Source: a virus (lineage: Duplodnaviria; Heunggongvirae; Uroviricota; Caudoviricetes). Taken from it: DNA of 47,629 nucleotides. The notes under the pieces were generated by a model, which saw only the letters and a list, made by a program, of their open reading frames with translations, ran no database searches and was not told the DNA's origin. Both the position numbers and the translations under genes were made by a program. Positions 1 to 47,629 of the stretch are shown piece after piece. Location of the stretch: IMG/VR virus record IMGVR_UViG_2687453529_000003, one strand, 5' to 3'. How positions within the stretch are numbered: position 1 is the stretch's first letter; each line of letters begins with the position of its first letter.

Positions 1-54
1 CATCCAACCGCAGCACGTTCTTGCTTAAGACGTGCTGCGGCATAATCCCAATGA

Positions 55-639
55 TTACTCCCTGACAGGATTTACAGGCCACTCAATATCAGGTGCAGTT
101 GATGTATCAACACGGTTCAGCAATACCCGATACTTTTTCCAGGCTTCCAGCAATGAGGTTTCTTCCTCCGTTGCAATTTCCAGATCTGCAGCATCCTGAA
201 GCGGCGCAATATGCTCACTGGCTACCTGCATCAGGTTGTTTTTTGTTTCTTCCGCCTCCCGGATCCGGAACAGTTTTTCTGCTTCCGTATCCTTCACCCA
301 GGCTGTGCCGTTCCACTTCTGAAACTCCCCTTCCGGCGATAACCAGGTAACATTTTCCGGTAACGGACCGAGTTCAGAAATAAATAACTCGTCCCCTGAC
401 GCTACGTCATAAACCGTTTTACCCCGATGGTCTTCAACGAGATGCCACGATGCCTCATCACTGTTGAAAACAGCCACAAAGCCAGCAGGAATATCTGGTG
501 GTGCAATATCGGTACTGTTTGCTGGCAGACCTGTATGAGGCGGAATATATGCGTCACCTTCACCAATAAATTCATTAGTTCCGGCCAGCAGATTATAAAT
601 TTTTATGGTCCGTGCTTGTTCACTCATTCTGAATGCCAT
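55..639 (-). CDS. tfa: tail fiber assembly protein
   Basis: 194-aa ORF immediately downstream of and overlapping the side tail fiber gene by 1 nt; position and sequence character match lambdoid Tfa chaperones. Confidence 0.75.
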
Positions 640-3600
640 TATGCAAGCCTCACAATATAGTTAAATGCGATGTTTTTGACGGTGTTTTCCGCGTTACCCG
701 CAGCGTTAACGGTGATGGTGTGTCCATGTGAACCAATCGCAACGGAGTGCGTATGCGCACCAATACCTACAGTATGTGCATGTGCGCCAGAACTTGCTGC
801 AGTACCAGACAGCGAGTGGGTATGAGCACCTGCTGACTGTGTCTGAATACGTTGATAATACGATCTATAGGAAGAAGTCTCCGGGCTTACTTGATACTGT
901 GAATTCTGGACATAAGTGAACCCACCGCCATCATAAAATGCTAACGCAGAACCGCCGCCTCCTGGCCAACGAATACCATTACCATGAGTATGAACACCGG
1001 CAGACCCCGTAGAGCCACTCAGACTGTGCGTATGCGCCCCGGTGTTATTCGTGGATTTAGTGCCGTAATCAAACGACGATGTGGTTTTCGTCCCCAAATC
1101 CGTACTGGATGCGCTGGCGCTGTGGGTGTGCGATTTAATGCCGTCCTGTTCCTGAGACAATACGGCCCGGCCACTGGCGGGTTTGCCCTTGATTGTCCAG
1201 CCGCGCATATCTGGAATAACACCTGAAGGATAGGCAATAGCCAGTTTCGGATATGCTGCCTTATCAAACGTCTGCCCCTGCATGATTGCATAACCTGCAG
1301 GTGGTGTATCTGATGGCCACGGCAGCGGAACACCTGGCGGAAACGCTTCAATATTTGCCGAGCCGTCAAATTTTACGCCGTTAATTGTCCTTGCAGTTTG
1401 CAATTTGGTTGCTGTGCTTGCATTACCCGATAAAGATCCAGTGATACCACCACTCGCGTTTAATTTAGTTGCAATTGTAACATTGCCAGTATGGTTACTA
1501 ATTATAAACGGCCTTAAGCTATTGTGCGTACCAAGACTGTTACCCGAATCTGTCAACATAAAATATGTGTTTGATCCATCATTTCGGATAAAGAATCCAT
1601 AGTTGCCATAGGCAATACGCAGACCATTTGCTGACCTTGAAATAACCTCACCAGCAGCAGTTAAACCACCTGAAAGAGTCCCTCCAGTTAATGCCAATGC
1701 CCCAATATTTGAAGGGGTCAATGTGATATTTGCACTACCATCAAATGACACACCGTTAATCGTTCTGGCTGCCTGAAGTTTCGTGGCGGTCGCAGCATTA
1801 CCTGTAGTGTTTTGATTACCGGTAGCGTTGACTCCAGGCAAGTTGATATCTGCCGATCCATCAAATGCCACGCCCCCAATCTTACGTGCTGTCTTGATCT
1901 TGGTCGCAGTATCTGCGTTTCCGGTCAAATTACCAGTAACACTACCACCAACTTTTAGTCCATTACCGATGGACACCAACCCTGATCTTAAGTTTATAGA
2001 GAATGGTCTTAATGAACCGATGTCTCCATTTTCCCCCTCCCCTTCATTAGTCGGAATAAGATGAAGATGATCTTCGGAACGCCTAAAAATAAGGCCAAAG
2101 GCTTGGTTGAATATTCGAAGAGCATTTATCGTGCTGATTTTTAACTGCCCTCCCATTGTGTCGCCAGTTTTTTGAACTGAACTATCTTTAACAGTTTTAA
2201 CTGCCTTTGGCGTTGCCGCCAGCTTTTCACTGGTGCTGTTTGTTGCACTGCTGAGCTGTACTATCCCCTTTTTCGTCGTGCTCGCATCCTCCAGCGCCAC
2301 GGCGGATGCAATATCCTCTGCCCGTTTTGCTGCTGTCTCGGCGCGCGTTGCCGCGGATTCAGCAGCAACTTTGCTCTGAGATGCAGCCGTCGCACTGCCT
2401 GCCGCCTCTGATGCTTTCGTTGTTGCTGTCGTGGCACTACCTTTCGCTGCTGACGCTTGTCTGGTCGCCTCATCTTTTGAAGCAGACGCAGATGATACCG
2501 ATGACGCCGCTGAACTGGCTGACGATGCGGCTGCCGCCTTAGAGGAAGCAGCATTGTCTGCTGAAGTCTTTGCATTTGTTTCAGAGGTTTTTGCTGCAGA
2601 AGCAGACCTCGCTGCTGCAGTGGCTTGCTCAGTGGCTTTGCCAGCCTTCGTTGTGGCTGTTGAAGCGGATGATGCGGCGCTTTCTGCCGATTTTCCGGCG
2701 GCGGTGGCACTGGCTGAGGCCTGCCCGGCACTTGTTGACGCGGCACTGGCAGATAATGCAGCCGCTGTTTTTGAACCTGCCGCAGCTGAGGCGCTCTGTC
2801 CCGCTGCTGTTTCAGAAGACTTAGCGTTCGTCTCGGACGTTTTTGCCGCCTTCGCGGAATTTCCTGCCGCCGTTGCCGAGGAAGCTGCACTACTGGCACT
2901 TGATGATGCATTCGTTTCTGAAGATTTCGCTGCCTCTTTTGAGGCCGCCGCACCCCGTGCCGAGGTGGCAGCTTCTGACGCCTTCGTGGTCGCTGTGGAT
3001 GCAGAAGTGGCTGCCGATTTTTGTGATGCTGCGGCATTCGTTTCTGACGTTTTCGCGGCACTGGCGCTGGTAGCTGCCGCGCTTTTTGATGACTCTGCAG
3101 CAGCAGCACTTTTTGCTGCTTCACGGGCCTTTGTCGATGCCGTTCCTGCGCTGGAAGACGCTGACTGAGCCGACGACGCGGCCTGTCCGGCTGACGTGCT
3201 GGCGGCACGTGCTGAGGCTGCAGCATCGGTTGCATGAGTTGCCGCCTCGCTGGCTGATGCACTGGCATCGCTGGCTGATTTTTTCGCGGCTGCCGTATTC
3301 TGTGCAACCGCTGAGGCGTTACGTGACACCTCTTCCACCATCTGCTCAAAGCGGCGCAGTGCCTCCGGTCGGACATCATCCTCCGTCATGGCACCGAGAA
3401 AATCATTCAGCGTACCTGGTCTGGAACCTTCATAGACGGTAATGGTCCCGGCATGTGAAGGCGGAAAACCTTCAACCAGCAGGGTGACGCTGTACTGACC
3501 ATGCTCAACATCCATGCTGTAACGTCCGGCTTCATCCGGATTTTCAGAGGCCACCGTGTTCACCACCACCGTGCTGCTGGTTCGTCTGGCCTTCAGCACA

Positions 3601-3665
3601 ATGGTGCAGTTCTGTACTGGTTTTCCTGTGCCATCTTTAAGCACGCCAGAAATTTTTACTGTCAT
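639..3665 (-). CDS. stf: side tail fiber protein with Ala/Ser-rich central repeats and His-rich C-terminal repeats
   Basis: 1008-aa ORF downstream of lom; conserved N-terminal region, long A/S/T-rich low-complexity stretch, repeated GAHTHS-type motifs typical of lambdoid tail fibers. Confidence 0.8.
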
Positions 3666-3678
3666 ACTTTTCCACCAA

Positions 3679-3710
3679 TAAAAAAAGCCCGCAGCAGTGA
3701 CGCCACGGGC
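3679..3710 (-). terminator. rho-independent terminator downstream of lom
   Basis: GC-rich hairpin (gcccgtggcgtcactgctgcgggc on the minus strand) followed by a run of T. Confidence 0.5.
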
Positions 3711-3816
3711 TTCAGGACAGTGTAACTTTACGTTTCCTCAAACGCAGTTCACCCCATAAGGTGGATGAACCTGCGTATCATAACAATATTTACAGAAGAT
3801 AAATCGGCGTCTGTTG

Positions 3817-4416
3817 TCAGAAACGGTATCCGATACCAACAATAAATGCATCCGTTCGCCAGTCGCCACTACCGGAACCTTCATAAGCAAGGTCAATGGT
3901 CACGGATTCGGTCGGGTTAAACTGCACGCCAGCCCCCCACGCCAGAGACGTGTTGCTGTGGCGACCGTCATCACTTCCGGTCAGCACATCGTGCGTTTTC
4001 CCCTTGTTGTCAGTTACGCGGAGATAATCCCCGGAGAAAGTCGATACACGGCTGTAAGCCACACCCGCCATCGCATACGCGCTGAACCATTCATTCACGC
4101 GTACAGACGGCCCCGCCATCACGCTGAACCAGCGGTTACGCACGGAATCTTCATGCCAGCGGGTATCGCTGTAGCGCGTTTTTTGCTCATCCTCAGCATT
4201 GGCATAACTGAAGGACGTAATCAGCCCCAGCGCGTCCGTAAACTCATAACGGTATTTCACGTTAATCCCGTTCAGATCATCACTACCGGGAACGTTCGTC
4301 GAGGCATGGAGATACCCCGCGCTCAGCGTGGACTGATGTTCTGCTGCACTCGCTGGCGTAGCAGCGGCGACCTGCCAGACTACTGCGGACAAAATAACAG
4401 CACATAATTTACGCAT
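3817..4416 (-). CDS. lom: Lom outer membrane protein (Ail/Lom family moron)
   Basis: 199-aa ORF with signal peptide; close match to lambda Lom including the C-terminal YEGSGSGDWRTD..GYRF motif; sits between J and stf as in lambda. Confidence 0.85.
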   Translation of the reverse strand: MRKLCAVILSAVVWQVAAATPASAAEHQSTLSAGYLHASTNVPGSDDLNGINVKYRYEFTDALGLITSFSYANAEDEQKTRYSDTRWHEDSVRNRWFSVMAGPSVRVNEWFSAYAMAGVAYSRVSTFSGDYLRVTDNKGKTHDVLTGSDDGRHSNTSLAWGAGVQFNPTESVTIDLAYEGSGSGDWRTDAFIVGIGYRF

Positions 4417-4437
4417 AATTACCTCTAGCTTTTCTGC

Positions 4438-4465
4438 AATAAAAAAGGCGCCATTTCTGGCGCCC
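4438..4465 (-). terminator. rho-independent terminator between J and lom
   Basis: hairpin ggcgcc-agaaat-ggcgcc followed by a T run on the minus strand. Confidence 0.5.
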
Positions 4466-4483
4466 GTATCTGGGTTATAAAAT

Positions 4484-7400
4484 TCAGCTAATCGTGATGC
4501 CTGCAGTGGCTTTCTTCATCACCACAACCAGCAAATCGCTGATACTTGCTGTGGGATACCAGTTATTTACCAGCCATGCTGACACCGAAAACTCCAGTGT
4601 CATGTGACCGTGACCGGCAGGCATATCAATAACACCACTGTAAATCAGCGTATTATCCAGCGCGGTACGGTTATAAATTTCAGCACCGTTTTTCCGCACT
4701 ATCAGACGGCATGAGGAGTAAATATCAGTATGCTCTTTCTCATGTTTAGCGCCGCTGAATGCCACCGCCGGAATAACAATCTGCCGGTCAAACGGCTGAT
4801 CGTCATAAACCCTGACGGTAATGGTTCCTGATGGCCACCGCTCCGGTGCACGGGAGTCCCGGGGGAAAGCTTTGCCCACTGTTTTAACGAGATCGCCTTC
4901 AATCTGGTTCGCGGACAATTTTCCCAGAACCCGACAGTTCTCGTTAATCGTGACGTTGTTGAGCGTCCCGGAGTTCGCATTCACGTTACCGCTGATATCG
5001 GCATTTTTCGCCGTCAGCCGCCCGTCCGGTGTCAGGGAAAATGCCGGAGGATTACCGCCGCTGGTAATGGTGGGAGCCGTCAGATATTTCAGGAACACTT
5101 CATTCATAAATATCTGATCGCCCTGACCAACAAACATCGGCTTTGTGTTGCCATTCGCAGGATTAATCATCGCAATCCTGTCTGCCGCCAGCAGCACCTG
5201 ACTCTGCATTCCTGCTGGCGTATTCTCAATACCGGCACCGATACCCGCAATATAAAGGCGTCCGTCCTGCATCTGCTGCAGTTTCACGGCCCACATGCTG
5301 TTCAGGTTATTATTTGTATCAACCTGAACTTTCTGTATCTGCTGGATTGCCGCACTCTGATTTTCCAGTTTTTTATTGACGGTCTGCGTGATTTCATTGC
5401 TGACATTCGTAATGGACGTCCTGATTTCAGCCAGGTCCGGCGCAAGCTGACCGTTATCAATCTGCGTCCACAGCTCCTGGGCCAGATGTGTTTTCCCGAT
5501 TTCTCCTTTGAAAAAATCCAGGTAACCTTCCGCATCATCGCTCGCCCGACCGACAGCCTCCACGAATGCCGATTTGCCAACAGTATTCACACTGCGGATA
5601 TAAAAATAATAATCATGGCCCGGTTTGATATTGATACTGGCAGCTATCCAGTACAGCGCCGAGCCAAGATAGCGGGCTGCGGTTTCAACCTGCCTGATAT
5701 CCGCAATCCGCTTTTCCGAGAACCAGAACTCAAACTGTACCGTCGGGTCATAAACGGCAAGATGTGGCGTTGCGGTTATCTGAAAATAGCCCGGCGTCAG
5801 CTCAATCCGCGACGGTGCTGCCGGTGCGGTAATCCGGAAGGTGGTGGTGGCAGGTTCACCCTGCTGGCCATAGCTGTTTATCGCCCGCACCGTCAGGGTG
5901 TATTCCCCGAGCGGCAGGCCGCTGAAACGGTGCTCCGTGTCTGCGGTGATGGCGGTGGTCACCAGTCTGGCATCCGTTCCCTTACCACTGGTCAGGCGCA
6001 GACTGAAGCGCACACCCTTCACCACCCGCGGCGTGTCCCATTTCGCCTGCGCCAGATACTGGCCGTCAGCTGCGCTCACCTCCACCGTCAGGTGCTGCAC
6101 TGCCGGTGGGATGACGCTGTTCAGGGAACCTGACTGCGGCTCAAAGCGGGCACCGTTATCCACGATGGCTTCTTTTTCCGGTACGTGCTGCACCGCCGTG
6201 ATGGCAAAGGTGCCGTCCGTGTTTTCCCGGACGGAGACACAGCGGAACAGACGACGGCGCAGTGACGGCAGGGAGAGTCCCCACACCCCGTATGTCTCCA
6301 CACCATCAGGCAGGGTACTGACCTGTATCCGGTCCGGCGCGGGGTGTTCGGTGATGTCCACACTCACCGGCTTACCGCTGCCGTTAATCAGGTTCACCGT
6401 GGCGGCACCGGTCTCCGGAAGTGTCACTTCACGGTCCAGCGTCAGGGTGCGGGTGGCAGCATCAATGGACAGGACACGTCCGCCGGTCAGGGTCCCGGCA
6501 TAGTCGTTATCACAGATTTCAATGATGTCACCGGGTGTGTGCCGCAGCCCCTGAGACCCGAGCGTGAAATCCACCGTCTGCGTTTCCAGCAGTTCGGTCT
6601 TTATCACCCACAGTCCGGCACGGTGGGCCTGACCGCGGCTGGTACAGCCGAACGCGTCCATCTTCAGCAGGTTGCGTCCGTAGCGCAGTATGGCTTCCGG
6701 GTCTTCCACCAGTTCCGTGGAGGTCTGCCAGCCGTTCTGCGGGTCGGTGTAATTCACCTCCACCGCCGTGTGCCGGTCCTTCAGGGCACTGAAGCTGTAG
6801 CGGAATCCCACGCCGTTATCATCCACCACCACATCGCTGTTGGTGTACGGCCACACCACATCCGACGGGCGGTCCTGAACGAACGTCAGCGTCTGACCGT
6901 TCCATACCGGCATACAGCGCATCGCAGAGCAGAAATCACTGAGAACGTCCCACGCCTTACGCTGTTGTGCCAGGTACGCATTAAAGGTCATCCGCGGCTC
7001 GGTCCCCCCGAAACCATCCGGGACCGTCTGGTCGCAGTACTGCCCGATGGCATACAGCGCCCACTTGTCCACATCCGCCGCCCCCAGACGTTTTCCCATG
7101 CCGTAGCGCGGGTGAGTCAGCATGTCCCACAGGCACCAGGCCGGGTTGTTGCTGTATGCCGGTTTCAGACTGCCGTCCCAGATACCACTGTACGTGCGTT
7201 TTTCCGGGTCATAGTTTGACGGCACCTGGATGATGCGACCGCGGATATGGTAGTTCACCGTCATCTGCTGGCCGCCGAACTGCTCCGCATCCACCTGCAG
7301 CCCCACAATGGCCGTGTTCGGGTAGCACTGTTTCACATCGATGATTTCGGTGTATGACGACCACAGCGTCTTATTCTGCAGCTGGTCCGTGGTGCTGTCC

Positions 7401-7957
7401 GCCGTCTCCCTGACCATCCGGATGTTAAAGGGCCGGGGAGGCAGATTATCCAGAATCACCGAGGCCAGGAACTGTGAGGTGGTCTTGCCGTTAATGGTGA
7501 CGTCCTTTTCTGTCACCCAGTTACCGTTACGCTGTAACTGAATCAGCAGGCGGACGGATGCCGGGTTACGGTCACCCTTTGAGGTGGTCTCCACCAGTGA
7601 CTGCACCCCGAAGGTAACCCGCAGGCGGTCAATGTTCGCGGACGTAATGGTGCGCGTCACCGGTTTTGCCTTCGTCACTTCCACGCCCAGTCCGGTTTCA
7701 GCTCCGGAGGACTCAAAGCCTTCCGGTGGTGTCTGCTCCTGCTCCCCGGCGCGCCAGACCGCCGTCACACCGTGTATCACGGGATTGCCGTCCGTGTCCG
7801 TCAGTGGGGTTTTGTTCACCAGAATACTCTGCAGTCCCTTCACCGGACCTTCTATCGGTCCCTCACCAATCGCATCAATCACACTCATCATCTGCGTGGA
7901 TTTGAGATTATCCTTCGCCTCACGAGGCGTGTGTGCCTTACCGCCACCTTTTCCCAT
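4484..7957 (-). CDS. J: host specificity protein J (central tail fiber / tail tip)
   Basis: 1157-aa ORF; N-terminus and length match lambda J; follows I in the tail operon. Confidence 0.9.
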
Positions 7958-8063
7958 ACAGCCTTCCCCTGAATAAATTAACCGCCACTTGCCATTCCGT
8001 ACAGAAGTCGGATATCCTTCGCCCGAAAAGCATGAAACACATTTCTGCCATGCTAAAGAGAAA

Positions 8064-8096
8064 CCCCGGTATCAGCAGATACCGGGGTTTTCTTTC
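8064..8096. other. GC-rich hairpin flanked by T/A runs on both strands (possible bidirectional terminator)
   Basis: ccccggtat-cagcag-ataccgggg followed by ttttctttc on the plus strand and preceded by aaagagaaa. Confidence 0.3.
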
Positions 8097-8162
8097 ATGC
8101 CCACCGATAATCCTGTTGGTTAAAACCGGTAATGGCATAAAAATTCTGAATATCTTCACATT

Positions 8163-8190
8163 TTCACAAACTGACTGTGGCGCGTATAAT
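8163..8190 (+). promoter_or_regulatory. near-consensus sigma70-type promoter antisense to the tail operon
   Basis: TTCACA (-35), 16-nt spacer, TATAAT (-10) in the non-coding insert between I and J. Confidence 0.45.
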
Positions 8191-8196
8191 TTCTCT

Positions 8197-8294
8197 GCGT
8201 TAATTTTTTTGTCGTGATATAAGAATAATTCCTTACACTTAATCTTCGTAACTCTCCCGCAGTTCCTGTCCGCGATCACTGCGGGATTTTTTTA
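8197..8294 (+). ncRNA. candidate small RNA of about 100 nt from the I-J intergenic insert
   Basis: region bounded by the promoter at 8163-8190 and the terminator at 8256-8294; no start codon with a ribosome-binding site inside. Confidence 0.3.
8256..8294 (+). terminator. rho-independent terminator
   Basis: stem cccgcag / ctgcggg followed by atttttttatt on the plus strand. Confidence 0.5.
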
Positions 8295-8300
8295 TTCTTT

Positions 8301-8981
8301 TTACCCCTGCCGCCCGATAACCACGACCTTTCCGCCCCCGCCTTCATCACGGGTACTGATGTCCTGGGATATACGGCGGGAGCCAACCAGCATTTCCCCG
8401 TAAGGCACCGGCATCGGGTTACCCTGGGCAATCATGTTATCCAGGGAGGAAAAGTACGTGTTCTGTTTACCGTTATCCGTGCTTTTGTACTCCGGTGTTT
8501 TTGCCTTCGGGGCCAGCATCTGGGCCACACCGCCCAGTATCATGCTGGCCCCCAGTGAAAACAGCATCGTGGTGGCAGAAAAACCGCCGGCACTCAGGGC
8601 TGTACCCCATAACGCCATCGAGGCACCGGCAGTGAAGAAAGAGCCCACGATGGCTGCCGCCCCCAGCACAATCTGCAGTCCACCCTTTCCGGCCCCGGCC
8701 AGTCGCGGCACAATATGGATGACCGTTCCCTCACCCAGCTGTTCGTGAAGACGGGCGTACACCGCCTCCGGTGCCGTGTCATAACCGGCAATACGTATCT
8801 GGTACCAGCCTTCGTTCATCTGACGGCGAAAGCCCGGCACCTGTAACGACAGCGCCCGGATGGCTTCCGCTGCCGTGTTCACATACAGGCTGAGGCGGCG
8901 GCCAAATCGTTGTAAATCCCCGTGAAGGCAGATGCGTGCCAGTGGCGGTGACGCCAGACAGAATGCGTTCGTCGTTGCCAT
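8301..8981 (-). CDS. I: tail assembly protein I
   Basis: 226-aa ORF; N-terminal region matches lambda I (ARICL.GDLQRFGRR motif); overlaps K by 103 bp as in lambda. Confidence 0.85.
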   Translation of the reverse strand: MATTNAFCLASPPLARICLHGDLQRFGRRLSLYVNTAAEAIRALSLQVPGFRRQMNEGWYQIRIAGYDTAPEAVYARLHEQLGEGTVIHIVPRLAGAGKGGLQIVLGAAAIVGSFFTAGASMALWGTALSAGGFSATTMLFSLGASMILGGVAQMLAPKAKTPEYKSTDNGKQNTYFSSLDNMIAQGNPMPVPYGEMLVGSRRISQDISTRDEGGGGKVVVIGRQG

Positions 8982-9622
8982 TTTTCGGAATACCTCTCCC
9001 GTTTACTCAGTTGTTCAGGCAGATGGTGAAGAAGCTCACCGTTGCCGCAGTAAATGGCGGCATGGTTCGGTACCGAAGCACCAAAGCAGCACAGCAGAAT
9101 ATCGCCCGCCTGTGCAGAGGACAGGGGCACCCGGTAAAAGCCGGTGACCGCCATATTGTCCAGGTAAAGGTTCTGACCGTTGCGCCACCAGTCATCCTCG
9201 CGATGAAAATCCGGCATTTCAGTCCCCGCCAGATGATAAGCATCCCGGAACAGCGTGTAACAGTCCGTCACCCCGTGCTCAAAGCGCCGTCCTGTCAGAT
9301 GTGGCACACAGCGGAATTTGTGAATGTCACCCCGGCAGACCAGCCACCAGGGCAGTGCGCTTTTTATCTGCAGCCGCCGGTCAGCCTCGCTCAGCCAGGG
9401 CAGCCCACCGGGATGACTGTGGACCAGTGCCACAATCTCCCCCTGCATCTCTGCCCGCAGCCAGTCTTCCGGTGCGATACGAAAATACGCCTCCGGCTCT
9501 GCAGAAATATTCACACAAGGGATATACCACTCCCCCTCCGGCGTGCTTATCACGAAGCCGCACGACTCCGCAGGCGCACACCGCCGGGCATGCGCCAGAA
9601 TCGCTGATTCAGTCTGTGTCAT
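8879..9622 (-). CDS. K: tail assembly protein K (JAB/MPN plus NlpC/P60-like)
   Basis: start taken at the internal ATG (MTQTES...) just after the L stop; the longer ORF-track form (to 9883) would overlap L; HSHP and cysteine motifs present. Confidence 0.8.
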   Translation of the reverse strand: MTQTESAILAHARRCAPAESCGFVISTPEGEWYIPCVNISAEPEAYFRIAPEDWLRAEMQGEIVALVHSHPGGLPWLSEADRRLQIKSALPWWLVCRGDIHKFRCVPHLTGRRFEHGVTDCYTLFRDAYHLAGTEMPDFHREDDWWRNGQNLYLDNMAVTGFYRVPLSSAQAGDILLCCFGASVPNHAAIYCGNGELLHHLPEQLSKRERYSEKWQRRTHSVWRHRHWHASAFTGIYNDLAAASACM

Positions 9623-9632
9623 AAACCGGGAT

Positions 9633-10331
9633 TTACTGCGAAAGTTTATTAATGGAAAGGAAACCGCCAAAATTGCCGACATTCCTGCGCAGTTCACACC
9701 CGCGCATGCACTTGCTGCATCTGTCCTTACGGATATCCGTGGTGGGGTTGTCGAACTCATCCGCCACCGCAGGACCGTTATACCCGCATTCATCTCCCCG
9801 GTAATCCCACATACAGGTGTTCGCCAGCATGATGCGACCGGGAAACAGCGCCCCGTCCGTCTCGGTCGGTGTAGCCAGCACAAACGAGGCCGTCATGGCT
9901 GTCAGCTGCGACATCTGCTCCACCACCCAGCGGTCACTCAGCTCCTGCTCCGGGTCCGCCTCCGGATTGCCCGCAACGAAATTCACCGCATCCAGAAAAC
10001 GGGCATACACCCGGCGGCGGACCACCGTGGCCCCCACCAGACTCTGCAGGTCTTCCGCCATCCCGGTGACCAGACCGAACAGATTGGACACCGTCAGCGA
10101 CGGTCTGGCACTGCTGCCCCGGCCGTTCATCTCAAAGCCGCTGCCGTCAATCGGGTATGCCTCATACTTACGCCCCTGCCAGGTGACCGGCTCCCCTTTT
10201 TCATTCAGCTCATTACAGAAAAAATACCGCTCACCACCCTGTACCGTCAGGTCGATTTCCCAGAGTACCACCCGCGGTGACTGCTCTGACTTAACCGACT
10301 CGTTCAGACTTTCTTCTCGAATATCCTGCAT
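9633..10331 (-). CDS. L: minor tail protein L
   Basis: 232-aa ORF matching lambda L, in conserved position. Confidence 0.9.
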   Translation of the reverse strand: MQDIREESLNESVKSEQSPRVVLWEIDLTVQGGERYFFCNELNEKGEPVTWQGRKYEAYPIDGSGFEMNGRGSSARPSLTVSNLFGLVTGMAEDLQSLVGATVVRRRVYARFLDAVNFVAGNPEADPEQELSDRWVVEQMSQLTAMTASFVLATPTETDGALFPGRIMLANTCMWDYRGDECGYNGPAVADEFDNPTTDIRKDRCSKCMRGCELRRNVGNFGGFLSINKLSQ

Positions 10332-10660
10332 CAGTTCACCACCTGCTTAAACTCCGCGCTGAACTCAACGCGCAACATCCCGACCCGCGCAGACCACCCG
10401 GCACAGGTCACCTTTATCTGCCGGTATGCATAGGGTGGCTTCCACAAAAATGCCTTCCAGCCACCGTGCTCTGCCAGGAACGCTTCCAGATGCCGGGCCT
10501 CCTCCCGGGTCACGGAAAGCGTCACCCTGTATGTTTTCAGGTCAGCATTCAGCCCTGCCGCCATACGCTGTGAGTACCCGTCACCAAAACGCACTTCACG
10601 CACCGATGGCTGCGAGTTCACCTCCATATCCGGCTTCACTTTCCAGCGAAAGGTTTTCAT
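10331..10660 (-). CDS. M: minor tail protein M
   Basis: 109-aa ORF matching lambda M. Confidence 0.9.
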   Translation of the reverse strand: MKTFRWKVKPDMEVNSQPSVREVRFGDGYSQRMAAGLNADLKTYRVTLSVTREEARHLEAFLAEHGGWKAFLWKPPYAYRQIKVTCAGWSARVGMLRVEFSAEFKQVVN

Positions 10661-13230
10661 CCACCGCTCCCTGATAACATACCGCCATCACGCAACTGCA
10701 GCCGGAGTTCATCCTGTGCCCCCTTGCGGGCCATCTCATACACCGCTTTCATCAGCTGCGGCCCTGCCCGCCCGTTGGGGCCGTCGTTCTGAATCACCAC
10801 GTGATTGTTCTGATTAAAATTAATGCCTTCCGCCCGCCGCATCTGCGCCGGACTTCCGGCACCGCCGACATAACCACCTTCCGCATAGCCCCGCATCAGG
10901 CGGTACAGATTGCCGACACCAATCCGGCTGGTCGCCTCCTTCGTGAAGACAAACTCCCCGCGATGAACAATCCCCGCAGGTTCATATTTACCCCCCGTCC
11001 CCGTAAATCCCCCGGTCGCGAAATGGAAGTTCGCCGCCGCAGCCTGAATGGCTGTACCGCCTGACGCGGATGCGCCGCCACCAACAGCCCCGCCAATGGC
11101 GCTGCCGATACTCCCGACTATCCCCACCATCGCCTGCTTCAGAAAAATCTCTGTCAGCATGGACAGCACAGAACGGGTGAAACCACGCCAGTTCTGTTCG
11201 CTGCCGGTCAGCATCGCTGCCATATTCTGTGCAATACCGTCAAAGGTCTGCGTGGCCGCGTTTTTAACCTGCGAAAAACTGTCCGTCGCACTTTCCGCCC
11301 ACTCGCCCCAGCCGGACTTCATCCCGGCCATCCAGCTTCCACGAAGCTGCTCCTCCGCAGACCAGGTGTTCTTCAGTGCAGATGTGGCCTTCGCCAGCGC
11401 AGCCGGATTATCACCGTACACCTCACGAAGGCGCTGCTCTTCCGACTCCCGCTGCGCCTGACGGTCGGTGAGTCCGCGGGCTTTTGCGCTGATTGCCGCC
11501 TGCTTCGCGCTCTGCTGCTGTTCAAACCGCGCCGCCTGCTGTGCCAGCTCATTCAGCCGTTTCTGGTGTTCAATCTTGTCGCCCAGCTCAGCCAGCTGGC
11601 GTTTGTACTCCAGCGTCTCTTTCTCATGGGCCAGCAGGGATTTTTCCTGCTCAGATAACTGCCGTTTCGTGGCGGCCTCTTTCAGGACCACATACTGATT
11701 TTCCGCTTCCCATAAATCCCGGCGCTGCTGGCTGATTTTCTCATTCACACCGCTGTGTTTTTCCAGCGTCCTGAGCTCGGTTTCAAGCGCCAGCAGGGCT
11801 GCATGCGCCTGGTCTTCCTGGCGCTCACCGGCAGACACCTTCACACCGGACGGCTTTTTCTGCGTCGACTCATAATCCTTTTTTGCCGACGCCATCAGCG
11901 TGTTGTAATCCGCCTGCAGGATTTTCCCGTCTTTCAGGGCCTTATTCAGCTCTTCCTGCCGGGCGGTATATTTCTCCAGTGGCGTCAGCAGGCGCTCATA
12001 CGCCTTCTGCGCCTCTCCGGTATACTTCAGCTGTGACGACTCACGCTCAGCCCTGTCCCTTGCCGCCAGTTCACCGGCTTTTTCCATATCCGACTGCAGC
12101 GTTGCCGCTGCCAGACCCAGACGGGCATTTTCCCGGTCATCCCATGCGCCCTGAAGGTTGGCCCGGAAAGAGGAGGTTTTACCGCGGCGCTGGCTCCGGC
12201 TCTGGTACCACTGCCATTTTTTATCCGCCTCATCAAATGCCTTCTGCGCACTGGCGAGCATATCCGCTGAGGATTCCGGACGACCGATATCCAGAATGGC
12301 ATCCCACATCGATTTGAATGCCTTCCCTGTTTTATCCGCCCAGGTCTCCAGTGTTCCCATGTTTTCTTTCAGGCGACGGGTCTGCTCATCAAAGCCTTTC
12401 GTGGCGATATCGTTCGCCGCCTGCAATGCCCCGGCCTCGTCTCCGGAACGCTGCAGCTGTGCAACATACGCAATCTGCTCTGCCGTCACGTTACGGAACT
12501 GGCGCGCCATCGCCATCAGTCCCGACGTCGGGTCAGTGGTCAGCTTCCCGAAGGCTTCAGCGACTTTATCCACCTCCACACCGGATGCAGACGCAAAACG
12601 CGCGACACTCTGGTTGATGGCATCAAACTGTTCACCACCACGCACACCGGCATTCACCAGGGCTGCCAGTGACTCTCTCGCCTGGTTAAACGTCAGCCCT
12701 GCTGCCTGCCCGGCTCTTGAGAGAGTCAGCATACGATCGGCAGTCAGTCCGGACTGATTACCGGAAAGAACCAGGGTTTTATTAAACGCTGAAAGCGTGG
12801 AATCTCCCTGGTACCAGGCGTACACCAGCGCACCTGTCGCCACCGCCAGCGAGGTGACCCCGACCATCGGCAGGGTGATCGCACCGGCAAGCCCCCTGAA
12901 CATGGGGATCATCCCGCCGAAGGAGTCCTTCACCTGACCGCCCTGTTGCAGCAGGATCAGCCAGGGATTCTGACCACCTGCAAGCTGCGTGGCGATATCC
13001 GTAAACTGTGCGGGCAGGGTTCGCATGGCCGCTTTATACTGCCCGACGGAAATCCCGGCTTTTTGTGCAGCCAGCGCCTGGCGGCTCAGGCCCTGTTCAA
13101 CAGCACTGGCGGTTTTTCTGGCGTCGGTATCCAGACCTGAAAAATGACGCCTTACCCGGCTCATCTGCTCATCGAAACGGACAGCATCCAGACTCAGGTC
13201 AATAACAAGATCACCAACCGGCTGGGACAT
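10657..13230 (-). CDS. H: tail tape measure protein H
   Basis: 857-aa ORF, coiled-coil rich; length and position as lambda H. Confidence 0.9.
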   Translation of the reverse strand: MSQPVGDLVIDLSLDAVRFDEQMSRVRRHFSGLDTDARKTASAVEQGLSRQALAAQKAGISVGQYKAAMRTLPAQFTDIATQLAGGQNPWLILLQQGGQVKDSFGGMIPMFRGLAGAITLPMVGVTSLAVATGALVYAWYQGDSTLSAFNKTLVLSGNQSGLTADRMLTLSRAGQAAGLTFNQARESLAALVNAGVRGGEQFDAINQSVARFASASGVEVDKVAEAFGKLTTDPTSGLMAMARQFRNVTAEQIAYVAQLQRSGDEAGALQAANDIATKGFDEQTRRLKENMGTLETWADKTGKAFKSMWDAILDIGRPESSADMLASAQKAFDEADKKWQWYQSRSQRRGKTSSFRANLQGAWDDRENARLGLAAATLQSDMEKAGELAARDRAERESSQLKYTGEAQKAYERLLTPLEKYTARQEELNKALKDGKILQADYNTLMASAKKDYESTQKKPSGVKVSAGERQEDQAHAALLALETELRTLEKHSGVNEKISQQRRDLWEAENQYVVLKEAATKRQLSEQEKSLLAHEKETLEYKRQLAELGDKIEHQKRLNELAQQAARFEQQQSAKQAAISAKARGLTDRQAQRESEEQRLREVYGDNPAALAKATSALKNTWSAEEQLRGSWMAGMKSGWGEWAESATDSFSQVKNAATQTFDGIAQNMAAMLTGSEQNWRGFTRSVLSMLTEIFLKQAMVGIVGSIGSAIGGAVGGGASASGGTAIQAAAANFHFATGGFTGTGGKYEPAGIVHRGEFVFTKEATSRIGVGNLYRLMRGYAEGGYVGGAGSPAQMRRAEGINFNQNNHVVIQNDGPNGRAGPQLMKAVYEMARKGAQDELRLQLRDGGMLSGSGG

Positions 13231-14082
13231 ATCTCACACCTCCCGGAATCCCCGCTGAAGCCATCATTAATGCGGCATCATCCACCATGACATCCGCCAC
13301 ATCCGCAGACGATAAAATATCGCGCCCTCCGTCCCCACCGAACCGGACGCCTCCGGCAAGTCCTGCCGCTTTCTGCATCAGCATTTTGTCCTCATCCGGC
13401 CTCTCCACCTGCTCTTCCTCATGCCGGGGGACAAGCAGACTGAAATCAGAGGGATGCATATCCGGATCGCAAAAAAACAGGCTGAGTACAGCGTACGTCA
13501 GCCCGGAAAAATGCATATCCAGCTGGGTATCCTGAAAATAATGCGTGCGGTAAAAACGGTGCCAGTCGGCATATTCGGTGGATGTCATCCCGGCAAGCAT
13601 GGCGCGCCAGTCGGGTCTCCCCATCTCACGCGCCAGTCTGAGGGCAAAGTTCAGCTCGCCGTCGAAGACTTTCCCGCAGAAAAATCATCATCAGTCAGCG
13701 TGTTATTTTTCGCCACTTCAGTAATATCAGTATCCGGACGAACAGCTTCGATCATCCCGGACAGGCACAACACCACGTCTTCCGCCCGGGCAATGGCATC
13801 GGCAGGCCAGGTGGTGAGCACTTCCTGCTCTATCTTCATCACGGCCTCATTCATTGACGGTGACTGCGTTTTCTGTGGATGGTTATGCCACAGGGACATC
13901 GCCACCAGAAACGCGCCGGTTCTGACGAGATCTTCCACGCTTACCTGCAGGTTGCCGCAGGATTCTGCCTGTTCTGCACGCCGTTTCAGGAGGGCAAGAT
14001 GCTCGATACGCTGCAGCGCAGACAATTCGGAAAGCGTGACAGACACACCGTTATATTCAAATTGTTCTGTTTTCAGAAACAT
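13211..14082 (-). CDS. T: tail assembly chaperone G-T fusion made by programmed -1 ribosomal frameshift
   Basis: T-frame ORF 13211-13624 overlaps the end of G; a GGGAAAG slippery heptamer (ctttccc on the plus strand) lies near 13676. Confidence 0.7.
13651..14082 (-). CDS. G: tail assembly chaperone G
   Basis: 143-aa ORF; N-terminus close to lambda G (MFLKTE.FE.NGV.VTLSELSALQRIEHLA). Confidence 0.9.
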   Translation of the reverse strand: MFLKTEQFEYNGVSVTLSELSALQRIEHLALLKRRAEQAESCGNLQVSVEDLVRTGAFLVAMSLWHNHPQKTQSPSMNEAVMKIEQEVLTTWPADAIARAEDVVLCLSGMIEAVRPDTDITEVAKNNTLTDDDFSAGKSSTAS

Positions 14083-14095
14083 GTATTACCTCCGT

Positions 14096-14848
14096 TTACC
14101 CTGCAGCGCCCGCTTCAGTAACGGTGACTTCAGCCACTGCGGCGAACTGACCATTTCCGCTCACCACAGGGATCTGCACCTTACCTGTCGCCACGCCGTT
14201 TACCGTAATTGTCATATCTTTCACACTAATGGTGGCTTTCGACGGATCGGCGGAAACCGCTCTGAACGTCTTGTCGGTTGCACTTTCCGGCTCAAAAGAA
14301 ACCGTCAGGGTGGTTGTTTTCCCTTTTGCCACCGTACCGGATGTCGGCGTCACCTTAATCGCACTGACCGGCGTAATTTTGCTGCGTTCTTCCGCTACAG
14401 AAGGTTTACCCACGTTAGTGACTTTCACCGTGCGGGTGATCACTTCTTTCGCCGTCACGGCCTTACCGATACTGCTGACCCAGCCACGAAACACATCCAC
14501 CGTGCCATTCGGAAAACGGATTTTATAGGCCCGGACATCGCCGCTTTCAAACCAGCCTATAAGCCCTTTCTGGCCTTCCTCTCCCGGTTTCCAGGCCAGC
14601 GTAAAACTGGTATCACCTGCAGATTTCTGCCCCTGCCCGGTCGCGGTCCAGTCCGCGTCTTCATCATCCAGGTAGTTATCATCGTAGGATTCTGCCGTCA
14701 TCTCGCCCGGCGTCAGATCCTTCACCTTAGCCAGTCGCTGCCAGTCATCGTCTGACAACGGGTTTGCATAAGCATCACCCTTGCCGTTGTAAACCCACAG
14801 AGTGGTACCGGCACCTTTTACCGGCTCAAGGGGATTTGGTGTTGCCAT
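14096..14848 (-). CDS. V: major tail protein V with C-terminal Ig-like domain
   Basis: 250-aa ORF matching lambda V. Confidence 0.9.
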
Positions 14849-14855
14849 ATCGTCC

Positions 14856-15251
14856 TCACATCTCGTATGTAATGGAATAAGTCAGATCTGCAGAACTCCA
14901 TAACGCCATATCGTCATCACGACGATACTCATAGCCCTGCGTAACCATCGTGGTAATCAGTCCTGCCAGTGCCGGGATCGCGGTCATCGCCGGGTAAATC
15001 CGGCTTTCCATCCACTGATCAAGCTCTGAATCCGGTACCTGTGCCGGTAAAAACACCTCAATGTGCAGCGTGGCCCGCCAGGTATCTGCATCCAGCTCTT
15101 CACCGGTATACTCTGCATCCGTCAGATAAACCGCGATCGCAGGAAAATCCTCTTCGTCAAAAACAACGGGGCGACCATCAAACAGCGTCGCCCCGTGTTC
15201 ATGCTGCTCGAGTGCATCCAGCACTGCGGCACGAATGTCAGTGTGTTTCAT
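14856..15251 (-). CDS. U: tail terminator protein U
   Basis: 131-aa ORF matching lambda U. Confidence 0.9.
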
Positions 15252-15823
15252 CGTTTTATCGCAATCCTCAGTTGTTGTTTCAGCGCGTATGCCAGTTCTT
15301 TAGGCAGGCGTTCACGCCGGATACGGTCAACATTCTCATCAAATGCCTGTTTCAGTGGGGCCGCCATCGGGATTTTCACCACCTGAATGGGAAGGCGATT
15401 ACGCTTTTTCCTTCCCTTGTCGTCATTGCCCTCCTCATATCTGGCCTGGGGAAGACGTTGCATAACATGCCAGCGCCCATTATTTAATCGCTGGATAAAT
15501 GCCCGCTGATAACGATGCTGACCGGCTTTGAGTATGCTGTTCGGACGACGCCCCAGCATTCTGATCCCCAGCTTAATCACAGGGAGATCACCGCGGTTAA
15601 CGATAATTCTGGCATTCGGATTTCTGACCGTCGCCCGTTTCAGTCTGGACCGTTCCTTTACCAGTTTCCGTCTCACCCTGGTTTCCCGGGCAACCTGTGA
15701 CGAAGACTGATTAATCGCCGTTATGGCCACGCGGTTAATGGTCATTGCAGAAGCAGCCGGAATGGCGTTTTTACGAACCCGGCTCAGATTGTCAATCGCC
15801 TGATCAAGCCCTTTTATCGCCAT
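15248..15823 (-). CDS. Z: tail completion protein Z
   Basis: 191-aa ORF matching lambda Z. Confidence 0.85.
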   Translation of the reverse strand: MAIKGLDQAIDNLSRVRKNAIPAASAMTINRVAITAINQSSSQVARETRVRRKLVKERSRLKRATVRNPNARIIVNRGDLPVIKLGIRMLGRRPNSILKAGQHRYQRAFIQRLNNGRWHVMQRLPQARYEEGNDDKGRKKRNRLPIQVVKIPMAAPLKQAFDENVDRIRRERLPKELAYALKQQLRIAIKR

Positions 15824-15837
15824 AATTCACCCTGCGT

Positions 15838-16191
15838 TTATCGTCGCCGGTTAACTGCGGGTGGTTGCCCACGGTTGAGCCAGAGATAACAGCTGCCCCC
15901 GTCATCCGGAGAAACACGATCCACCCAGAATGTCTCACCATTAATGGTCAGCGTGTCACCACGCCGCACGGCACGAACCGTATCCGTCCGCACAAATAAT
16001 GACGGGCAGCTTCCTTCAATACGGACCCCGCCACCGGCAAACCCCAGCGACTCCGGATCGTCAAAAACCCCCTGAACTTCGCTGCCACACTGTGCCCCCG
16101 AGGTGAACTGCGCACAGAGTCCCATCACTTCAACGATCGTACTGTCTACCCCGGCGAGGGCAGCATCAAAGGCATTCTGAAAATCACGCAT
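15838..16191 (-). CDS. FII: head-tail connector protein FII
   Basis: 117-aa ORF matching lambda FII. Confidence 0.85.
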   Translation of the reverse strand: MRDFQNAFDAALAGVDSTIVEVMGLCAQFTSGAQCGSEVQGVFDDPESLGFAGGGVRIEGSCPSLFVRTDTVRAVRRGDTLTINGETFWVDRVSPDDGGSCYLWLNRGQPPAVNRRR

Positions 16192-16567
16192 ATTCAGCCG
16201 TTCCGTGCTGTATCATGGCCGTTGCCAGTGATGATGGCACCAGAACACGCATACCCCGTAACGCCAGCTCAACGGGACGACCTGTCTCCGGGCAATACCC
16301 CATTACTTGCAGGCACTTCCGTACCCGGACGGCTTTAACATCATCCGGAGCATCCGTGTTGTTCAACTGCTCACCATCGTCTGTGTGATTTTGATCAGCC
16401 CCGCTCTCATCAGAGTGCATAATGCCCTCCGGGGAAACAGCAAGCTCCTCTTCCCACTCAGACACACGTTGCGCAATATCCGCAGCACTCCCCGACATAT
16501 CCGCCTCGCGCCCCAGCAGGCCAGCCAGTTGACGAAGACGATTCAGATTTTCTTCTTTTGTTGCCAT
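16184..16567 (-). CDS. FI: DNA packaging protein FI
   Basis: acidic ORF between E and FII; start placed at the internal ATG (MATKEENL...). Confidence 0.7.
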   Translation of the reverse strand: MATKEENLNRLRQLAGLLGREADMSGSAADIAQRVSEWEEELAVSPEGIMHSDESGADQNHTDDGEQLNNTDAPDDVKAVRVRKCLQVMGYCPETGRPVELALRGMRVLVPSSLATAMIQHGTAEYA

Positions 16568-16618
16568 CTCAGCCTCCTGTGAAAAAAGACACGGGGGCAT
16601 TTCGCCCCCGCTCACGGA

Positions 16619-17647
16619 TTATTTCACCTGCACCACCACAAACTCATCCGGATCCGGCAGCACCATCAGCGGTGCGGACTGCGTCATGGTGAATTCACGG
16701 GCCGGATCGCCCACAGTCAGCCAGTGTTTCGGATAACGGGAAGAGGCCACCACACCTTCGGACAACGCCTGCGCATCCTGAATGGCACCATAGCAACGAA
16801 TGCCCTCTGCTGCCGTATTCCCCAGGACCAGTGTGCCCACCGGCAGATAACGTTTTTCGGTACCGTCGTCTGCCACATAAGACGTTTTCGCCACCACAAT
16901 GGCCAGATCACCGTAATACCCTTTGAAAGACACCACCGCTCCCAGGTCTTTCACTGCCGTTTCGAGTTGTGAATTTGAGCCGCGACGGGTATCCAGTTTT
17001 TCGCGGAACAGCTTAAAGCCATTCAGCAGACGCCAGACCGTACCGTCCATAATGGCAATATTCACAAGACCGCTGGCCTGATCGCAGTAAAGGTCAATAT
17101 CATGCGTCGGATCAAACGTATCACGGTCCTGCTCAGACCATTTTTTACCGTCGGCCTGCTCAATGTTATTTCCTTCAGAGCGTCCGAAATCCACCTCGAC
17201 CGTGTCAAACTGTTCCCCTTCCATGGTGTATTTGCCATACAGCACGGCATTCACCGCCTGCATTTCTTCCACCTGGACAATGGCGTGCTCTTCCTGTTTG
17301 AGGTTATCGGTAATGATACGCAGACGACGGTAGGCCGGGTCGTTCAGCTGAGCCGGATCTTCACCAGGAAGGCGCTCAACCGCCTGCTGGTAATTAAATT
17401 CGTGTTTGGGCTTGACGTAGCCCGGACGTAACACGCGGGTTTCACCACCGCGATGGCGAAGCACTTTTCCTTCAACGATCGGGGAGACATAGGCCGCCAC
17501 CGGCGTTTTTCCGGTAATTTTGTCCAGCATCACCTCTTCGGTGTGGAAATTCACCGTACGGCGGAAAAACAGCTCCAGAAACAGCGCACGGAATTTAACT
17601 TTTTGTTCGGTATAACCGAGTAACTGGCGGGTCGTAAACAATCCCAT
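16619..17647 (-). CDS. E: major capsid protein E
   Basis: 342-aa ORF, close match to lambda E. Confidence 0.9.
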   Translation of the reverse strand: MGLFTTRQLLGYTEQKVKFRALFLELFFRRTVNFHTEEVMLDKITGKTPVAAYVSPIVEGKVLRHRGGETRVLRPGYVKPKHEFNYQQAVERLPGEDPAQLNDPAYRRLRIITDNLKQEEHAIVQVEEMQAVNAVLYGKYTMEGEQFDTVEVDFGRSEGNNIEQADGKKWSEQDRDTFDPTHDIDLYCDQASGLVNIAIMDGTVWRLLNGFKLFREKLDTRRGSNSQLETAVKDLGAVVSFKGYYGDLAIVVAKTSYVADDGTEKRYLPVGTLVLGNTAAEGIRCYGAIQDAQALSEGVVASSRYPKHWLTVGDPAREFTMTQSAPLMVLPDPDEFVVVQVK

Positions 17648-17704
17648 AAATCAGTTCCTTTCATTAAGAAATCAGTCAGGCCAACGCGGTGGCCTGATAA
17701 CGTG

Positions 17705-18052
17705 TTACGGCAGCGCCGCGTGACTCAGGGCACTGCCGGTAAAGGCGTTGGCCTTTTTGTGTTCATCCACACTTTCAGGCCAGCGGATTGCCTCCGTCGC
17801 AAAGGTCCCCGACTTGTAATAGGTCAGCACCGCCTCTGTGCCTTCAAGCGGCAGTACCAGTATGCCAACCGCACTACCGGCTTTCTGTCCGTCCCAGACC
17901 ACCAGTTTCCCGGTGGCCCCATCCAGCATCAGGGGTGTCAGTGCCGGTGTTGCCGAGGAAATCCCGCTGCTGCCTGTGGCGGTGTGAGCCGGATCATTAC
18001 CGGCAAAAATACGTACTTCCGCACGCTGTTCAGTGATGGTTTTCGTCACCAT
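17705..18052 (-). CDS. D: head decoration protein D
   Basis: 115-aa ORF matching lambda D. Confidence 0.9.
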   Translation of the reverse strand: MVTKTITEQRAEVRIFAGNDPAHTATGSSGISSATPALTPLMLDGATGKLVVWDGQKAGSAVGILVLPLEGTEAVLTYYKSGTFATEAIRWPESVDEHKKANAFTGSALSHAALP

Positions 18053-18088
18053 ATTGTTAAAACCTCGTATTGATGTTCAGCACTGACT

Positions 18089-19595
18089 TCATGGCATGGC
18101 CATGAGCATTTTCACGTCCGCATCACCGTCTTCTGACGCCTGTGACACGCCCCCCTGGACCGCAGCCGGTGAATGGTTCGCCATGAAATGTTCAAACAGG
18201 GCGGTTGTGGATGCAGAGACCGGTTCTGCCTTACCTGATCCCGCAGCCAGCACAGCCCGGGCGCTCTCCACGGTCATTCCCGGGCAGGCCGCCAGTTTTT
18301 CAGCCTGCGCTTCTGCCCCTTTTGCCTCATCCAGGGCCATGATCTGATCACGAAGTGAGGGCCCGGCATCCGCCAGTGGTGCAGCCGCCAGGATCGGGCG
18401 GGCTTTTTCCACCGTCATCTCCGGCATCGCCGCCAGCGTTGCCGCCAGTTGTTCACGACCGTTCGCTTCTTCACACGCCATAATGCGATCGGCTTCACTC
18501 TGCGCGGATGCCACCGGCTGCTGCGGTGCCGCCGCGGCCAGAATCGCCCGGGCCTGTTCAACGCTCATGCCCTGTTGCCCTGCCAGCATCGTGGCAAGCT
18601 GTTCACGTCCTTTCGCTTCCTGGCATGTCAGGATCCCCATCACTCGCTGGTTCTCCTGCACGGCGGCTTCCGTTGCAGTTAATTGCGGCATAGTGCCTCC
18701 TCTGACATTACTGTTCAGCGCCGTGGCCATCACACTGATGGCATCCGACGCATTGATTAATTCATCCGCCAGCCCGGCCTCAATGCCGGACTGACCTTCA
18801 AAAACAGCGGCCTCTGTTCCCGTGACTGCATCAATAGACAGACCGGTAAACATCGCCACTTTTTCGGCAAACATCCGGCGCGCCGCATCAATCCGCTGCT
18901 GCATGTCCTGGCGAACCTCTGCCGGCAACGCTTCAAACTGATTGCCATCCACCTTGTGCGCCCCTGAGTAAATCAGCGTGATATCCACACCGGCCTGCGC
19001 CAGATGACCGGCATAGCTGACATGGCTCATCATCACGCCAATGGAACCGATACGGGATGTCTGGGTAACCAGCCGTCGGGAGCAGGCCGACGCCAGCAGC
19101 ATGGCCGCAGAACAGGCCGTGTCATTACACAGTGCCCAGACCGGCTTCTGCTGCCGGAGGCGGTAAATCATGTCAGCGCAGTCAAACGCGCCGGCGGCCT
19201 GCCCGCCCGGACTGTCAATGTCCAGCAGTATGCCCCGCACCTGGCTATCTGCCATTGCCTGCTGAAGACAGGCGACAATGCCGTCATAGCCAGTCATTCC
19301 GGAAAATGGCCGCATCCCCCCCCAGCCGGTGCACCAGCGTGCCGGTCACCGGCAGTACCGCAATACCGTTCACCACCCGGTAAACACGGGCCGGTCGTTT
19401 ACCTCCGGCCATGTACTCGTCCGTTTCAGCCAGCATCCCGGGAGCATCAAGCTGTACCTGCTGTTGCGGTACCGAAAGACTTGCTGCCCCCATCTCGCGC
19501 CCCAGCGCGCAAAAGAAAACCCGCGCATAGGCGGGCTCCAGAAGCAGCGGTTCATTGAATGCTGCTGCAATAATGTGTGAAAGATTACGTCTCAC
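18089..19595 (-). pseudogene. C: head protease/scaffold protein C (S49 family, with in-frame Nu3 part) interrupted by a +1 frameshift
   Basis: N-terminal part (ORF 19284-19595) and C-terminal part (ORF 18089-19315) both match lambda C but are in different frames; the junction falls in a run of 8 G (8 C on the plus strand, 19316-19323). Confidence 0.6.
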
Positions 19596-21177
19596 GTGGT
19601 GTTGTCTCCTCTTCCGGCCTGCGACTCTCCGCTATCTGCTGCTGATACGCCTGCGCTATCCACACCGGACGTGAGAGTCCGGCTTTTTCCCGCTCTGCAG
19701 ATTCCCTGACCTGCTGGCGGAAAATGTCCTGATAATCCTCGCCCATCAGCGCCAGCTCTTTCTCATACGTGCTCAGTCCGGCCTCAATGCGCATCACTGA
19801 TTCCTGAACCTCCTTGAGCCCGTCAATGGCCATTCTTCCGGCTCCAATCCACTCAGCCCGTGACCAGGCTGATCGCGCCTGATAAAAATCAAACCGTGCC
19901 CGTGGCGGACGAATAATCCCCCGAAGAAGTGCCTCTTCCAGCCAGCAGGAAAACATCTGCGTGGCCAGCCGGGACGCAATAAATTTTCGCCGCCCCATAA
20001 AATAGCGCCACGACTCATTGGCGGATGCGCGGGCACTTGAGTAACTGACCTTCGAGTAATCACGGGACAACTGTTCGTAGGAAACGCCAAGACCGGCGGC
20101 GATATACCGCAGCAGCGCCTGTTCAAGCGCCGAAAATCCATTGTCTGAATCCTGCGCGGTCTGAAGTTTCAGATCATCACCGGGGAAAAGGTGCGGAATT
20201 TTGACACCGCCCAGCGTCACGCTATTCGTGTCATACCAGGTGGAGAACTTATCCAGAATATTAATAAGCGGATTATCCTTCTGCCCCTGCGGCGCACCGG
20301 CGATATATTCAAAGGCCTTTTCGGTATCAAGGTCACTTTCAATCGTCGCTGCATACATCGCCTTCACTATGGCCGACTGAAGCTGTGTTGCCTGCAGGGA
20401 ATCCAGCATCTTCAGCCGTTCCATAACGCTGTAAAACTGATTGGCTCCACGGGTCTGCCCGTCCTCCACCGGCTCGAAAATATGCAGCATGGCCGGACGC
20501 CCGGTGGGTAGTTCACGCGGGATCCGTTCCCATCGTCCACTCCCGGAGCGAGGAAAATCATCCTCACAGATATGGTACGCAACGGCACGGCCATATCGAT
20601 CAACCTCCACACCGGCCCGCAGAAAACGGTTCCCGATACCGTGTCCTGGCGTGTCCACCCGTTTCGGACTCACGGCTTTAAAACGCGTACGAAACAGTTG
20701 CGTACTCTCCGTATCCCAGACCGGCTGCACAAAGATTTCGCCGTTAAACGCATGAACGCCCACACCTTCACGGATAAATTCCGTAAACGTGCGTTTCCCT
20801 TCCACGTCGATCTCACCAAACATCCCTTCTGCGTATTCTGACCAGGCCGCCTCCACCTCATCGACAAAACTTTTTGCCGCGGTCTCCCGCATCCCCAGCC
20901 AGCGCCAGTTCGGACGGTAGCTAATCAGAAACATATGCCCGACAATGTGATCCTTATGCAGGGCCACCGCATTGGCCGCTATTCCGTTATTGCGCACCAG
21001 ATCATCTGCACGGGCATTCCCCAGACGCAACGCGGGCAGCAGGGCCGCATCGGCACTCTGCGAGGGTGGCAACCACTCTGCCATTTGCCCGCCAAATCCT
21101 GCACCGCCACCGGTGTAGCTGAGGCTCTCCCGAAGCGGAACGCCGTTCACATCAATCAGGACAGGCGTTCGTTTCAT
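19585..21177 (-). CDS. B: portal protein B
   Basis: 530-aa ORF matching lambda B. Confidence 0.9.
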   Translation of the reverse strand: MKRTPVLIDVNGVPLRESLSYTGGGAGFGGQMAEWLPPSQSADAALLPALRLGNARADDLVRNNGIAANAVALHKDHIVGHMFLISYRPNWRWLGMRETAAKSFVDEVEAAWSEYAEGMFGEIDVEGKRTFTEFIREGVGVHAFNGEIFVQPVWDTESTQLFRTRFKAVSPKRVDTPGHGIGNRFLRAGVEVDRYGRAVAYHICEDDFPRSGSGRWERIPRELPTGRPAMLHIFEPVEDGQTRGANQFYSVMERLKMLDSLQATQLQSAIVKAMYAATIESDLDTEKAFEYIAGAPQGQKDNPLINILDKFSTWYDTNSVTLGGVKIPHLFPGDDLKLQTAQDSDNGFSALEQALLRYIAAGLGVSYEQLSRDYSKVSYSSARASANESWRYFMGRRKFIASRLATQMFSCWLEEALLRGIIRPPRARFDFYQARSAWSRAEWIGAGRMAIDGLKEVQESVMRIEAGLSTYEKELALMGEDYQDIFRQQVRESAEREKAGLSRPVWIAQAYQQQIAESRRPEEETTPRET

Positions 21178-21380
21178 AACCTCACTCCCAGCGGACGACG
21201 GCGACGGCGGGTTGTCCCCAGTACCGACTCCGCATCATTGATCGCCCGGTTAAGCTCATCCAGAGAAGCTGCCGTATATTCAATTCTGCGACCATCTTTC
21301 TGAACAGACACCACCCGTTTACCGGTTAATAAATCAAGGCGCGCCTGACGCAGCGCCTGCAGTTCAGCGACTGTAACCAT
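21174..21380 (-). CDS. W: head-tail joining protein W
   Basis: 68-aa ORF matching lambda W. Confidence 0.85.
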   Translation of the reverse strand: MVTVAELQALRQARLDLLTGKRVVSVQKDGRRIEYTAASLDELNRAINDAESVLGTTRRRRRPLGVRL

Positions 21381-23289
21381 TCACTCCTCCGGACAGCTTC
21401 GCTGCCAGTTCTTTAAGGGTTGGCCGGGTCGTCTCTTCTTCCCGGGATTTTGCCAGTACAGCCAGATCAAGCTGCCAGCGTTGCACGGACACACGTAATG
21501 CCGCGTAGGCATACACCAGGCAGTCCAGCGCTTCGTTACGCCGCTTTTTGTTATCCCACAGCAGACGCATCTTTCCTTTTTCCCACTTCTCCACAAGCTC
21601 TTCCGCCACCAGTTGCTGCGCCTCTGTCTGCGAAAAAATCTCCGGATCATCAGGAAAACGGATGGCATACGACGTGGCTTCATCCGCAGGCGTGGGATCG
21701 GCTTTCATACGGGCATAGAGAATTTCTTTTGCGGTGTCCGTCCCCACTTCGCACAGATACACGCCCCGCTGATTGCGGGTTTTTGGCATGGTGATCACCG
21801 GCTTGCCATAAACAGATGCACCTTTTACCGGCAGCACCCGGAAAACACCGTGTTTTTTTGACCTCTGATAGACAATTTCGCCATCGATCCCCCCGGTGTC
21901 CCAGCAGACACGGGAAATGGTCATTTCGGTTCCGTCTGCATGGCGGTATTTTTTGTTGATCGCCACATCCACACGTAACAGCGTCTCTTCCTCATCGGGA
22001 CGCCCCATAATGATGATTTTATCCACCAGAAAGGCTTCCTCTCCCGGAGCCCATCCCCAGACATACATCTCAAAACGGTTTCGCTGCGAGTCAATGCCCG
22101 CCGTCAGATAAACCACCCGGGAAGGCACCGCAGCCGTGTAACGCACAACCTTATCCATCAGCACCTGGTGATCGAGTTTTTCGCCCACGGCCTCTTCCCA
22201 GGTCTCGCCCAGCGTGGTGTTCACAAAGGTTTTCAGGCCGTTGGGATCTTTCAGTGCATCCAGCCAGTCATAGACAATCTGTACCCAGGTGGTGAACGGA
22301 CTGTACGCCGTCCAGATATGGAATGTGATGGAGCGCGGCGGCGGAATTTCATTATCCGCGGCGCTGAAAAATGTCAGACCGTCACGAGTCCACATGCCCG
22401 TGTTTTCACAGATCCACCGCCCGTTACTCTGGTCAAGCTCAGACTGATGGATCACACAGCCATGATGCTCACAAAGGTAGAAAACACTTTCTGGCTTATT
22501 CTTCTCCCACTTAAGACCGAAAGGCGAGGCATCATCGCCAAATTTCAGATACTGCTCCTCCCCACAGTGCGGACAGGGCACATAAAAACGCATGAAATGT
22601 GCCGACTCGTTAGCGGCTTTTTCGATCTGGCAGGAGCCTTTGATTTTAGGCGTCGAGCCGCGAATGGATTTTGGCCATACAGAGCCCTCAATACGTTTAT
22701 CCCCCAGCAGGGTTGGCGAACCCTCTTTTTCAACATCCGGTTCGAACGAGGAAAGCTCGTCATAACAAACCACATCCACGGATTTTTCACGGTAGTTTTT
22801 TGCTGCCGCTCCCCCCAGACACCAGAAACCCACACCGGAGGAAAAACGCTTCAGGGTGAGCGTATTATCGCGGTGTTTTCTTCCGAACCATGGAGCCAGC
22901 TCCAGCAATGCAGGAACATCCCTTATCGTTGGCTCAACATGAGATTTCATAAAATCTTCAGCAGCTGAGTCCGTGGGCTGAAAAAGAAGGCTGTTGCGTG
23001 ATTTATGCTCAATAAAATAAGCCTCCACTCCCAGCAACATCTTTGTATAACCAACACGGGCAGATTTAATCAGGTTAACAGTGCGAATCAAATCGTTGCC
23101 CATACAGTTCATGATGCCAACCTGAAACGGCAGTGTTTCCCACCGCCCCGGGGTATAAGACGACTCTTTAGGAAGGTAATAATGTTTATTGGCCCACTGA
23201 ACTGTCGTCAGTGGAACAGGAATAATGAGAGATAAAAGCCCTGTAGCTATCGCACCGGCTGCATTAGCTGCCTTCTGTGCGTCTGAAAT
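21364..23289 (-). CDS. A: terminase large subunit A
   Basis: strong match to lambda A ([17 protein letters not shown] onward); start placed at the internal ATG that gives the lambda-like 26-bp overlap with Nu1. Confidence 0.85.
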
Positions 23290-23812
23290 CATCGATCCAC
23301 CCGCCCACGTTTTCACCGGCCTTAGCTGCAACATTGGAGGCTTTCGCGATTTCAGTTTTCACCACATCAAGGTGTGATGGTGAAATGTCCGGATATTTAC
23401 GCTGTAATGTCAACGGCACACGCACAAGTATCCCCGAAATCTCCTGTGCCACACGTTGCAGAATAAAGGTAAACAGTTCAGTTTCCAGCACCACTCCGTC
23501 TTCACGGGCATTTTTCAGTTCCTGCGCATCTGCCTGCGCTTTTGTGAGCCGGTAGCGTTCATAGTCAATGGTGCCGGGTTGTAAATCTGACTCCGCTGCC
23601 GCACGCAAATCGGCCAGTTCTTTGCGGAGCTTTTCGTTTTCGATATCAGTTTCCCTCTGCGCATACCACTGAATTGCCATGGCAGTATCAAATACAGATT
23701 CAATGCCCTTACTGCCTTTGGAGACGCAAGGGAGCCCCTGAGACTGCCAGCGTTCAATCGTCCGCGGGTCCACGTTAAAAATTTCGGCAAGCCTCTTTTT
23801 ATTAACCTTCAT
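23264..23812 (-). CDS. nu1: terminase small subunit Nu1
   Basis: starts [12 protein letters not shown]..., close to lambda Nu1; the ORF-track N-terminal extension to 24016 would run through cos and is rejected. Confidence 0.85.
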
Positions 23813-23986
23813 AGAACAACCCATTATCAAATACAAGGCCCGACATGAAAACGCCAGAAAAAGGCATTTTCGGACACTTTCATGTCGGACATTTATGAAT
23901 GCAATATTAAAAAAACAAAAAGTTATATTCGAGAAGTACCGACACGATTTTCCCTGAAAAATTTTCATAAATAGTGAAAAACCGCG

Positions 23987-23998
23987 AGGTCGCCGCCC
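23987..23998. other. cosN cohesive-end site (virion DNA left end)
   Basis: minus strand reads GGGCGGCGACCT, the lambda 12-nt cohesive end, about 175 bp upstream of Nu1. Confidence 0.8.
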
Positions 23999-24099
23999 CG
24001 TAACGGTCTGGATCACCGGAAAGGACCCGCCAACGACTTTCGCGTGCAGGCATTAAAAATTTTGCAGTTCCATGCCTAGTTGAAACCTCGATTTCTATA

Positions 24100-24221
24100 A
24101 CATCCAATTTTGTAAATTTAGATATAGCTCAACTTTTCCTAATGTTTTCAAGTGTATAAAAACAATTGGCGTTACGCCATAACACTATACTTAGGATAAG
24201 TAAAGATTTTAAGGAGTTTTA
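24100..24221 (+). promoter_or_regulatory. AT-rich upstream region with probable promoter and strong ribosome-binding site for the 355-aa cargo gene
   Basis: AT-rich sequence; AAGGAG five nt before the ATG at 24222; no single clear -35/-10 pair. Confidence 0.3.
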
Positions 24222-25289
24222 ATGAGTCAACATCAATATTATCCACAGCTGAAATGGAAGCCTGCTGAATATGAATCTCTGATGCTTTTAGATCAAACTA
24301 CGCTCTCTGGTTTTACTCCGATCATTACCATTCCAGACATAGACTGGGATTATGAAAACGAATGCTACAAGAAGAGTTTGAGTTCTTACTTATCTGACTT
24401 CGGTATTAACCTTGCGGCATCCTGGAAAGCCAATCGTCCTGTTTTGCTGGATGTTAAATATTTAGATAAACATGGTTCGAGCCGCCATCATCCTCTAGAT
24501 ATGTGTATCCAAGATGCTAGAGTAAATGGTAAGGAAATTATCCCTGTTGTTTCTCCCGCATATTCAACAAACTATATACATGCTGTTCAACGCAACTTAA
24601 TCAATGGGCTCGCTATATCTATCACCCCCCAGACATGGCACCAATTCACAAGTCTGGTTAACCACTTAAATATTCATCCTAGTTTAATTGATGTAATCAT
24701 TGATTTTGGAGATATTCAAAACGCAACTGATAGTTTAAAACAACAAGCATTAAGCATGGTCAACACATTATCAGGCCAAGCTCCGTGGAGAAACTTGATT
24801 TTATCTTCAACCGCATACCCAGCATCACAGGCAGGGATACCGCAACATCAAGTTCATCATATTCCGCGCCATGAATACGATCTTTGGATGCACGTAGTAC
24901 AGAATTTTAGCAATGGAAGAACGCCAAGTTTTAGTGATTATCCCACCGCTAGCTCTACCATTACGAGCGTAGACCCACGCTTCATGTCTCAGTATGTCTC
25001 AGTGAGATATTCGAACGATACCTCATGGATCTTTGTAAAAGGTACCGCAGTTAAAGGAAATGGATGGGGCCAAACTAAAAACTTATGTACTACCCTTGTT
25101 AGTTCGCCAGAGTATCAAGTCTTTGGTTCCAAATTTAGTTGGGGGGATGATTACATTTACCAAAGATCATTAGGCGCTAACAAATCTGGCGGCTCTAAAG
25201 AATGGCGTAAAGTTGCACATACGCACCATATTACGTTAGTCGTGAAACAGCTTTATTGGTTGGCGCAGACTCAGCCTGCCAAGCCTTAA
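24222..25289 (+). CDS. hypothetical 355-aa protein, cargo gene A of a convergent pair
   Basis: long ORF in an AT-rich island with a strong ribosome-binding site; no motif recognised. Confidence 0.6.
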   Translation: MSQHQYYPQLKWKPAEYESLMLLDQTTLSGFTPIITIPDIDWDYENECYKKSLSSYLSDFGINLAASWKANRPVLLDVKYLDKHGSSRHHPLDMCIQDARVNGKEIIPVVSPAYSTNYIHAVQRNLINGLAISITPQTWHQFTSLVNHLNIHPSLIDVIIDFGDIQNATDSLKQQALSMVNTLSGQAPWRNLILSSTAYPASQAGIPQHQVHHIPRHEYDLWMHVVQNFSNGRTPSFSDYPTASSTITSVDPRFMSQYVSVRYSNDTSWIFVKGTAVKGNGWGQTKNLCTTLVSSPEYQVFGSKFSWGDDYIYQRSLGANKSGGSKEWRKVAHTHHITLVVKQLYWLAQTQPAKP

Positions 25290-25851
25290 CTTTCCAGCCT
25301 ACGCGTTTCTTTAAGGCTGTTCTGACTTCAAGCCTGAGATTCGCTATTGGAATATTTTCCGCAATAATATTCCATAACTCAAATCGGGGCTTGCTTTTGA
25401 TTCCTTTGGAATAGCCCCATCGTTCAAGTACGTCGATACATTCATCTTTCCAAAGCAATTGAGCGAGCATCAATGTGTCATGGTTTCGATTAAGCTTTTC
25501 TCCACGCATGTGCTTTATAAGAATGGCGCCTTTTGGCCCAACAGAAACCGTTTTAACGCCCCACCAACCTGGGATTAACTTTAATGCTCCCTCAAGATGT
25601 TTCTCAGCTACGACAAGAGTAACCTTGTCCATTACAGAAGAATAATGCTTGATTTGAAGAGGCAAACGCTCCAAAGAGTCATATTCACTTTTGAGCTCGT
25701 ACCCGTGTATAACACCATTTATTACAGCAATGTCTGCTCTACTGGCGCCAAGGGATATGGAAAATTCATCGACCACAAGGCAGTCTGGATCTAAATGCGA
25801 TTCTTTCAAAAGCTTATGATGCACCGCGAACCTAACATCTTGATCTTTCAT
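25231..25851 (-). CDS. hypothetical 206-aa protein with PD-(D/E)xK nuclease-like motif, cargo gene B
   Basis: ribosome-binding site GGAGAAG before the ATG; N-terminal ...DEFSI...RADIAVINGVIHGYELKSEYD fits a D ... (D/E)-x-K restriction-endonuclease-fold core; 3' end overlaps gene A by 59 bp on the opposite strand. Confidence 0.6.
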   Translation of the reverse strand: MKDQDVRFAVHHKLLKESHLDPDCLVVDEFSISLGASRADIAVINGVIHGYELKSEYDSLERLPLQIKHYSSVMDKVTLVVAEKHLEGALKLIPGWWGVKTVSVGPKGAILIKHMRGEKLNRNHDTLMLAQLLWKDECIDVLERWGYSKGIKSKPRFELWNIIAENIPIANLRLEVRTALKKRVGWKVKAWQAESAPTNKAVSRLT

Positions 25852-25871
25852 GACTTCTCCTTACTCCCTCC

Positions 25872-25910
25872 GTTATTGAATTATAGCGCACTGCATTTTA
25901 CTGCATTTGA
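25872..25910 (-). promoter_or_regulatory. putative promoter with tandem direct repeats upstream of the 206-aa gene
   Basis: minus-strand TATAAT about 25 nt upstream of the ATG; two tandem 10-bp repeats (CTGCATTTTA / CTGCATTTGA on the plus strand) cover the -35 position. Confidence 0.35.
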
Positions 25911-26200
25911 GAGATTTGACCACTTCAATCACAAAATGCTTATCTGCAGCAACAAGATTCATAGCCATACGACTATGGTGATTACCTTTTGTCTGGAAAA
26001 CTGACCATTCCACGAAGATCAGATAGGTCTATAGAATCTTGGTTTGTCATAGCGTTCGCCTTACTTTGAGATGAACCTTTGCTGCATAGGAGATCAGCCC
26101 GTCAAGGCTCACCAGCACTAACTGACTACTCAAAGGCTCATTCCAAAGGGTTTGGTTCGACGTGGTTGAGTGCGCTGCGGTGCGCGGTGAAATACCTGTA

Positions 26201-26232
26201 CAAAAATGCCCCGCATCTGCGAGGCATTTTCC
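26201..26232 (-). terminator. hairpin terminator downstream of Rz, flanked by A and T runs (potentially bidirectional)
   Basis: aaaaatgcc-ccgcatctgcga-ggcattttcc. Confidence 0.45.
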
Positions 26233-26267
26233 TGAAAGTCACGTATTAAATTTCAGTGAAATTAAAA

Positions 26268-26741
26268 TTATTTTAAGCACTGCGTCCTGATGTACTCCTG
26301 CAGGTAGTTGACCTGCGCGGTTATCTTGTCGATTCCACTTCGGAGACGGTAATAATTGAGTTCAGCATCTGCTGTAAGTCCTGGGCTTTCTCCATCGCCC
26401 ATGCCGCTGGCTCCGGTCGTTGACTTTGCACAGGTGGCGGCGACTTGCAGGCGCTTACGCCCAGCAGAAACATCAGCACGGAGACTTTCGATAGTCGCGT
26501 TAGCATCAGCAAGCTCCTTTGTGTATCTTGCGTCGAGTTCTGCTACATCACGTTGACGCTTCCGCATGTCAGCGATGGTGGCGTTCGCCTTCTCCAGTTC
26601 ACTGGCCTTGTTATCGCGCTGCTCTTTGTAGGCGATGGCGTTATCACGGTAATGATTGACCGCCCACGACAGGCAGACGATGGTGCAGATAACCAGAGTA
26701 TAAATAATCGCTGCGACTCTGCTCACTGATCTATCCCCCAA
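26268..26741 (-). CDS. Rz: spanin inner-membrane subunit Rz
   Basis: matches lambda Rz ([15 protein letters not shown]..., ...[10 protein letters not shown]...). Confidence 0.85.
26321..26512 (-). CDS. Rz1: spanin outer-membrane lipoprotein Rz1, embedded in the +1 frame of Rz
   Basis: ORF wholly inside Rz with a lipobox-like LGVSAC and a proline-rich mature region. Confidence 0.6.
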
Positions 26742-27256
26742 CAGGCTAATGCGCTTTCCTGGTCACGACGAATAACCTGTCCATAGCAGTTATTTGAACG
26801 TATGCGGCAATCGTGCCCACCATCTTTTATCCACCAGCGAATCGCCTCGCATGCGCCCTTACGATCACCGGCATTCAGCCGCTTATAAAACGTCGACGGG
26901 AAACACTTACCGGGGCCAATGTTATAGGGACAGAATGACGCTATACCCGCTTTCTGTGGTTCGGTCAGTGGTACTTTAATATTGCGCTCCACCCATGCCA
27001 GCGCCTTATCACGTTCAATAGCGTTAACCTGGTCGCATTTTTCCTTCGACAGCTTCATTCCCGGTATGACGGGCTTACCATCCACCATTGTGGCACCACG
27101 ACAGATGGTCCATAAACCGGAACCATCGCGGTATGCCGTAGTGTGGTTACCCTCTTTTTCATCCAGAAACTGGTCAAGTATTTGAGGAGCAGACGCGCCT
27201 GCAGCAATCAGCGCCAGAACAGCAGCTGACAGGCCGTATTTGATTTTTGCGCTCAT
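26723..27256 (-). CDS. R: SAR (signal-anchor-release) endolysin, T4-lysozyme-like
   Basis: 177-aa ORF with Gly/Ala-rich N-terminal membrane segment followed by a lysozyme-like catalytic region; phage-21 R type. Confidence 0.8.
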
Positions 27257-27311
27257 GGATATTTATCAGGATGCTACCAATGAAAGATACCGGAAAGCCA
27301 ACTGCAAAAAG

Positions 27312-27626
27312 CTAACAACCCGTAATCGAGTTATCAGAACTGTTAATTTTTATGGTATACCGCGCCTCTGAACAGGGGCGCGTTTCTGGCAACAGCTCGT
27401 CCCCTTCACATAACCCGGCAGCAACATCCAGGAAGACCTGTCTGATGCTCCTTCTGGCTGCTGCCTCATAAAACTCCAGCGCGGCACCTTCAACACGGTC
27501 CAGCGAGATGTCCAGGTCAAAAATTTCACCGTCAAAGCGTTTTTTGTCCCGTAACGCTAAAGTTACCGTAACTTTATTCTCAAAATTGCGGATCCCTTTC
27601 ACAATCAGTTTATAGTTTTGAGTCAT
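27312..27626 (-). CDS. 104-aa protein inserted between holin and endolysin (recalled as YdfR/DUF1327-like)
   Basis: translationally coupled to the end of S (ribosome-binding site GGGAGAG within the last S codons); same position and size as the unknown-function gene between holin and lysozyme in E. coli Qin-type prophages, from memory. Confidence 0.5.
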   Translation of the reverse strand: MTQNYKLIVKGIRNFENKVTVTLALRDKKRFDGEIFDLDISLDRVEGAALEFYEAAARRSIRQVFLDVAAGLCEGDELLPETRPCSEARYTIKINSSDNSITGC

Positions 27627-27630
27627 TGAA

Positions 27631-27846
27631 TTACTCTCCCCGTGCAGCCTTACGACGGTCCTCTCTGATTTTGAAATACAGGTTAGTCAGATATGTCAGC
27701 AGCCCAAACAGCAGACTCCCCAGCACGCCTATTGCCGCCCACTGAGACGGGGAAACCCTGTCCAGCAACTGCAGGAACCAGTAGCCCGTTCCCACCGCTG
27801 ACGTGGTGTATGACACACCTGTTGTGATTTTTTCCATCTGGTACAT
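27631..27846 (-). CDS. S: pinholin S (phage-21 S21 type)
   Basis: the C-terminal 68-71 residues (...[32 protein letters not shown]) match the S21 pinholin; the longer ORF-track form is taken as an upstream extension. Confidence 0.8.
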
Positions 27847-27995
27847 ACCCCGTCTCCCGTTATCCGGAAGCTGACAACAATAAAAAAGCCACCAGTTAAG
27901 TACTGATGGCTCTGATAACTCATGCAGGCGTCTCAGACGACCCACTGACACTACCGGTGAGTTTAACGATACCTTCCATTTGACTGGCTCACTTT

Positions 27996-29849
27996 TTATG
28001 ATGATGCCGGTGCATTTATCTCCAGCACCAGACTTTCTATCTCAACGCCATACGTTGCATTTTTGGTAATATCCGTCAGCGTCAGTGCATTTAGTCCCAC
28101 TGTCAGACTGTCTTTTATGACCTGGAATGCCGGGCCAGCCACTCCATTCAGTTTCGGAGTAACCGTGGCACTGCCGGCGGTGAACACCAGCTCCAGCGTC
28201 TGCCAGTCGTTACTGTAATTCCCGAACTCGCCCAACTTTGTGTTTCCGGCTTTCTTGTGATGCATCAGATTCAGTTTGCCGTCTGTGGTCTGGGTGAAGA
28301 ACGACATCAGGAACGGGTTACCAGTCCCGGTCATCGCCACGACGTCAGGTAACGCTACATCGGTATACAGATAAATTCCCAGACCGAACTGGTTGTTGGT
28401 CAGTGCGCCTGACAGTCGAAACTTACAGCTCAGTCTGCCACCCCGTGTCAGCAGGGAGACTGCGTCATCCACCGGGCGCGTCAGGGACCAGGCTTTATTG
28501 CTCTGCTTGGTGATCTTAAATACACCATCTGACAACTGAATTCCACCATTCTTAATGCTCCAGCCCTGCGCAGCAGCCTCTCCGGCTGTCGGCAGCAGGG
28601 AGATTGTGCGAACGGACGTATCTGCAGACGGACCCGATGGCGTGTCGCCGCCGGGCGAGGGTTTGATTTCCGGTGCCTTACCACTGATGAAGGCTGAGGT
28701 GCGCCCGGCTGCGTTCAGAATAGCGGTTGCCATACGATCGGGAATAATGCCACGACGCGCCCATGAGCTGAAATGCGTCGGGCGATTTGATGATACCCAG
28801 TTTTTGTTCGTTCGGGATGCCGAACCGTAATAACCAGACCCGACAATATCAGGATCTTCTGACGGGTTGTTTGTCGGTGTATTAACTCCGCTACCATCGG
28901 TCATAAAGGGAACAAAATAAATCTGCTGGGATTCTTTACCTTTATATGCACCATATACCACTTCATATTGCGTACCGTGTTCTTGTTTCCACGCGTATGT
29001 CGTGTCGCCACAAATCCAGGGGACTGATGCCGGACTTCCACCGTGACACTGCGCCGCCAGCCCGGCAAGGTCAGCACGGAACTGCTGTACCATTGCAAGA
29101 AATGCTGCTGGCTGCTGGGCGTAACTGGCATTCGTCATATCGAATTCCCCCTGCATCCAGCATATCGCCAGCAAAACGTTTTTCGGGTTTTTCTGCAATG
29201 CTGCCTTCGTGCGGAAAAGCAGATCCTGATATAACGGCTTACCCACTCCCCAGCGAGCCGAATCCTGACTGGCCCCCGTGGACTCGCTGAATGTCCCCTC
29301 CGTGCCCTGGGTGAATGCCGAACCACCACGACAGCATGGTACCAGCAGGATCCCCGCGTTATTAGGGATATACGGAAGCAGTTTTTTGGCAATATGTAAG
29401 CCCTGTCCGACACAGCCGTACTGCCCTTTGCTCAGGTCAGCCCGGGGATGGTTAATCGTACTCATATCCTGAACATCATGCAGACAATGGTCAGCAGGAA
29501 TGATGTCGTTAAATACGCATACTTCACCACCGGGAGTCACTGTGTTACGACGGGCCAGTTGCTTAATGCGCGGATGGGGCGCATCGTATGAATCCGGAAG
29601 CGGAAGCCCTTCACCGTAAGCCATGGCATTGGACTGCCCGGCCAGTACGATGACGTAGTACCACTCCGGCTCAGTTGCACCACTGACGACCACATCACCT
29701 TCTGCTGCAATCGCCTGCATCAGGGTATAAGGGGTTATGGCCACCGGACTACCAAACGGCTGCCAGCCCTCTTTCAGTTTATGTGTCAGCTTTTCCGCAA
29801 GATCTGACGGCGACGCCGCCCTGACAACATCATAGTGTTTAAATGCCAT
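27996..29849 (-). CDS. prophage sialate O-acetylesterase (NanS-p-like; SGNH hydrolase with C-terminal lectin-like domain)
   Basis: about 617 aa; GQSNA SGNH motif; sits upstream of the holin as the nanS-p/yjhS-like genes do in Stx and related lambdoid phages. Confidence 0.65.
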
Positions 29850-30042
29850 GGTTCTTTCCACCATCTGAAAAATGATTCTTTAAAATACCTGACATGTAAT
29901 ACAGAAAAAACACAAAACCATACCTTAATTAAAAACCTCATCATCAAGCAGATATGCATGGATAAACTACAAGACGAGATATAAACCACCCTGCATTTAA
30001 ATAAACAATAAACAACATCAGAAAAATAATTCTGCTCTATGG

Positions 30043-30069
30043 TTTACAATCAAAAATATCATTTATACT
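30043..30069 (+). promoter_or_regulatory. putative promoter for the plus-strand cargo ORF
   Basis: TTTACA, 15-nt spacer, TATACT, about 40 nt upstream of the ATG; AAGGA ribosome-binding site. Confidence 0.35.
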
Positions 30070-30109
30070 TTTCAGAACATCACCAGCAAGGCATAAACAA
30101 GGAAACTAA

Positions 30110-30445
30110 ATGAAGTGGATTGTGATTGATACAGTTATCCAGCCATCATGCGGAATATCTTTTTCAGTCATATGGAGTAAAATAAAATTAATAATCTGGT
30201 ATCAATCGGATGCTTTCTTACCTCCTGAAAGTATATTTACACTGACTCACACAGGCATCATGCTCAATAACAAAGTGCTGCCTGTAACCATTTACAACGT
30301 AGTACCATTCAATAAAACATTCTGGAATTTAATCAAAAACAGCCAGGAATGCCCTACAAATACAGATAACGTATTGAATGAATGCTTTAATAACCGTTGC
30401 ACTCTGCAAATATGTCCTTATGGGCTAAAACAACAAAGTCCATAA
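30110..30445 (+). CDS. hypothetical 111-aa Cys-containing protein, opposite-strand moron in the stx slot
   Basis: AT-rich ORF with ribosome-binding site and putative promoter; followed by a hairpin. Confidence 0.5.
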
Positions 30446-30481
30446 GGAGTTTACTCACATCTGACAAAATCAATATAAACA

Positions 30482-30505
30482 GCCCCTCCGGAGAGGGGCT
30501 GGAGA
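30482..30505. terminator. hairpin between the two convergent cargo ORFs
   Basis: cagcccctc-cggaga-ggggctgg, followed on the minus strand by a T-rich stretch. Confidence 0.4.
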
Positions 30506-30892
30506 GTGGCGCTATGTGCCATTGCATGGTGCCGGGTGCCTCCCGGTGAATTCAGTACCAGCACCTGAATCCGCGATTATCCCATATACCTACTCGCTGA
30601 TTGCCCCTCCGCACAGGGGGATTCACCATGCCAGTTTCTTTTAACAAACTCCCCGCAAACCAGACAACAGTCAACCGCCTGAATTGTGAAGTATTTAAAA
30701 ATTTCTCCCGCTAACTGATACCCGGCTAACAGTCTGGCGTTTTCTTTTTCAGCAACGGGAAAGCAGCAACCACCACACCCGCCACCAGCACACCGTCAGC
30801 CAGCACTGACATTATCCGGCTGCTGCAATGCCATTCACAAAAACAGTAAGCAATCACTTTTTACCGTAACCGGTGATAATCCAGATATGTAT

Positions 30893-31249
30893 CTACCCCA
30901 GATGAGTAATCCGAAGTTCATCCATACCACAGGTCCTGGCTATTCTGTTGTACTCCTGAACAAGAGCAAATAATTCTGAATTAGCCACCATGAACTCATC
31001 GCAAACCCTCTGTATAGCATCACTATTCAGAATAATAACGTCTCTTCCCGAAAGACGATCAGGAGTACAGAACAAAACTGTCAAACGGCTGAAGGCCTTT
31101 GCTCGTTCTGCATTGACTATATCAATACGCTGCCTAAGGATGAAACACCCCGACGCCTCATCAATATTCACTCTACCCACACCATATGAATGATAAATAT
31201 TTAATGCTGAAAAAACCATTAGACCGTATAACAAACTCTCAATCAACAC
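30893..31249 (-). CDS. hypothetical protein of about 110 aa in the stx slot downstream of the tRNAs
   Basis: ORF directly downstream of the tRNA pair; start uncertain (GTG at 31249 or ATG at about 31219). Confidence 0.4.
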   Translation of the reverse strand: MLIESLLYGLMVFSALNIYHSYGVGRVNIDEASGCFILRQRIDIVNAERAKAFSRLTVLFCTPDRLSGRDVIILNSDAIQRVCDEFMVANSELFALVQEYNRIARTCGMDELRITHLG

Positions 31250-31356
31250 TTAACAGAACTTTTATTTTTGACAAACATATAATATTTTCAACAATATCCT
31301 GAGCCAGGTATATTTCAGTATAAGGCTCTGCCGAAAGGAATCTGGAAGAATGAATA

Positions 31357-31433
31357 TGGCGCGCTGTACTGGATTCGAACCAGTAACCGATTGCTTAGAA
31401 GGCAATTGCTCTGTCCGGCTGAGCTAACAACGC
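31357..31433 (-). tRNA. tRNA-Arg (anticodon UCU)
   Basis: cloverleaf-compatible 77-nt sequence with GTTCGAATCC T-arm, anticodon loop cuUCUaa and encoded CCA. Confidence 0.8.
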
Positions 31434-31534
31434 TGAATACCGATAATGGACCGCCATCGGGGACCCGCCCCCGCACCAACAACCCTGTTATCGTGTCGTC
31501 TGCTCTTCCTGATAAGCTAATGGCGGTTTGTGAT

Positions 31535-31610
31535 GGTGGCCCTTGCTGGATTTGAACCAGCGACCTGGCGATTATGAGTCGCTCGCTCTCACCACTGAGC
31601 TAAAGGGCCG
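31535..31610 (-). tRNA. tRNA with CAU anticodon (Ile2/lysidine type, or Met)
   Basis: 76-nt sequence GGCCCTTTAGCTCAGTGGT...ctCATaa...GGTTCAAATCC...CCA, resembling the ileZ-type tRNA of lambdoid late regions. Confidence 0.8.
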
Positions 31611-31658
31611 GAAGCAGAATAATAATGGTGCGTAATTAATTCTGCAATCTCATCCGTT

Positions 31659-32708
31659 TCAAACGATTAAATCCTGAACTTCCCTGACTGTCTGCTCAAA
31701 ACGTCCGGTCTCCAGTTCAACGCCAATCGCACGACGCCCGAGCGCCAGTGCAGCTTTTACCGTTGAACCTGAGCCCATAAAAAAATCTGCAACCAGGTCA
31801 CCCGGACGACTGCTTGCGCTGATTATCTGCTGCAGCATTTCTGCCGGTTTTTCGCACGGATGTTTCCCGGGATAGAACTGCACCGGTTTATGTGTCCACA
31901 CATCCGTGTACGGCACCTGCGCCGTCACACCAAAATACCGCCGCAGATGCTTATATTCACTCTGCAGCTCCACATACTGCCGGTTCAGTGACGTATACGT
32001 ATCCACCAGCTGGTGGTGGGGCTTTTCCAGTTCACCGCGCTGATGTTTCTCTTCTGCCACCCGGGCAAACAGCGACTGTAATTTCAGATAATCGCTTTCG
32101 TTCGGTAGCTGCCACTGACTGGCACTGAACCAGTGCGACACCATGTTTTTCTTTCCTGTGGCATCTGCAATCTGTTTTGCCGTTATCCCCAGGGCCGCGC
32201 GCGCATCACGAAAGTAAGAAATCAGCGGGGCCATCACATGCTGTTTCAGTGCACTGCCCTTCGCCGCATACCCGGCATCTTTCGGACGATACGGCCCCTG
32301 ATAATGTTCCGCGAACAGAATGCGCTCTGTGGCGGGGAAATACGCCCGCAGGCTTTCCTTGTTGCATCCGTTCCAGCGTCCGGACGGCTTCGCCCAGATA
32401 ATATGGTTCAGCACACTGAAGCGTTCACGCATCATGATTTCGATATCAGATGCCAGGCGATGACCACAGAACAGGTAAAGACTTCCGACAGGTTTCAGCA
32501 CCCGCCAGAACTGCGCCAGACACTGGTCCAGCCACTTCAGGTAATCATCGTCGCCCTTCCACTGGTTATCCCAGCCCTCAGGCTTCACTTTAAAGTACGG
32601 CGGGTCCGTGACTATCAGGTCAACAGAATTTTCGGGTAACGACCGGATAAATTCCAGGCAGTCGGCGTTGATTAACTCACAACTGGATATTTTTACAGTA
32701 TTAAGCAT
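31659..32708 (-). CDS. DNA N6-adenine / N4-cytosine methyltransferase (orphan, beta-class DPPY motif)
   Basis: 349-aa ORF with DPPY catalytic motif and an AdoMet-binding FxGxG-type motif (FFMGSGS) near the C-terminus. Confidence 0.8.
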   Translation of the reverse strand: MLNTVKISSCELINADCLEFIRSLPENSVDLIVTDPPYFKVKPEGWDNQWKGDDDYLKWLDQCLAQFWRVLKPVGSLYLFCGHRLASDIEIMMRERFSVLNHIIWAKPSGRWNGCNKESLRAYFPATERILFAEHYQGPYRPKDAGYAAKGSALKQHVMAPLISYFRDARAALGITAKQIADATGKKNMVSHWFSASQWQLPNESDYLKLQSLFARVAEEKHQRGELEKPHHQLVDTYTSLNRQYVELQSEYKHLRRYFGVTAQVPYTDVWTHKPVQFYPGKHPCEKPAEMLQQIISASSRPGDLVADFFMGSGSTVKAALALGRRAIGVELETGRFEQTVREVQDLIV

Positions 32709-32800
32709 GGATCATTAAGCCTGTCTCTGATAGGCTCATTCTGCTTTTGCGCAAAGCAGTGGGCCTGAGGTTTGCTTGTGAACCCAACGCATGAGCAGAT

Positions 32801-32831
32801 GGCTGGTGGGTGCCCCTAACACCCACCAGCC
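32801..32831. repeat. perfect 12-bp inverted repeat with 7-nt loop upstream of the methyltransferase gene
   Basis: ggctggtgggtg-cccctaa-cacccaccagcc. Confidence 0.6.
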
Positions 32832-32850
32832 GCCCATTTACCACAAATAA

Positions 32851-32872
32851 AAAAGCCTTCACTGCGGAAGGC
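32851..32872 (-). terminator. rho-independent terminator overlapping the stop of the 65-aa gene
   Basis: minus strand gccttc-cgcagt-gaaggc followed by ttttttattt. Confidence 0.5.
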
Positions 32873-33056
32873 GTCTGTAACAACCGAACTGATAGTCTGC
32901 CAGACCCGCCATAACCAGCTGAGTCAGTATTAACTGGCAGCGTTCGCGTGAAAGGTAAGTATTCTGCGCTATCTCCCCGACTGTCGCCGGTTCGGTAACG
33001 CTTAATTCATTAAACACCACTCTGGCGGTTTCTGTCATATCCTGCTGTTTTAGCAT
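32859..33056 (-). CDS. hypothetical 65-aa protein, possibly winged-helix
   Basis: start placed at the internal ATG (MLKQQD...) which has an AAGGA ribosome-binding site. Confidence 0.4.
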   Translation of the reverse strand: MLKQQDMTETARVVFNELSVTEPATVGEIAQNTYLSRERCQLILTQLVMAGLADYQFGCYRRLPQ

Positions 33057-33170
33057 GTCTTTTTCCTTTTTCCGGTTAACGTGACATACCAATAACTCTT
33101 GTCGAAAAAGCCAGCAAGCTGAAAGACCCGTATTCGCAACCACCAGCGTGTTTACTGTGCTGACGCGATT

Positions 33171-33260
33171 TTGGGCATAAAAAAAACCGCCTGACGGCAG
33201 TTTTTTTTCTTACTTTGCCATCGCGTACAAAATCGGCAAAATATCAGATTTATACGAAAC
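33171..33260 (-). promoter_or_regulatory. probable late promoter / qut / tR'-like region downstream of Q
   Basis: AT-rich, promoter-like sequence followed by a weak hairpin flanked by A8 and T8 runs; position matches lambdoid PR'-tR'. Confidence 0.3.
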
Positions 33261-33269
33261 GTACGCTAT

Positions 33270-33959
33270 TTAATTGACTTTTGCAATATCTCGTCGTGAA
33301 AAAATCGCTTTTTGTTGCGCTCTTATTTTCACGGTGCAAATCACAGATTCTCTATCGAGACTCTTAAAAATATCGCACATCTCACGCCAGTAGTTCGCAT
33401 AATTATGGCTCCAGTTATCAGGCTTAACTCCACACAGTCTGGCAAGCTCCTGTCTCTGGTAGACCTCACACCCGGTAATCCATCCTCTGACATCCTGTGC
33501 CGCCAGCCAGATCAACTTCTTCACGCGCTCCTGCGTTTTCCCTGCAATTTTTCTGGTGCCGTACCGGGTTTTAAATTCATTCCACACCCACTGCGTTATC
33601 GCGATCTGATATTCCCAACAAATACTCCCGCTGTAACACCACAACAACCAGGCTTTATGATGTTCTTCAAGAGACAGAACAGCCCGCCGCCACGATGATG
33701 TCAAAAACTCAACCGGACTGACGAGAGGAATTGACGCCCCCTTCGCCAGCGATTGCTTTCCCGGGATTGGTGGATTATCCCGCGTTATCATTTTTCCAGT
33801 CACTTCATCGCGGTACCGGATTTTTTTACGCCTGTAACGCCCTGTATCAAACATGGCATTCTCCTGCCAGGCCTCAAGCTGCCCTTTTGTTGATCCACTC
33901 AAATCGGCGGTGGCAATCATGAGTTGCTCACGAACAAACTGTAAATACTGGTTATTCAT
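33270..33959 (-). CDS. putative late-gene antiterminator (Q-like, long Q82/QuuQ-type form)
   Basis: 229-aa ORF immediately after rusA and before the late region; assignment by position and size only. Confidence 0.4.
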   Translation of the reverse strand: MNNQYLQFVREQLMIATADLSGSTKGQLEAWQENAMFDTGRYRRKKIRYRDEVTGKMITRDNPPIPGKQSLAKGASIPLVSPVEFLTSSWRRAVLSLEEHHKAWLLWCYSGSICWEYQIAITQWVWNEFKTRYGTRKIAGKTQERVKKLIWLAAQDVRGWITGCEVYQRQELARLCGVKPDNWSHNYANYWREMCDIFKSLDRESVICTVKIRAQQKAIFSRRDIAKVN

Positions 33960-34315
33960 GCATACTCCAGTTCTGTGATTTTTATCCCCAACCGCCCACC
34001 AGGAACAAGCTGACCGCGCACAATATTAATTTCATCAAACTGCTCGTCGTCTATGAGCAGCCCCGCATGCGTCAGTACATCCAGTGGTGCCTTCAGGATA
34101 TTGTCCAGGTCACGACGGCGCTTATCCGGTGGCTCTGCAATAATTTCTATTGCCGGCCTTCCGGACAGGTTTAATTTCAGTTGCTGCTGGCGAACAATAA
34201 GCGCCACATCACGGCGATAACGCTCACCGACTTTTGATACAAAATATGTGCTGCCACGGCGTCGCCAGTAAGTGTTCACCGTCGGCGGGTAAGGTAAAAC
34301 CAAATCTATGAGCAT
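33956..34315 (-). CDS. rusA: RusA Holliday junction resolvase
   Basis: 119-aa ORF with the RusA catalytic region (RRRDLDN...D). Confidence 0.8.
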   Translation of the reverse strand: MLIDLVLPYPPTVNTYWRRRGSTYFVSKVGERYRRDVALIVRQQQLKLNLSGRPAIEIIAEPPDKRRRDLDNILKAPLDVLTHAGLLIDDEQFDEINIVRGQLVPGGRLGIKITELEYA

Positions 34316-34327
34316 CAGTCACCTCTT

Positions 34328-35377
34328 TTACCCAAGCACGCCAGTTGCAAAGGCGTGATCAAGAAAACGAAAAATTAAATCAACCTGAGAACCATGCTTT
34401 TCTTCGAACGCCAGAGGATTCGCATGAAACTCGTTGTGATGCTCCCGACACAGCGGTAGCGTGAAAATATCGTGAGATTTTGTCCCCATTCCGCCCTGAC
34501 CATGACCAATCAGGTGATGGGGATCGTCGGCTGGCTTACCACAACACGCACACGGCTGTGTCTTCACCCAGCGCGTGTATTTCTCGTTAACCCAGCGGCG
34601 ACGTTTAGGTCGTTTCATGAAGGATTCCGGAGACTCCGGATCAACGGCAATGCTGACCACCGTCTTTTCCTGTGGTGGATTTTGTTGCTGGTGGACGTGA
34701 AGTGGCAGCGCAATATTTTTTGTGCGCTGCTTCAGTATGCTGATGGCTGTCTGTTCTCCCGGTACGATGTCACTCTCACGGTATACGGAGCGGATTTTTT
34801 CCGCTGGTAATCCCAGCGAACGACGCGCTACTGCCTCAGGTAGTGCATCCACCACCTGATTGCAGGCCGCCCAGCAGGATAATTCAGCCAGCGATAATTC
34901 ACGCTCCTGTGTGCCATTCATTGCGTGACGAATGACGTCAATCATCCATGCTGACAGGTTTTGGTGAGCAAGTTGCTCAAGTGATTCGGAGGTCTGGTCA
35001 CGCAACTGGTTGTCGCAGTGCCAGCACAACACCATTGCGCCGGTACCATAACGGTGAATGACGGTTTCACTGTGGTGATAATCGCCGTGTGGCCACTGGC
35101 AGGATTTAACATGGCGCAGTAACCAGTCAGACAATGCGCCAGCGCCACCAGCAGCACGAATCACTCGTTCGTCGCTGAAAAATGGCAGTAATGATTTATC
35201 CTCCGCCAGCGGCTGGCGAACGGCAGGAACGACCCCGGACGGCAGATTACGCATGCTTTTCGGTTCCGGCTCCACCAGTACCCGGGTATTGTGGAATACC
35301 GGCATGGATTCACGGCCCGGCTTAACGATCACCAGCCCGAGTTCCGGTACCAGAACAGGTCGAAGTAATACCCGCAC
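34328..35377 (-). CDS. DUF968-type prophage protein with C-terminal Cys/His-rich (HNH-like) region
   Basis: C-terminal CACCGKPADDPHHLIGHG...CREHHNEFH motif; YdfU-like by memory. Confidence 0.55.
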   Translation of the reverse strand: MRVLLRPVLVPELGLVIVKPGRESMPVFHNTRVLVEPEPKSMRNLPSGVVPAVRQPLAEDKSLLPFFSDERVIRAAGGAGALSDWLLRHVKSCQWPHGDYHHSETVIHRYGTGAMVLCWHCDNQLRDQTSESLEQLAHQNLSAWMIDVIRHAMNGTQERELSLAELSCWAACNQVVDALPEAVARRSLGLPAEKIRSVYRESDIVPGEQTAISILKQRTKNIALPLHVHQQQNPPQEKTVVSIAVDPESPESFMKRPKRRRWVNEKYTRWVKTQPCACCGKPADDPHHLIGHGQGGMGTKSHDIFTLPLCREHHNEFHANPLAFEEKHGSQVDLIFRFLDHAFATGVLG

Positions 35378-35378
35378 G

Positions 35379-35657
35379 TTACCTCCAGATGCGTTGCTGG
35401 AATGTGCGGGACGGACGCGGTGGGCGTTCAGAGTAAGGAAGCCTGACGGAGATTATCCAGTGACGGTAGTCGAGGCTAAGGGCTTTTTTAACCTCGTATC
35501 CGCGCCTGCGGTAACACTGAATGAGCCATTCGGCCTGTTCTTCAGTGCATGGGGGATGCTGGTACCAGTCAGATTTGAATGCGTGAAAACACCGTCCGCG
35601 CCTGCTGGCAAAGACGGCTGAATTATCAGAATTGTGTAATTTGGTATCGTGCGCCAT
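35379..35657 (-). CDS. hypothetical 92-aa protein
   Basis: start placed at the internal ATG (MAHDTK...) because the longer ORF would run through the hok terminator. Confidence 0.4.
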   Translation of the reverse strand: MAHDTKLHNSDNSAVFASRRGRCFHAFKSDWYQHPPCTEEQAEWLIQCYRRRGYEVKKALSLDYRHWIISVRLPYSERPPRPSRTFQQRIWR

Positions 35658-35728
35658 CGGTTGTCTCTGCTGGCGCAGCAGGTGCCAGTTGTTCAGGCTG
35701 GTGTGCGAATTGTAAACCAGAATGCTAG

Positions 35729-35754
35729 GAAAAAACAAAACCCGCCGAAGCGGG
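35729..35754 (-). terminator. rho-independent terminator of the hok transcript
   Basis: minus strand cccgc-ttcg-gcggg followed by ttttgtttttt. Confidence 0.55.
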
Positions 35755-35823
35755 TTAAGTGCGGGTGCGTTGAGGATGCCTGACACATCAGAGGTGGCGA
35801 GGGATTCTCCCCCGCCTGGTCTC

Positions 35824-35979
35824 TTACTCCTCAGGTTCGTAAGCTGTGAAGACAGCGACCTCCGTCTGGCCGGTTCGGATTCGTACCTCGCAGAGGTCTT
35901 TCCTCGTTACCAGTGCCGTCACTATGACGGTTAAACAGATGACGATCAGGGCGATTAGCATCGCCTTTTGCTGCTTCAT
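35824..35979 (-). CDS. hok: Hok/Gef family type I toxin (51 aa)
   Basis: MKQQKAMLIALIVICLTVIVTALVTRKDLCEVRIRTGQTEVAVFTAYEPEE is a clear Hok/Gef-type sequence; AGGAG ribosome-binding site. Confidence 0.85.
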   Translation of the reverse strand: MKQQKAMLIALIVICLTVIVTALVTRKDLCEVRIRTGQTEVAVFTAYEPEE

Positions 35980-36238
35980 AGCCTGCTTCTCCTTGCCTTT
36001 CGGCACGTAAGAGGCTAACCTACGTGTGTAGAGCATAGATATGGCCTCAGATTAATGTTAAGCGTCTTGCAGGACGCGTAATGTTAACTGGGGCTTTTCT
36101 CTATCTGCCTTTTGGTGTTCATGCCTGAGACAGATAGCCTCAAGCACCCGCAGTCATTCTACTTAACTAAGATTTCCCCGCAAACCGTTTTTGTCCGGCA
36201 CAGTAAATATCCAACTAAACCAATGGCGTTCGCTGTAT

Positions 36239-36418
36239 TTACCGCCAGTATTCAATGCACATGACCGCCATGAACACCCCTAAAAAAAGGGCATTTATAT
36301 ATCCAAATATTAATATCAAAACATCAACTTTTTCCATATACCTTGCTGTGAAGATGATGGGCATACATGATACGAACAACCAGAACGCAACAAACAAAAA
36401 CTGCAATGCGTTTTTCAT
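36239..36418 (-). CDS. small hydrophobic protein of about 59 aa with two predicted transmembrane segments
   Basis: AGGAGG ribosome-binding site; AT-rich islet between hok and IS2. Confidence 0.45.
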   Translation of the reverse strand: MKNALQFLFVAFWLFVSCMPIIFTARYMEKVDVLILIFGYINALFLGVFMAVMCIEYWR

Positions 36419-36733
36419 TATTCCTCCTACAATCAATGTGCAATTACATTTAAACACACCTCAATTTGGCCGGATATATAAATATCTAAACCAGAAAAAA
36501 TCACTTACATAGCGTTACAAACTCTTTAGTCTAAATATTCATCGTAAAACATTCCCCATACTTATCAGCCCGTTCTGCGCCAGGTAGCTCATTGCCTTAT
36601 CTGGGAATCTGTAATCAGGTTTCCGGATGCTGGTGGATTTTCTAGACTGGCCCCCTGAATCTCCAGACAACCAATATCACTTAAATAAGTGATAGTCTTA
36701 ATACTAGTTTTTAGACTAGTCATTGGAGAGCAG

Positions 36734-37099
36734 ATGATTGATGTCTTAGGACCGGAGAAACGCAGACGGCGTACTACACAGGAAAAGATCGCTATTGTTC
36801 AGCAGAGTTTTGAACCGGGAATGACGGTCTCCCTTGTTGCCCGGCAACACGGTGTGGCAGCCAGCCAGTTATTTCTCTGGCGCAAGCAATACCAGGAGGG
36901 AAGTCTTACTGCTGTGGCCGCAGGAGAGCAGGTCGTTCCTGCCTCTGAACTTGCTGCTGCCATGAAGCAGATTAAAGAACTCCAGCGCCTGCTCGGCAAA
37001 AAAACGATGGAAAATGAACTCCTTAAAGAAGCCGTTGAATACGGGCGTGCAAAAAAGTGGATAGCGCACGCGCCCTTATTGCCCGGGGATGGGGAGTAA
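36734..37099 (+). CDS. insC: IS2 transposase OrfA (InsC)
   Basis: [41 protein letters not shown]... is IS2 InsC. Confidence 0.85.
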
Positions 37100-37962
37100 G
37101 CTTAGTCAGCCGTTGTCTCCGGGTGTCGCGTGCGCAGTTGCACGTAATTCTCAGACGAACCGATGACTGGAAAGATGGTCGCCGCAGCCGTCACTCAGAT
37201 GATACGGATGTGCTTCTCCGTATACACCATGTTATCGGAGAGCTGCCCACGTATGGTTATCGTCGGGTATGGGCGCTGCTTCGCAGACAGGCCGAACTTG
37301 ATGGTATGCCTGCGATCAATGCCAAACGTGTTTACCGGATCATGCGACAGAATGCGCTGTTGCTTGAGCGAAAAACCGCTGTACCGCCATCGAAACGGGC
37401 ACATACTGGCAAAGTGGCCGTGAAAGAAAGCAATCAACGATGGTGCTCTGACGGGTTCGAGTTCCGCTGTGATAACGGAGAAAAACTGCGAGTCACGTTC
37501 GCGCTGGACTGCTGTGACCGTGAGGCACTGCACTGGGCAGTCACTACGGGCGGCTTCGACAGTGAAACAGTACAGGACGTCATGCTGGGAGCGGTGGAAC
37601 GCCGCTTCGGCAACGAGCTTCCGGCGTCTCCAGTAGAGTGGCTGACGGATAATGGTTCATGCTACCGGGCTAATGAAACACGGCAGTTTGCCCGGATGTT
37701 GGGGCTTGAACCGAAGAACACGGCGGTGCGGAGTCCGGAGAGTAACGGCATAGCAGAGAGCTTCGTGAAAACGATAAAGCGTGACTACATCAGTATCATG
37801 CCTAAACCAGACGGGTTAACGGCAGCAAAGAACCTTGCAGAGGCGTTCGAGCATTATAACGAATGGCATCCGCATAGTGCACTGGGTTATCGCTCGCCAC
37901 GGGAATATCTGCGGCAGCAGGCCAGTAATGGGTTAAGTGATAACAGGTGTCTGGAAATATAG
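37057..37962 (+). CDS. insD: IS2 transposase OrfB (InsD, DDE integrase domain)
   Basis: 301-aa ORF overlapping insC in the -1 frame; IS2 InsD sequence. Confidence 0.85.
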
Positions 37963-37983
37963 GGGCAAATCCATTTTCGCGTT

Positions 37984-38241
37984 TTAGTTGTTCATAAAAG
38001 TGCACAGCTTTAACCAGTTCTTCTGATGTAACCGGGACTGGCGGGGCAGTGAATAAGGCCTGAATTTCATAGTTCGGCCTGTCGTTACAATCCTCTTTTT
38101 TCGGTACATATTTCCAGTCACCAGACCACTACTTCCCCTGAAAGTCCGTAACGCCTTTTTTTTCACGTAGCGATATCGCCATGCCACTGTTTTTGCTTGC
38201 CCCGCCGTTTCATGCCCTTCCTGATAATTAACCTCGCTCAT
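37984..38241 (-). CDS. hypothetical basic 85-aa protein (nin-region type)
   Basis: ORF ends 10 bp from the IS2 right end; translationally coupled (ATGA overlap) to the upstream small ORF. Confidence 0.4.
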   Translation of the reverse strand: MSEVNYQEGHETAGQAKTVAWRYRYVKKKALRTFRGSSGLVTGNMYRKKRIVTTGRTMKFRPYSLPRQSRLHQKNWLKLCTFMNN

Positions 38242-38414
38242 TCATCGCCCCACTCATCACAATATGCTTCGACCGGAGTTTTTCCTGCTTCATAATCATC
38301 ACGCCATGCTTCAGCATCAGCAGCACTGCCACCACGTAACTCTGCATAGTCCATTAACAGTTCATGCCATTCTTCAAAACTGACGTTGTATTTAGTTGAA
38401 CCAAAATCAGCCAT
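38238..38414 (-). CDS. hypothetical 58-aa acidic protein
   Basis: hand-translated ORF not in the ORF track (MADFGSTKYNVSFEEWHELL...), with ATGA overlaps to both neighbours. Confidence 0.35.
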   Translation of the reverse strand: MADFGSTKYNVSFEEWHELLMDYAELRGGSAADAEAWRDDYEAGKTPVEAYCDEWGDE

Positions 38415-38589
38415 TTTGTTCTTCCTCTTCGTCTTTTATTTCGTGATATGAGTAATTGCAGTAGTTAAAGAAAATATCTTTTGCTTCGTCATGTATTTCA
38501 TCAGGCGTCGCATCATCATCCACTTCGAATTCATCCTCGAAATCTCCACCGGCTATTCCCGTTTCAATAATTATTTTAAACTTTCGCAT
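38407..38589 (-). CDS. hypothetical 60-aa acidic protein
   Basis: ORF in a coupled three-gene cluster. Confidence 0.35.
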   Translation of the reverse strand: MRKFKIIIETGIAGGDFEDEFEVDDDATPDEIHDEAKDIFFNYCNYSYHEIKDEEEEQNG

Positions 38590-38682
38590 TTAACTACCGC
38601 CCTTTCGGGCGGCCTCCTGATGTTCTGAGGGTGCAGAAATCCCTCCGGTTAAGGATTAAATTTTTAACAGAGCTAAATTTAA

Positions 38683-39096
38683 TTATTCAGTTCTGGATTT
38701 TGTCGCCCTGCGTATCCGCGCTTTCGCGTTACGCTCAATCTGAATTAGCTTTTCTATATTTTTTCGCCTTTCCCGCTCCTCTTGACGCAAGAGCCTTACA
38801 TCATCTGCCAGTCTGGTTTCTCTTTTCGCCACAGAGAGCATCCAGTCAAATGGCTCCACAACTGCACCGCAGATTTTACAGCGGACCTGACGCTCTTTTT
38901 CGTCAACCCGGACAGAGGCGTGATGACAATATGGTCTTTCCGATGGCTCATAAAGAAAATTAACCTGATTACGAGGGTCATCCTCTTTTACCGGAAATAA
39001 AACGATATTGCTTAACTCATCCTCTGGTTTTATTTCCATGCTCCTCTCCTTTGATGCGAATGCCAGCGGTAATTGAAGCCTGATAGCTAATTTCAC
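38683..39096 (-). CDS. hypothetical protein with Cys/His zinc-finger-like motif (likely starts at internal Met, about 118 aa)
   Basis: C..HH ... CKIC motif; early or nin-region position. Confidence 0.4.
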   Translation of the reverse strand: MKLAIRLQLPLAFASKERSMEIKPEDELSNIVLFPVKEDDPRNQVNFLYEPSERPYCHHASVRVDEKERQVRCKICGAVVEPFDWMLSVAKRETRLADDVRLLRQEERERRKNIEKLIQIERNAKARIRRATKSRTE

Positions 39097-39519
39097 TCAC
39101 AGTACCGCCTCCTGAAAATTACCCTGATAGAAAGCCAGTACACGCTGCATAGCTTCACTCTTCCGGCACTCGCGACAGATTATGTTTAGGCGACTGTCGT
39201 AGCGACGTATTTCTCCGTCAGGTGATGACCAGATAAGGTCCGGATCAACCACAGCAGGTTTCTTCACCTTTGCCCTCGAGAGTTTTTTGCGGGCGTTTTG
39301 CCAGTCCTTACGCGCCTGTTCAGAGGGGAATAACCCGTAGCCGGAGTTGTATACATCGCCGCTGGCAACCAGCTCTCTGGCCAGAACGCTCATCAGATAT
39401 CTTGTTGCCCCAGTTTTAGTTTCCAGTTGTCGTAACGTCTCGCGCCCACTCTGGCGTACGAGTTCAACAACCTGCCCTTTAATTTTTTCCCGCTCTTCTT
39501 GTGTAAAAACTTTTGCCAC
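39097..39519 (-). CDS. hypothetical 140-aa protein downstream of the replication gene
   Basis: ORF directly following the replication initiator gene. Confidence 0.4.
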   Translation of the reverse strand: MAKVFTQEEREKIKGQVVELVRQSGRETLRQLETKTGATRYLMSVLARELVASGDVYNSGYGLFPSEQARKDWQNARKKLSRAKVKKPAVVDPDLIWSSPDGEIRRYDSRLNIICRECRKSEAMQRVLAFYQGNFQEAVL

Positions 39520-39559
39520 AAGCCCTCCTGAAAATTACCTCATGACCAGAAATTAACAC

Positions 39560-40537
39560 TTACCCCCTGAAGCCCGGCGGAATTTCAGTGTCCGGTTCAG
39601 AAATGTGATTCACGCAACGCTGCGCAGGCGAACGCCCCAGGCGGATAACCAGTTCATCCCATTTTTCCCGGAGTTTTGCCGGACTCATGATGTTTTTTAC
39701 CCAGAACGAATCCCGCTGGAGACGCCCAAACATTTCACAAATTTGTCTGTGAGTTCTGCCATCCAGCATCCGCATTGTGCGAACGTCATTGGCCCATGCT
39801 GTCCAGTTGGGTTCTTTCGGTCTAGTGATCTCGCCATCATAGCTGGCCGCCTGCTCGTAAAGACTCACGATTCGTCCCCAGATCCACTGTGCGCACACCA
39901 AATCTTCCTGACTTCCCCACTGGCGTTTTTTCGCACTGAACACAACCGCGTCAGGGTGTCGGGTTAAAAAATCCTGTTCAGCCGTCTGCGGGTCCGGTTG
40001 CGAAGCGTCCGGACAAGAAGATCTTTTATCTGACGGATCAGGTTTTAATACTGACGGATCGGGGTCAATCATCGCCCCCCTAATCGGCAGTTTTTTATCA
40101 ACAGTTGATCCATCAAAATTTGACGGGTCAACCGTTGAGGGGTCAATATTTGACGGGTCAACTGTTAACGGGTCATTTTTTGCCGGGCTAATTTTTCTTT
40201 TCGGTTTATATGACTCACGCGCCGCCGCCGCAGCTGCTTCGAGTTTTTCCACATTAAGTCGATAGATATTGCTTACATTACGCCCACCGACCTTACGCTC
40301 TTCCTTCGTCAGCCAGCCCTCTTTCGCCAGTTCTGCAATAGCCGATTTCACTGTGGATTCACTTCTTGCACCGATCTGACGCCGGATAGTTTCAATGGCA
40401 GGCCATGACACGCCCTCGTCATTGCTGTAGTCTGCAAGACGGGCCATAACCGCCACCCTGGATAAGATCATGCCGGTGAAGGCGCACCCTTCCCAGACAA
40501 GACCATGAAGCTTGCTGCTCATAAAACCCCCGAACAC
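39560..40537 (-). CDS. replication initiator protein (helix-turn-helix N-terminal domain, O-like) containing the origin iterons
   Basis: N-terminal helix-turn-helix region typical of phage replication initiators; a repeated DPSNIDPSTVDPSNFDGSTVD peptide is encoded by DNA iterons. Confidence 0.6.
   Translation of the reverse strand: MFGGFMSSKLHGLVWEGCAFTGMILSRVAVMARLADYSNDEGVSWPAIETIRRQIGARSESTVKSAIAELAKEGWLTKEERKVGGRNVSNIYRLNVEKLEAAAAAARESYKPKRKISPAKNDPLTVDPSNIDPSTVDPSNFDGSTVDKKLPIRGAMIDPDPSVLKPDPSDKRSSCPDASQPDPQTAEQDFLTRHPDAVVFSAKKRQWGSQEDLVCAQWIWGRIVSLYEQAASYDGEITRPKEPNWTAWANDVRTMRMLDGRTHRQICEMFGRLQRDSFWVKNIMSPAKLREKWDELVIRLGRSPAQRCVNHISEPDTEIPPGFRG
40096..40200. repeat. putative replication origin: four to five iterons of about 15 bp plus an adjacent AT-rich tract
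   Basis: repeats with core (A/G)(C/G)GGGTCA (tttgacgggtcaacc, gttgaggggtcaata, tttgacgggtcaact, gttaacgggtcattt) followed by ttttttgccgggctaatttttctttt. Confidence 0.6.
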
Positions 40538-40544
40538 CGTGCTT

Positions 40545-40970
40545 TTAGTGCATCACCACAGCATTCCCTGCCGGGCCGCCGCGATTCATCTGGTCATACA
40601 AAACAACCGCTGACGCAACAAAATCGTCGACATCCTTCACCAGCCGATCCCGCCGTTCGACAATCTCCCGGTAATACTCAGAGCTGTGACTGCGCATACG
40701 GGCCACCAGCAGAGGCGGCATTGCCTTTTCGATCGCCGGTAACAGAGCCTGAATTTTTTCAACAGCATCAGGGGTGTCTTTATCCAGCCAACGGAAAATT
40801 TTCTGTGTATTACGGGCCAGGGCTTCCGGATGGCTGTCGTCGTACAGTTCAGGGAACGTCATCCCCAGTTCGAAATAAGTCCGGGCTATTTCAGCTGCAG
40901 GAACTTTCTCACCATCAGGGTATGCCCAAGCATTCATCGCCATGCGGATGTGCTCATGTTTGATTTTCAT
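40545..40970 (-). CDS. hypothetical 141-aa protein in the CII position (YdaT-like by recollection)
   Basis: follows the Cro-like gene in the rightward early operon. Confidence 0.35.
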   Translation of the reverse strand: MKIKHEHIRMAMNAWAYPDGEKVPAAEIARTYFELGMTFPELYDDSHPEALARNTQKIFRWLDKDTPDAVEKIQALLPAIEKAMPPLLVARMRSHSSEYYREIVERRDRLVKDVDDFVASAVVLYDQMNRGGPAGNAVVMH

Positions 40971-41277
40971 GAATCATTTGCCTCTTGATGCTTCGGGTAT
41001 GATCGTTTTCGTCATTTGGTTGCTTCATCGACATATTCTGCGAATAACATGACGAGCGTCGTAAGTATGTCCAATCAACATCAGGACGAAGTTCTTCACA
41101 CAGGACACCACCTTTTGTTGCTCGTTCAATCGCAGGACATCTCTCAGCAGGCAACTGACGTACACCTTTGATCCATTGATTTACGCTTGGAGGAGATACA
41201 CCTAAAAGCCTAGCCATTGCTGATTGCCCACCGACAACAGCACAAGCTCGTTTGAATGAATAGTTATCTTTTTTCAT
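40954..41277 (-). CDS. Cro-like helix-turn-helix regulator (YdaS-like)
   Basis: divergent from the repressor gene; helix-turn-helix-like segment QSAMARLLGVSPPSVNQWIKG; start placed at the internal ATG (MKKDNY...). Confidence 0.55.
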   Translation of the reverse strand: MKKDNYSFKRACAVVGGQSAMARLLGVSPPSVNQWIKGVRQLPAERCPAIERATKGGVLCEELRPDVDWTYLRRSSCYSQNMSMKQPNDENDHTRSIKRQMIHENQT

Positions 41278-41304
41278 CGAATGAACTCCAAAAAACACGC
41301 AACA

Positions 41305-41376
41305 ATATTAGGCTTAGCCTAATGCAATTGTCAATAGGCTATGCCTAATACATCGAGAGTAGGGATTGCCTAACGC
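41305..41376. promoter_or_regulatory. OR-like operator cluster with pR-like promoter on the minus strand
   Basis: palindromic operators ATTAGGCTtAGCCTAAT and aTAGGCtatGCCTAat plus a third half-site; minus-strand TTGACA with 17-18-nt spacer to TAATAT overlapping them. Confidence 0.6.
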
Positions 41377-41401
41377 GATGCGCATAGGAGACTATTAAGC
41401 A

Positions 41402-41878
41402 ATGCTTAGTGGTAAAGACTTAGGCCGAGCGATTGAGCAGGCCATTAACAAAAAAATTGCATCAGGAGCCGTCAAATCAAAGGCGGAAATCGCACGTCAT
41501 TTCAAAGTCCAACCACCATCAATCCATGACTGGATTAAGAAAGGTTCGATAAGTAAAGACAAACTTCCAGAACTATGGCGTTTCTTTTCTGATGTGGTTG
41601 GTCCAGAGCATTGGGGGCTTAACGAATACCCCATACCAACCCCATCCACTTCAGATACAAAAAGTGAACTTTTAGACATAAACAGCCTTTATCAAGCCGC
41701 CTCTGATGAAAAAAGAGCAATTGTGGCTTTCCTCTTATCTGGAAATGCTACGGAGCCTAGTTGGGTTGATCATGACGTTCGCGCCTACATTGCCGCAATG
41801 GAAATGAAGGTAGCTAACTATCTGAAAAATCAAGAATCAAAACGGAAAAGCCAGAACATCACCAAGACAGGAACTTAA
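41402..41878 (+). CDS. CI-like prophage repressor (158 aa, N-terminal helix-turn-helix; RacR-like by recollection)
   Basis: divergent from the Cro-like gene across the operator region. Confidence 0.6.
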   Translation: MLSGKDLGRAIEQAINKKIASGAVKSKAEIARHFKVQPPSIHDWIKKGSISKDKLPELWRFFSDVVGPEHWGLNEYPIPTPSTSDTKSELLDINSLYQAASDEKRAIVAFLLSGNATEPSWVDHDVRAYIAAMEMKVANYLKNQESKRKSQNITKTGT

Positions 41879-41949
41879 ACTTATATGGTCCGACGGGAAA
41901 TTCCTAGTTCCCGTTAGTTAACTCCTACTACCTCTCCCACAAACCATCA

Positions 41950-42013
41950 CCTATTAGGTCGCGCCCAAATTATTAGGCATAGCCTATTGACAAGTAATTA
42001 GGCATTTCCTATA
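41950..42013 (+). promoter_or_regulatory. OL-like operator cluster with strong pL-like promoter
   Basis: repeated TTAGGC...GCCTA operator half-sites; TTGACA, 17-nt spacer, TATAGT on the plus strand. Confidence 0.6.
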
Positions 42014-42103
42014 GTTTTCCCATACCAACCCATCCCGTCCCACACAATACAGGGCAATACCTCGAGTTACCAGGCAGTGGTCAGGGGTTAAGTAGCCAGC
42101 CCG

Positions 42104-42349
42104 ATGCGTAAGAACATGACGGCAGGGTTCAACTTTAATAACTATGCAGCAGGTTTTTGTTCCGCTACCCCGGCGTTAAGGGGAAATGAGGTCAGCATGG
42201 ATACTATCGATCTTGGCAACAGCGAATCTCTGGTATGTGGCGTGTTCCCCAACCAGGACGGTACGTTTACCGCGATGACGTATACCAGAAGCAAAACGTT
42301 TAAAACTGAAGCTGGCGCGCGTCGCTGGTTAACCAGAAACACTGACTGA
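42104..42349 (+). CDS. hypothetical early-left protein (81-aa ORF; may start at an internal Met)
   Basis: first ORF downstream of the pL-like promoter. Confidence 0.35.
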   Translation: MRKNMTAGFNFNNYAAGFCSATPALRGNEVSMDTIDLGNSESLVCGVFPNQDGTFTAMTYTRSKTFKTEAGARRWLTRNTD

Positions 42350-42735
42350 TGAGGTTGACGATGGAATTTAAAGATTTACCAGTACCATTCCAGGAAATGG
42401 CATCGAATGTGGTTCGCTCTCAACTGGCGACTCTTGACCTGAGTACCGTAGAAAAAGAAACCATCGACAATATATCCGGTAACGTACGCCGAGCCTTTAT
42501 CGGGCTGTACGAAGAGAAGCAGCTCTCTGATAACCAGGATTTACATGAAAAATACTTTCTGGAATTAATGGACATCATTAATAAAGGATTTGGCTTGTTA
42601 ATGAAAAAGAAAGGGATTCGAATAGCTCCCCTTGAAAATCATTTTACAGCAAGCAGTATTAATTCCTGTGATTTAAAGCATCACACATCCGATGGGAAAG
42701 TTGAATCAAACAACAAAATATCAATTAATCATTAA
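42349..42735 (+). CDS. hypothetical early-left protein (128 aa)
   Basis: ORF coupled to the preceding one. Confidence 0.35.
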   Translation: MRLTMEFKDLPVPFQEMASNVVRSQLATLDLSTVEKETIDNISGNVRRAFIGLYEEKQLSDNQDLHEKYFLELMDIINKGFGLLMKKKGIRIAPLENHFTASSINSCDLKHHTSDGKVESNNKISINH

Positions 42736-43267
42736 TTTATTCACAGGTGAGGTGGAGTGCGTGCGCCGGACACGGGTGAGCATCCGGCACTGACAGTTTA
42801 CTGAAAGGATATTTCCCTGAAAAGTCAGACCATAACGCGAAAGCGCACAGCGAGGTAGCTGGTTCATAGATAGCCTGTCGTTAAATTTTCGTCGACCGTG
42901 CGCTTCCGGTTGTGGCAATCCGCGAAATGGCGCGGCGGTAAGTATGGCGGGGTTATTCCTTCCCCCATTGAGGACACCGGGTTGTCAGGTTGACCATACG
43001 CTTAAGTGACAACCCCGCTGCAACGCCCTCTGTTATCAATTTTCTGGTGACGTTTGGCGGTATCAGTTTTACTCCGTGACTGCTCTGCCGCCCTTTTTAA
43101 AGTGAATTTTGTGATGTGGTGAATGCGGCTGAGCGCACGCGGAACAGTTAAAACCAAAAACAGTGTTATGGGTGGATTCTCTGTATCCGGCGTTAATTGT
43201 TAACTGGTTAACGTCACCTGGAGGCACCAGGCACCGCATCACAAAATTCATTGTTGAGGACGCGATA

Positions 43268-43456
43268 ATGGAAACGTTATTACCAAACGTTAATACGTCT
43301 GAAGGTTGTTTTGAAATTGGTGTCACTATCAGTAACCCTGTATTTACTGAAGATGCCATTAACAAGAGAAAACACGAACGGGAGCTATTAAATAAAATAT
43401 GCATTCTTTCAATGCTGGCCCGTTTACGTCCGATACAAAAAGGATGCTGGCAATGA
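43268..43456 (+). CDS. hypothetical 62-aa protein
   Basis: internal-ATG form (METLLPN...) of ORF 43163-43456. Confidence 0.3.
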   Translation: METLLPNVNTSEGCFEIGVTISNPVFTEDAINKRKHERELLNKICILSMLARLRPIQKGCWQ

Positions 43457-43644
43457 ATACAGCATTTGCACTTGTTCTGACAGTTTTTCTTGTTTCCGGA
43501 GAGCCAGTTGATATTGCAGTCAGTGTTCACAGGACAATGCAGGAGTGTGTGACTGCAGCAACCGAACAGAAAATTCCCGGTAACTGTTACCCGGTCGATA
43601 AAGTTATTCACCAGGATAATAACGAAATCCCGGCAGGTCTTTAA
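43453..43644 (+). CDS. small putative secreted or membrane protein (about 63 aa, N-terminal hydrophobic signal-like segment, two Cys)
   Basis: AAGGA ribosome-binding site eight nt before the ATG (MNTAFALVLTVFLVSG...). Confidence 0.35.
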   Translation: MNTAFALVLTVFLVSGEPVDIAVSVHRTMQECVTAATEQKIPGNCYPVDKVIHQDNNEIPAGL

Positions 43645-43736
43645 AACAGTTCCGTAATAAATATCCGGTTTCATTCTTATATGCCAGCAATGGCAGGGAT
43701 TTGTTCACCCTTAAATCTGTAATGAGGTAAAACAAA

Positions 43737-46208
43737 ATGAGTAAAGTCTTTATTTGCGCCGCCATTCCGGACGAACAGGCAATAAAGGAAGAAGGTGCCG
43801 TCGCTGTAGCCACTGCCATTGAAGCCGGTGATGAACGTCGCGCCCGCGCAAAATTTCACTGGCAATTCCTGGAGCATTATCCGGCTGCTCAGGACTGCGC
43901 TTATAAATTTCTTGTCTGCGAGGATAAACCCGGTATACCCCGCCCTGCCCTCGATTCCTGGGATGCTGAATATATGCAGGAAAACCGCTGGGATGAGGAG
44001 TCTGCTTCCTTTGTCCCGGTTGAGACTGAATCCGATCCGATGAACGTCACTTTTGACAAGCTGGCCCCTGAAGTACAGAACGCTGTCATGGTTAAGTTCG
44101 ACACATGTGAAAACATCACCGTTGATATGGTTATTAGCGCACAGGAATTGTTGCAGGAAGACATGGCAACATTCGACGGACATATCGTTGAAGCGTTGAT
44201 GAAAATGCCAGAAGTTAACGCCATGTATCCGGAGCTTAAGTTGCACGCCATTGGGTGGGTTAAGCATAAATGTATTCCTGGTGCTAAATGGCCCGAAATT
44301 CAGGCAGAGATGCGCATCTGGAAAAAACGTCGCGAAGGTGAACGCAAGGAAACCGGAAAATACACGTCTGTTGTTGATCTCGCCCGCGCCAGAGCCAATC
44401 AACAGTACACTGAAAATTCAACAGAAAAAATCAGCCCGGTCATTGCTGCCATTCATCGCGAATACAAGCAGACATGGAAAACACTGGATGACGAACTGGC
44501 CTACGCTCTCTGGCCTGGTGATGTGGATGCCGGAAACATTGACGGCAGCATCCATCGCTGGGCAAAAAATGAAGTTATCGACAACGACCGCGAAGACTGG
44601 AAGCGTATCTCGGCATCAATGCGCAAACAGCCTGATGCCCTTCGCTACGACCGCCAGACTATTTTTGGCCTTGTCCGTGAACGTCCGATCGACATTCACA
44701 AAGACCCTGTGGCACTGAACAAATACATTACTGAATACCTGACTACAAAGGGCGTGTTTGAAGATGAAGGAAGAAATCAGAGCGCAACTGATACTCTCTC
44801 GTCGCCAGTACCAGAAACTGATGCAGTGGAAACGGCAATTCCGGGCAACGAAAAAACCGAATGCAAAGTGGAAGTCGAACCATCTGTAGAGCGTGAGGGG
44901 CCGTTCTACTTCCTCTTCACCGACAAGGATGGCGAAAAATACGGTCGCGCAAACAAACTTTCTGGTCTGGAAAAAGCACTAGCCTTGGGAGCTACGGAAA
45001 TCACAAAAGAGGAATACTTCGCACGTAAAAACGGCACGTACTCAGGTTCACAACAAAATACTGGTGCATCTGACACGACCGCACAACCAGAGCCGGTAAA
45101 AGTTACCGCTGACGAAGTAAACAAAATTATGCAGGCAGCCAATATCAGCCAGCCTGACGCCGATAAGTTGCTTGCTGCCTCTCGCGGAGAATTTGTTGCA
45201 GGGATTAGCGACCCGAATGATCCGAAATGGGTAAAGGGGATTGAAACCCGCGATTCTGTAAACCAGAACCAGCAAGAATCGGAACAGAACGACCAGAAAG
45301 CGGAACAAAACAGCCCAAATACGCAACAAAACGAGCCAGAAACGAAACAACCTGAGCCAGTAGCGCAACAGGAACCGGAAAAAGTCTGCACCGCCTGCGG
45401 TCAAAGCGGTGGCGGCAACTGCCCTGATTGTGGCGCGGTGATGGGTGACGCAACATACCAGGAAACATTCGATGAAGAGAATCAGGTTGAAGTTCAGGAA
45501 AATGATCCGAAGGAAATGGAAGGCGCTGAACATCCACACAAGGAGAATGCTGGTAGCGCTCAGGATCACGCCAGCGATAGTGAAACTGGCGAGACGGCAG
45601 ATCCCTTAATTACGATGAACGGTCATCACGTTATCACATCCACCAGCAGGACGTGTGACCATCTAATGATCGACCTTGAAACCATGGGAAAAAATCCTGA
45701 TGCCCCGATTATCTCAATAGGTGCAATATTTTTCGATCCGCAAACCGGAGATATGGGACCGGAATTTAGTAAGACTATCGATCTGGAAACTGCTGGCGGA
45801 GTCATTGATCGTGACGTCATTAAAAGGTGGCTGAAGCAATCACGTGAAGCGCAGTCTGCCATTATGACCGATGAAATCCCGTTAGATGATGCACTGTTAC
45901 AATTGCGGGAATTTATCGACGAAAACTCCGGTGAATTTTTTGTTCAGGTCTGGGGAAATGGAGCCAACTTCGACAACACGATTTTGCGCCGTTCATACGA
46001 ACGGCAGGGGATCCCCTGCCCGTGGCGTTACTACAACGATCGCGATGTACGCACAATCGTTGAGCTGGGGAAAGCCATAGACTTCGATGCCAGAACGGCT
46101 ATTCCATTCGAAGGTGAGCGCCATAATGCACTTGATGACGCCCGTTACCAGGCAAAATACGTTTCAGTTATCTGGCAAAAACTGATCCCGAATCAGGCTG
46201 ATTTTTAA
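43737..46208 (+). CDS. exodeoxyribonuclease VIII-like large protein with C-terminal DnaQ-like (DEDDh) 3'-5' exonuclease domain
   Basis: 823-aa ORF; C-terminal DLETMG ... GNGANFDNT ... HNALDDARY motifs; adjacent to xis-int as in many E. coli lambdoid prophages. Confidence 0.6.
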   Translation: MSKVFICAAIPDEQAIKEEGAVAVATAIEAGDERRARAKFHWQFLEHYPAAQDCAYKFLVCEDKPGIPRPALDSWDAEYMQENRWDEESASFVPVETESDPMNVTFDKLAPEVQNAVMVKFDTCENITVDMVISAQELLQEDMATFDGHIVEALMKMPEVNAMYPELKLHAIGWVKHKCIPGAKWPEIQAEMRIWKKRREGERKETGKYTSVVDLARARANQQYTENSTEKISPVIAAIHREYKQTWKTLDDELAYALWPGDVDAGNIDGSIHRWAKNEVIDNDREDWKRISASMRKQPDALRYDRQTIFGLVRERPIDIHKDPVALNKYITEYLTTKGVFEDEGRNQSATDTLSSPVPETDAVETAIPGNEKTECKVEVEPSVEREGPFYFLFTDKDGEKYGRANKLSGLEKALALGATEITKEEYFARKNGTYSGSQQNTGASDTTAQPEPVKVTADEVNKIMQAANISQPDADKLLAASRGEFVAGISDPNDPKWVKGIETRDSVNQNQQESEQNDQKAEQNSPNTQQNEPETKQPEPVAQQEPEKVCTACGQSGGGNCPDCGAVMGDATYQETFDEENQVEVQENDPKEMEGAEHPHKENAGSAQDHASDSETGETADPLITMNGHHVITSTSRTCDHLMIDLETMGKNPDAPIISIGAIFFDPQTGDMGPEFSKTIDLETAGGVIDRDVIKRWLKQSREAQSAIMTDEIPLDDALLQLREFIDENSGEFFVQVWGNGANFDNTILRRSYERQGIPCPWRYYNDRDVRTIVELGKAIDFDARTAIPFEGERHNALDDARYQAKYVSVIWQKLIPNQADF

Positions 46209-46272
46209 TGTTCAACCCCGGTCGTTGCCCACCAGCTATAGTGGCGGCGACCATGATTAGCGAACGACGCTC

Positions 46273-46521
46273 ATGGCAAGACTTATTCTGCTCACTGAGT
46301 GGGCAAAAGAGGAATTCAGTGAACCGGTCCCAACTCCGAGTACGTTAAGTAAATACGCTAAAGCCGGAATGATATTTCCTCTCCCCAAAAAAGTTGGAAG
46401 ACGCTGGCGAGTGGATCCGCAAGCTCGCTTTGTCGGAATGGTAAACAAGCCGGAGGTGATCGCCACAGATCACCCTGCTTTGAAGAGGATACTGGAAGAT
46501 GGCGCGCCCGCGAAAATATAA
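46273..46521 (+). CDS. xis: excisionase-like protein
   Basis: 82-aa ORF immediately upstream of and overlapping the integrase gene. Confidence 0.6.
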   Translation: MARLILLTEWAKEEFSEPVPTPSTLSKYAKAGMIFPLPKKVGRRWRVDPQARFVGMVNKPEVIATDHPALKRILEDGAPAKI

Positions 46522-47629
46522 AACCAATGTTCCGGGATTATCTCCGTATTTTGACAAAAGAAATAACAAAGTTTACTGGCGTTACAGGCATCCCATAACA
46601 GGCAAAAATCACGGTCTCGGCAGTATTGACCAGAAACTGGCAGAAACTATTGCAGCAGAAGCGAACAGCCGTATTGCCCGGCAGCAAATGGAACAAATGC
46701 TCAGTCTGCAGGAGAAAATTATTAGTGATACCGGCGGTTCATCAACCGTTACCATTTTTCTGAATAATTACAGAAAAATTCAACAGGAAAGATATGAAAA
46801 CGGCGAGATCAAACTCAACACGCTGAAACAGAAAGCGGCCCCTCTCAGGGTATTTGATGAACGTTTTGGCACCAGACCGTTAGATGCCATAACCGTAAAA
46901 GATGTGGTATCAGTACTGGAAGAGTACAAGGCCAGAGGACATAACAGAATGGGACAAATTTTCAGGAAGGTACTGATCGATGTTTTCCGGGAAGCTCAGC
47001 AAACGGGCGATGTCCCGCCAGGCTTTAACCCTGCAGAATCGGCAAAAAAACCGCAGGTGCGGATATCAAGACAGCGACTGACTTTTGATGAGTGGATGAT
47101 GATTTATAACGCAGCGGAAAAGGATGGTTACTTTTTACAGCGCGGTATGCTGCTGGCACTGATGACAGGCCAGCGCCTTTCAGATATTTGCAAAATGCAA
47201 TTTTCGGATATCCGGGATGGTTATCTTCATGTCGAACAGCAAAAAACAGGAACCCGGATTGCCATCCCTCTGGCTCTGCGTTGCGATAAATTAAATCTCA
47301 CCCTGGATGATGTGGTGTCATCCTGCCGCGATTGCGTTCTTAGTCCGTGGCTATTGCACCACCATCACGCGAAAGGGACAGCTAAGCGCGGCGGGATGGT
47401 TAAGCCAGCAACATTAACCGTTGCATTTAAAAAAGCCCGGGATTCTGTGGATTACAACTGGCGTGCTAATGGCACCCCACCCTCTTTCCATGAGCAGAGA
47501 TCTTTATCAGAGCGATTGTTCAGAGAGCAGGGGGTTGATACCAAAATTTTGCTGGGCCATTCGAATCAAAAAATGACCGATATTTACAACGACGCACGCG
47601 GTAAGGAATGGAAAAAACTGGTCATTTGA
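46499..47629 (+). CDS. int: tyrosine-type site-specific integrase
   Basis: 376-aa ORF with C-terminal catalytic region (HSNQKMTDIYNDARG); complete with stop at window end. Confidence 0.85.
   Translation: MARPRKYKTNVPGLSPYFDKRNNKVYWRYRHPITGKNHGLGSIDQKLAETIAAEANSRIARQQMEQMLSLQEKIISDTGGSSTVTIFLNNYRKIQQERYENGEIKLNTLKQKAAPLRVFDERFGTRPLDAITVKDVVSVLEEYKARGHNRMGQIFRKVLIDVFREAQQTGDVPPGFNPAESAKKPQVRISRQRLTFDEWMMIYNAAEKDGYFLQRGMLLALMTGQRLSDICKMQFSDIRDGYLHVEQQKTGTRIAIPLALRCDKLNLTLDDVVSSCRDCVLSPWLLHHHHAKGTAKRGGMVKPATLTVAFKKARDSVDYNWRANGTPPSFHEQRSLSERLFREQGVDTKILLGHSNQKMTDIYNDARGKEWKKLVI

Follow-up and report, generated by a model that had tools for sequence, protein, structure and literature searches.

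The extended junction between tail genes I and J

In the virus record IMGVR_UViG_2687453529_000003 (IMG/VR; Caudoviricetes), whose whole stretch of 47,629 nucleotides is referred to here as the window, the tail genes I and J are separated by 343 bp (7958-8300), as against 60 bp in lambda (15445-15504). What does this additional DNA encode? The original prediction, made from the letters alone, had put these two lengths at 343 and about 60 bp, with which the coordinates re-derived here agree, and had read the insert as a non-coding unit with an antisense promoter and terminator. Both signals are indeed present in the gap, but the small RNA (sRNA) cassette to which they belong spans only about 160 of the 343 bp. 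The flanking genes and the J-proximal part of the gap are:

4484-7957, minus strand: J (tail tip/host-specificity), from the ORF list and Pfam; the downstream flank of the gap in the direction of the operon
7958-8063, minus strand: J-proximal spacer with the J ribosome-binding site, part of the 'long-type' left gap module
8301-8981, minus strand: I (tail assembly), from the ORF list and the Pfam domain Lambda_tail_I

Seven GpJ/tail-tip Pfam domains, including FNIII-A_GpJ, Ig_J, Phage-tail_3, Phage_Tail_Tip and Ig_GpJ_C, were detected in J, and the homologs of I in RefSeq are annotated from an internal start, with a length of 582 nt. Of 5426 complete E. coli genomes, 1661 have the 343-bp gap, for which the records listed give no annotation. 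Its left module (7958-8140) is found at an identity of at least 99% in 13 phage records (PPompW and others), and this long-type module is missing from variants with a short gap of about 240 bp. No diverged homologs of this module were found, and since every copy is at least 99% identical the module yields no comparative information.

A conserved promoter-terminator pair directed against the tail operon

The expression signals lie in the I-proximal half of the gap, on the strand opposite to the tail genes:

8136-8162, plus strand: A/T-rich block ATAAAAATTCTGAATATC upstream of the -35 element, conserved across variants
8163-8190, plus strand: sigma-70 promoter, TTCACA (8163-8168), 16-nt spacer and TATAAT (8185-8190), scoring 11/12 in the scan
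8256-8293, plus strand: intrinsic terminator and predicted Hfq-binding module, with a CCCGCAG/CTGCGGG stem, a variable loop and U7

The promoter is the one named in the original prediction. Sites scoring at least 11/12 number only two on both strands of the 47.6-kb window, with 0.38 expected from first-order Markov simulations. The A/T-rich block that precedes it has a mean pairwise identity of 0.92 among 17 variants and may act as an UP element. The terminator, expected at 8256-8294 as a clean hairpin about 70 nt past the promoter, was likewise recovered: the terminator scan reports 8269-8285 followed by ATTTTTTTAT, folding extends the hairpin to 8255-8285, and the stem conserved in the family pairs CCCGCAG at 8256-8262 with CTGCGGG at 8279-8285, with the U7 tract at 8287-8293. 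This tract ends 7 nt short of the stop codon of I.

A comparison of I-J junctions, which had been proposed along with the prediction, found the promoter-terminator pair in all 17 full-length variant loci from other E. coli and phages, and in an 18th locus, a sodC variant, the RNA body and terminator are kept and the promoter is missing. Across alleles the promoter, the UP block and the terminator have mean identities of 0.80-0.99. The conservation of the pair at this junction far exceeds chance.

Relationship to PasB and EcOnc22-24

The original prediction could not match the transcript to a named RNA. Such a match emerges from the locus, the orientation and a covariance model, which together point to the PasB/EcOnc22-24 family. 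Pearl Mizrahi et al. 2021 (PMC8550237) used Hfq RIL-seq to identify five sRNAs encoded by prophages of EPEC E2348/69, and PasB (pathogenicity-associated sRNA B) is given there as an 83-nt RNA of prophage PP6 at NC_011601 1466343-1466261, minus strand (Table S6). It was verified by Northern blot, its RNA-seq signal drops in delta-hfq (log2 fold changes of -6.8 and -2.4), and it takes part in 37 interactions, being nearly always the second RNA in the RIL-seq chimeras (PMC8550237). In the E2348/69 genome I occupies 1465674-1466255 and J begins at 1466496, leaving an I-J gap of 240 bp. Like the window RNA, PasB thus lies at the I-J junction antisense to the operon, and it ends 6 nt from I. The two loci have identical promoter hexamers and spacer length and share the upstream A/T block, the terminator arms and U7; the RNAs themselves have alignable first transcribed bases, a U run and the TCCTT and ATCTT motifs. 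The reverse complement of the PasB Northern probe matches the window at 8270-8289 (20 of 23 nt), and IS009, reported for PasB loci, is also present in the flank of the window locus. They differ in the length of the gap (240 versus 343 bp), in the left module and in the hairpin, and in that expression and partners are documented for PasB whereas expression of the window allele would follow from it by analogy.

For the covariance model (R1) we used seven alleles, a set from which the window and everything close to it had been deliberately excluded. The single match of R1 in the window, at 8197-8293 on the plus strand (67.2 bits, E-value 4.7e-10), covers the full length of the model (positions 1-97). 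The search of Rfam, another check that had been suggested, gave a different outcome: no family of Rfam 15, including AgvB (RF02702), AsxR (RF02703), IsrG and STnc100, reaches its gathering threshold in the gap, and Rfam holds no model of PasB. The best matches below threshold, from a search of the gap with a permissive cut-off, are terminator-hairpin look-alikes that reflect the hairpin at 8064-8096, and eight related loci, including PasB of E2348/69 itself, also have no match in Rfam.

A second set of described RNAs comes from O157:H7 Sakai, where Tree et al. 2014 (PMC4104026, Table S2) reported EcOnc22 in Sp15, with a Northern band of about 85 nt and destabilization in delta-hfq, and its homologs EcOnc23 (Sp14) and EcOnc24 (Sp11). 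In the current Sakai sequence (NC_002695.2) the I-J gaps hold the cassette at 2902836-2902926 (plus strand, Sp15) and 2676767-2676857 (plus strand, Sp14), with an R1 score of 94.3 bits. The Hfq-CRAC peak coordinates given in 2014 for EcOnc22 and EcOnc23 are 122-124 nt lower than these cassettes. The two copies of HnrS (EcOnc10 and EcOnc12) coincide with their Hfq peaks only when the 2014 coordinates are moved by about +137 nt relative to NC_002695.2, and after this shift the peaks of EcOnc22 and EcOnc23 fall inside the cassettes on the correct strand. The identity of EcOnc22, EcOnc23 and EcOnc24 with the sRNA of the I-J cassette, which rests on this inferred shift of about 137 nt, is therefore likely but not proven. 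The Sakai allele is 63% identical to the window RNA.

Taken by its sequence, the segment 8136-8293 would be an sRNA gene of the PasB/EcOnc22-24 family and a diverged, apparently undescribed allele of it. As the family had already been found experimentally, the window sRNA is not a new kind of element. The notion of an independent antisense RNA of about 100 nt, lying tail-to-tail with I, gains support by analogy from the Northern signals of the orthologous PasB and of EcOnc22. The targets of EcOnc22 were given as unknown in a 2021 review, and the function of the Pas sRNAs was stated as not elucidated by Zhu, Shabalina and Storz 2026 (bioRxiv 10.64898/2026.05.13.724894).

Size and structure of the predicted RNA

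8197-8293, plus strand: predicted PasB-family sRNA, from the covariance model, the PasB alignment and the fold
8229-8255, plus strand: predicted single-stranded base-pairing region, from the centroid fold and invariant columns

The distance from the -10 element to the terminator stem is 65 nt, hence a predicted transcript of 97 nt that starts at G8197; it would measure about 84 nt if its start corresponds to the annotated 5' end of PasB (about 8210). PasB is annotated from a position 15 nt downstream of the start that the -10 element would give, and this 5' end and those of the CRAC peaks, once shifted, lie about 14-16 nt further in. Processing past the U run, or thin read coverage, could explain such an inner 5' end. 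Owing to this mismatch the 5' end of the predicted sRNA is uncertain.

The RNA is made up of a U-rich stretch, an A/U-rich region without structure, a GC hairpin and the U7 tail. A U-rich stretch with an A/U-rich single strand, a GC hairpin and a U tail form the usual Hfq-binding module of sRNAs (Otaka 2011; Ishikawa 2012). The single-sequence fold leaves about 8236-8254, ahead of the terminator, unpaired, and in the centroid fold the unpaired segment is 8229-8255. This segment contains UCCUUA (8230-8235), which resembles an anti-Shine-Dalgarno sequence, and AAUCUUC (8241-8247); ATCTT is invariant in all alleles, and TCCTT is a further invariant element of the body. We consider the region around these two motifs the probable seed. 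RNAalifold, applied to 16 alleles, predicts only the 7-bp terminator stem, whose pairs are invariant in 15-16 of the 16 alleles, and because of this invariance no covariation was detected in that alignment. A possible 5' helix between nucleotides 3-11 and 42-50 is weakly supported, with 83% paired cells and a few double changes in an alignment fitted to the model. No ATG is present between promoter and terminator, as the original prediction held, no ORF of at least 20 amino acids starts there, and translation in this interval is limited to two codons at most.

The hairpin between the cassette and J

8064-8096, unstranded: hairpin, strong and symmetric (AAACCCCGGTATC-AGCA-GATACCGGGGTTT), T runs being present on both strands

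This second hairpin had also been pointed out in the original prediction. Its reality and strength are borne out by fold z-scores of -5.7 (plus strand) and -5.1 (minus strand), but it does not belong to the sRNA. The 60-bp gap of lambda consists essentially of a hairpin, AAACCGCC-TGCG-GGCGGTTT, followed by TTGTCATTT, plus the J ribosome-binding site. In relatives with a short gap of about 240 bp a different hairpin, CAGGCACCC-loop-GGGTGCCTG, separates the cassette from J and is followed on the operon strand by TTGTTTTTG. In E2348/69 (L002, 6431-6454) and in STEC1587 the scan reports it as an operon-sense terminator, and among the short-gap variants it has undergone a compensatory change from CACCC/GGGTG to CATCC/GGATG. 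The hairpin of the window is the positional counterpart of this operon-sense terminator-like hairpin upstream of J, and because both lambda and the short-gap junctions carry such counterparts we regard it as the local version of an ancestral element of the I-J junction that lies outside the sRNA. It might serve in the termination of transcription that is not Q-modified, or as a signal for the end or processing of the mRNA. To its left lies a weak promoter (9/12) at 7989-8018, and the two could define a second candidate sRNA at about 8025-8103.

Divergence from PasB and distribution of the cassette

The window RNA is 66% identical to PasB over a region of 97 nt and 73% identical over one of 83 nt. 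Identity differs sharply along the locus when the window is compared with EPEC segment by segment (fraction of identical positions):

Upstream A/T block: 0.93
Promoter: 0.93
5' leader: 0.77
Variable part: 0.53
Single-stranded part: 0.47
Terminator arms: 1.00
Terminator loop: 0.62
Last 150 nt of I: 0.97
First 150 nt of J: 0.93

Divergence is thus far greater in the pairing region than in all that surrounds it. With a body only about 50% identical to that of PasB, the window RNA probably has a different set of targets, and the targets of PasB cannot be transferred to it.

The published survey of PasB used the 83-nt RNA as a query with a word size of 28 and a coverage above 75%; a relaxed search in the same study left out Escherichia and Shigella (Zhu et al., bioRxiv 10.64898/2026.05.13.724894). 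The PasB variants reported in it differ at the level of SNPs ('a few nucleotides'), and PasB was described as the least diverse of the Pas RNAs (bioRxiv 10.64898/2026.05.13.724894). Our replica of this search returned 999 places in 956 genomes, every one at an identity of at least 90%. The 83-nt query does not match the window in megablast at word size 28, and in blastn at word size 11 it finds only a 25-nt terminator match, a coverage of 30%. One of the reported variants, PasB-2 (C27A), corresponds to the O157-type allele L014, which confirms the mapping of coordinates. On the strength of homology, the window RNA is a member of the family that stands outside the near-identical PasB variants described so far.

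A sensitive blastn search with a 151-nt query recovered the cassette with a query coverage of at least 80% in 1775 of the 5426 complete E. coli genomes. The best hits fall into bands of identity: at least 99%, which is the window allele, 632 records; 95-99%, 17; 90-95%, 187; 80-90%, 187; and 60-80%, 829. There are several allele classes, with RNA identities down to about 60%. The window allele accounts for about 12% of the complete genomes, mostly of extraintestinal isolates; among its carriers, in none of which it is annotated, are extraintestinal and reference strains in wide use such as S88, CE10, ATCC 25922 and isolates of ST131. It is present in E. albertii too, and phage PhiR5_1, which is active on E. 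coli C, has it at 97% identity. An exact-pattern scan for spread outside Escherichia found, apart from E. albertii, only one 'Streptomyces' contig, which represents contamination by an E. coli phage.

Tandem arrays and sodC at the junction

Two tandem units of the cassette are present in the O22:H8 strain 154, and four units lie within a 922-bp gap in STEC1587. In strain 14EC017 and in an Stx2a phage the I-J gap holds sodC, encoded on the strand of the sRNA. The sodC gene of 14EC017 has a promoter and a terminator of its own, and a promoter-less sRNA body with its terminator follows downstream. We considered sodC as an ancestor of the cassette and rejected this: given its own signals and the loss of the sRNA promoter, it appears to be a secondary insertion. 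The I-J junction is a hot spot. Lambdoid morons such as lom, bor and sodC are extra DNA between late genes that comes with its own promoter and terminator and is active in the repressed prophage, a concept that reportedly goes back to Juhala and colleagues in 2000. The unit of the window differs from them in that its cargo is a non-coding RNA antisense to the operon; a point in common is that the same gap holds sodC in some phages.

Proposed mode of action and alternatives

We think it likely, chiefly by analogy with PasB and EcOnc22, that the cassette specifies a base-pairing sRNA that depends on Hfq, acts in trans and is transcribed in the repressed prophage. The segment 8136-8293 on the plus strand would be a self-contained sRNA gene inserted between I and J, against the late operon. 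Its near-consensus sigma-70 promoter, being independent of the Q-dependent late promoter, would, in the lysogen, give rise to a transcript of about 84-97 nt, and this transcript would halt at the intrinsic terminator with its U7 tail, just short of the end of I. Hfq would be expected to stabilize the RNA through the terminator hairpin, the U tail and the upstream U/A-rich single strand, leaving the unstructured segment of about 8229-8255 (UCCUUA...AAUCUUC) to pair in trans with mRNAs of the host and of the prophage. We infer the expression, the exact 5' end and the seed of the window allele, for which expression, Hfq dependence and partners are taken from other alleles. A trans target within the window itself was also sought; the complement of the single-stranded region has no further match there.

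The position of the unit also invites an explanation in cis, whereby the RNA would pair with its own I-J late transcript and cause cleavage or altered expression of J. The RNA is by construction fully complementary to the I-J segment, every allele has the unit at this one junction despite the variable body, and the operon-strand terminator-like hairpin that always lies between the cassette and J shows the junction to be regulated or processed; lambda, however, carries this hairpin without the cassette. The RNA moreover stops before I and is at least 239 nt from the start of J in the window, so that it overlaps neither a ribosome-binding site nor a coding region. Further points against an action in cis are that PasB forms chimeras with many partners in trans, both core-genome and accessory, and that it is abundant in lysogens, whose late operon is normally silent, and we regard such an action as quite improbable. 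The gap has also been considered from the side of coding. A mechanical ORF of 113 amino acids exists on the operon strand (7938-8279), and ORFs of 32-50 amino acids are annotated as short 'hypothetical proteins' in the records of phages 1720a-02 and PhiR12_1, but the presence, frame and length of gap ORFs differ in each of the 14 variants compared. The conserved frame in related phages that would have spoken for a coding remnant was sought among these variants and was not found, in keeping with the non-coding reading of the original prediction. The 113-aa ORF overlaps the start of J out of frame, is interrupted in L009 and L014, which are near-identical loci with a long gap, and finds no counterpart in Pfam, and a small protein gene can for practical purposes be set aside.

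The unit might, alternatively, be what is left of a moron cassette, with relic expression signals from which a transcript is made that has no selected function and whose body is under relaxed constraint. The I-J gap is a site for morons, as seen from sodC in 14EC017 and the Stx2a phage, where the body and terminator of the sRNA lie downstream of it; divergence of the body far exceeds that of the flanks, and covariation is absent. Yet relaxed constraint does not sit well with the high identity of promoter, UP block and terminator noted above or with the invariant TCCTT and ATCTT inside the body, and the sodC variant, which has a promoter and a terminator of its own, seems to be a secondary insertion rather than the ancestor. 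The unit is, furthermore, kept in about a third of the complete E. coli genomes and occurs in two to four tandem copies in some, and the alleles of EPEC and Sakai depend on Hfq for their accumulation and have many partners. We therefore view a relic as unlikely and favor the trans-acting sRNA.

Comparison with other prophage-encoded RNAs

Several known systems resemble the predicted sRNA in organization. AgvB/AsxR, HnrS, PasA/PasC, PasD/STnc100 and DicF are short RNAs associated with Hfq that lie between phage genes and bring a promoter and an intrinsic terminator of their own; they have conserved expression signals and variable pairing regions, and they become multicopy through multiple prophages. 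They differ from the window RNA in occupying other positions on the phage map and in having no sequence similarity to it. Two of them were considered as possible identities and rejected. The anti-sRNAs AgvB and AsxR are sited downstream of PR' and are unrelated in sequence, and their Rfam models miss the window. HnrS (EcOnc10-12; EcOnc10 and EcOnc12 were identified as HnrS by the authors who described it) maps between Rz and terminase in Sp9 and Sp12 and has no blastn match in the window.

The family-invariant AUCUUC resembles the seed of HnrS and is all that the window RNA shares with it. HnrS has CUUCUACC, which pairs with the ribosome-binding site of hha, whereas the window RNA lacks it. 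A shared target in hha was rejected, as no pairing of the window RNA was found at the hha ribosome-binding site. Its only complementarity to hha lies at about -25 to -18, in an A/U-rich 8-mer that was picked out post hoc, and duplexfold energies of the whole RNA with hha do not differ from those of shuffled sequences.

Implications for the family

A tentative interpretation, which we hold to be possible rather than probable, is that the I-J cassette is a 'seed-swapping' locus, in which a fixed promoter and a terminator/Hfq module bracket a fast-diverging, shuffled pairing region, sometimes in arrays of two to four units, and that the window allele is a functionally distinct regulator with a target set of its own. 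If this were true, the family would be far more diverse than described and, at about 33% of genomes as against about 12%, about three times more widespread. What is new is a common allele class, mostly from extraintestinal isolates, that the design of the published survey did not see, and a pairing region that has diverged much faster than its surroundings. With several allele classes, tandem arrays and a sodC variant, the data point to a broader family than the least-variable PasB of the literature. No new type of mechanism is revealed by these observations; if the targets of the alleles do differ, they would bear on genome annotation and on comparisons of regulation and virulence between pathotypes, and lambdoid prophages would equip otherwise similar strains with different post-transcriptional regulators.

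Variants of the I-J gap

The gap between tail genes I and J is enlarged to 922 bp (1720-2641) in Escherichia coli STEC1587 (locus L023, NZ_CP129259.1), where four PasB-like units lie in tandem at a spacing of about 225 bp. Their scores against R1, the covariance model built from seven PasB-family alleles with window-like alleles left out, were as follows.

PasB-like units in the I-J gap of STEC1587 (L023)
1872-1962, unit 1, 92 bits
2095-2191, unit 2, 20 bits
2321-2415, unit 3, 42 bits
2543-2635, unit 4, 85 bits

Two PasB-like units are likewise found in the I-J gap of O22:H8 strain 154 (L011 321-744). Inside one array the bodies of the units are unlike one another. In the Pas literature, multiple copies have been explained by multiple prophages and not by tandem duplication.

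A different occupant is seen in E. coli 14EC017, in which a sodC (Cu/Zn superoxide dismutase) moron fills the gap on the sRNA strand (L022 1756-2606), and the gap of the Stx2a phage Stx2_EH1846 (H125) is of the same type. This moron has a promoter region and a terminator of its own; in gaps of this type the PasB-type promoter has been lost, and the sRNA body and terminator are kept about 90 nt downstream of sodC.

The hairpin upstream of J and a candidate second RNA

Shortly before the ribosome-binding site of J, lambda and every variant that we examined have a terminator-like hairpin, placed within an operon that requires read-through.

Terminator-like hairpins on the tail-operon strand
Window 8064-8096
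Lambda (L021), about 766-789
EPEC E2348/69 (L002) 6431-6454
STEC1587 (L023) 1777-1800

These hairpins are unrelated in sequence between gap types, and a compensatory change was noted among the short-gap variants. The window hairpin has a T run on the plus strand also, and about 45 nt upstream of it, in the 7989-8103 (+) region, there is a weak promoter-like site, TTGCCA-18-TATCCT (9/12). Between them, this site and the hairpin could delimit a candidate second RNA, about 80 nt long and arranged in tandem with the PasB-like RNA. The 7989-8103 region shows at least 99% identity in all copies.

Complementarity to the hha region

A post hoc observation concerns an 8-nt perfect, A/U-rich complement between positions 8223-8230 of the window sRNA, AAUAAUUC, and GAAUUAUU, a stretch that precedes the ribosome-binding site of hha. 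This stretch lies in the K-12 tomB-hha intergenic region (L027), spanning roughly positions -25 to -18 relative to the start of hha, and the ribosome-binding site itself is outside the complement. The hha gene is repressed by HnrS, an unrelated prophage sRNA.

Other RNAs and a promoter-like match in the window

Searches of the window also detected the following features.

98-296 (-), IS009 (Rfam RF02111), full-length match of 224 bits lying downstream of the tail-fibre gene
30471-30660 (-), STnc100 (Rfam RF02076), 132 bits
31357-31433 (-), tRNA-Arg (anticodon TCT), prophage tRNA gene
31534-31609 (-), CAT-anticodon tRNA, prophage tRNA gene, tRNA-Met according to ARAGORN
35974-36149 (-), sok antitoxin RNA (Rfam RF01794), 117 bits
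41987-42015 (+), sigma-70 consensus match TTGACA-17-TATAGT, with DicF about 1 kb downstream
43042-43093 (+), DicF (Rfam RF00039), 77 bits, full length

Zhu et al. (bioRxiv 10.64898/2026.05.13.724894) describe IS009 as typically neighbouring PasB loci and suggest that STnc100 is related to the PasD sRNAs. The sok match presumably marks a hok/sok-type type I toxin-antitoxin locus of the prophage. Besides the promoter of the window sRNA, 41987-42015 is the sole sigma-70 consensus match of at least 11/12 in the window.

Database records

Positions 1-3408 of a 3.4-kb contig labelled Streptomyces flavalbus (NZ_JBHTEB010000006.1, L004) are 97.4% identical to window 6015-9429, spanning J, the sRNA, I and K; this contig almost certainly entered the S. 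flavalbus assembly as contaminating E. coli prophage DNA. Judged from two HnrS copies, the EcOnc peak coordinates of 2014 (Table S2, PMC4104026) are offset by about +137 nt at 1.78 and 2.23 Mb relative to the current Sakai RefSeq record NC_002695.2, which means that these coordinates, when reused on that record, point to positions beside the RNAs.

Follow-up and report, generated by a model that had tools for sequence, protein, structure and literature searches.

Introduction

The closest described relatives of the locus analysed here are two anti-phage systems. The gop-beta-cII system of satellite P4 protects against lambda and P1, and gop, beta and cII are all non-essential in P4 (PMC9122126). 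The known toxic protein of this system is Gop, not cII; Gop toxicity is reportedly neutralised by Beta (Ghisotti 1990, cited in PMC9122126), and the phage gene orf184 triggers gop-beta-cII toxicity (Silas et al., bioRxiv 10.1101/2023.04.06.535777). The second system, PD-lambda-2 (Vassallo et al. 2022), consists of a HigB-like protein (A), an Xre-M78 peptidase (B) and a Beta-like protein (C). Its known toxic protein is the Xre-peptidase, and the Beta-like PD-lambda-2C is needed for defence, not for toxin neutralisation (PMC9519451). A toxin-antitoxin-like framing has been applied to both systems (PMC9122126, PMC9519451).

In this study, we analysed a stretch of 47,629 nucleotides (hereafter the window) from an Escherichia coli lambdoid prophage, which carries a two-gene cargo cassette in the slot between the lysis genes and cos (the Rz-cos slot). 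On balance, the cassette is probably a minimal, toxin-less moron of the Beta-cII defence family, in which a nuclease effector and a Beta partner would be joined by antisense-coupled expression.

Results and discussion

Position and boundaries of the cargo cassette

The cassette (Table 1) is bounded on the left by the sequence at 23987-23998, which we take to be a lambda-type cosN from its match to the left end of lambda; the genes for a Nu1-like protein and TerL lie immediately past it. On the Rz side, the terminator hairpin of the lysis operon is located ~150 bp past the right edge of the cargo (26046). The free energy of this hairpin is -22.6 kcal/mol on the minus strand (z -4.8) and -14.2 kcal/mol on the plus strand (z -2.9), and it could also halt read-through from the Beta gene. 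The AT-rich island of ~2 kb that a preliminary description had placed between this terminator and cos is real, with a GC content of 0.37-0.44 over ~23800-26200 versus 0.50-0.59 in the flanks. Its edges, however, had been set at 24020 and 26200, and are replaced by 24030 and 26046 in the comparison with related E. coli prophages, in which homology ends at ~24029 on the cos side and is back from 26047 on the side of the rha remnant and Rz.

The same comparison upheld the view that this is a variable cargo (moron) slot, because the Rz-cos slot of related prophages is occupied by YlcI/YnfO, DUF1398, Rha or DUF6979 genes and lacks the Beta-cII pair. The cassette is found in full in 126 of the 5426 complete E. 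coli genomes. Neither a target-site duplication nor a repeat was seen at the cassette boundaries, and an Rfam scan of the whole window yielded no match in the island.

Table 1. Features of the cargo cassette and its borders (window coordinates)
Feature	Position	Strand	Remarks
Presumed lambda-type cosN (reverse complement of GGGCGGCGACCT)	23987..23998	-	Phage backbone; left bound of cargo; read directly
AT-rich cargo cassette	24030..26046 (2.0 kb)	.	Two genes and ~190 bp of upstream region per side; from related-prophage comparison
Conserved block upstream of the Beta gene (TTAGATATAGCTCAA...GTATAAAA)	24100..24175	+	Candidate promoter region (putative function); from close relatives
Ribosome-binding site of the Beta gene (AAGGAG)	24211..24216	+	5 nt upstream of ATG; read directly
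Beta family protein	24222..25289	+	355 aa; TIM-barrel fold predicted; homologous to P4 beta and PD-lambda-2 component C
Overlap of both coding regions	25231..25289	.	Convergent, tail-to-tail; 59 bp
sce7726 / Phage_P4_cII family protein	25231..25851	-	206 aa
Ribosome-binding site of the sce7726 gene (AAGGAG)	25857..25862	-	5 nt upstream of ATG; read directly
Conserved block upstream of the sce7726 gene	25881..25930	-	Candidate promoter/operator (putative function)
Direct repeat, ACTGCATTT twice in tandem	25890..25908		Minus strand: AATGCAGT twice
Lysis-operon terminator hairpin	26203..26230	-	Phage backbone; 13-nt arms; Rz side

The two encoded proteins

The 355-aa protein had been described as having no recognisable motif, which is refuted by its full-length match to PF14350 (Beta_protein; 189.2 bits against a gathering cut-off of 27, E 1.8e-55, model positions 1-341 of 342), a model that is also matched by all 34 of the diverse pair-associated Betas. 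The PADLOC models for beta (PDLC02985; 2.3e-10, residues 3-338) and for PD-Lambda-2_C (PDLC03984, 2.7e-32; PDLC03983, 2.2e-25) match it as well. In the NCBIfam models scanned, the window Beta was unmatched at E<=1, and the Betas of P4, Rac-SA53, Sorangium and Gottesmanbacteria were unmatched at E<=0.01; the link to the sce7725 family made in the preliminary description is therefore conjectural.

A TIM-barrel fold is confidently predicted for Beta, and acidic, His and Arg residues are conserved in it. A number of these are positioned at or just past the C-terminal ends of predicted strands; D77, D161, R216 and D239 lie inside predicted strands or at most one residue beyond the strand end. The modelled protein looks like an enzyme or a ligand binder. 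No specific similarity to any characterised enzyme was detected; no weak link to known enzyme families recurred when 34 Betas and 58 cII-like proteins were scanned against Pfam under relaxed settings, and comparison of both protein profiles with PDB chains returned nothing meaningful (best E 0.087 and 0.37).

The 206-aa protein comprises an N-terminal PD-(D/E)xK nuclease domain (residues ~1-120), a C-terminal helical region (~126-185) and a disordered tail (192-206). It matches NF033832 (sce7726; 184.1 bits against a curated cut-off of 70, model positions 1-182 of 184) and the PADLOC 'cll' model PDLC02989 (4.3e-31), and PF26915 (Phage_P4_cII), a model outside the Pfam set scanned here, is precomputed for all of the listed homologues. 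The matches of the two proteins to PF14350 and NF033832 confirm the assignment to the Beta and sce7726 families that had been proposed in the preliminary description. The PD-(D/E)xK-like core seen earlier in the smaller protein is also genuine: its D...ExK motif belongs to a set of residues (E29, D40, E52 and K54) that is invariant in 104 distinct homologues, P4 cII included, and a restriction-endonuclease-like fold, with the alpha-beta-beta-beta-alpha-beta core, was borne out. Because the E/D/ExK tetrad is invariant, catalysis and not binding alone is argued for, and the fold and the tetrad together predict that the protein is an active nuclease under selection.

The solved chain of an MmcB-like/DUF1052 protein (PDB 3DNX, SPO1766) was unmatched at the sequence level, and the 206-aa protein has no hit in the Pfam set scanned here; unlike MmcB-like/DUF1052, it carries an additional helical domain at its C-terminus and is obligately partnered by Beta. 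Some sce7726 forms are longer (326-395 aa). That these are domain fusions is not supported, as they contain no Pfam domain; their tails are mutually alike and look like antisense read-through of Beta.

Comparison with gop-beta-cII and PD-lambda-2

The cassette shares several traits with gop-beta-cII (Rst_gop_beta_cll in DefenseFinder, gop_beta_cll in PADLOC). P4 Beta likewise has 355 aa and belongs to the same Pfam family, P4 cII and the window 206-aa protein both pass NF033832, the P4 beta and cII genes are convergent, like the window pair, and in both elements the cassette occupies a variable cargo slot, ~230-250 bp away from cos. However, the identity between the window and P4 proteins is 22% for Beta and 27% for cII, P4 cII is longer (264 versus 206 aa), and the P4 genes do not overlap but are separated by a 27-bp gap that contains a terminator, with a reference-codon spacing of 345 nt as opposed to 34 or 73. 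Judging from these features, the P4 arrangement seems to be derived, and bare overlapping pairs seem to be the usual form. In addition, the PADLOC gop_beta_cll definition takes in gop, which is absent from the window cassette. A tblastn search with P4 Gop over the whole window gave a best E of 0.52, and the 46-aa ORF in the island was matched neither by the PADLOC gop model, which detects P4 Gop itself at 4.8e-70, nor by Pfam; the Beta start codon is separated from the cos region by only ~190 bp of non-coding cassette sequence.

With PD-lambda-2, the window shares the Beta family component C, detected by PD-Lambda-2_C as described above. The A (HigB-like) and B (Xre-HTH/M78-peptidase) genes are absent, and no ORF is found upstream of the window Beta; both genes are easily detected in other loci (PD-Lambda-2_A, 4.9e-34; PD-Lambda-2_B, 1e-76). 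C is followed by a convergent, overlapping cII-like gene in every one of the 14-15 PD-lambda-2-type genome loci, and in four of four look-ups starting from Beta; this gene is outside the published three-gene definition of the system. The published PD-lambda-2 clone (E. coli ECOR42, contig QOYB01000002, 228989-232396) ends 396 bp past the Beta stop and would truncate a convergent cII-like gene. If ECOR42 has such a gene, PD-lambda-2 defence there would therefore not need an intact cII. No enterobacterial example was found when plasmids and phages were searched by tblastn with PD-lambda-2-type proteins.

As judged from sequence comparison, the Beta-cII pair is the conserved two-gene core of P4 gop-beta-cII and PD-lambda-2. 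The suggestion that the locus encodes an 'undescribed' system does not hold, since models for the proteins exist in Pfam, NCBIfam, PADLOC and PHROGs and both genes are already named in RefSeq; given these named families and two experimentally validated systems that contain them, the locus is not a new kind of system. An anti-phage role, which had also been suggested, is plausible by analogy, because both families belong to the validated systems gop-beta-cII (PMC9122126) and PD-lambda-2 (PMC9519451); for the P4 type, phage protection and phage-triggered toxicity are on record for the three-gene locus only.

Distribution and genomic context of the pair

The pairing seen in the window recurs elsewhere and is near-obligatory, a convergent Beta neighbour being present in 160 of the 164 sce7726 sources. 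In the opposite direction, a cII-like gene was present in four of four look-ups starting from Beta and in at least 16 of 21 plasmid hits obtained by tblastn; the reverse co-occurrence scan, which used a narrow Beta alignment, returned mostly the same contigs. Bare pairs, consisting of Beta and the cII-like gene alone, account for at least 49 of the 77 species-level loci, and neighbour clustering over 81 loci revealed no third gene common to all. Selection acts on the pair as a whole. Bare pairs have integrases, transposition genes and repressors as neighbours, and ~10 of 128 bare-pair neighbours match PADLOC defence models, a modest signal from a count made without a control.

The Beta-cII family contains >5,000 sequence clusters across bacterial phyla. 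The pair was found in many phyla, on chromosomes and plasmids and in candidate-phyla-radiation genomes, and many of these contexts contain no phage packaging genes. E. coli prophages carry two unrelated pair lineages in different slots; in Xenorhabdus, Photorhabdus and Gordonia phages the pair lies after the lysis genes, as in the window, and in P4 it is adjacent to cos.

This distribution bears on the reading that the pair serves the life cycle of the element itself (lysogeny, regulation or packaging) and that the cII-like protein is a DNA-binding regulator, as might be suspected from the name cII, which reflects a lysogeny-type phenotype in P4. We consider this reading quite unlikely: the pair resides in chromosomes, plasmids and candidate-phyla-radiation genomes, often without phage packaging genes, related prophages do without it, the three P4 genes are non-essential (PMC9122126), and the invariant catalytic tetrad points to catalysis rather than binding alone.

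The spread over many phyla and the two unrelated lineages in different E. coli prophage slots, together with the sharp edges of the cassette in a variable slot and its AT-richness relative to the host, would also fit a selfish mobile cassette, in which the PD-(D/E)xK protein, as a homing-type endonuclease, carries the unit from one phage genome to another, with Beta in an accessory role. However, homing endonucleases are usually free-standing single genes or are borne by introns or inteins, the boundaries show no target-site duplication or repeat, and the presence of a conserved, enzyme-like 355-aa partner with a frozen junction would be left unexplained. We give this explanation very little weight.

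Expression signals and the tail-to-tail junction

Each gene has its own strong ribosome-binding site, and the two ORFs converge with a 59-bp overlap of their 3' ends, as had been noted previously (Table 1). Upstream of the 206-aa gene, a single promoter-like site was called (TGGTCA, 16 nt, TAAAAT; 25922-25895, minus strand), with a TATAAT shortly downstream of it; the promoter scan was overall not above chance (4 sites versus 6.0 expected). The tandem direct repeat does overlap this putative promoter of the nuclease-like gene, again in agreement with the preliminary description, and the repeat and the conserved block around it are kept in orthologous cassettes of Edwardsiella, Klebsiella, Pantoea and Pectobacterium. 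No consensus promoter was called in the upstream block of the Beta gene.

The coding regions overlap in 78 of the 81 analysed loci, always in the same relative frame, and the distance from invariant codon to invariant codon is exactly 34 nt in 70 of the 81. The overlap is far above chance and has been conserved with the gene pair in different phyla; Enterobacteria, Actinobacteria phages and candidate-phyla-radiation genomes all share the near-invariant junction. There was no support for an RNA structure or a concealed terminator within the overlap (z -1.1 and -0.3). Because the junction has neither a terminator nor a stable structure, its anatomy permits antisense interference. A 14-nt inverted repeat that flanks the overlap (25196-25209 / 25300-25313) was taken as chance.

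In convergent type II restriction-modification pairs, too, the gene for a small nuclease is placed tail-to-tail with that for a larger, enzyme-like partner, and antisense read-through in such pairs can set the ratio of both products. It might be supposed that Beta modifies DNA or the nucleotide pool and that the cII-like nuclease cuts unmodified invading DNA. Unlike in type II restriction-modification, however, Beta matches neither a methyltransferase nor any recognised modification enzyme, and its loss appears to be tolerated in the IS1 lineage described below. We consider such a mode of action very improbable.

A natural disruption of the Beta gene

The E. coli strains 1532MA and 1532WA, which represent a single lineage, carry an IS1 insertion in codons 38-40 of Beta (24333-24342). 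The insertion eliminates the invariant Beta residues Y6, E16 and P33. In both strains, the nuclease gene and the region upstream of it show 100% identity. Knockout of Beta thus appears to be tolerated, as far as one lineage with two genomes indicates, and its coexistence with an apparently intact nuclease gene speaks against a simple toxin-antitoxin pair.

The corresponding explanation, an addiction module in which the cII-like nuclease is the toxin, Beta the antitoxin, and defence a side effect of prophage stabilisation, draws on the compact, tight linkage of the two genes, on the neutralisation of Gop by Beta that is reported for P4 and on the toxin-antitoxin-like framing of both known systems. 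We regard it as unlikely. Besides the IS1 lineage, in which the promoter region of the nuclease gene has also remained unchanged, the Beta-like protein of PD-lambda-2 is dispensable for toxin neutralisation (PMC9519451), and the gene order and convergent transcription differ from those of classical type II toxin-antitoxin operons.

Proposed role of the Beta-cII pair

Under the reading that we favour, that of a minimal defence-family moron, the pair would act in the lysogen to counter superinfecting phages, either through exclusion or through abortive infection. The DNA-cutting effector would be the cII-like nuclease. Beta would be the partner of this nuclease rather than a simple antitoxin and may sense a phage cue, or gate or activate the nuclease, possibly via an enzymatic or ligand-binding activity of the barrel. 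Since no terminator is present between the genes, each transcript would run antisense into the partner gene; their anatomy suggests that expression is reciprocally coupled and that the pair is inherited as a unit.

We also entertain, more tentatively, the idea that the pair is an autonomous, ancient immune module with a mechanism unlike those of characterised systems, in which a PD-(D/E)xK nuclease is combined with a TIM barrel that serves as sensor or enzyme. In that case, gop-beta-cII and PD-lambda-2 would be elaborations to which toxins were added, the published limits of PD-lambda-2 would leave out a fourth gene, and the fixed 34-nt spacing would be needed for function, be it control by antisense transcription or transcriptional collision, or contact between the C-termini. 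If the bare pair does defend alone, detection rules that require gop or the HigB/Xre-peptidase genes miss most of the family (several thousand clusters), and the mechanism of the two published systems would have to be re-read around a TIM-barrel/nuclease core. The 2-kb E. coli cassette, with its native promoters and a natural Beta knockout, would then be a handy model.

We found no mechanistic study of the pair in the literature on sce7726, sce7725, PF14350, PF26915, P4 cII and gop-beta-cII. Relative to the literature searched, four observations appear to be new: the constant part of these loci is the Beta-cII pair, not the toxin genes; bare pairs form the majority of the sampled natural loci; the tail-to-tail junction is near-invariant across distant taxa; and the cII-like nuclease gene is also present in PD-lambda-2-type loci.

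The two proteins and their families

The preliminary description is confirmed in what it observed and partly supported in its interpretation: the cassette, proposed there as a candidate undescribed system, is instead a minimal form of a known defence family that lacks gop. The 355-aa protein, in which no motif had been recognised, matches Pfam Beta_protein (PF14350) over its full length (1.8e-55), as well as PHROG 9159; among the PADLOC models, it matches 'beta' and, more strongly, PD-Lambda-2_C (2.7e-32). Y6, E16, D161, D239, and H336 are invariant across diverse Beta members, and D77, R216, Y263, and W328 are almost invariant. D77, D161, R216, and D239 fall inside predicted strands or no more than one residue beyond the end of one, where the active sites of TIM barrels usually reside, which points to an enzymatic or ligand-binding role for Beta in the predicted fold.

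The suggested likeness of the 206-aa (cII-like) protein to sce7726 was borne out by a match to NCBIfam sce7726_fam, for which it scores 184 bits (the cut-off is 70). This protein also matches PADLOC 'cll' (4.3e-31), and its homologues carry Pfam PF26915 (Phage_P4_cII). The suspected PD-(D/E)xK-like core is likewise present, as no change is seen at E29, D40, E52, or K54 across 104 distinct homologues, P4 cII among them. The C-terminal part consists of a helical domain, followed by 15 disordered residues at the end. The family comprises 5,545 clusters at 50% identity (E of 1e-3 or below). Some database sce7726 proteins (P0237, P0295, and P0211; 326-395 aa) have similar C-terminal extensions without a Pfam domain; these seem to stem from read-through antisense to the Beta gene and not to form a real domain.

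Structure and prophage context of the cassette

The two convergent ORFs are present as claimed and share 59 bp, and AAGGAG is located 5 nt ahead of each ATG, providing each ORF with its own ribosome-binding site. The lambdoid prophage reads along the minus strand in the order lysis genes, terminator hairpin, island, lambda-type cosN, Nu1-like gene, and TerL gene. The island is indeed AT-rich, with a GC content of 0.37-0.44 (~23800-26200) versus 0.50-0.59 in both flanks. Its limits had been placed at 24020 and 26200; however, related prophages that share the flanks contain other genes in this slot (YlcI/YnfO, DUF1398, Rha, or DUF6979), which sets the cargo edges at 24030 and 26046. Beyond this edge, from 26047, come what is left of the 5' end of an rha gene and then Rz, and from this comparison YlcI/YnfO and most of rha appear to have been displaced by the cassette. 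The remnant of this antirepressor-like gene adjoins the Rz-side terminator; in its first 18 codons, it shows 72% identity to the Rha of a related prophage. The tandem repeat said to overlap the promoter of the cII-like gene is real and lies inside an upstream block that is conserved for orthologues in four other genera, but the promoter called there does not exceed chance expectation. Several E. coli strains, ST648 among them, share this 2.4-kb stretch at 100% identity. Of 5426 complete genomes of the species, 126 contain all of it, and RefSeq names the genes there 'beta family protein' and 'sce7726 family protein'.

Outside the island, an imperfect inverted repeat separates cosN from the start of the Nu1-like gene and possibly belongs to the region bound by terminase/IHF. 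The 622-aa ORF immediately upstream of the lysis genes is a further cargo-type gene of the prophage; annotations of related prophages call the corresponding gene a SASA family carbohydrate esterase.

Coordinates of the features in the window and in the compared elements
Feature	Sequence	Position	Strand	Remarks
Beta ORF	window	24222-25289	+	355 aa
cII-like ORF	window	25231-25851	-	206 aa
R183-H336 codon interval	window	25229-25303		73 nt
IS1 site in Beta (E. coli 1532MA, 1532WA)	window	24333-24342		codon 38-40
Tandem repeat	window	25890-25908
rha remnant	window	26047-26120
Terminator hairpin, strong	window	26203-26230		-22.6 kcal/mol, z -4.8
Holin, lysozyme, Rz	window	27951-26268	-
Lambda-type cosN	window	23987-23998
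Imperfect inverted repeat	window	23835-23893		27 nt, 78% complementary, 5-nt loop
622-aa ORF	window	27996-29864	-
Rfam/ARAGORN matches: sok antitoxin RNA (hok/sok), DicF, STnc100, tRNA-Arg(UCU), tRNA-Met, IS009	window	35974-36149; 43042-43093; 30471-30660; 31357-31609; 98-296
gop	P4	247-648	+	near P4 cos site
beta	P4	651-1718	+	355 aa; near P4 cos site
cII	P4	1746-2540	-	near P4 cos site
Bare pair	Rac-SA53	5001-6636		41-bp overlap
sce7726 homologue	DumpsterDude	3956-4633	+

Conservation of the pair and its junction

Scans with the cII-like protein as the query yielded 80 species-level genome loci and 80 viral contigs. The loci come from many phyla, among them Proteobacteria, Firmicutes, Myxococcota (including Sorangium), Acidobacteriota, Flavobacteriales, Melainabacteria, and several candidate-phyla-radiation groups. 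Co-occurrence of the two genes, named earlier as a check, was evident: when the window, P4, and two phages were included, a Beta gene adjoins the cII-like gene in 160 of 164 sources, convergent every time, and contig ends are among the four sources without it. Conversely, when distant Beta proteins were the starting point, a cII-like gene was found in all four contexts, and at least 16 of the 21 plasmid records matched by Beta contain one; these had been independently annotated as overlapping.

The junction is similarly conserved. The ORFs overlap in 78 of the 81 analysed loci (median 56 bp) in one common relative frame, and 70 of the 81, across phyla, share a spacing of exactly 34 nt between the invariant R183 (cII-like) and H336 (Beta) codons; the Escherichia phage Rac-SA53 and a Gordonia phage are among them. 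In this canonical form, the conserved C-terminal motifs abut on opposite strands, and the variable tail of each protein is encoded antisense to the conserved end of its partner. The spacing is 73 nt (13 extra codons) in the window lineage, which includes loci L004-L007, and the equivalent in P4 is 345 nt.

Several individual loci deserve mention. E. coli has another lineage of the bare pair, seen in Rac-SA53 (L002, KU052037.1), about 28 IMG/VR contigs, and plasmid CP061267.1, which occupies another prophage slot (replication genes to hok/Q); its proteins show 54% (cII-like) and 30% (Beta) identity to those of the window, and an IS1 lies immediately upstream of the cII-like gene of Rac-SA53. 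The Gordonia phage DumpsterDude (L003) encodes an sce7726 homologue with 43% identity to the window protein where a 216-bp hypothetical gene was deposited on the opposite strand, a gene call that is probably wrong; the homologue in phage Powerball is annotated as 'exonuclease'. Seven assemblies named as different species (L022-L027 and L029; Bordetella, Bradyrhizobium, and Afipia MAGs) contain apparently identical elements of equal lengths with equal 110-bp overlaps, suggesting very recent spread or shared contamination.

Relationship to gop-beta-cII and PD-lambda-2

The gop-beta-cII system of P4 confers protection from lambda and P1 (Rousset et al., PMC9122126), and its toxicity is set off by the phage gene orf184 (Silas et al., bioRxiv 10.1101/2023.04.06.535777). 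The window encodes homologues of Beta and cII but not gop, and its genes overlap, whereas those of P4 are separated by a 27-bp gap with a terminator. PD-lambda-2 consists of HigB-like A, Xre-peptidase B, and Beta-like C; B is toxic alone, and C is required in defence but dispensable for neutralisation (Vassallo et al., PMC9519451). The window Beta resembles C, but the genes for A and B are missing. Thus, one defining feature of each named system is absent from the window, and the common parts are present.

Among the 77 genome loci with the pair, 14-15 contain HigB_toxin and HTH_3/Peptidase_M78 genes directly upstream of Beta, which match PADLOC PD-Lambda-2_A (4.9e-34) and PD-Lambda-2_B (1e-76). 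Other small, tightly coupled ORFs are located upstream in five loci, seven near-identical Afipia/Bradyrhizobium loci are of uncertain class, and at least 49 are bare pairs. Therefore, the bare pair, as in the window, is the common form, and gop and the HigB/Xre-peptidase genes look like add-ons. The PD-lambda-2-type loci consistently contain a convergent, overlapping cII/sce7726 gene as a fourth gene (L039, L047, L055, L059, L062-L065, L072, L074, and L076-L080; L206-L209), which the published three-gene definition leaves out. The published ECOR42 clone stops 396 bp beyond the Beta stop codon, and a convergent cII-like gene, if ECOR42 has one, would be truncated in it. A frozen tail-to-tail core pair that is mostly free-standing, and found in PD-lambda-2-type loci too, is worth pursuing.

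Possible function of the pair

In E. coli 1532MA and 1532WA (NZ_CM129638.1, locus L164, and NZ_CM149886.1), an IS1 is inserted in Beta, a natural knockout as read from the sequence, yet neither the cII-like nuclease gene nor the region upstream of it differs from the window (100% identity). The nuclease is thus tolerated without intact Beta in these two genomes, which argues against Beta being an essential antitoxin, as in a toxin-antitoxin addiction module, or a protective modifier, as in a restriction-modification-like pair; both readings are disfavoured, as are a selfish homing cassette and a role in regulating the life cycle. Of the functions considered, an action against phages by exclusion or abortive infection is the likeliest, and we consider it somewhat probable. 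With less confidence, the nuclease could act as the effector and Beta as the sensor or gate. No terminator or stable RNA structure was found in the junction, so each transcript must run antisense into the partner gene; such read-through might couple the expression of the two genes, a step also proposed with less confidence than the role itself.

The neighbours of bare pairs are mainly integrases, transposition proteins, phage repressors, and lysis genes, and about 10 of 128 match PADLOC defence models, a count without a control; this neighbourhood fits mobile-element or defence-island cargo. The position after the lysis genes and before the terminase genes is seen again in Xenorhabdus and Photorhabdus prophages and in Gordonia phages.

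What the first reader, a model, noticed from the sequence alone, without database searches (positions are those of the whole stretch)
29865..31356. Unknown cargo in the stx slot: two convergent small ORFs between the late-region tRNAs and nanS-p
The late region carries a tRNA pair (CAU and Arg-UCU), the slot where Stx phages place stxAB. No toxin is present. Instead the 1.5-kb AT-rich segment holds a minus-strand ORF of about 110 aa directly downstream of the tRNAs (30893-31249) and an opposite-strand 111-aa Cys-containing ORF (30110-30445) with its own promoter-like sequence and ribosome-binding site, separated by about 450 bp of non-coding DNA with hairpins. Genes in this slot are expressed on induction and are frequently virulence or fitness factors.
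Basis: partly seen in the sequence, partly recalled or inferred. Interest (0 to 1): 0.55.

Follow-up and report, generated by a model that had tools for sequence, protein, structure and literature searches.

The report
Known iraL/STnc100 moron cluster in stx slot
The toxin-free "stx slot" of this E. coli prophage mostly holds known cargo: the RpoS-stabilising anti-adaptor gene iraL, the prophage small RNA STnc100 and a truncated tciB remnant, plus one conserved 92-codon gene of unknown function that RefSeq does not annotate.

Summary

- **iraL:** the plus-strand 111-aa ORF (30110-30445) is 100% identical to CFT073 IraL, a characterised RssB anti-adaptor that stabilises RpoS. Its 5' UTR matches the published RACE-mapped iraL mRNA start. 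It runs opposite to late transcription, so it behaves as a lysogen-expressed moron, not an induction-expressed late gene.
- **The spacer is occupied:** it holds a full-length STnc100 small RNA (30471-30660, minus, 132 bits against a gathering score of 47) ending in the GC hairpin, and a 43-aa DUF3927/TciB-like ORF (30726-30857, minus) that is only a 3' remnant.
- **The minus-strand ORF is a real gene:** it is probably 92 aa (GTG at 31171). Seven diverged versions keep 91-95 codons, with dN/dS 0.10-0.42 in the pairs that can be estimated. It occurs in 1311 of 5426 complete E. coli genomes and was unannotated in 39 of 40 sampled rows. Its predicted helix/beta-hairpin/helix fold gives no functional assignment.
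- **The slot is correct:** STnc100 lies just downstream of stxB in Stx phages.

The whole segment is 97% identical to the CFT073 potB prophage. It is ordinary and largely already known; only the 92-aa gene is open.

The parts
31534..31609 (-). tRNA with CAU anticodon. ARAGORN calls it Met. PGAP calls it tRNA-Ile, i.e. the Ile2/ileZ-type tRNA of lambdoid late regions.
31357..31433 (-). tRNA-Arg (UCU)
30893..31171 (-). orf92, a conserved gene of unknown function that RefSeq does not annotate (phrog_2873). The probable start is GTG at 31171. The ORF stays open upstream to 31249 (118 aa), with an ATG at 31219 (108 aa). Predicted fold: helix 3-34, beta-hairpin 39-46, helix 50-81.
   Evidence: ORF. 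PHROG 235 bits. Homologues of 91-95 aa in E. coli, Citrobacter, Salmonella and plasmids. dN/dS 0.10-0.42, no frame-breaking indels, excess of third-position changes. The upstream extension is out of frame in allele 2. AlphaFold2 pLDDT 91. No RefSeq annotation under the match in 39 of 40 sampled rows.
30726..30857 (-). 43-aa DUF3927/TciB-like ORF. It is a 3' remnant: only the second transmembrane segment is homologous to full-length TciB (50-54 aa). Homology starts at about 30825. The tciA (TerB-like) gene found upstream in relatives is missing.
   Evidence: Pfam PF13064 92.7 bits. phrog_1470. Alignment to JLK-2012, E. coli and Citrobacter TciB, and the blastn junction. Gene orders in relatives.
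30471..30660 (-). STnc100-family small RNA gene (Rfam RF02076; the PasD/EcOnc27 group), matched over the full model. It ends in the terminator hairpin at 30480-30501 followed by a U-rich tail.
   Evidence: cmscan 132.4 bits against gathering score 47, model positions 1-206 of 206. Terminator-like site. MFE -74.6 kcal/mol, z = -2.26. Literature: PMC12370729, PMC5331693, PMC12711010, bioRxiv 10.64898/2026.05.13.724894.
30043..30109 (+). iraL promoter and 5' UTR. My reading: -35-like TTTACA at 30043-30048, -10 TATACT at 30064-30069, transcription start about 30077, Shine-Dalgarno AGGA at 30100-30103.
   Evidence: Sequence. The RACE-mapped iraL 5' end ACATCACCAGCAAGGCATAAACAAGGAAACCA (PMC4045071) matches 30077-30108 at 30 of 32 positions.
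30110..30445 (+). iraL, an RssB anti-adaptor of the IraM/IraL/RssC family, 111 aa
   Evidence: NCBIfam NF007393 162 bits (cut-off 121). PDB 8twd IraM, E = 9e-32. 100% identical to CFT073 IraL and 59.5% to K-12 IraM.
27996..29849 (-). nanS-p-type sialate O-acetylesterase (DUF1737 + SASA + DUF6645), the downstream boundary of the slot

Best explanation
The tRNA-to-esterase interval is a recombinational mosaic of four accessory elements in the late-region hot spot of a lambdoid prophage. The prophage is a close relative of the CFT073 potB prophage.

1. **iraL** is a self-contained moron. It is transcribed from its own sigma-70 promoter in the lysogen, in the opposite direction to the late operon. 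Its product binds the N-terminal domain of the adaptor RssB, blocks delivery of RpoS to ClpXP, and so raises RpoS in growing cells. This is shown for the identical CFT073 protein and inferred here.
2. **STnc100** is an sRNA on the late strand with its own terminator. The published support for Hfq binding concerns EcOnc27/sRNA103, which only partly overlaps STnc100. It is the same element that sits about 75 nt downstream of stx2B in Stx phages. It is also the segment shared by the two half-matches seen in sequenced phages, so it probably acts as the homology linker through which cargo on either side is exchanged (inferred).
3. **The tciB ORF** is a truncated leftover of a tciA-tciB cassette.
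4. **orf92** is a real protein-coding gene of about 92 aa on the late strand, so it is probably transcribed by Q-antiterminated read-through from pR'. It is predicted to form an antiparallel coiled-coil hairpin with a beta-hairpin tip, a shape suited to oligomerisation or protein binding. Its function is unknown.

On induction, late transcription should run antisense through iraL (inferred).
For: **iraL**
- NCBIfam IraM family, above the curated cut-off.
- Matches the solved IraM N-terminal domain, E = 9e-32.
- Protein identical to CFT073 WP_000871291.1. The 1.8-kb segment is 97.1% identical to the CFT073 potB prophage.
- The 5' UTR matches the published RACE start.
- Function and RssB N-domain binding are from PMC4045071.

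**STnc100**
- 132 bits, full length, with a terminator.
- In Shigella phage 75/02 Stx the matching DNA lies between stxB and the esterase. Published copies lie 75 nt downstream of stx2.
- Copies are transcribed in EDL933, one confirmed by Northern blot. The Hfq-binding sRNA EcOnc27 partly overlaps it.
- Linker role: mEp460 matches query positions 659-1492 and the vB_EcoS phages match 1-825. The two overlap only across window 30523-30689.

**tciB remnant:**

**orf92**
- Homologues of 91-95 aa down to 33% identity.
- dN/dS 0.10-0.42 in the pairs that can be estimated, and all seven versions are intact.
- Intact in CFT073 and in phage mEp460.
- In the four prophage contexts examined it lies on the late strand between Q and the holin.
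- pLDDT 91.
Against: - No expression data exist for this window. The orf92 start codon is inferred, its Shine-Dalgarno sequence (GGTG/GGGT) is weak, and PGAP does not call the gene.
- Fold searches gave only generic coiled-coil matches, so no function can be attached.
- The iraL -35/-10 spacing as I read it is 15 nt, which is short. The consensus scan did not list this promoter.
- The hairpin at 30480-30501 has a U-tract only on the minus strand, so how iraL transcripts terminate is unclear.
- STnc100's targets in this background are unknown.
Confidence: 0.85

Rival explanations
1. One reading: the slot carries two unknown small proteins that are expressed on prophage induction and act as new virulence or fitness factors, replacing Stx.
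For: The slot position is right. Both ORFs are conserved and coding. orf92 really is uncharacterised and lies on the late strand.
Against: The plus-strand ORF is the characterised IraL (PMC4045071). It is antisense to the late operon, and its own transcription start was mapped in uninduced log-phase cells. The segment occurs at 80% coverage or more in 862 of 5426 complete E. coli genomes, from many sources.
Confidence: 0.1
2. The minus-strand ORF (30893-31249) is a chance ORF in a spacer, not a gene, as its absence from PGAP and mEp460 annotations would suggest.
For: It is not annotated in identical RefSeq genomes or in mEp460. It has a GTG start with a weak Shine-Dalgarno sequence. It has no Pfam or NCBIfam family.
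Against: Seven versions, diverged to 33-64% amino-acid identity, from E. coli, Citrobacter, Salmonella, plasmids and a metagenome-assembled genome, all keep 91-95 codons. dN/dS is 0.10-0.42. Third-position changes are in excess (24/21/42). The alternative sense frames and two of the three antisense frames give ratios near 1; the antisense frame that also scores low (0.23) contains stop codons. The Citrobacter copy has a good AAGGGA Shine-Dalgarno sequence and an ATG start. AlphaFold2 gives pLDDT 91 from only 12 sequences.
Confidence: 0.08
3. orf92 is the first gene of a three-gene orf92-tciA-tciB cassette, a membrane-associated exclusion or resistance module. In this window it is a non-functional orphan, because tciA and half of tciB were deleted.
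For: The order orf92, then TerB-like (tciA), then DUF3927 (tciB), then holin is seen in an E. coli allele and in Citrobacter at only 40-64% protein identity. The window keeps orf92 directly followed by the tciB 3' remnant.
Against: JLK-2012 has tciA-tciB without orf92. The Salmonella, allele-2 and plasmid copies of orf92 show no adjacent TerB or DUF3927 genes among those called in the loci. The orphan form is kept intact at 95% identity or more in about 1184 genomes. tblastn against 50,697 phage records, which should include P1-like phages carrying tciA/B/C, found only mEp460.
Confidence: 0.15

Closest known systems
IraL of uropathogenic E. coli CFT073 (Hryckowian et al. 2014, PMC4045071)
   Same: The 111-aa protein is identical (WP_000871291.1). 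The 5' UTR and transcription start are the same. So is the neighbourhood: late tRNAs, DUF3927, pseudo-ORF, iraL, DUF1737/esterase, holin. The DNA is 97% identical over 1.8 kb.
   Different: The window has two tRNAs instead of three, a DNA methylase instead of IS200 after Q, and an intact nanS-p where CFT073 has only a DUF1737 fragment.
IraM (YcgW/ElbA) of E. coli K-12, next to the e14 prophage; PDB 8TWD
   Same: Same family (NF007393). The N-terminal 78 residues align at E = 9e-32, and the C-terminal Cys-rich motif ...QECP...C...C...ICPYGLK is conserved.
   Different: Only 59.5% identical. According to PMC4045071, IraM is used under different conditions and contacts both RssB domains, whereas IraL contacts only the N-terminal domain.
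STnc100 (Rfam RF02076), the PasD / EcOnc27 (sRNA103) prophage sRNAs
   Same: Full-length covariance-model match, same terminator, and same position immediately upstream of the sialate esterase and downstream of the stx position.
   Different: Here it follows a tciB remnant, not stxB. The proposed stxB-complementary role (PMC12370729) cannot apply in a toxin-free prophage. Its targets are unknown.
tciA-tciB cassette (named after phage P1 genes; annotated in Escherichia phage JLK-2012)
   Same: The C-terminal transmembrane segment SSRIMSVLADGVLVAGVVV.AFPLLKKK is nearly identical to JLK-2012 TciB. It sits in the same slot between the late tRNAs and yjhS/nanS-p.
   Different: The first transmembrane segment and the whole of tciA are missing. 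The first 11 residues are unrelated sequence.
stxAB locus of Stx-converting phages (e.g. Shigella phage 75/02 Stx)
   Same: Same gene order: Q, (tRNAs), cargo, STnc100-like segment, esterase, holin.
   Different: There are no toxin genes. The cargo is orf92 plus the tciB remnant, and an extra opposite-strand moron (iraL) is inserted between the sRNA and the esterase.
Prefoldin beta subunit fold (e.g. PDB 2ZDI, 1FXK)

Membership tests
IraM/IraL/RssC anti-adaptor family | Sequence match to the curated family model above its cut-off | tested here: met
   NF007393, 162 bits against a cut-off of 121, covering residues 1-110. phrog_4407, 244 bits.
IraM/IraL/RssC anti-adaptor family | Identity to an experimentally characterised member (IraL of CFT073), as distinct from IraM | tested here: met
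   100% identical to the CFT073 protein and 59.5% identical to K-12 IraM. The paper reports 58.9% between IraL and IraM.
IraM/IraL/RssC anti-adaptor family | iraL-type promoter and 5' UTR (RACE-mapped transcription start) | tested here: met
   30 of 32 positions match the published 5' end. The transcription start falls at about 30077, 7 nt after TATACT.
IraM/IraL/RssC anti-adaptor family | Binds RssB and stabilises RpoS | not testable with these tools
   Shown for the identical CFT073 protein in PMC4045071; inferred here.
STnc100 sRNA (Rfam RF02076) | Covariance-model score at or above the gathering threshold, over the full model | tested here: met
   132.4 bits against 47, model positions 1-206 of 206, E = 6.6e-31.
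STnc100 sRNA (Rfam RF02076) | Intrinsic terminator at the 3' end | tested here: met
   A 9-bp stem with 7 GC pairs at 30501-30480, followed by TTTATATT on the minus strand.
STnc100 sRNA (Rfam RF02076) | Expressed as a discrete, Hfq-associated transcript | not testable with these tools
   Published for EHEC copies only.
DUF3927 / TciB-like | Pfam match above the gathering score | tested here: met
   PF13064, 92.7 bits against 25.
DUF3927 / TciB-like | Full-length two-segment membrane protein of 50-54 aa, preceded by tciA | tested here: not met
   Only the second hydrophobic segment is homologous. The N-terminus is unrelated and tciA is absent.
Stx-phage toxin slot | Synteny: Q, tRNAs, cargo, STnc100 segment, nanS-p, holin | tested here: met
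Stx-phage toxin slot | Presence of stxA/stxB | tested here: not met
   No ORF in 29865-31356 other than those listed. None of the five ORFs searched, the main ORFs of the interval, matched a toxin family.
phrog_2873 (orf92 family, unknown function) | Profile match and conserved length | tested here: met
   235 bits over residues 11-118. Homologues are 91-95 aa.
Prefoldin | Significant structural or sequence similarity, and hetero-hexamer partners | tested here: not met

The most novel reading that the evidence does not exclude
orf92 is present in about a quarter of complete E. coli genomes and is absent from RefSeq annotation. It may be a functional small protein of a new family that acts on a host target, either in the lysogen or early in lysis. 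Possibilities include an oligomeric coiled-coil inhibitor or adaptor, or a working partner of the TerB-like TciA/TciB module. It could contribute a phenotype that has so far been attributed to the iraL locus or to the prophage as a whole.
Probability: 0.15. Interest if true: 0.5.

Novelty: already known. Interest (0 to 1): 0.22.

Why it matters
- **Main value is corrective.** A toxin-free "stx slot" that looked like mystery cargo is the well-distributed iraL locus plus the STnc100 sRNA.
- **iraL matters biologically.** This prophage raises RpoS in growing ExPEC-type strains. That is already published.
- **STnc100 as a linker.** The STnc100 gene is the only segment shared by the two half-modules seen in sequenced phages. 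This suggests the sRNA gene doubles as the recombination linker that lets stx, tciAB, orf92, AraC-like regulators and iraL be swapped in and out of the slot.
- **An annotation gap.** A conserved 92-codon gene under purifying selection is missing from RefSeq annotation in the sampled genomes, out of more than a thousand complete genomes that carry it. This is worth reporting as a gap and is a cheap target for functional work.

Tried and rejected
- **orf92 sequence searches.** Pfam, NCBIfam and PADLOC gave nothing usable, and a PDB sequence search gave no hit at E <= 10.
- **Exhaustive HMMER search of 1.84 billion representatives.** It found only about a dozen true relatives, all 91-95 aa. The three long hits (P0026, P0034, P0036) are repeat-inflated artefacts.
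- **Possible link to P1 tciC.** tblastn of orf92 against 50,697 phage records hit only mEp460, so there is no detectable relation to other annotated phage genes.
- **The search for related loci in species-representative genomes.** The first attempt failed because the alignment had no conserved stretch. The second returned a single locus. The family is too narrow for that approach.
- **The 118-aa and 108-aa forms of the minus-strand ORF.** I rejected these as the conserved protein. The upstream extension is out of frame, with a stop six codons before the GTG, in allele 2, and the homologues in the alignment all begin within a few residues of that point.
- **The PGAP pseudo-ORF at 30516-30641 (+) and the 37-aa ORF at 30601-30714 (+).** Both lie antisense to STnc100. 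I treated them as annotation artefacts rather than genes.
- **Consensus promoter scan.** It found no more sites than shuffled sequence (6 against 4.6 +/- 2.5), so I drew no promoter claims from it.

Full report
**Orientation.** In this window the prophage late operon runs on the minus strand. In order it contains:
- Q (33270-33959)
- a small ORF
- a DNA methyltransferase (31659-32708)
- tRNA-CAU (31534-31609)
- tRNA-Arg-UCU (31357-31433)
- the interval in question
- a SASA/nanS-p esterase (27996-29849/29864)
- the holin and lysis genes

**Checking the observation.** Both ORFs exist as described and are convergent. No toxin gene is present. Low GC holds for the two ends but not the middle. GC is 0.30-0.375 over about 29900-30499 and 0.34-0.43 over 30800-31399, against about 0.50 for 30400-30800. 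The interval is the true equivalent of the stx position. Window 30523-30631 is identical to DNA lying between stxB and the esterase gene of Shigella phage 75/02 Stx. Published work places the same element 75 nt downstream of the stx2 operon (PMC12370729).

**The plus-strand ORF is iraL.**
- It scores 162 bits on the NCBIfam IraM model, where the cut-off is 121.
- It matches the solved IraM N-terminal domain 8TWD at E = 9e-32.
- In a genome 100% identical over the interval, PGAP assigns WP_000871291.1. The same accession is annotated in the potB prophage of CFT073.
- Direct comparison shows the window protein is 100% identical to the CFT073 protein and 59.5% identical to K-12 IraM. This matches the 58.9% IraL/IraM figure in Hryckowian et al. 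2014 (PMC4045071).
- That paper mapped the iraL mRNA 5' end by RACE as ACATCACCAGCAAGGCATAAACAAGGAAACCA. Window 30077-30108 matches 30 of 32 positions.
- This puts the transcription start 33 nt before the ATG, 7 nt after a TATACT hexamer (30064-30069), with AGGA 6 nt before the start codon.

iraL points against the late operon and has its own promoter. It is therefore a lysogen-expressed moron, not a gene "expressed on induction". On induction, Q-modified polymerase would be expected to read antisense through it. That step is my inference.

**The "non-coding spacer" is not empty.**
- cmscan finds a full-length STnc100 sRNA at 30471-30660 on the minus strand: 132.4 bits against a gathering score of 47, covering model positions 1-206 of 206.
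These include the CCCCCUGUGCGGAGGGG stem-loop and the terminal CAGCCCCUC/GAGGGGCUG stem at 30480-30501, which is followed by a U-rich tail on the minus strand.
- STnc100 copies are transcribed in EDL933, and one was verified by Northern blot (PMC5331693).
- The Hfq-binding sRNA EcOnc27/sRNA103 downstream of stx2B partly overlaps it (PMC12711010).
- A 2026 preprint groups it with the PasD sRNAs and notes their association with the esterase gene.
- Upstream of the sRNA, 30726-30857 (minus) encodes a 43-aa DUF3927 protein: Pfam 92.7 bits, and the PHROG family "TciB-like".
- Alignment with full-length TciB from JLK-2012, another E. coli prophage and Citrobacter shows that only the second hydrophobic segment is homologous. 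Nucleotide homology begins at about 30825, and the TerB-like tciA gene normally upstream is missing. It is a 3' remnant.
- The PGAP pseudo-ORF at 30516-30641 (+) lies antisense to the sRNA and is probably an artefact.

**The minus-strand ORF is a real gene, probably of 92 aa.**
- It hits only phrog_2873, a family of unknown function. PGAP does not annotate it, and neither does the mEp460 record.
- Database searches found a narrow enterobacterial family from E. coli/Shigella, Citrobacter, Salmonella and ETEC-type plasmids. Members are 91-95 aa and go down to 33% identity.
- Between the window and a 62%-identical allele there are no indels over 276 nt at 68% nucleotide identity. Differences by codon position are 24/21/42, and dN/dS is 0.27. 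The other sense frames give ratios near 1.
- Across seven versions, all are intact, and the unsaturated pairs give dN/dS of 0.10-0.42.
- The upstream extension that makes the ORF 108 or 118 aa in this window is out of frame, with an in-frame stop six codons before the GTG, in the second allele. The homologues in the alignment begin within a few residues of that point, and the Citrobacter copy has an AAGGGA Shine-Dalgarno sequence and an ATG there. I therefore place the start at GTG 31171.
- The ORF is intact in CFT073 and in the isolated phage mEp460.
- It occurs in 1311 of 5426 complete E. coli genomes. Of these, 1184 carry it at 95% identity or more. There was no feature under the match in 39 of the 40 sampled rows.
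- In the four prophage contexts examined it lies on the late strand between Q and the holin. In one E. coli allele and in Citrobacter it is followed by TerB-like tciA and DUF3927 tciB. In two E. coli alleles it directly follows an AraC-family regulator. A 34%-identical copy sits on plasmids next to a fimbrial operon.

**Structure and function of orf92.** AlphaFold2 on a 12-sequence alignment gives pLDDT 91.2 and pTM 0.76. The model has helix 3-34, a beta-hairpin at 39-46 and helix 50-81. Fold searches were uninformative:

| Search | Result |
|---|---|
| Foldseek vs PDB | best hits prefoldin beta subunits, E = 0.03-0.17; none at E <= 0.001 |
| Foldseek vs BFVD | only uncharacterised proteins |

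I therefore claim only a coiled-coil hairpin that is likely to oligomerise or bind a partner. No enzymatic or defence family matched.

**How the pieces fit.**
- The 1.8-kb segment including the tRNAs is 97.1% identical to CFT073.
- About 60% of the whole window aligns to the CFT073 potB prophage at 90-99% identity.
- 862 complete genomes carry at least 80% of the interval.
- In sequenced phages the two halves occur separately. mEp460 has orf92, the tciB remnant and STnc100 (query positions 659-1492). Several vB_EcoS phages have STnc100 and iraL (query positions 1-825). The overlap is window 30523-30689, inside STnc100.
- This pattern suggests the conserved sRNA gene serves as the homology patch through which late-region cargo is shuffled. 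That is inference from the match coordinates.
- As a side observation, 6 of 13 Ile codons in iraL are AUA, and 5 of 10 Arg codons in orf92 are AGA or AGG. By standard decoding rules (my inference, not tested), the adjacent Ile2 (CAU) tRNA would read AUA and the Arg (UCU) tRNA AGA.

**Verdict.** The segment is a known, widespread locus made of iraL, STnc100 and a tciB remnant. The only open item is a conserved, unannotated 92-codon gene of unknown function. Interest is low, and the locus is already known.

Noticed in passing
window 24222-25289 (+) and 25231-25851 (-): An overlapping, convergent gene pair lies between the lysis cassette and the packaging genes. One is a Pfam Beta_protein (189 bits; PADLOC PD-Lambda-2_C, 110 bits). 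The other is an sce7726-family protein (PADLOC 'cll', 107 bits). This is a candidate prophage-borne anti-phage defence pair in a second moron hot spot.
   Followed up: partly
window 30893-31171 (-), and 1311 complete E. coli genomes: orf92 is systematically missing from RefSeq/PGAP annotation. There was no feature under the match in 39 of 40 sampled rows, despite clear purifying selection.
   Followed up: yes
window 30523-30689: The STnc100 gene is the only segment shared by the two half-matches in sequenced phages (mEp460 on one side, the vB_EcoS-640R1 group on the other). It looks like the recombination linker between late-region cargo modules.
   Followed up: partly
window 30445-30501: The iraL stop codon is only 35 nt from the STnc100 terminator hairpin, which has a U-tract only on the minus strand. 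iraL transcripts may therefore run on antisense into STnc100, allowing mutual interference between the two RNAs.
   Followed up: no
L008 3969-4694, L021 4142-4870, L004 2933-3658: In other E. coli prophages, an approximately 241-aa AraC-family (HTH_18) regulator occupies the same slot directly upstream of orf92 alleles. From memory it resembles the prophage regulators PatE and PsrA/B, but I did not test this.
   Followed up: no
window 30110-30445 and 31357-31609: iraL uses the rare AUA codon for 6 of its 13 isoleucines, and orf92 uses AGA or AGG for 5 of its 10 arginines. By standard decoding rules (inference, not tested), the adjacent Ile2 (CAU) tRNA would read AUA and the Arg (UCU) tRNA AGA.
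   Followed up: partly
window ~36689-37962 (+): An IS3-family insertion sequence (two overlapping ORFs) interrupts the nin/hok region of the prophage. The CFT073 relative instead carries an IS200 after Q.
   Followed up: no
window 28138-29623, compared with L019 (CFT073): nanS-p is intact here. In CFT073 the central ~1.5 kb is deleted, leaving only a DUF1737 fragment.
   Followed up: partly
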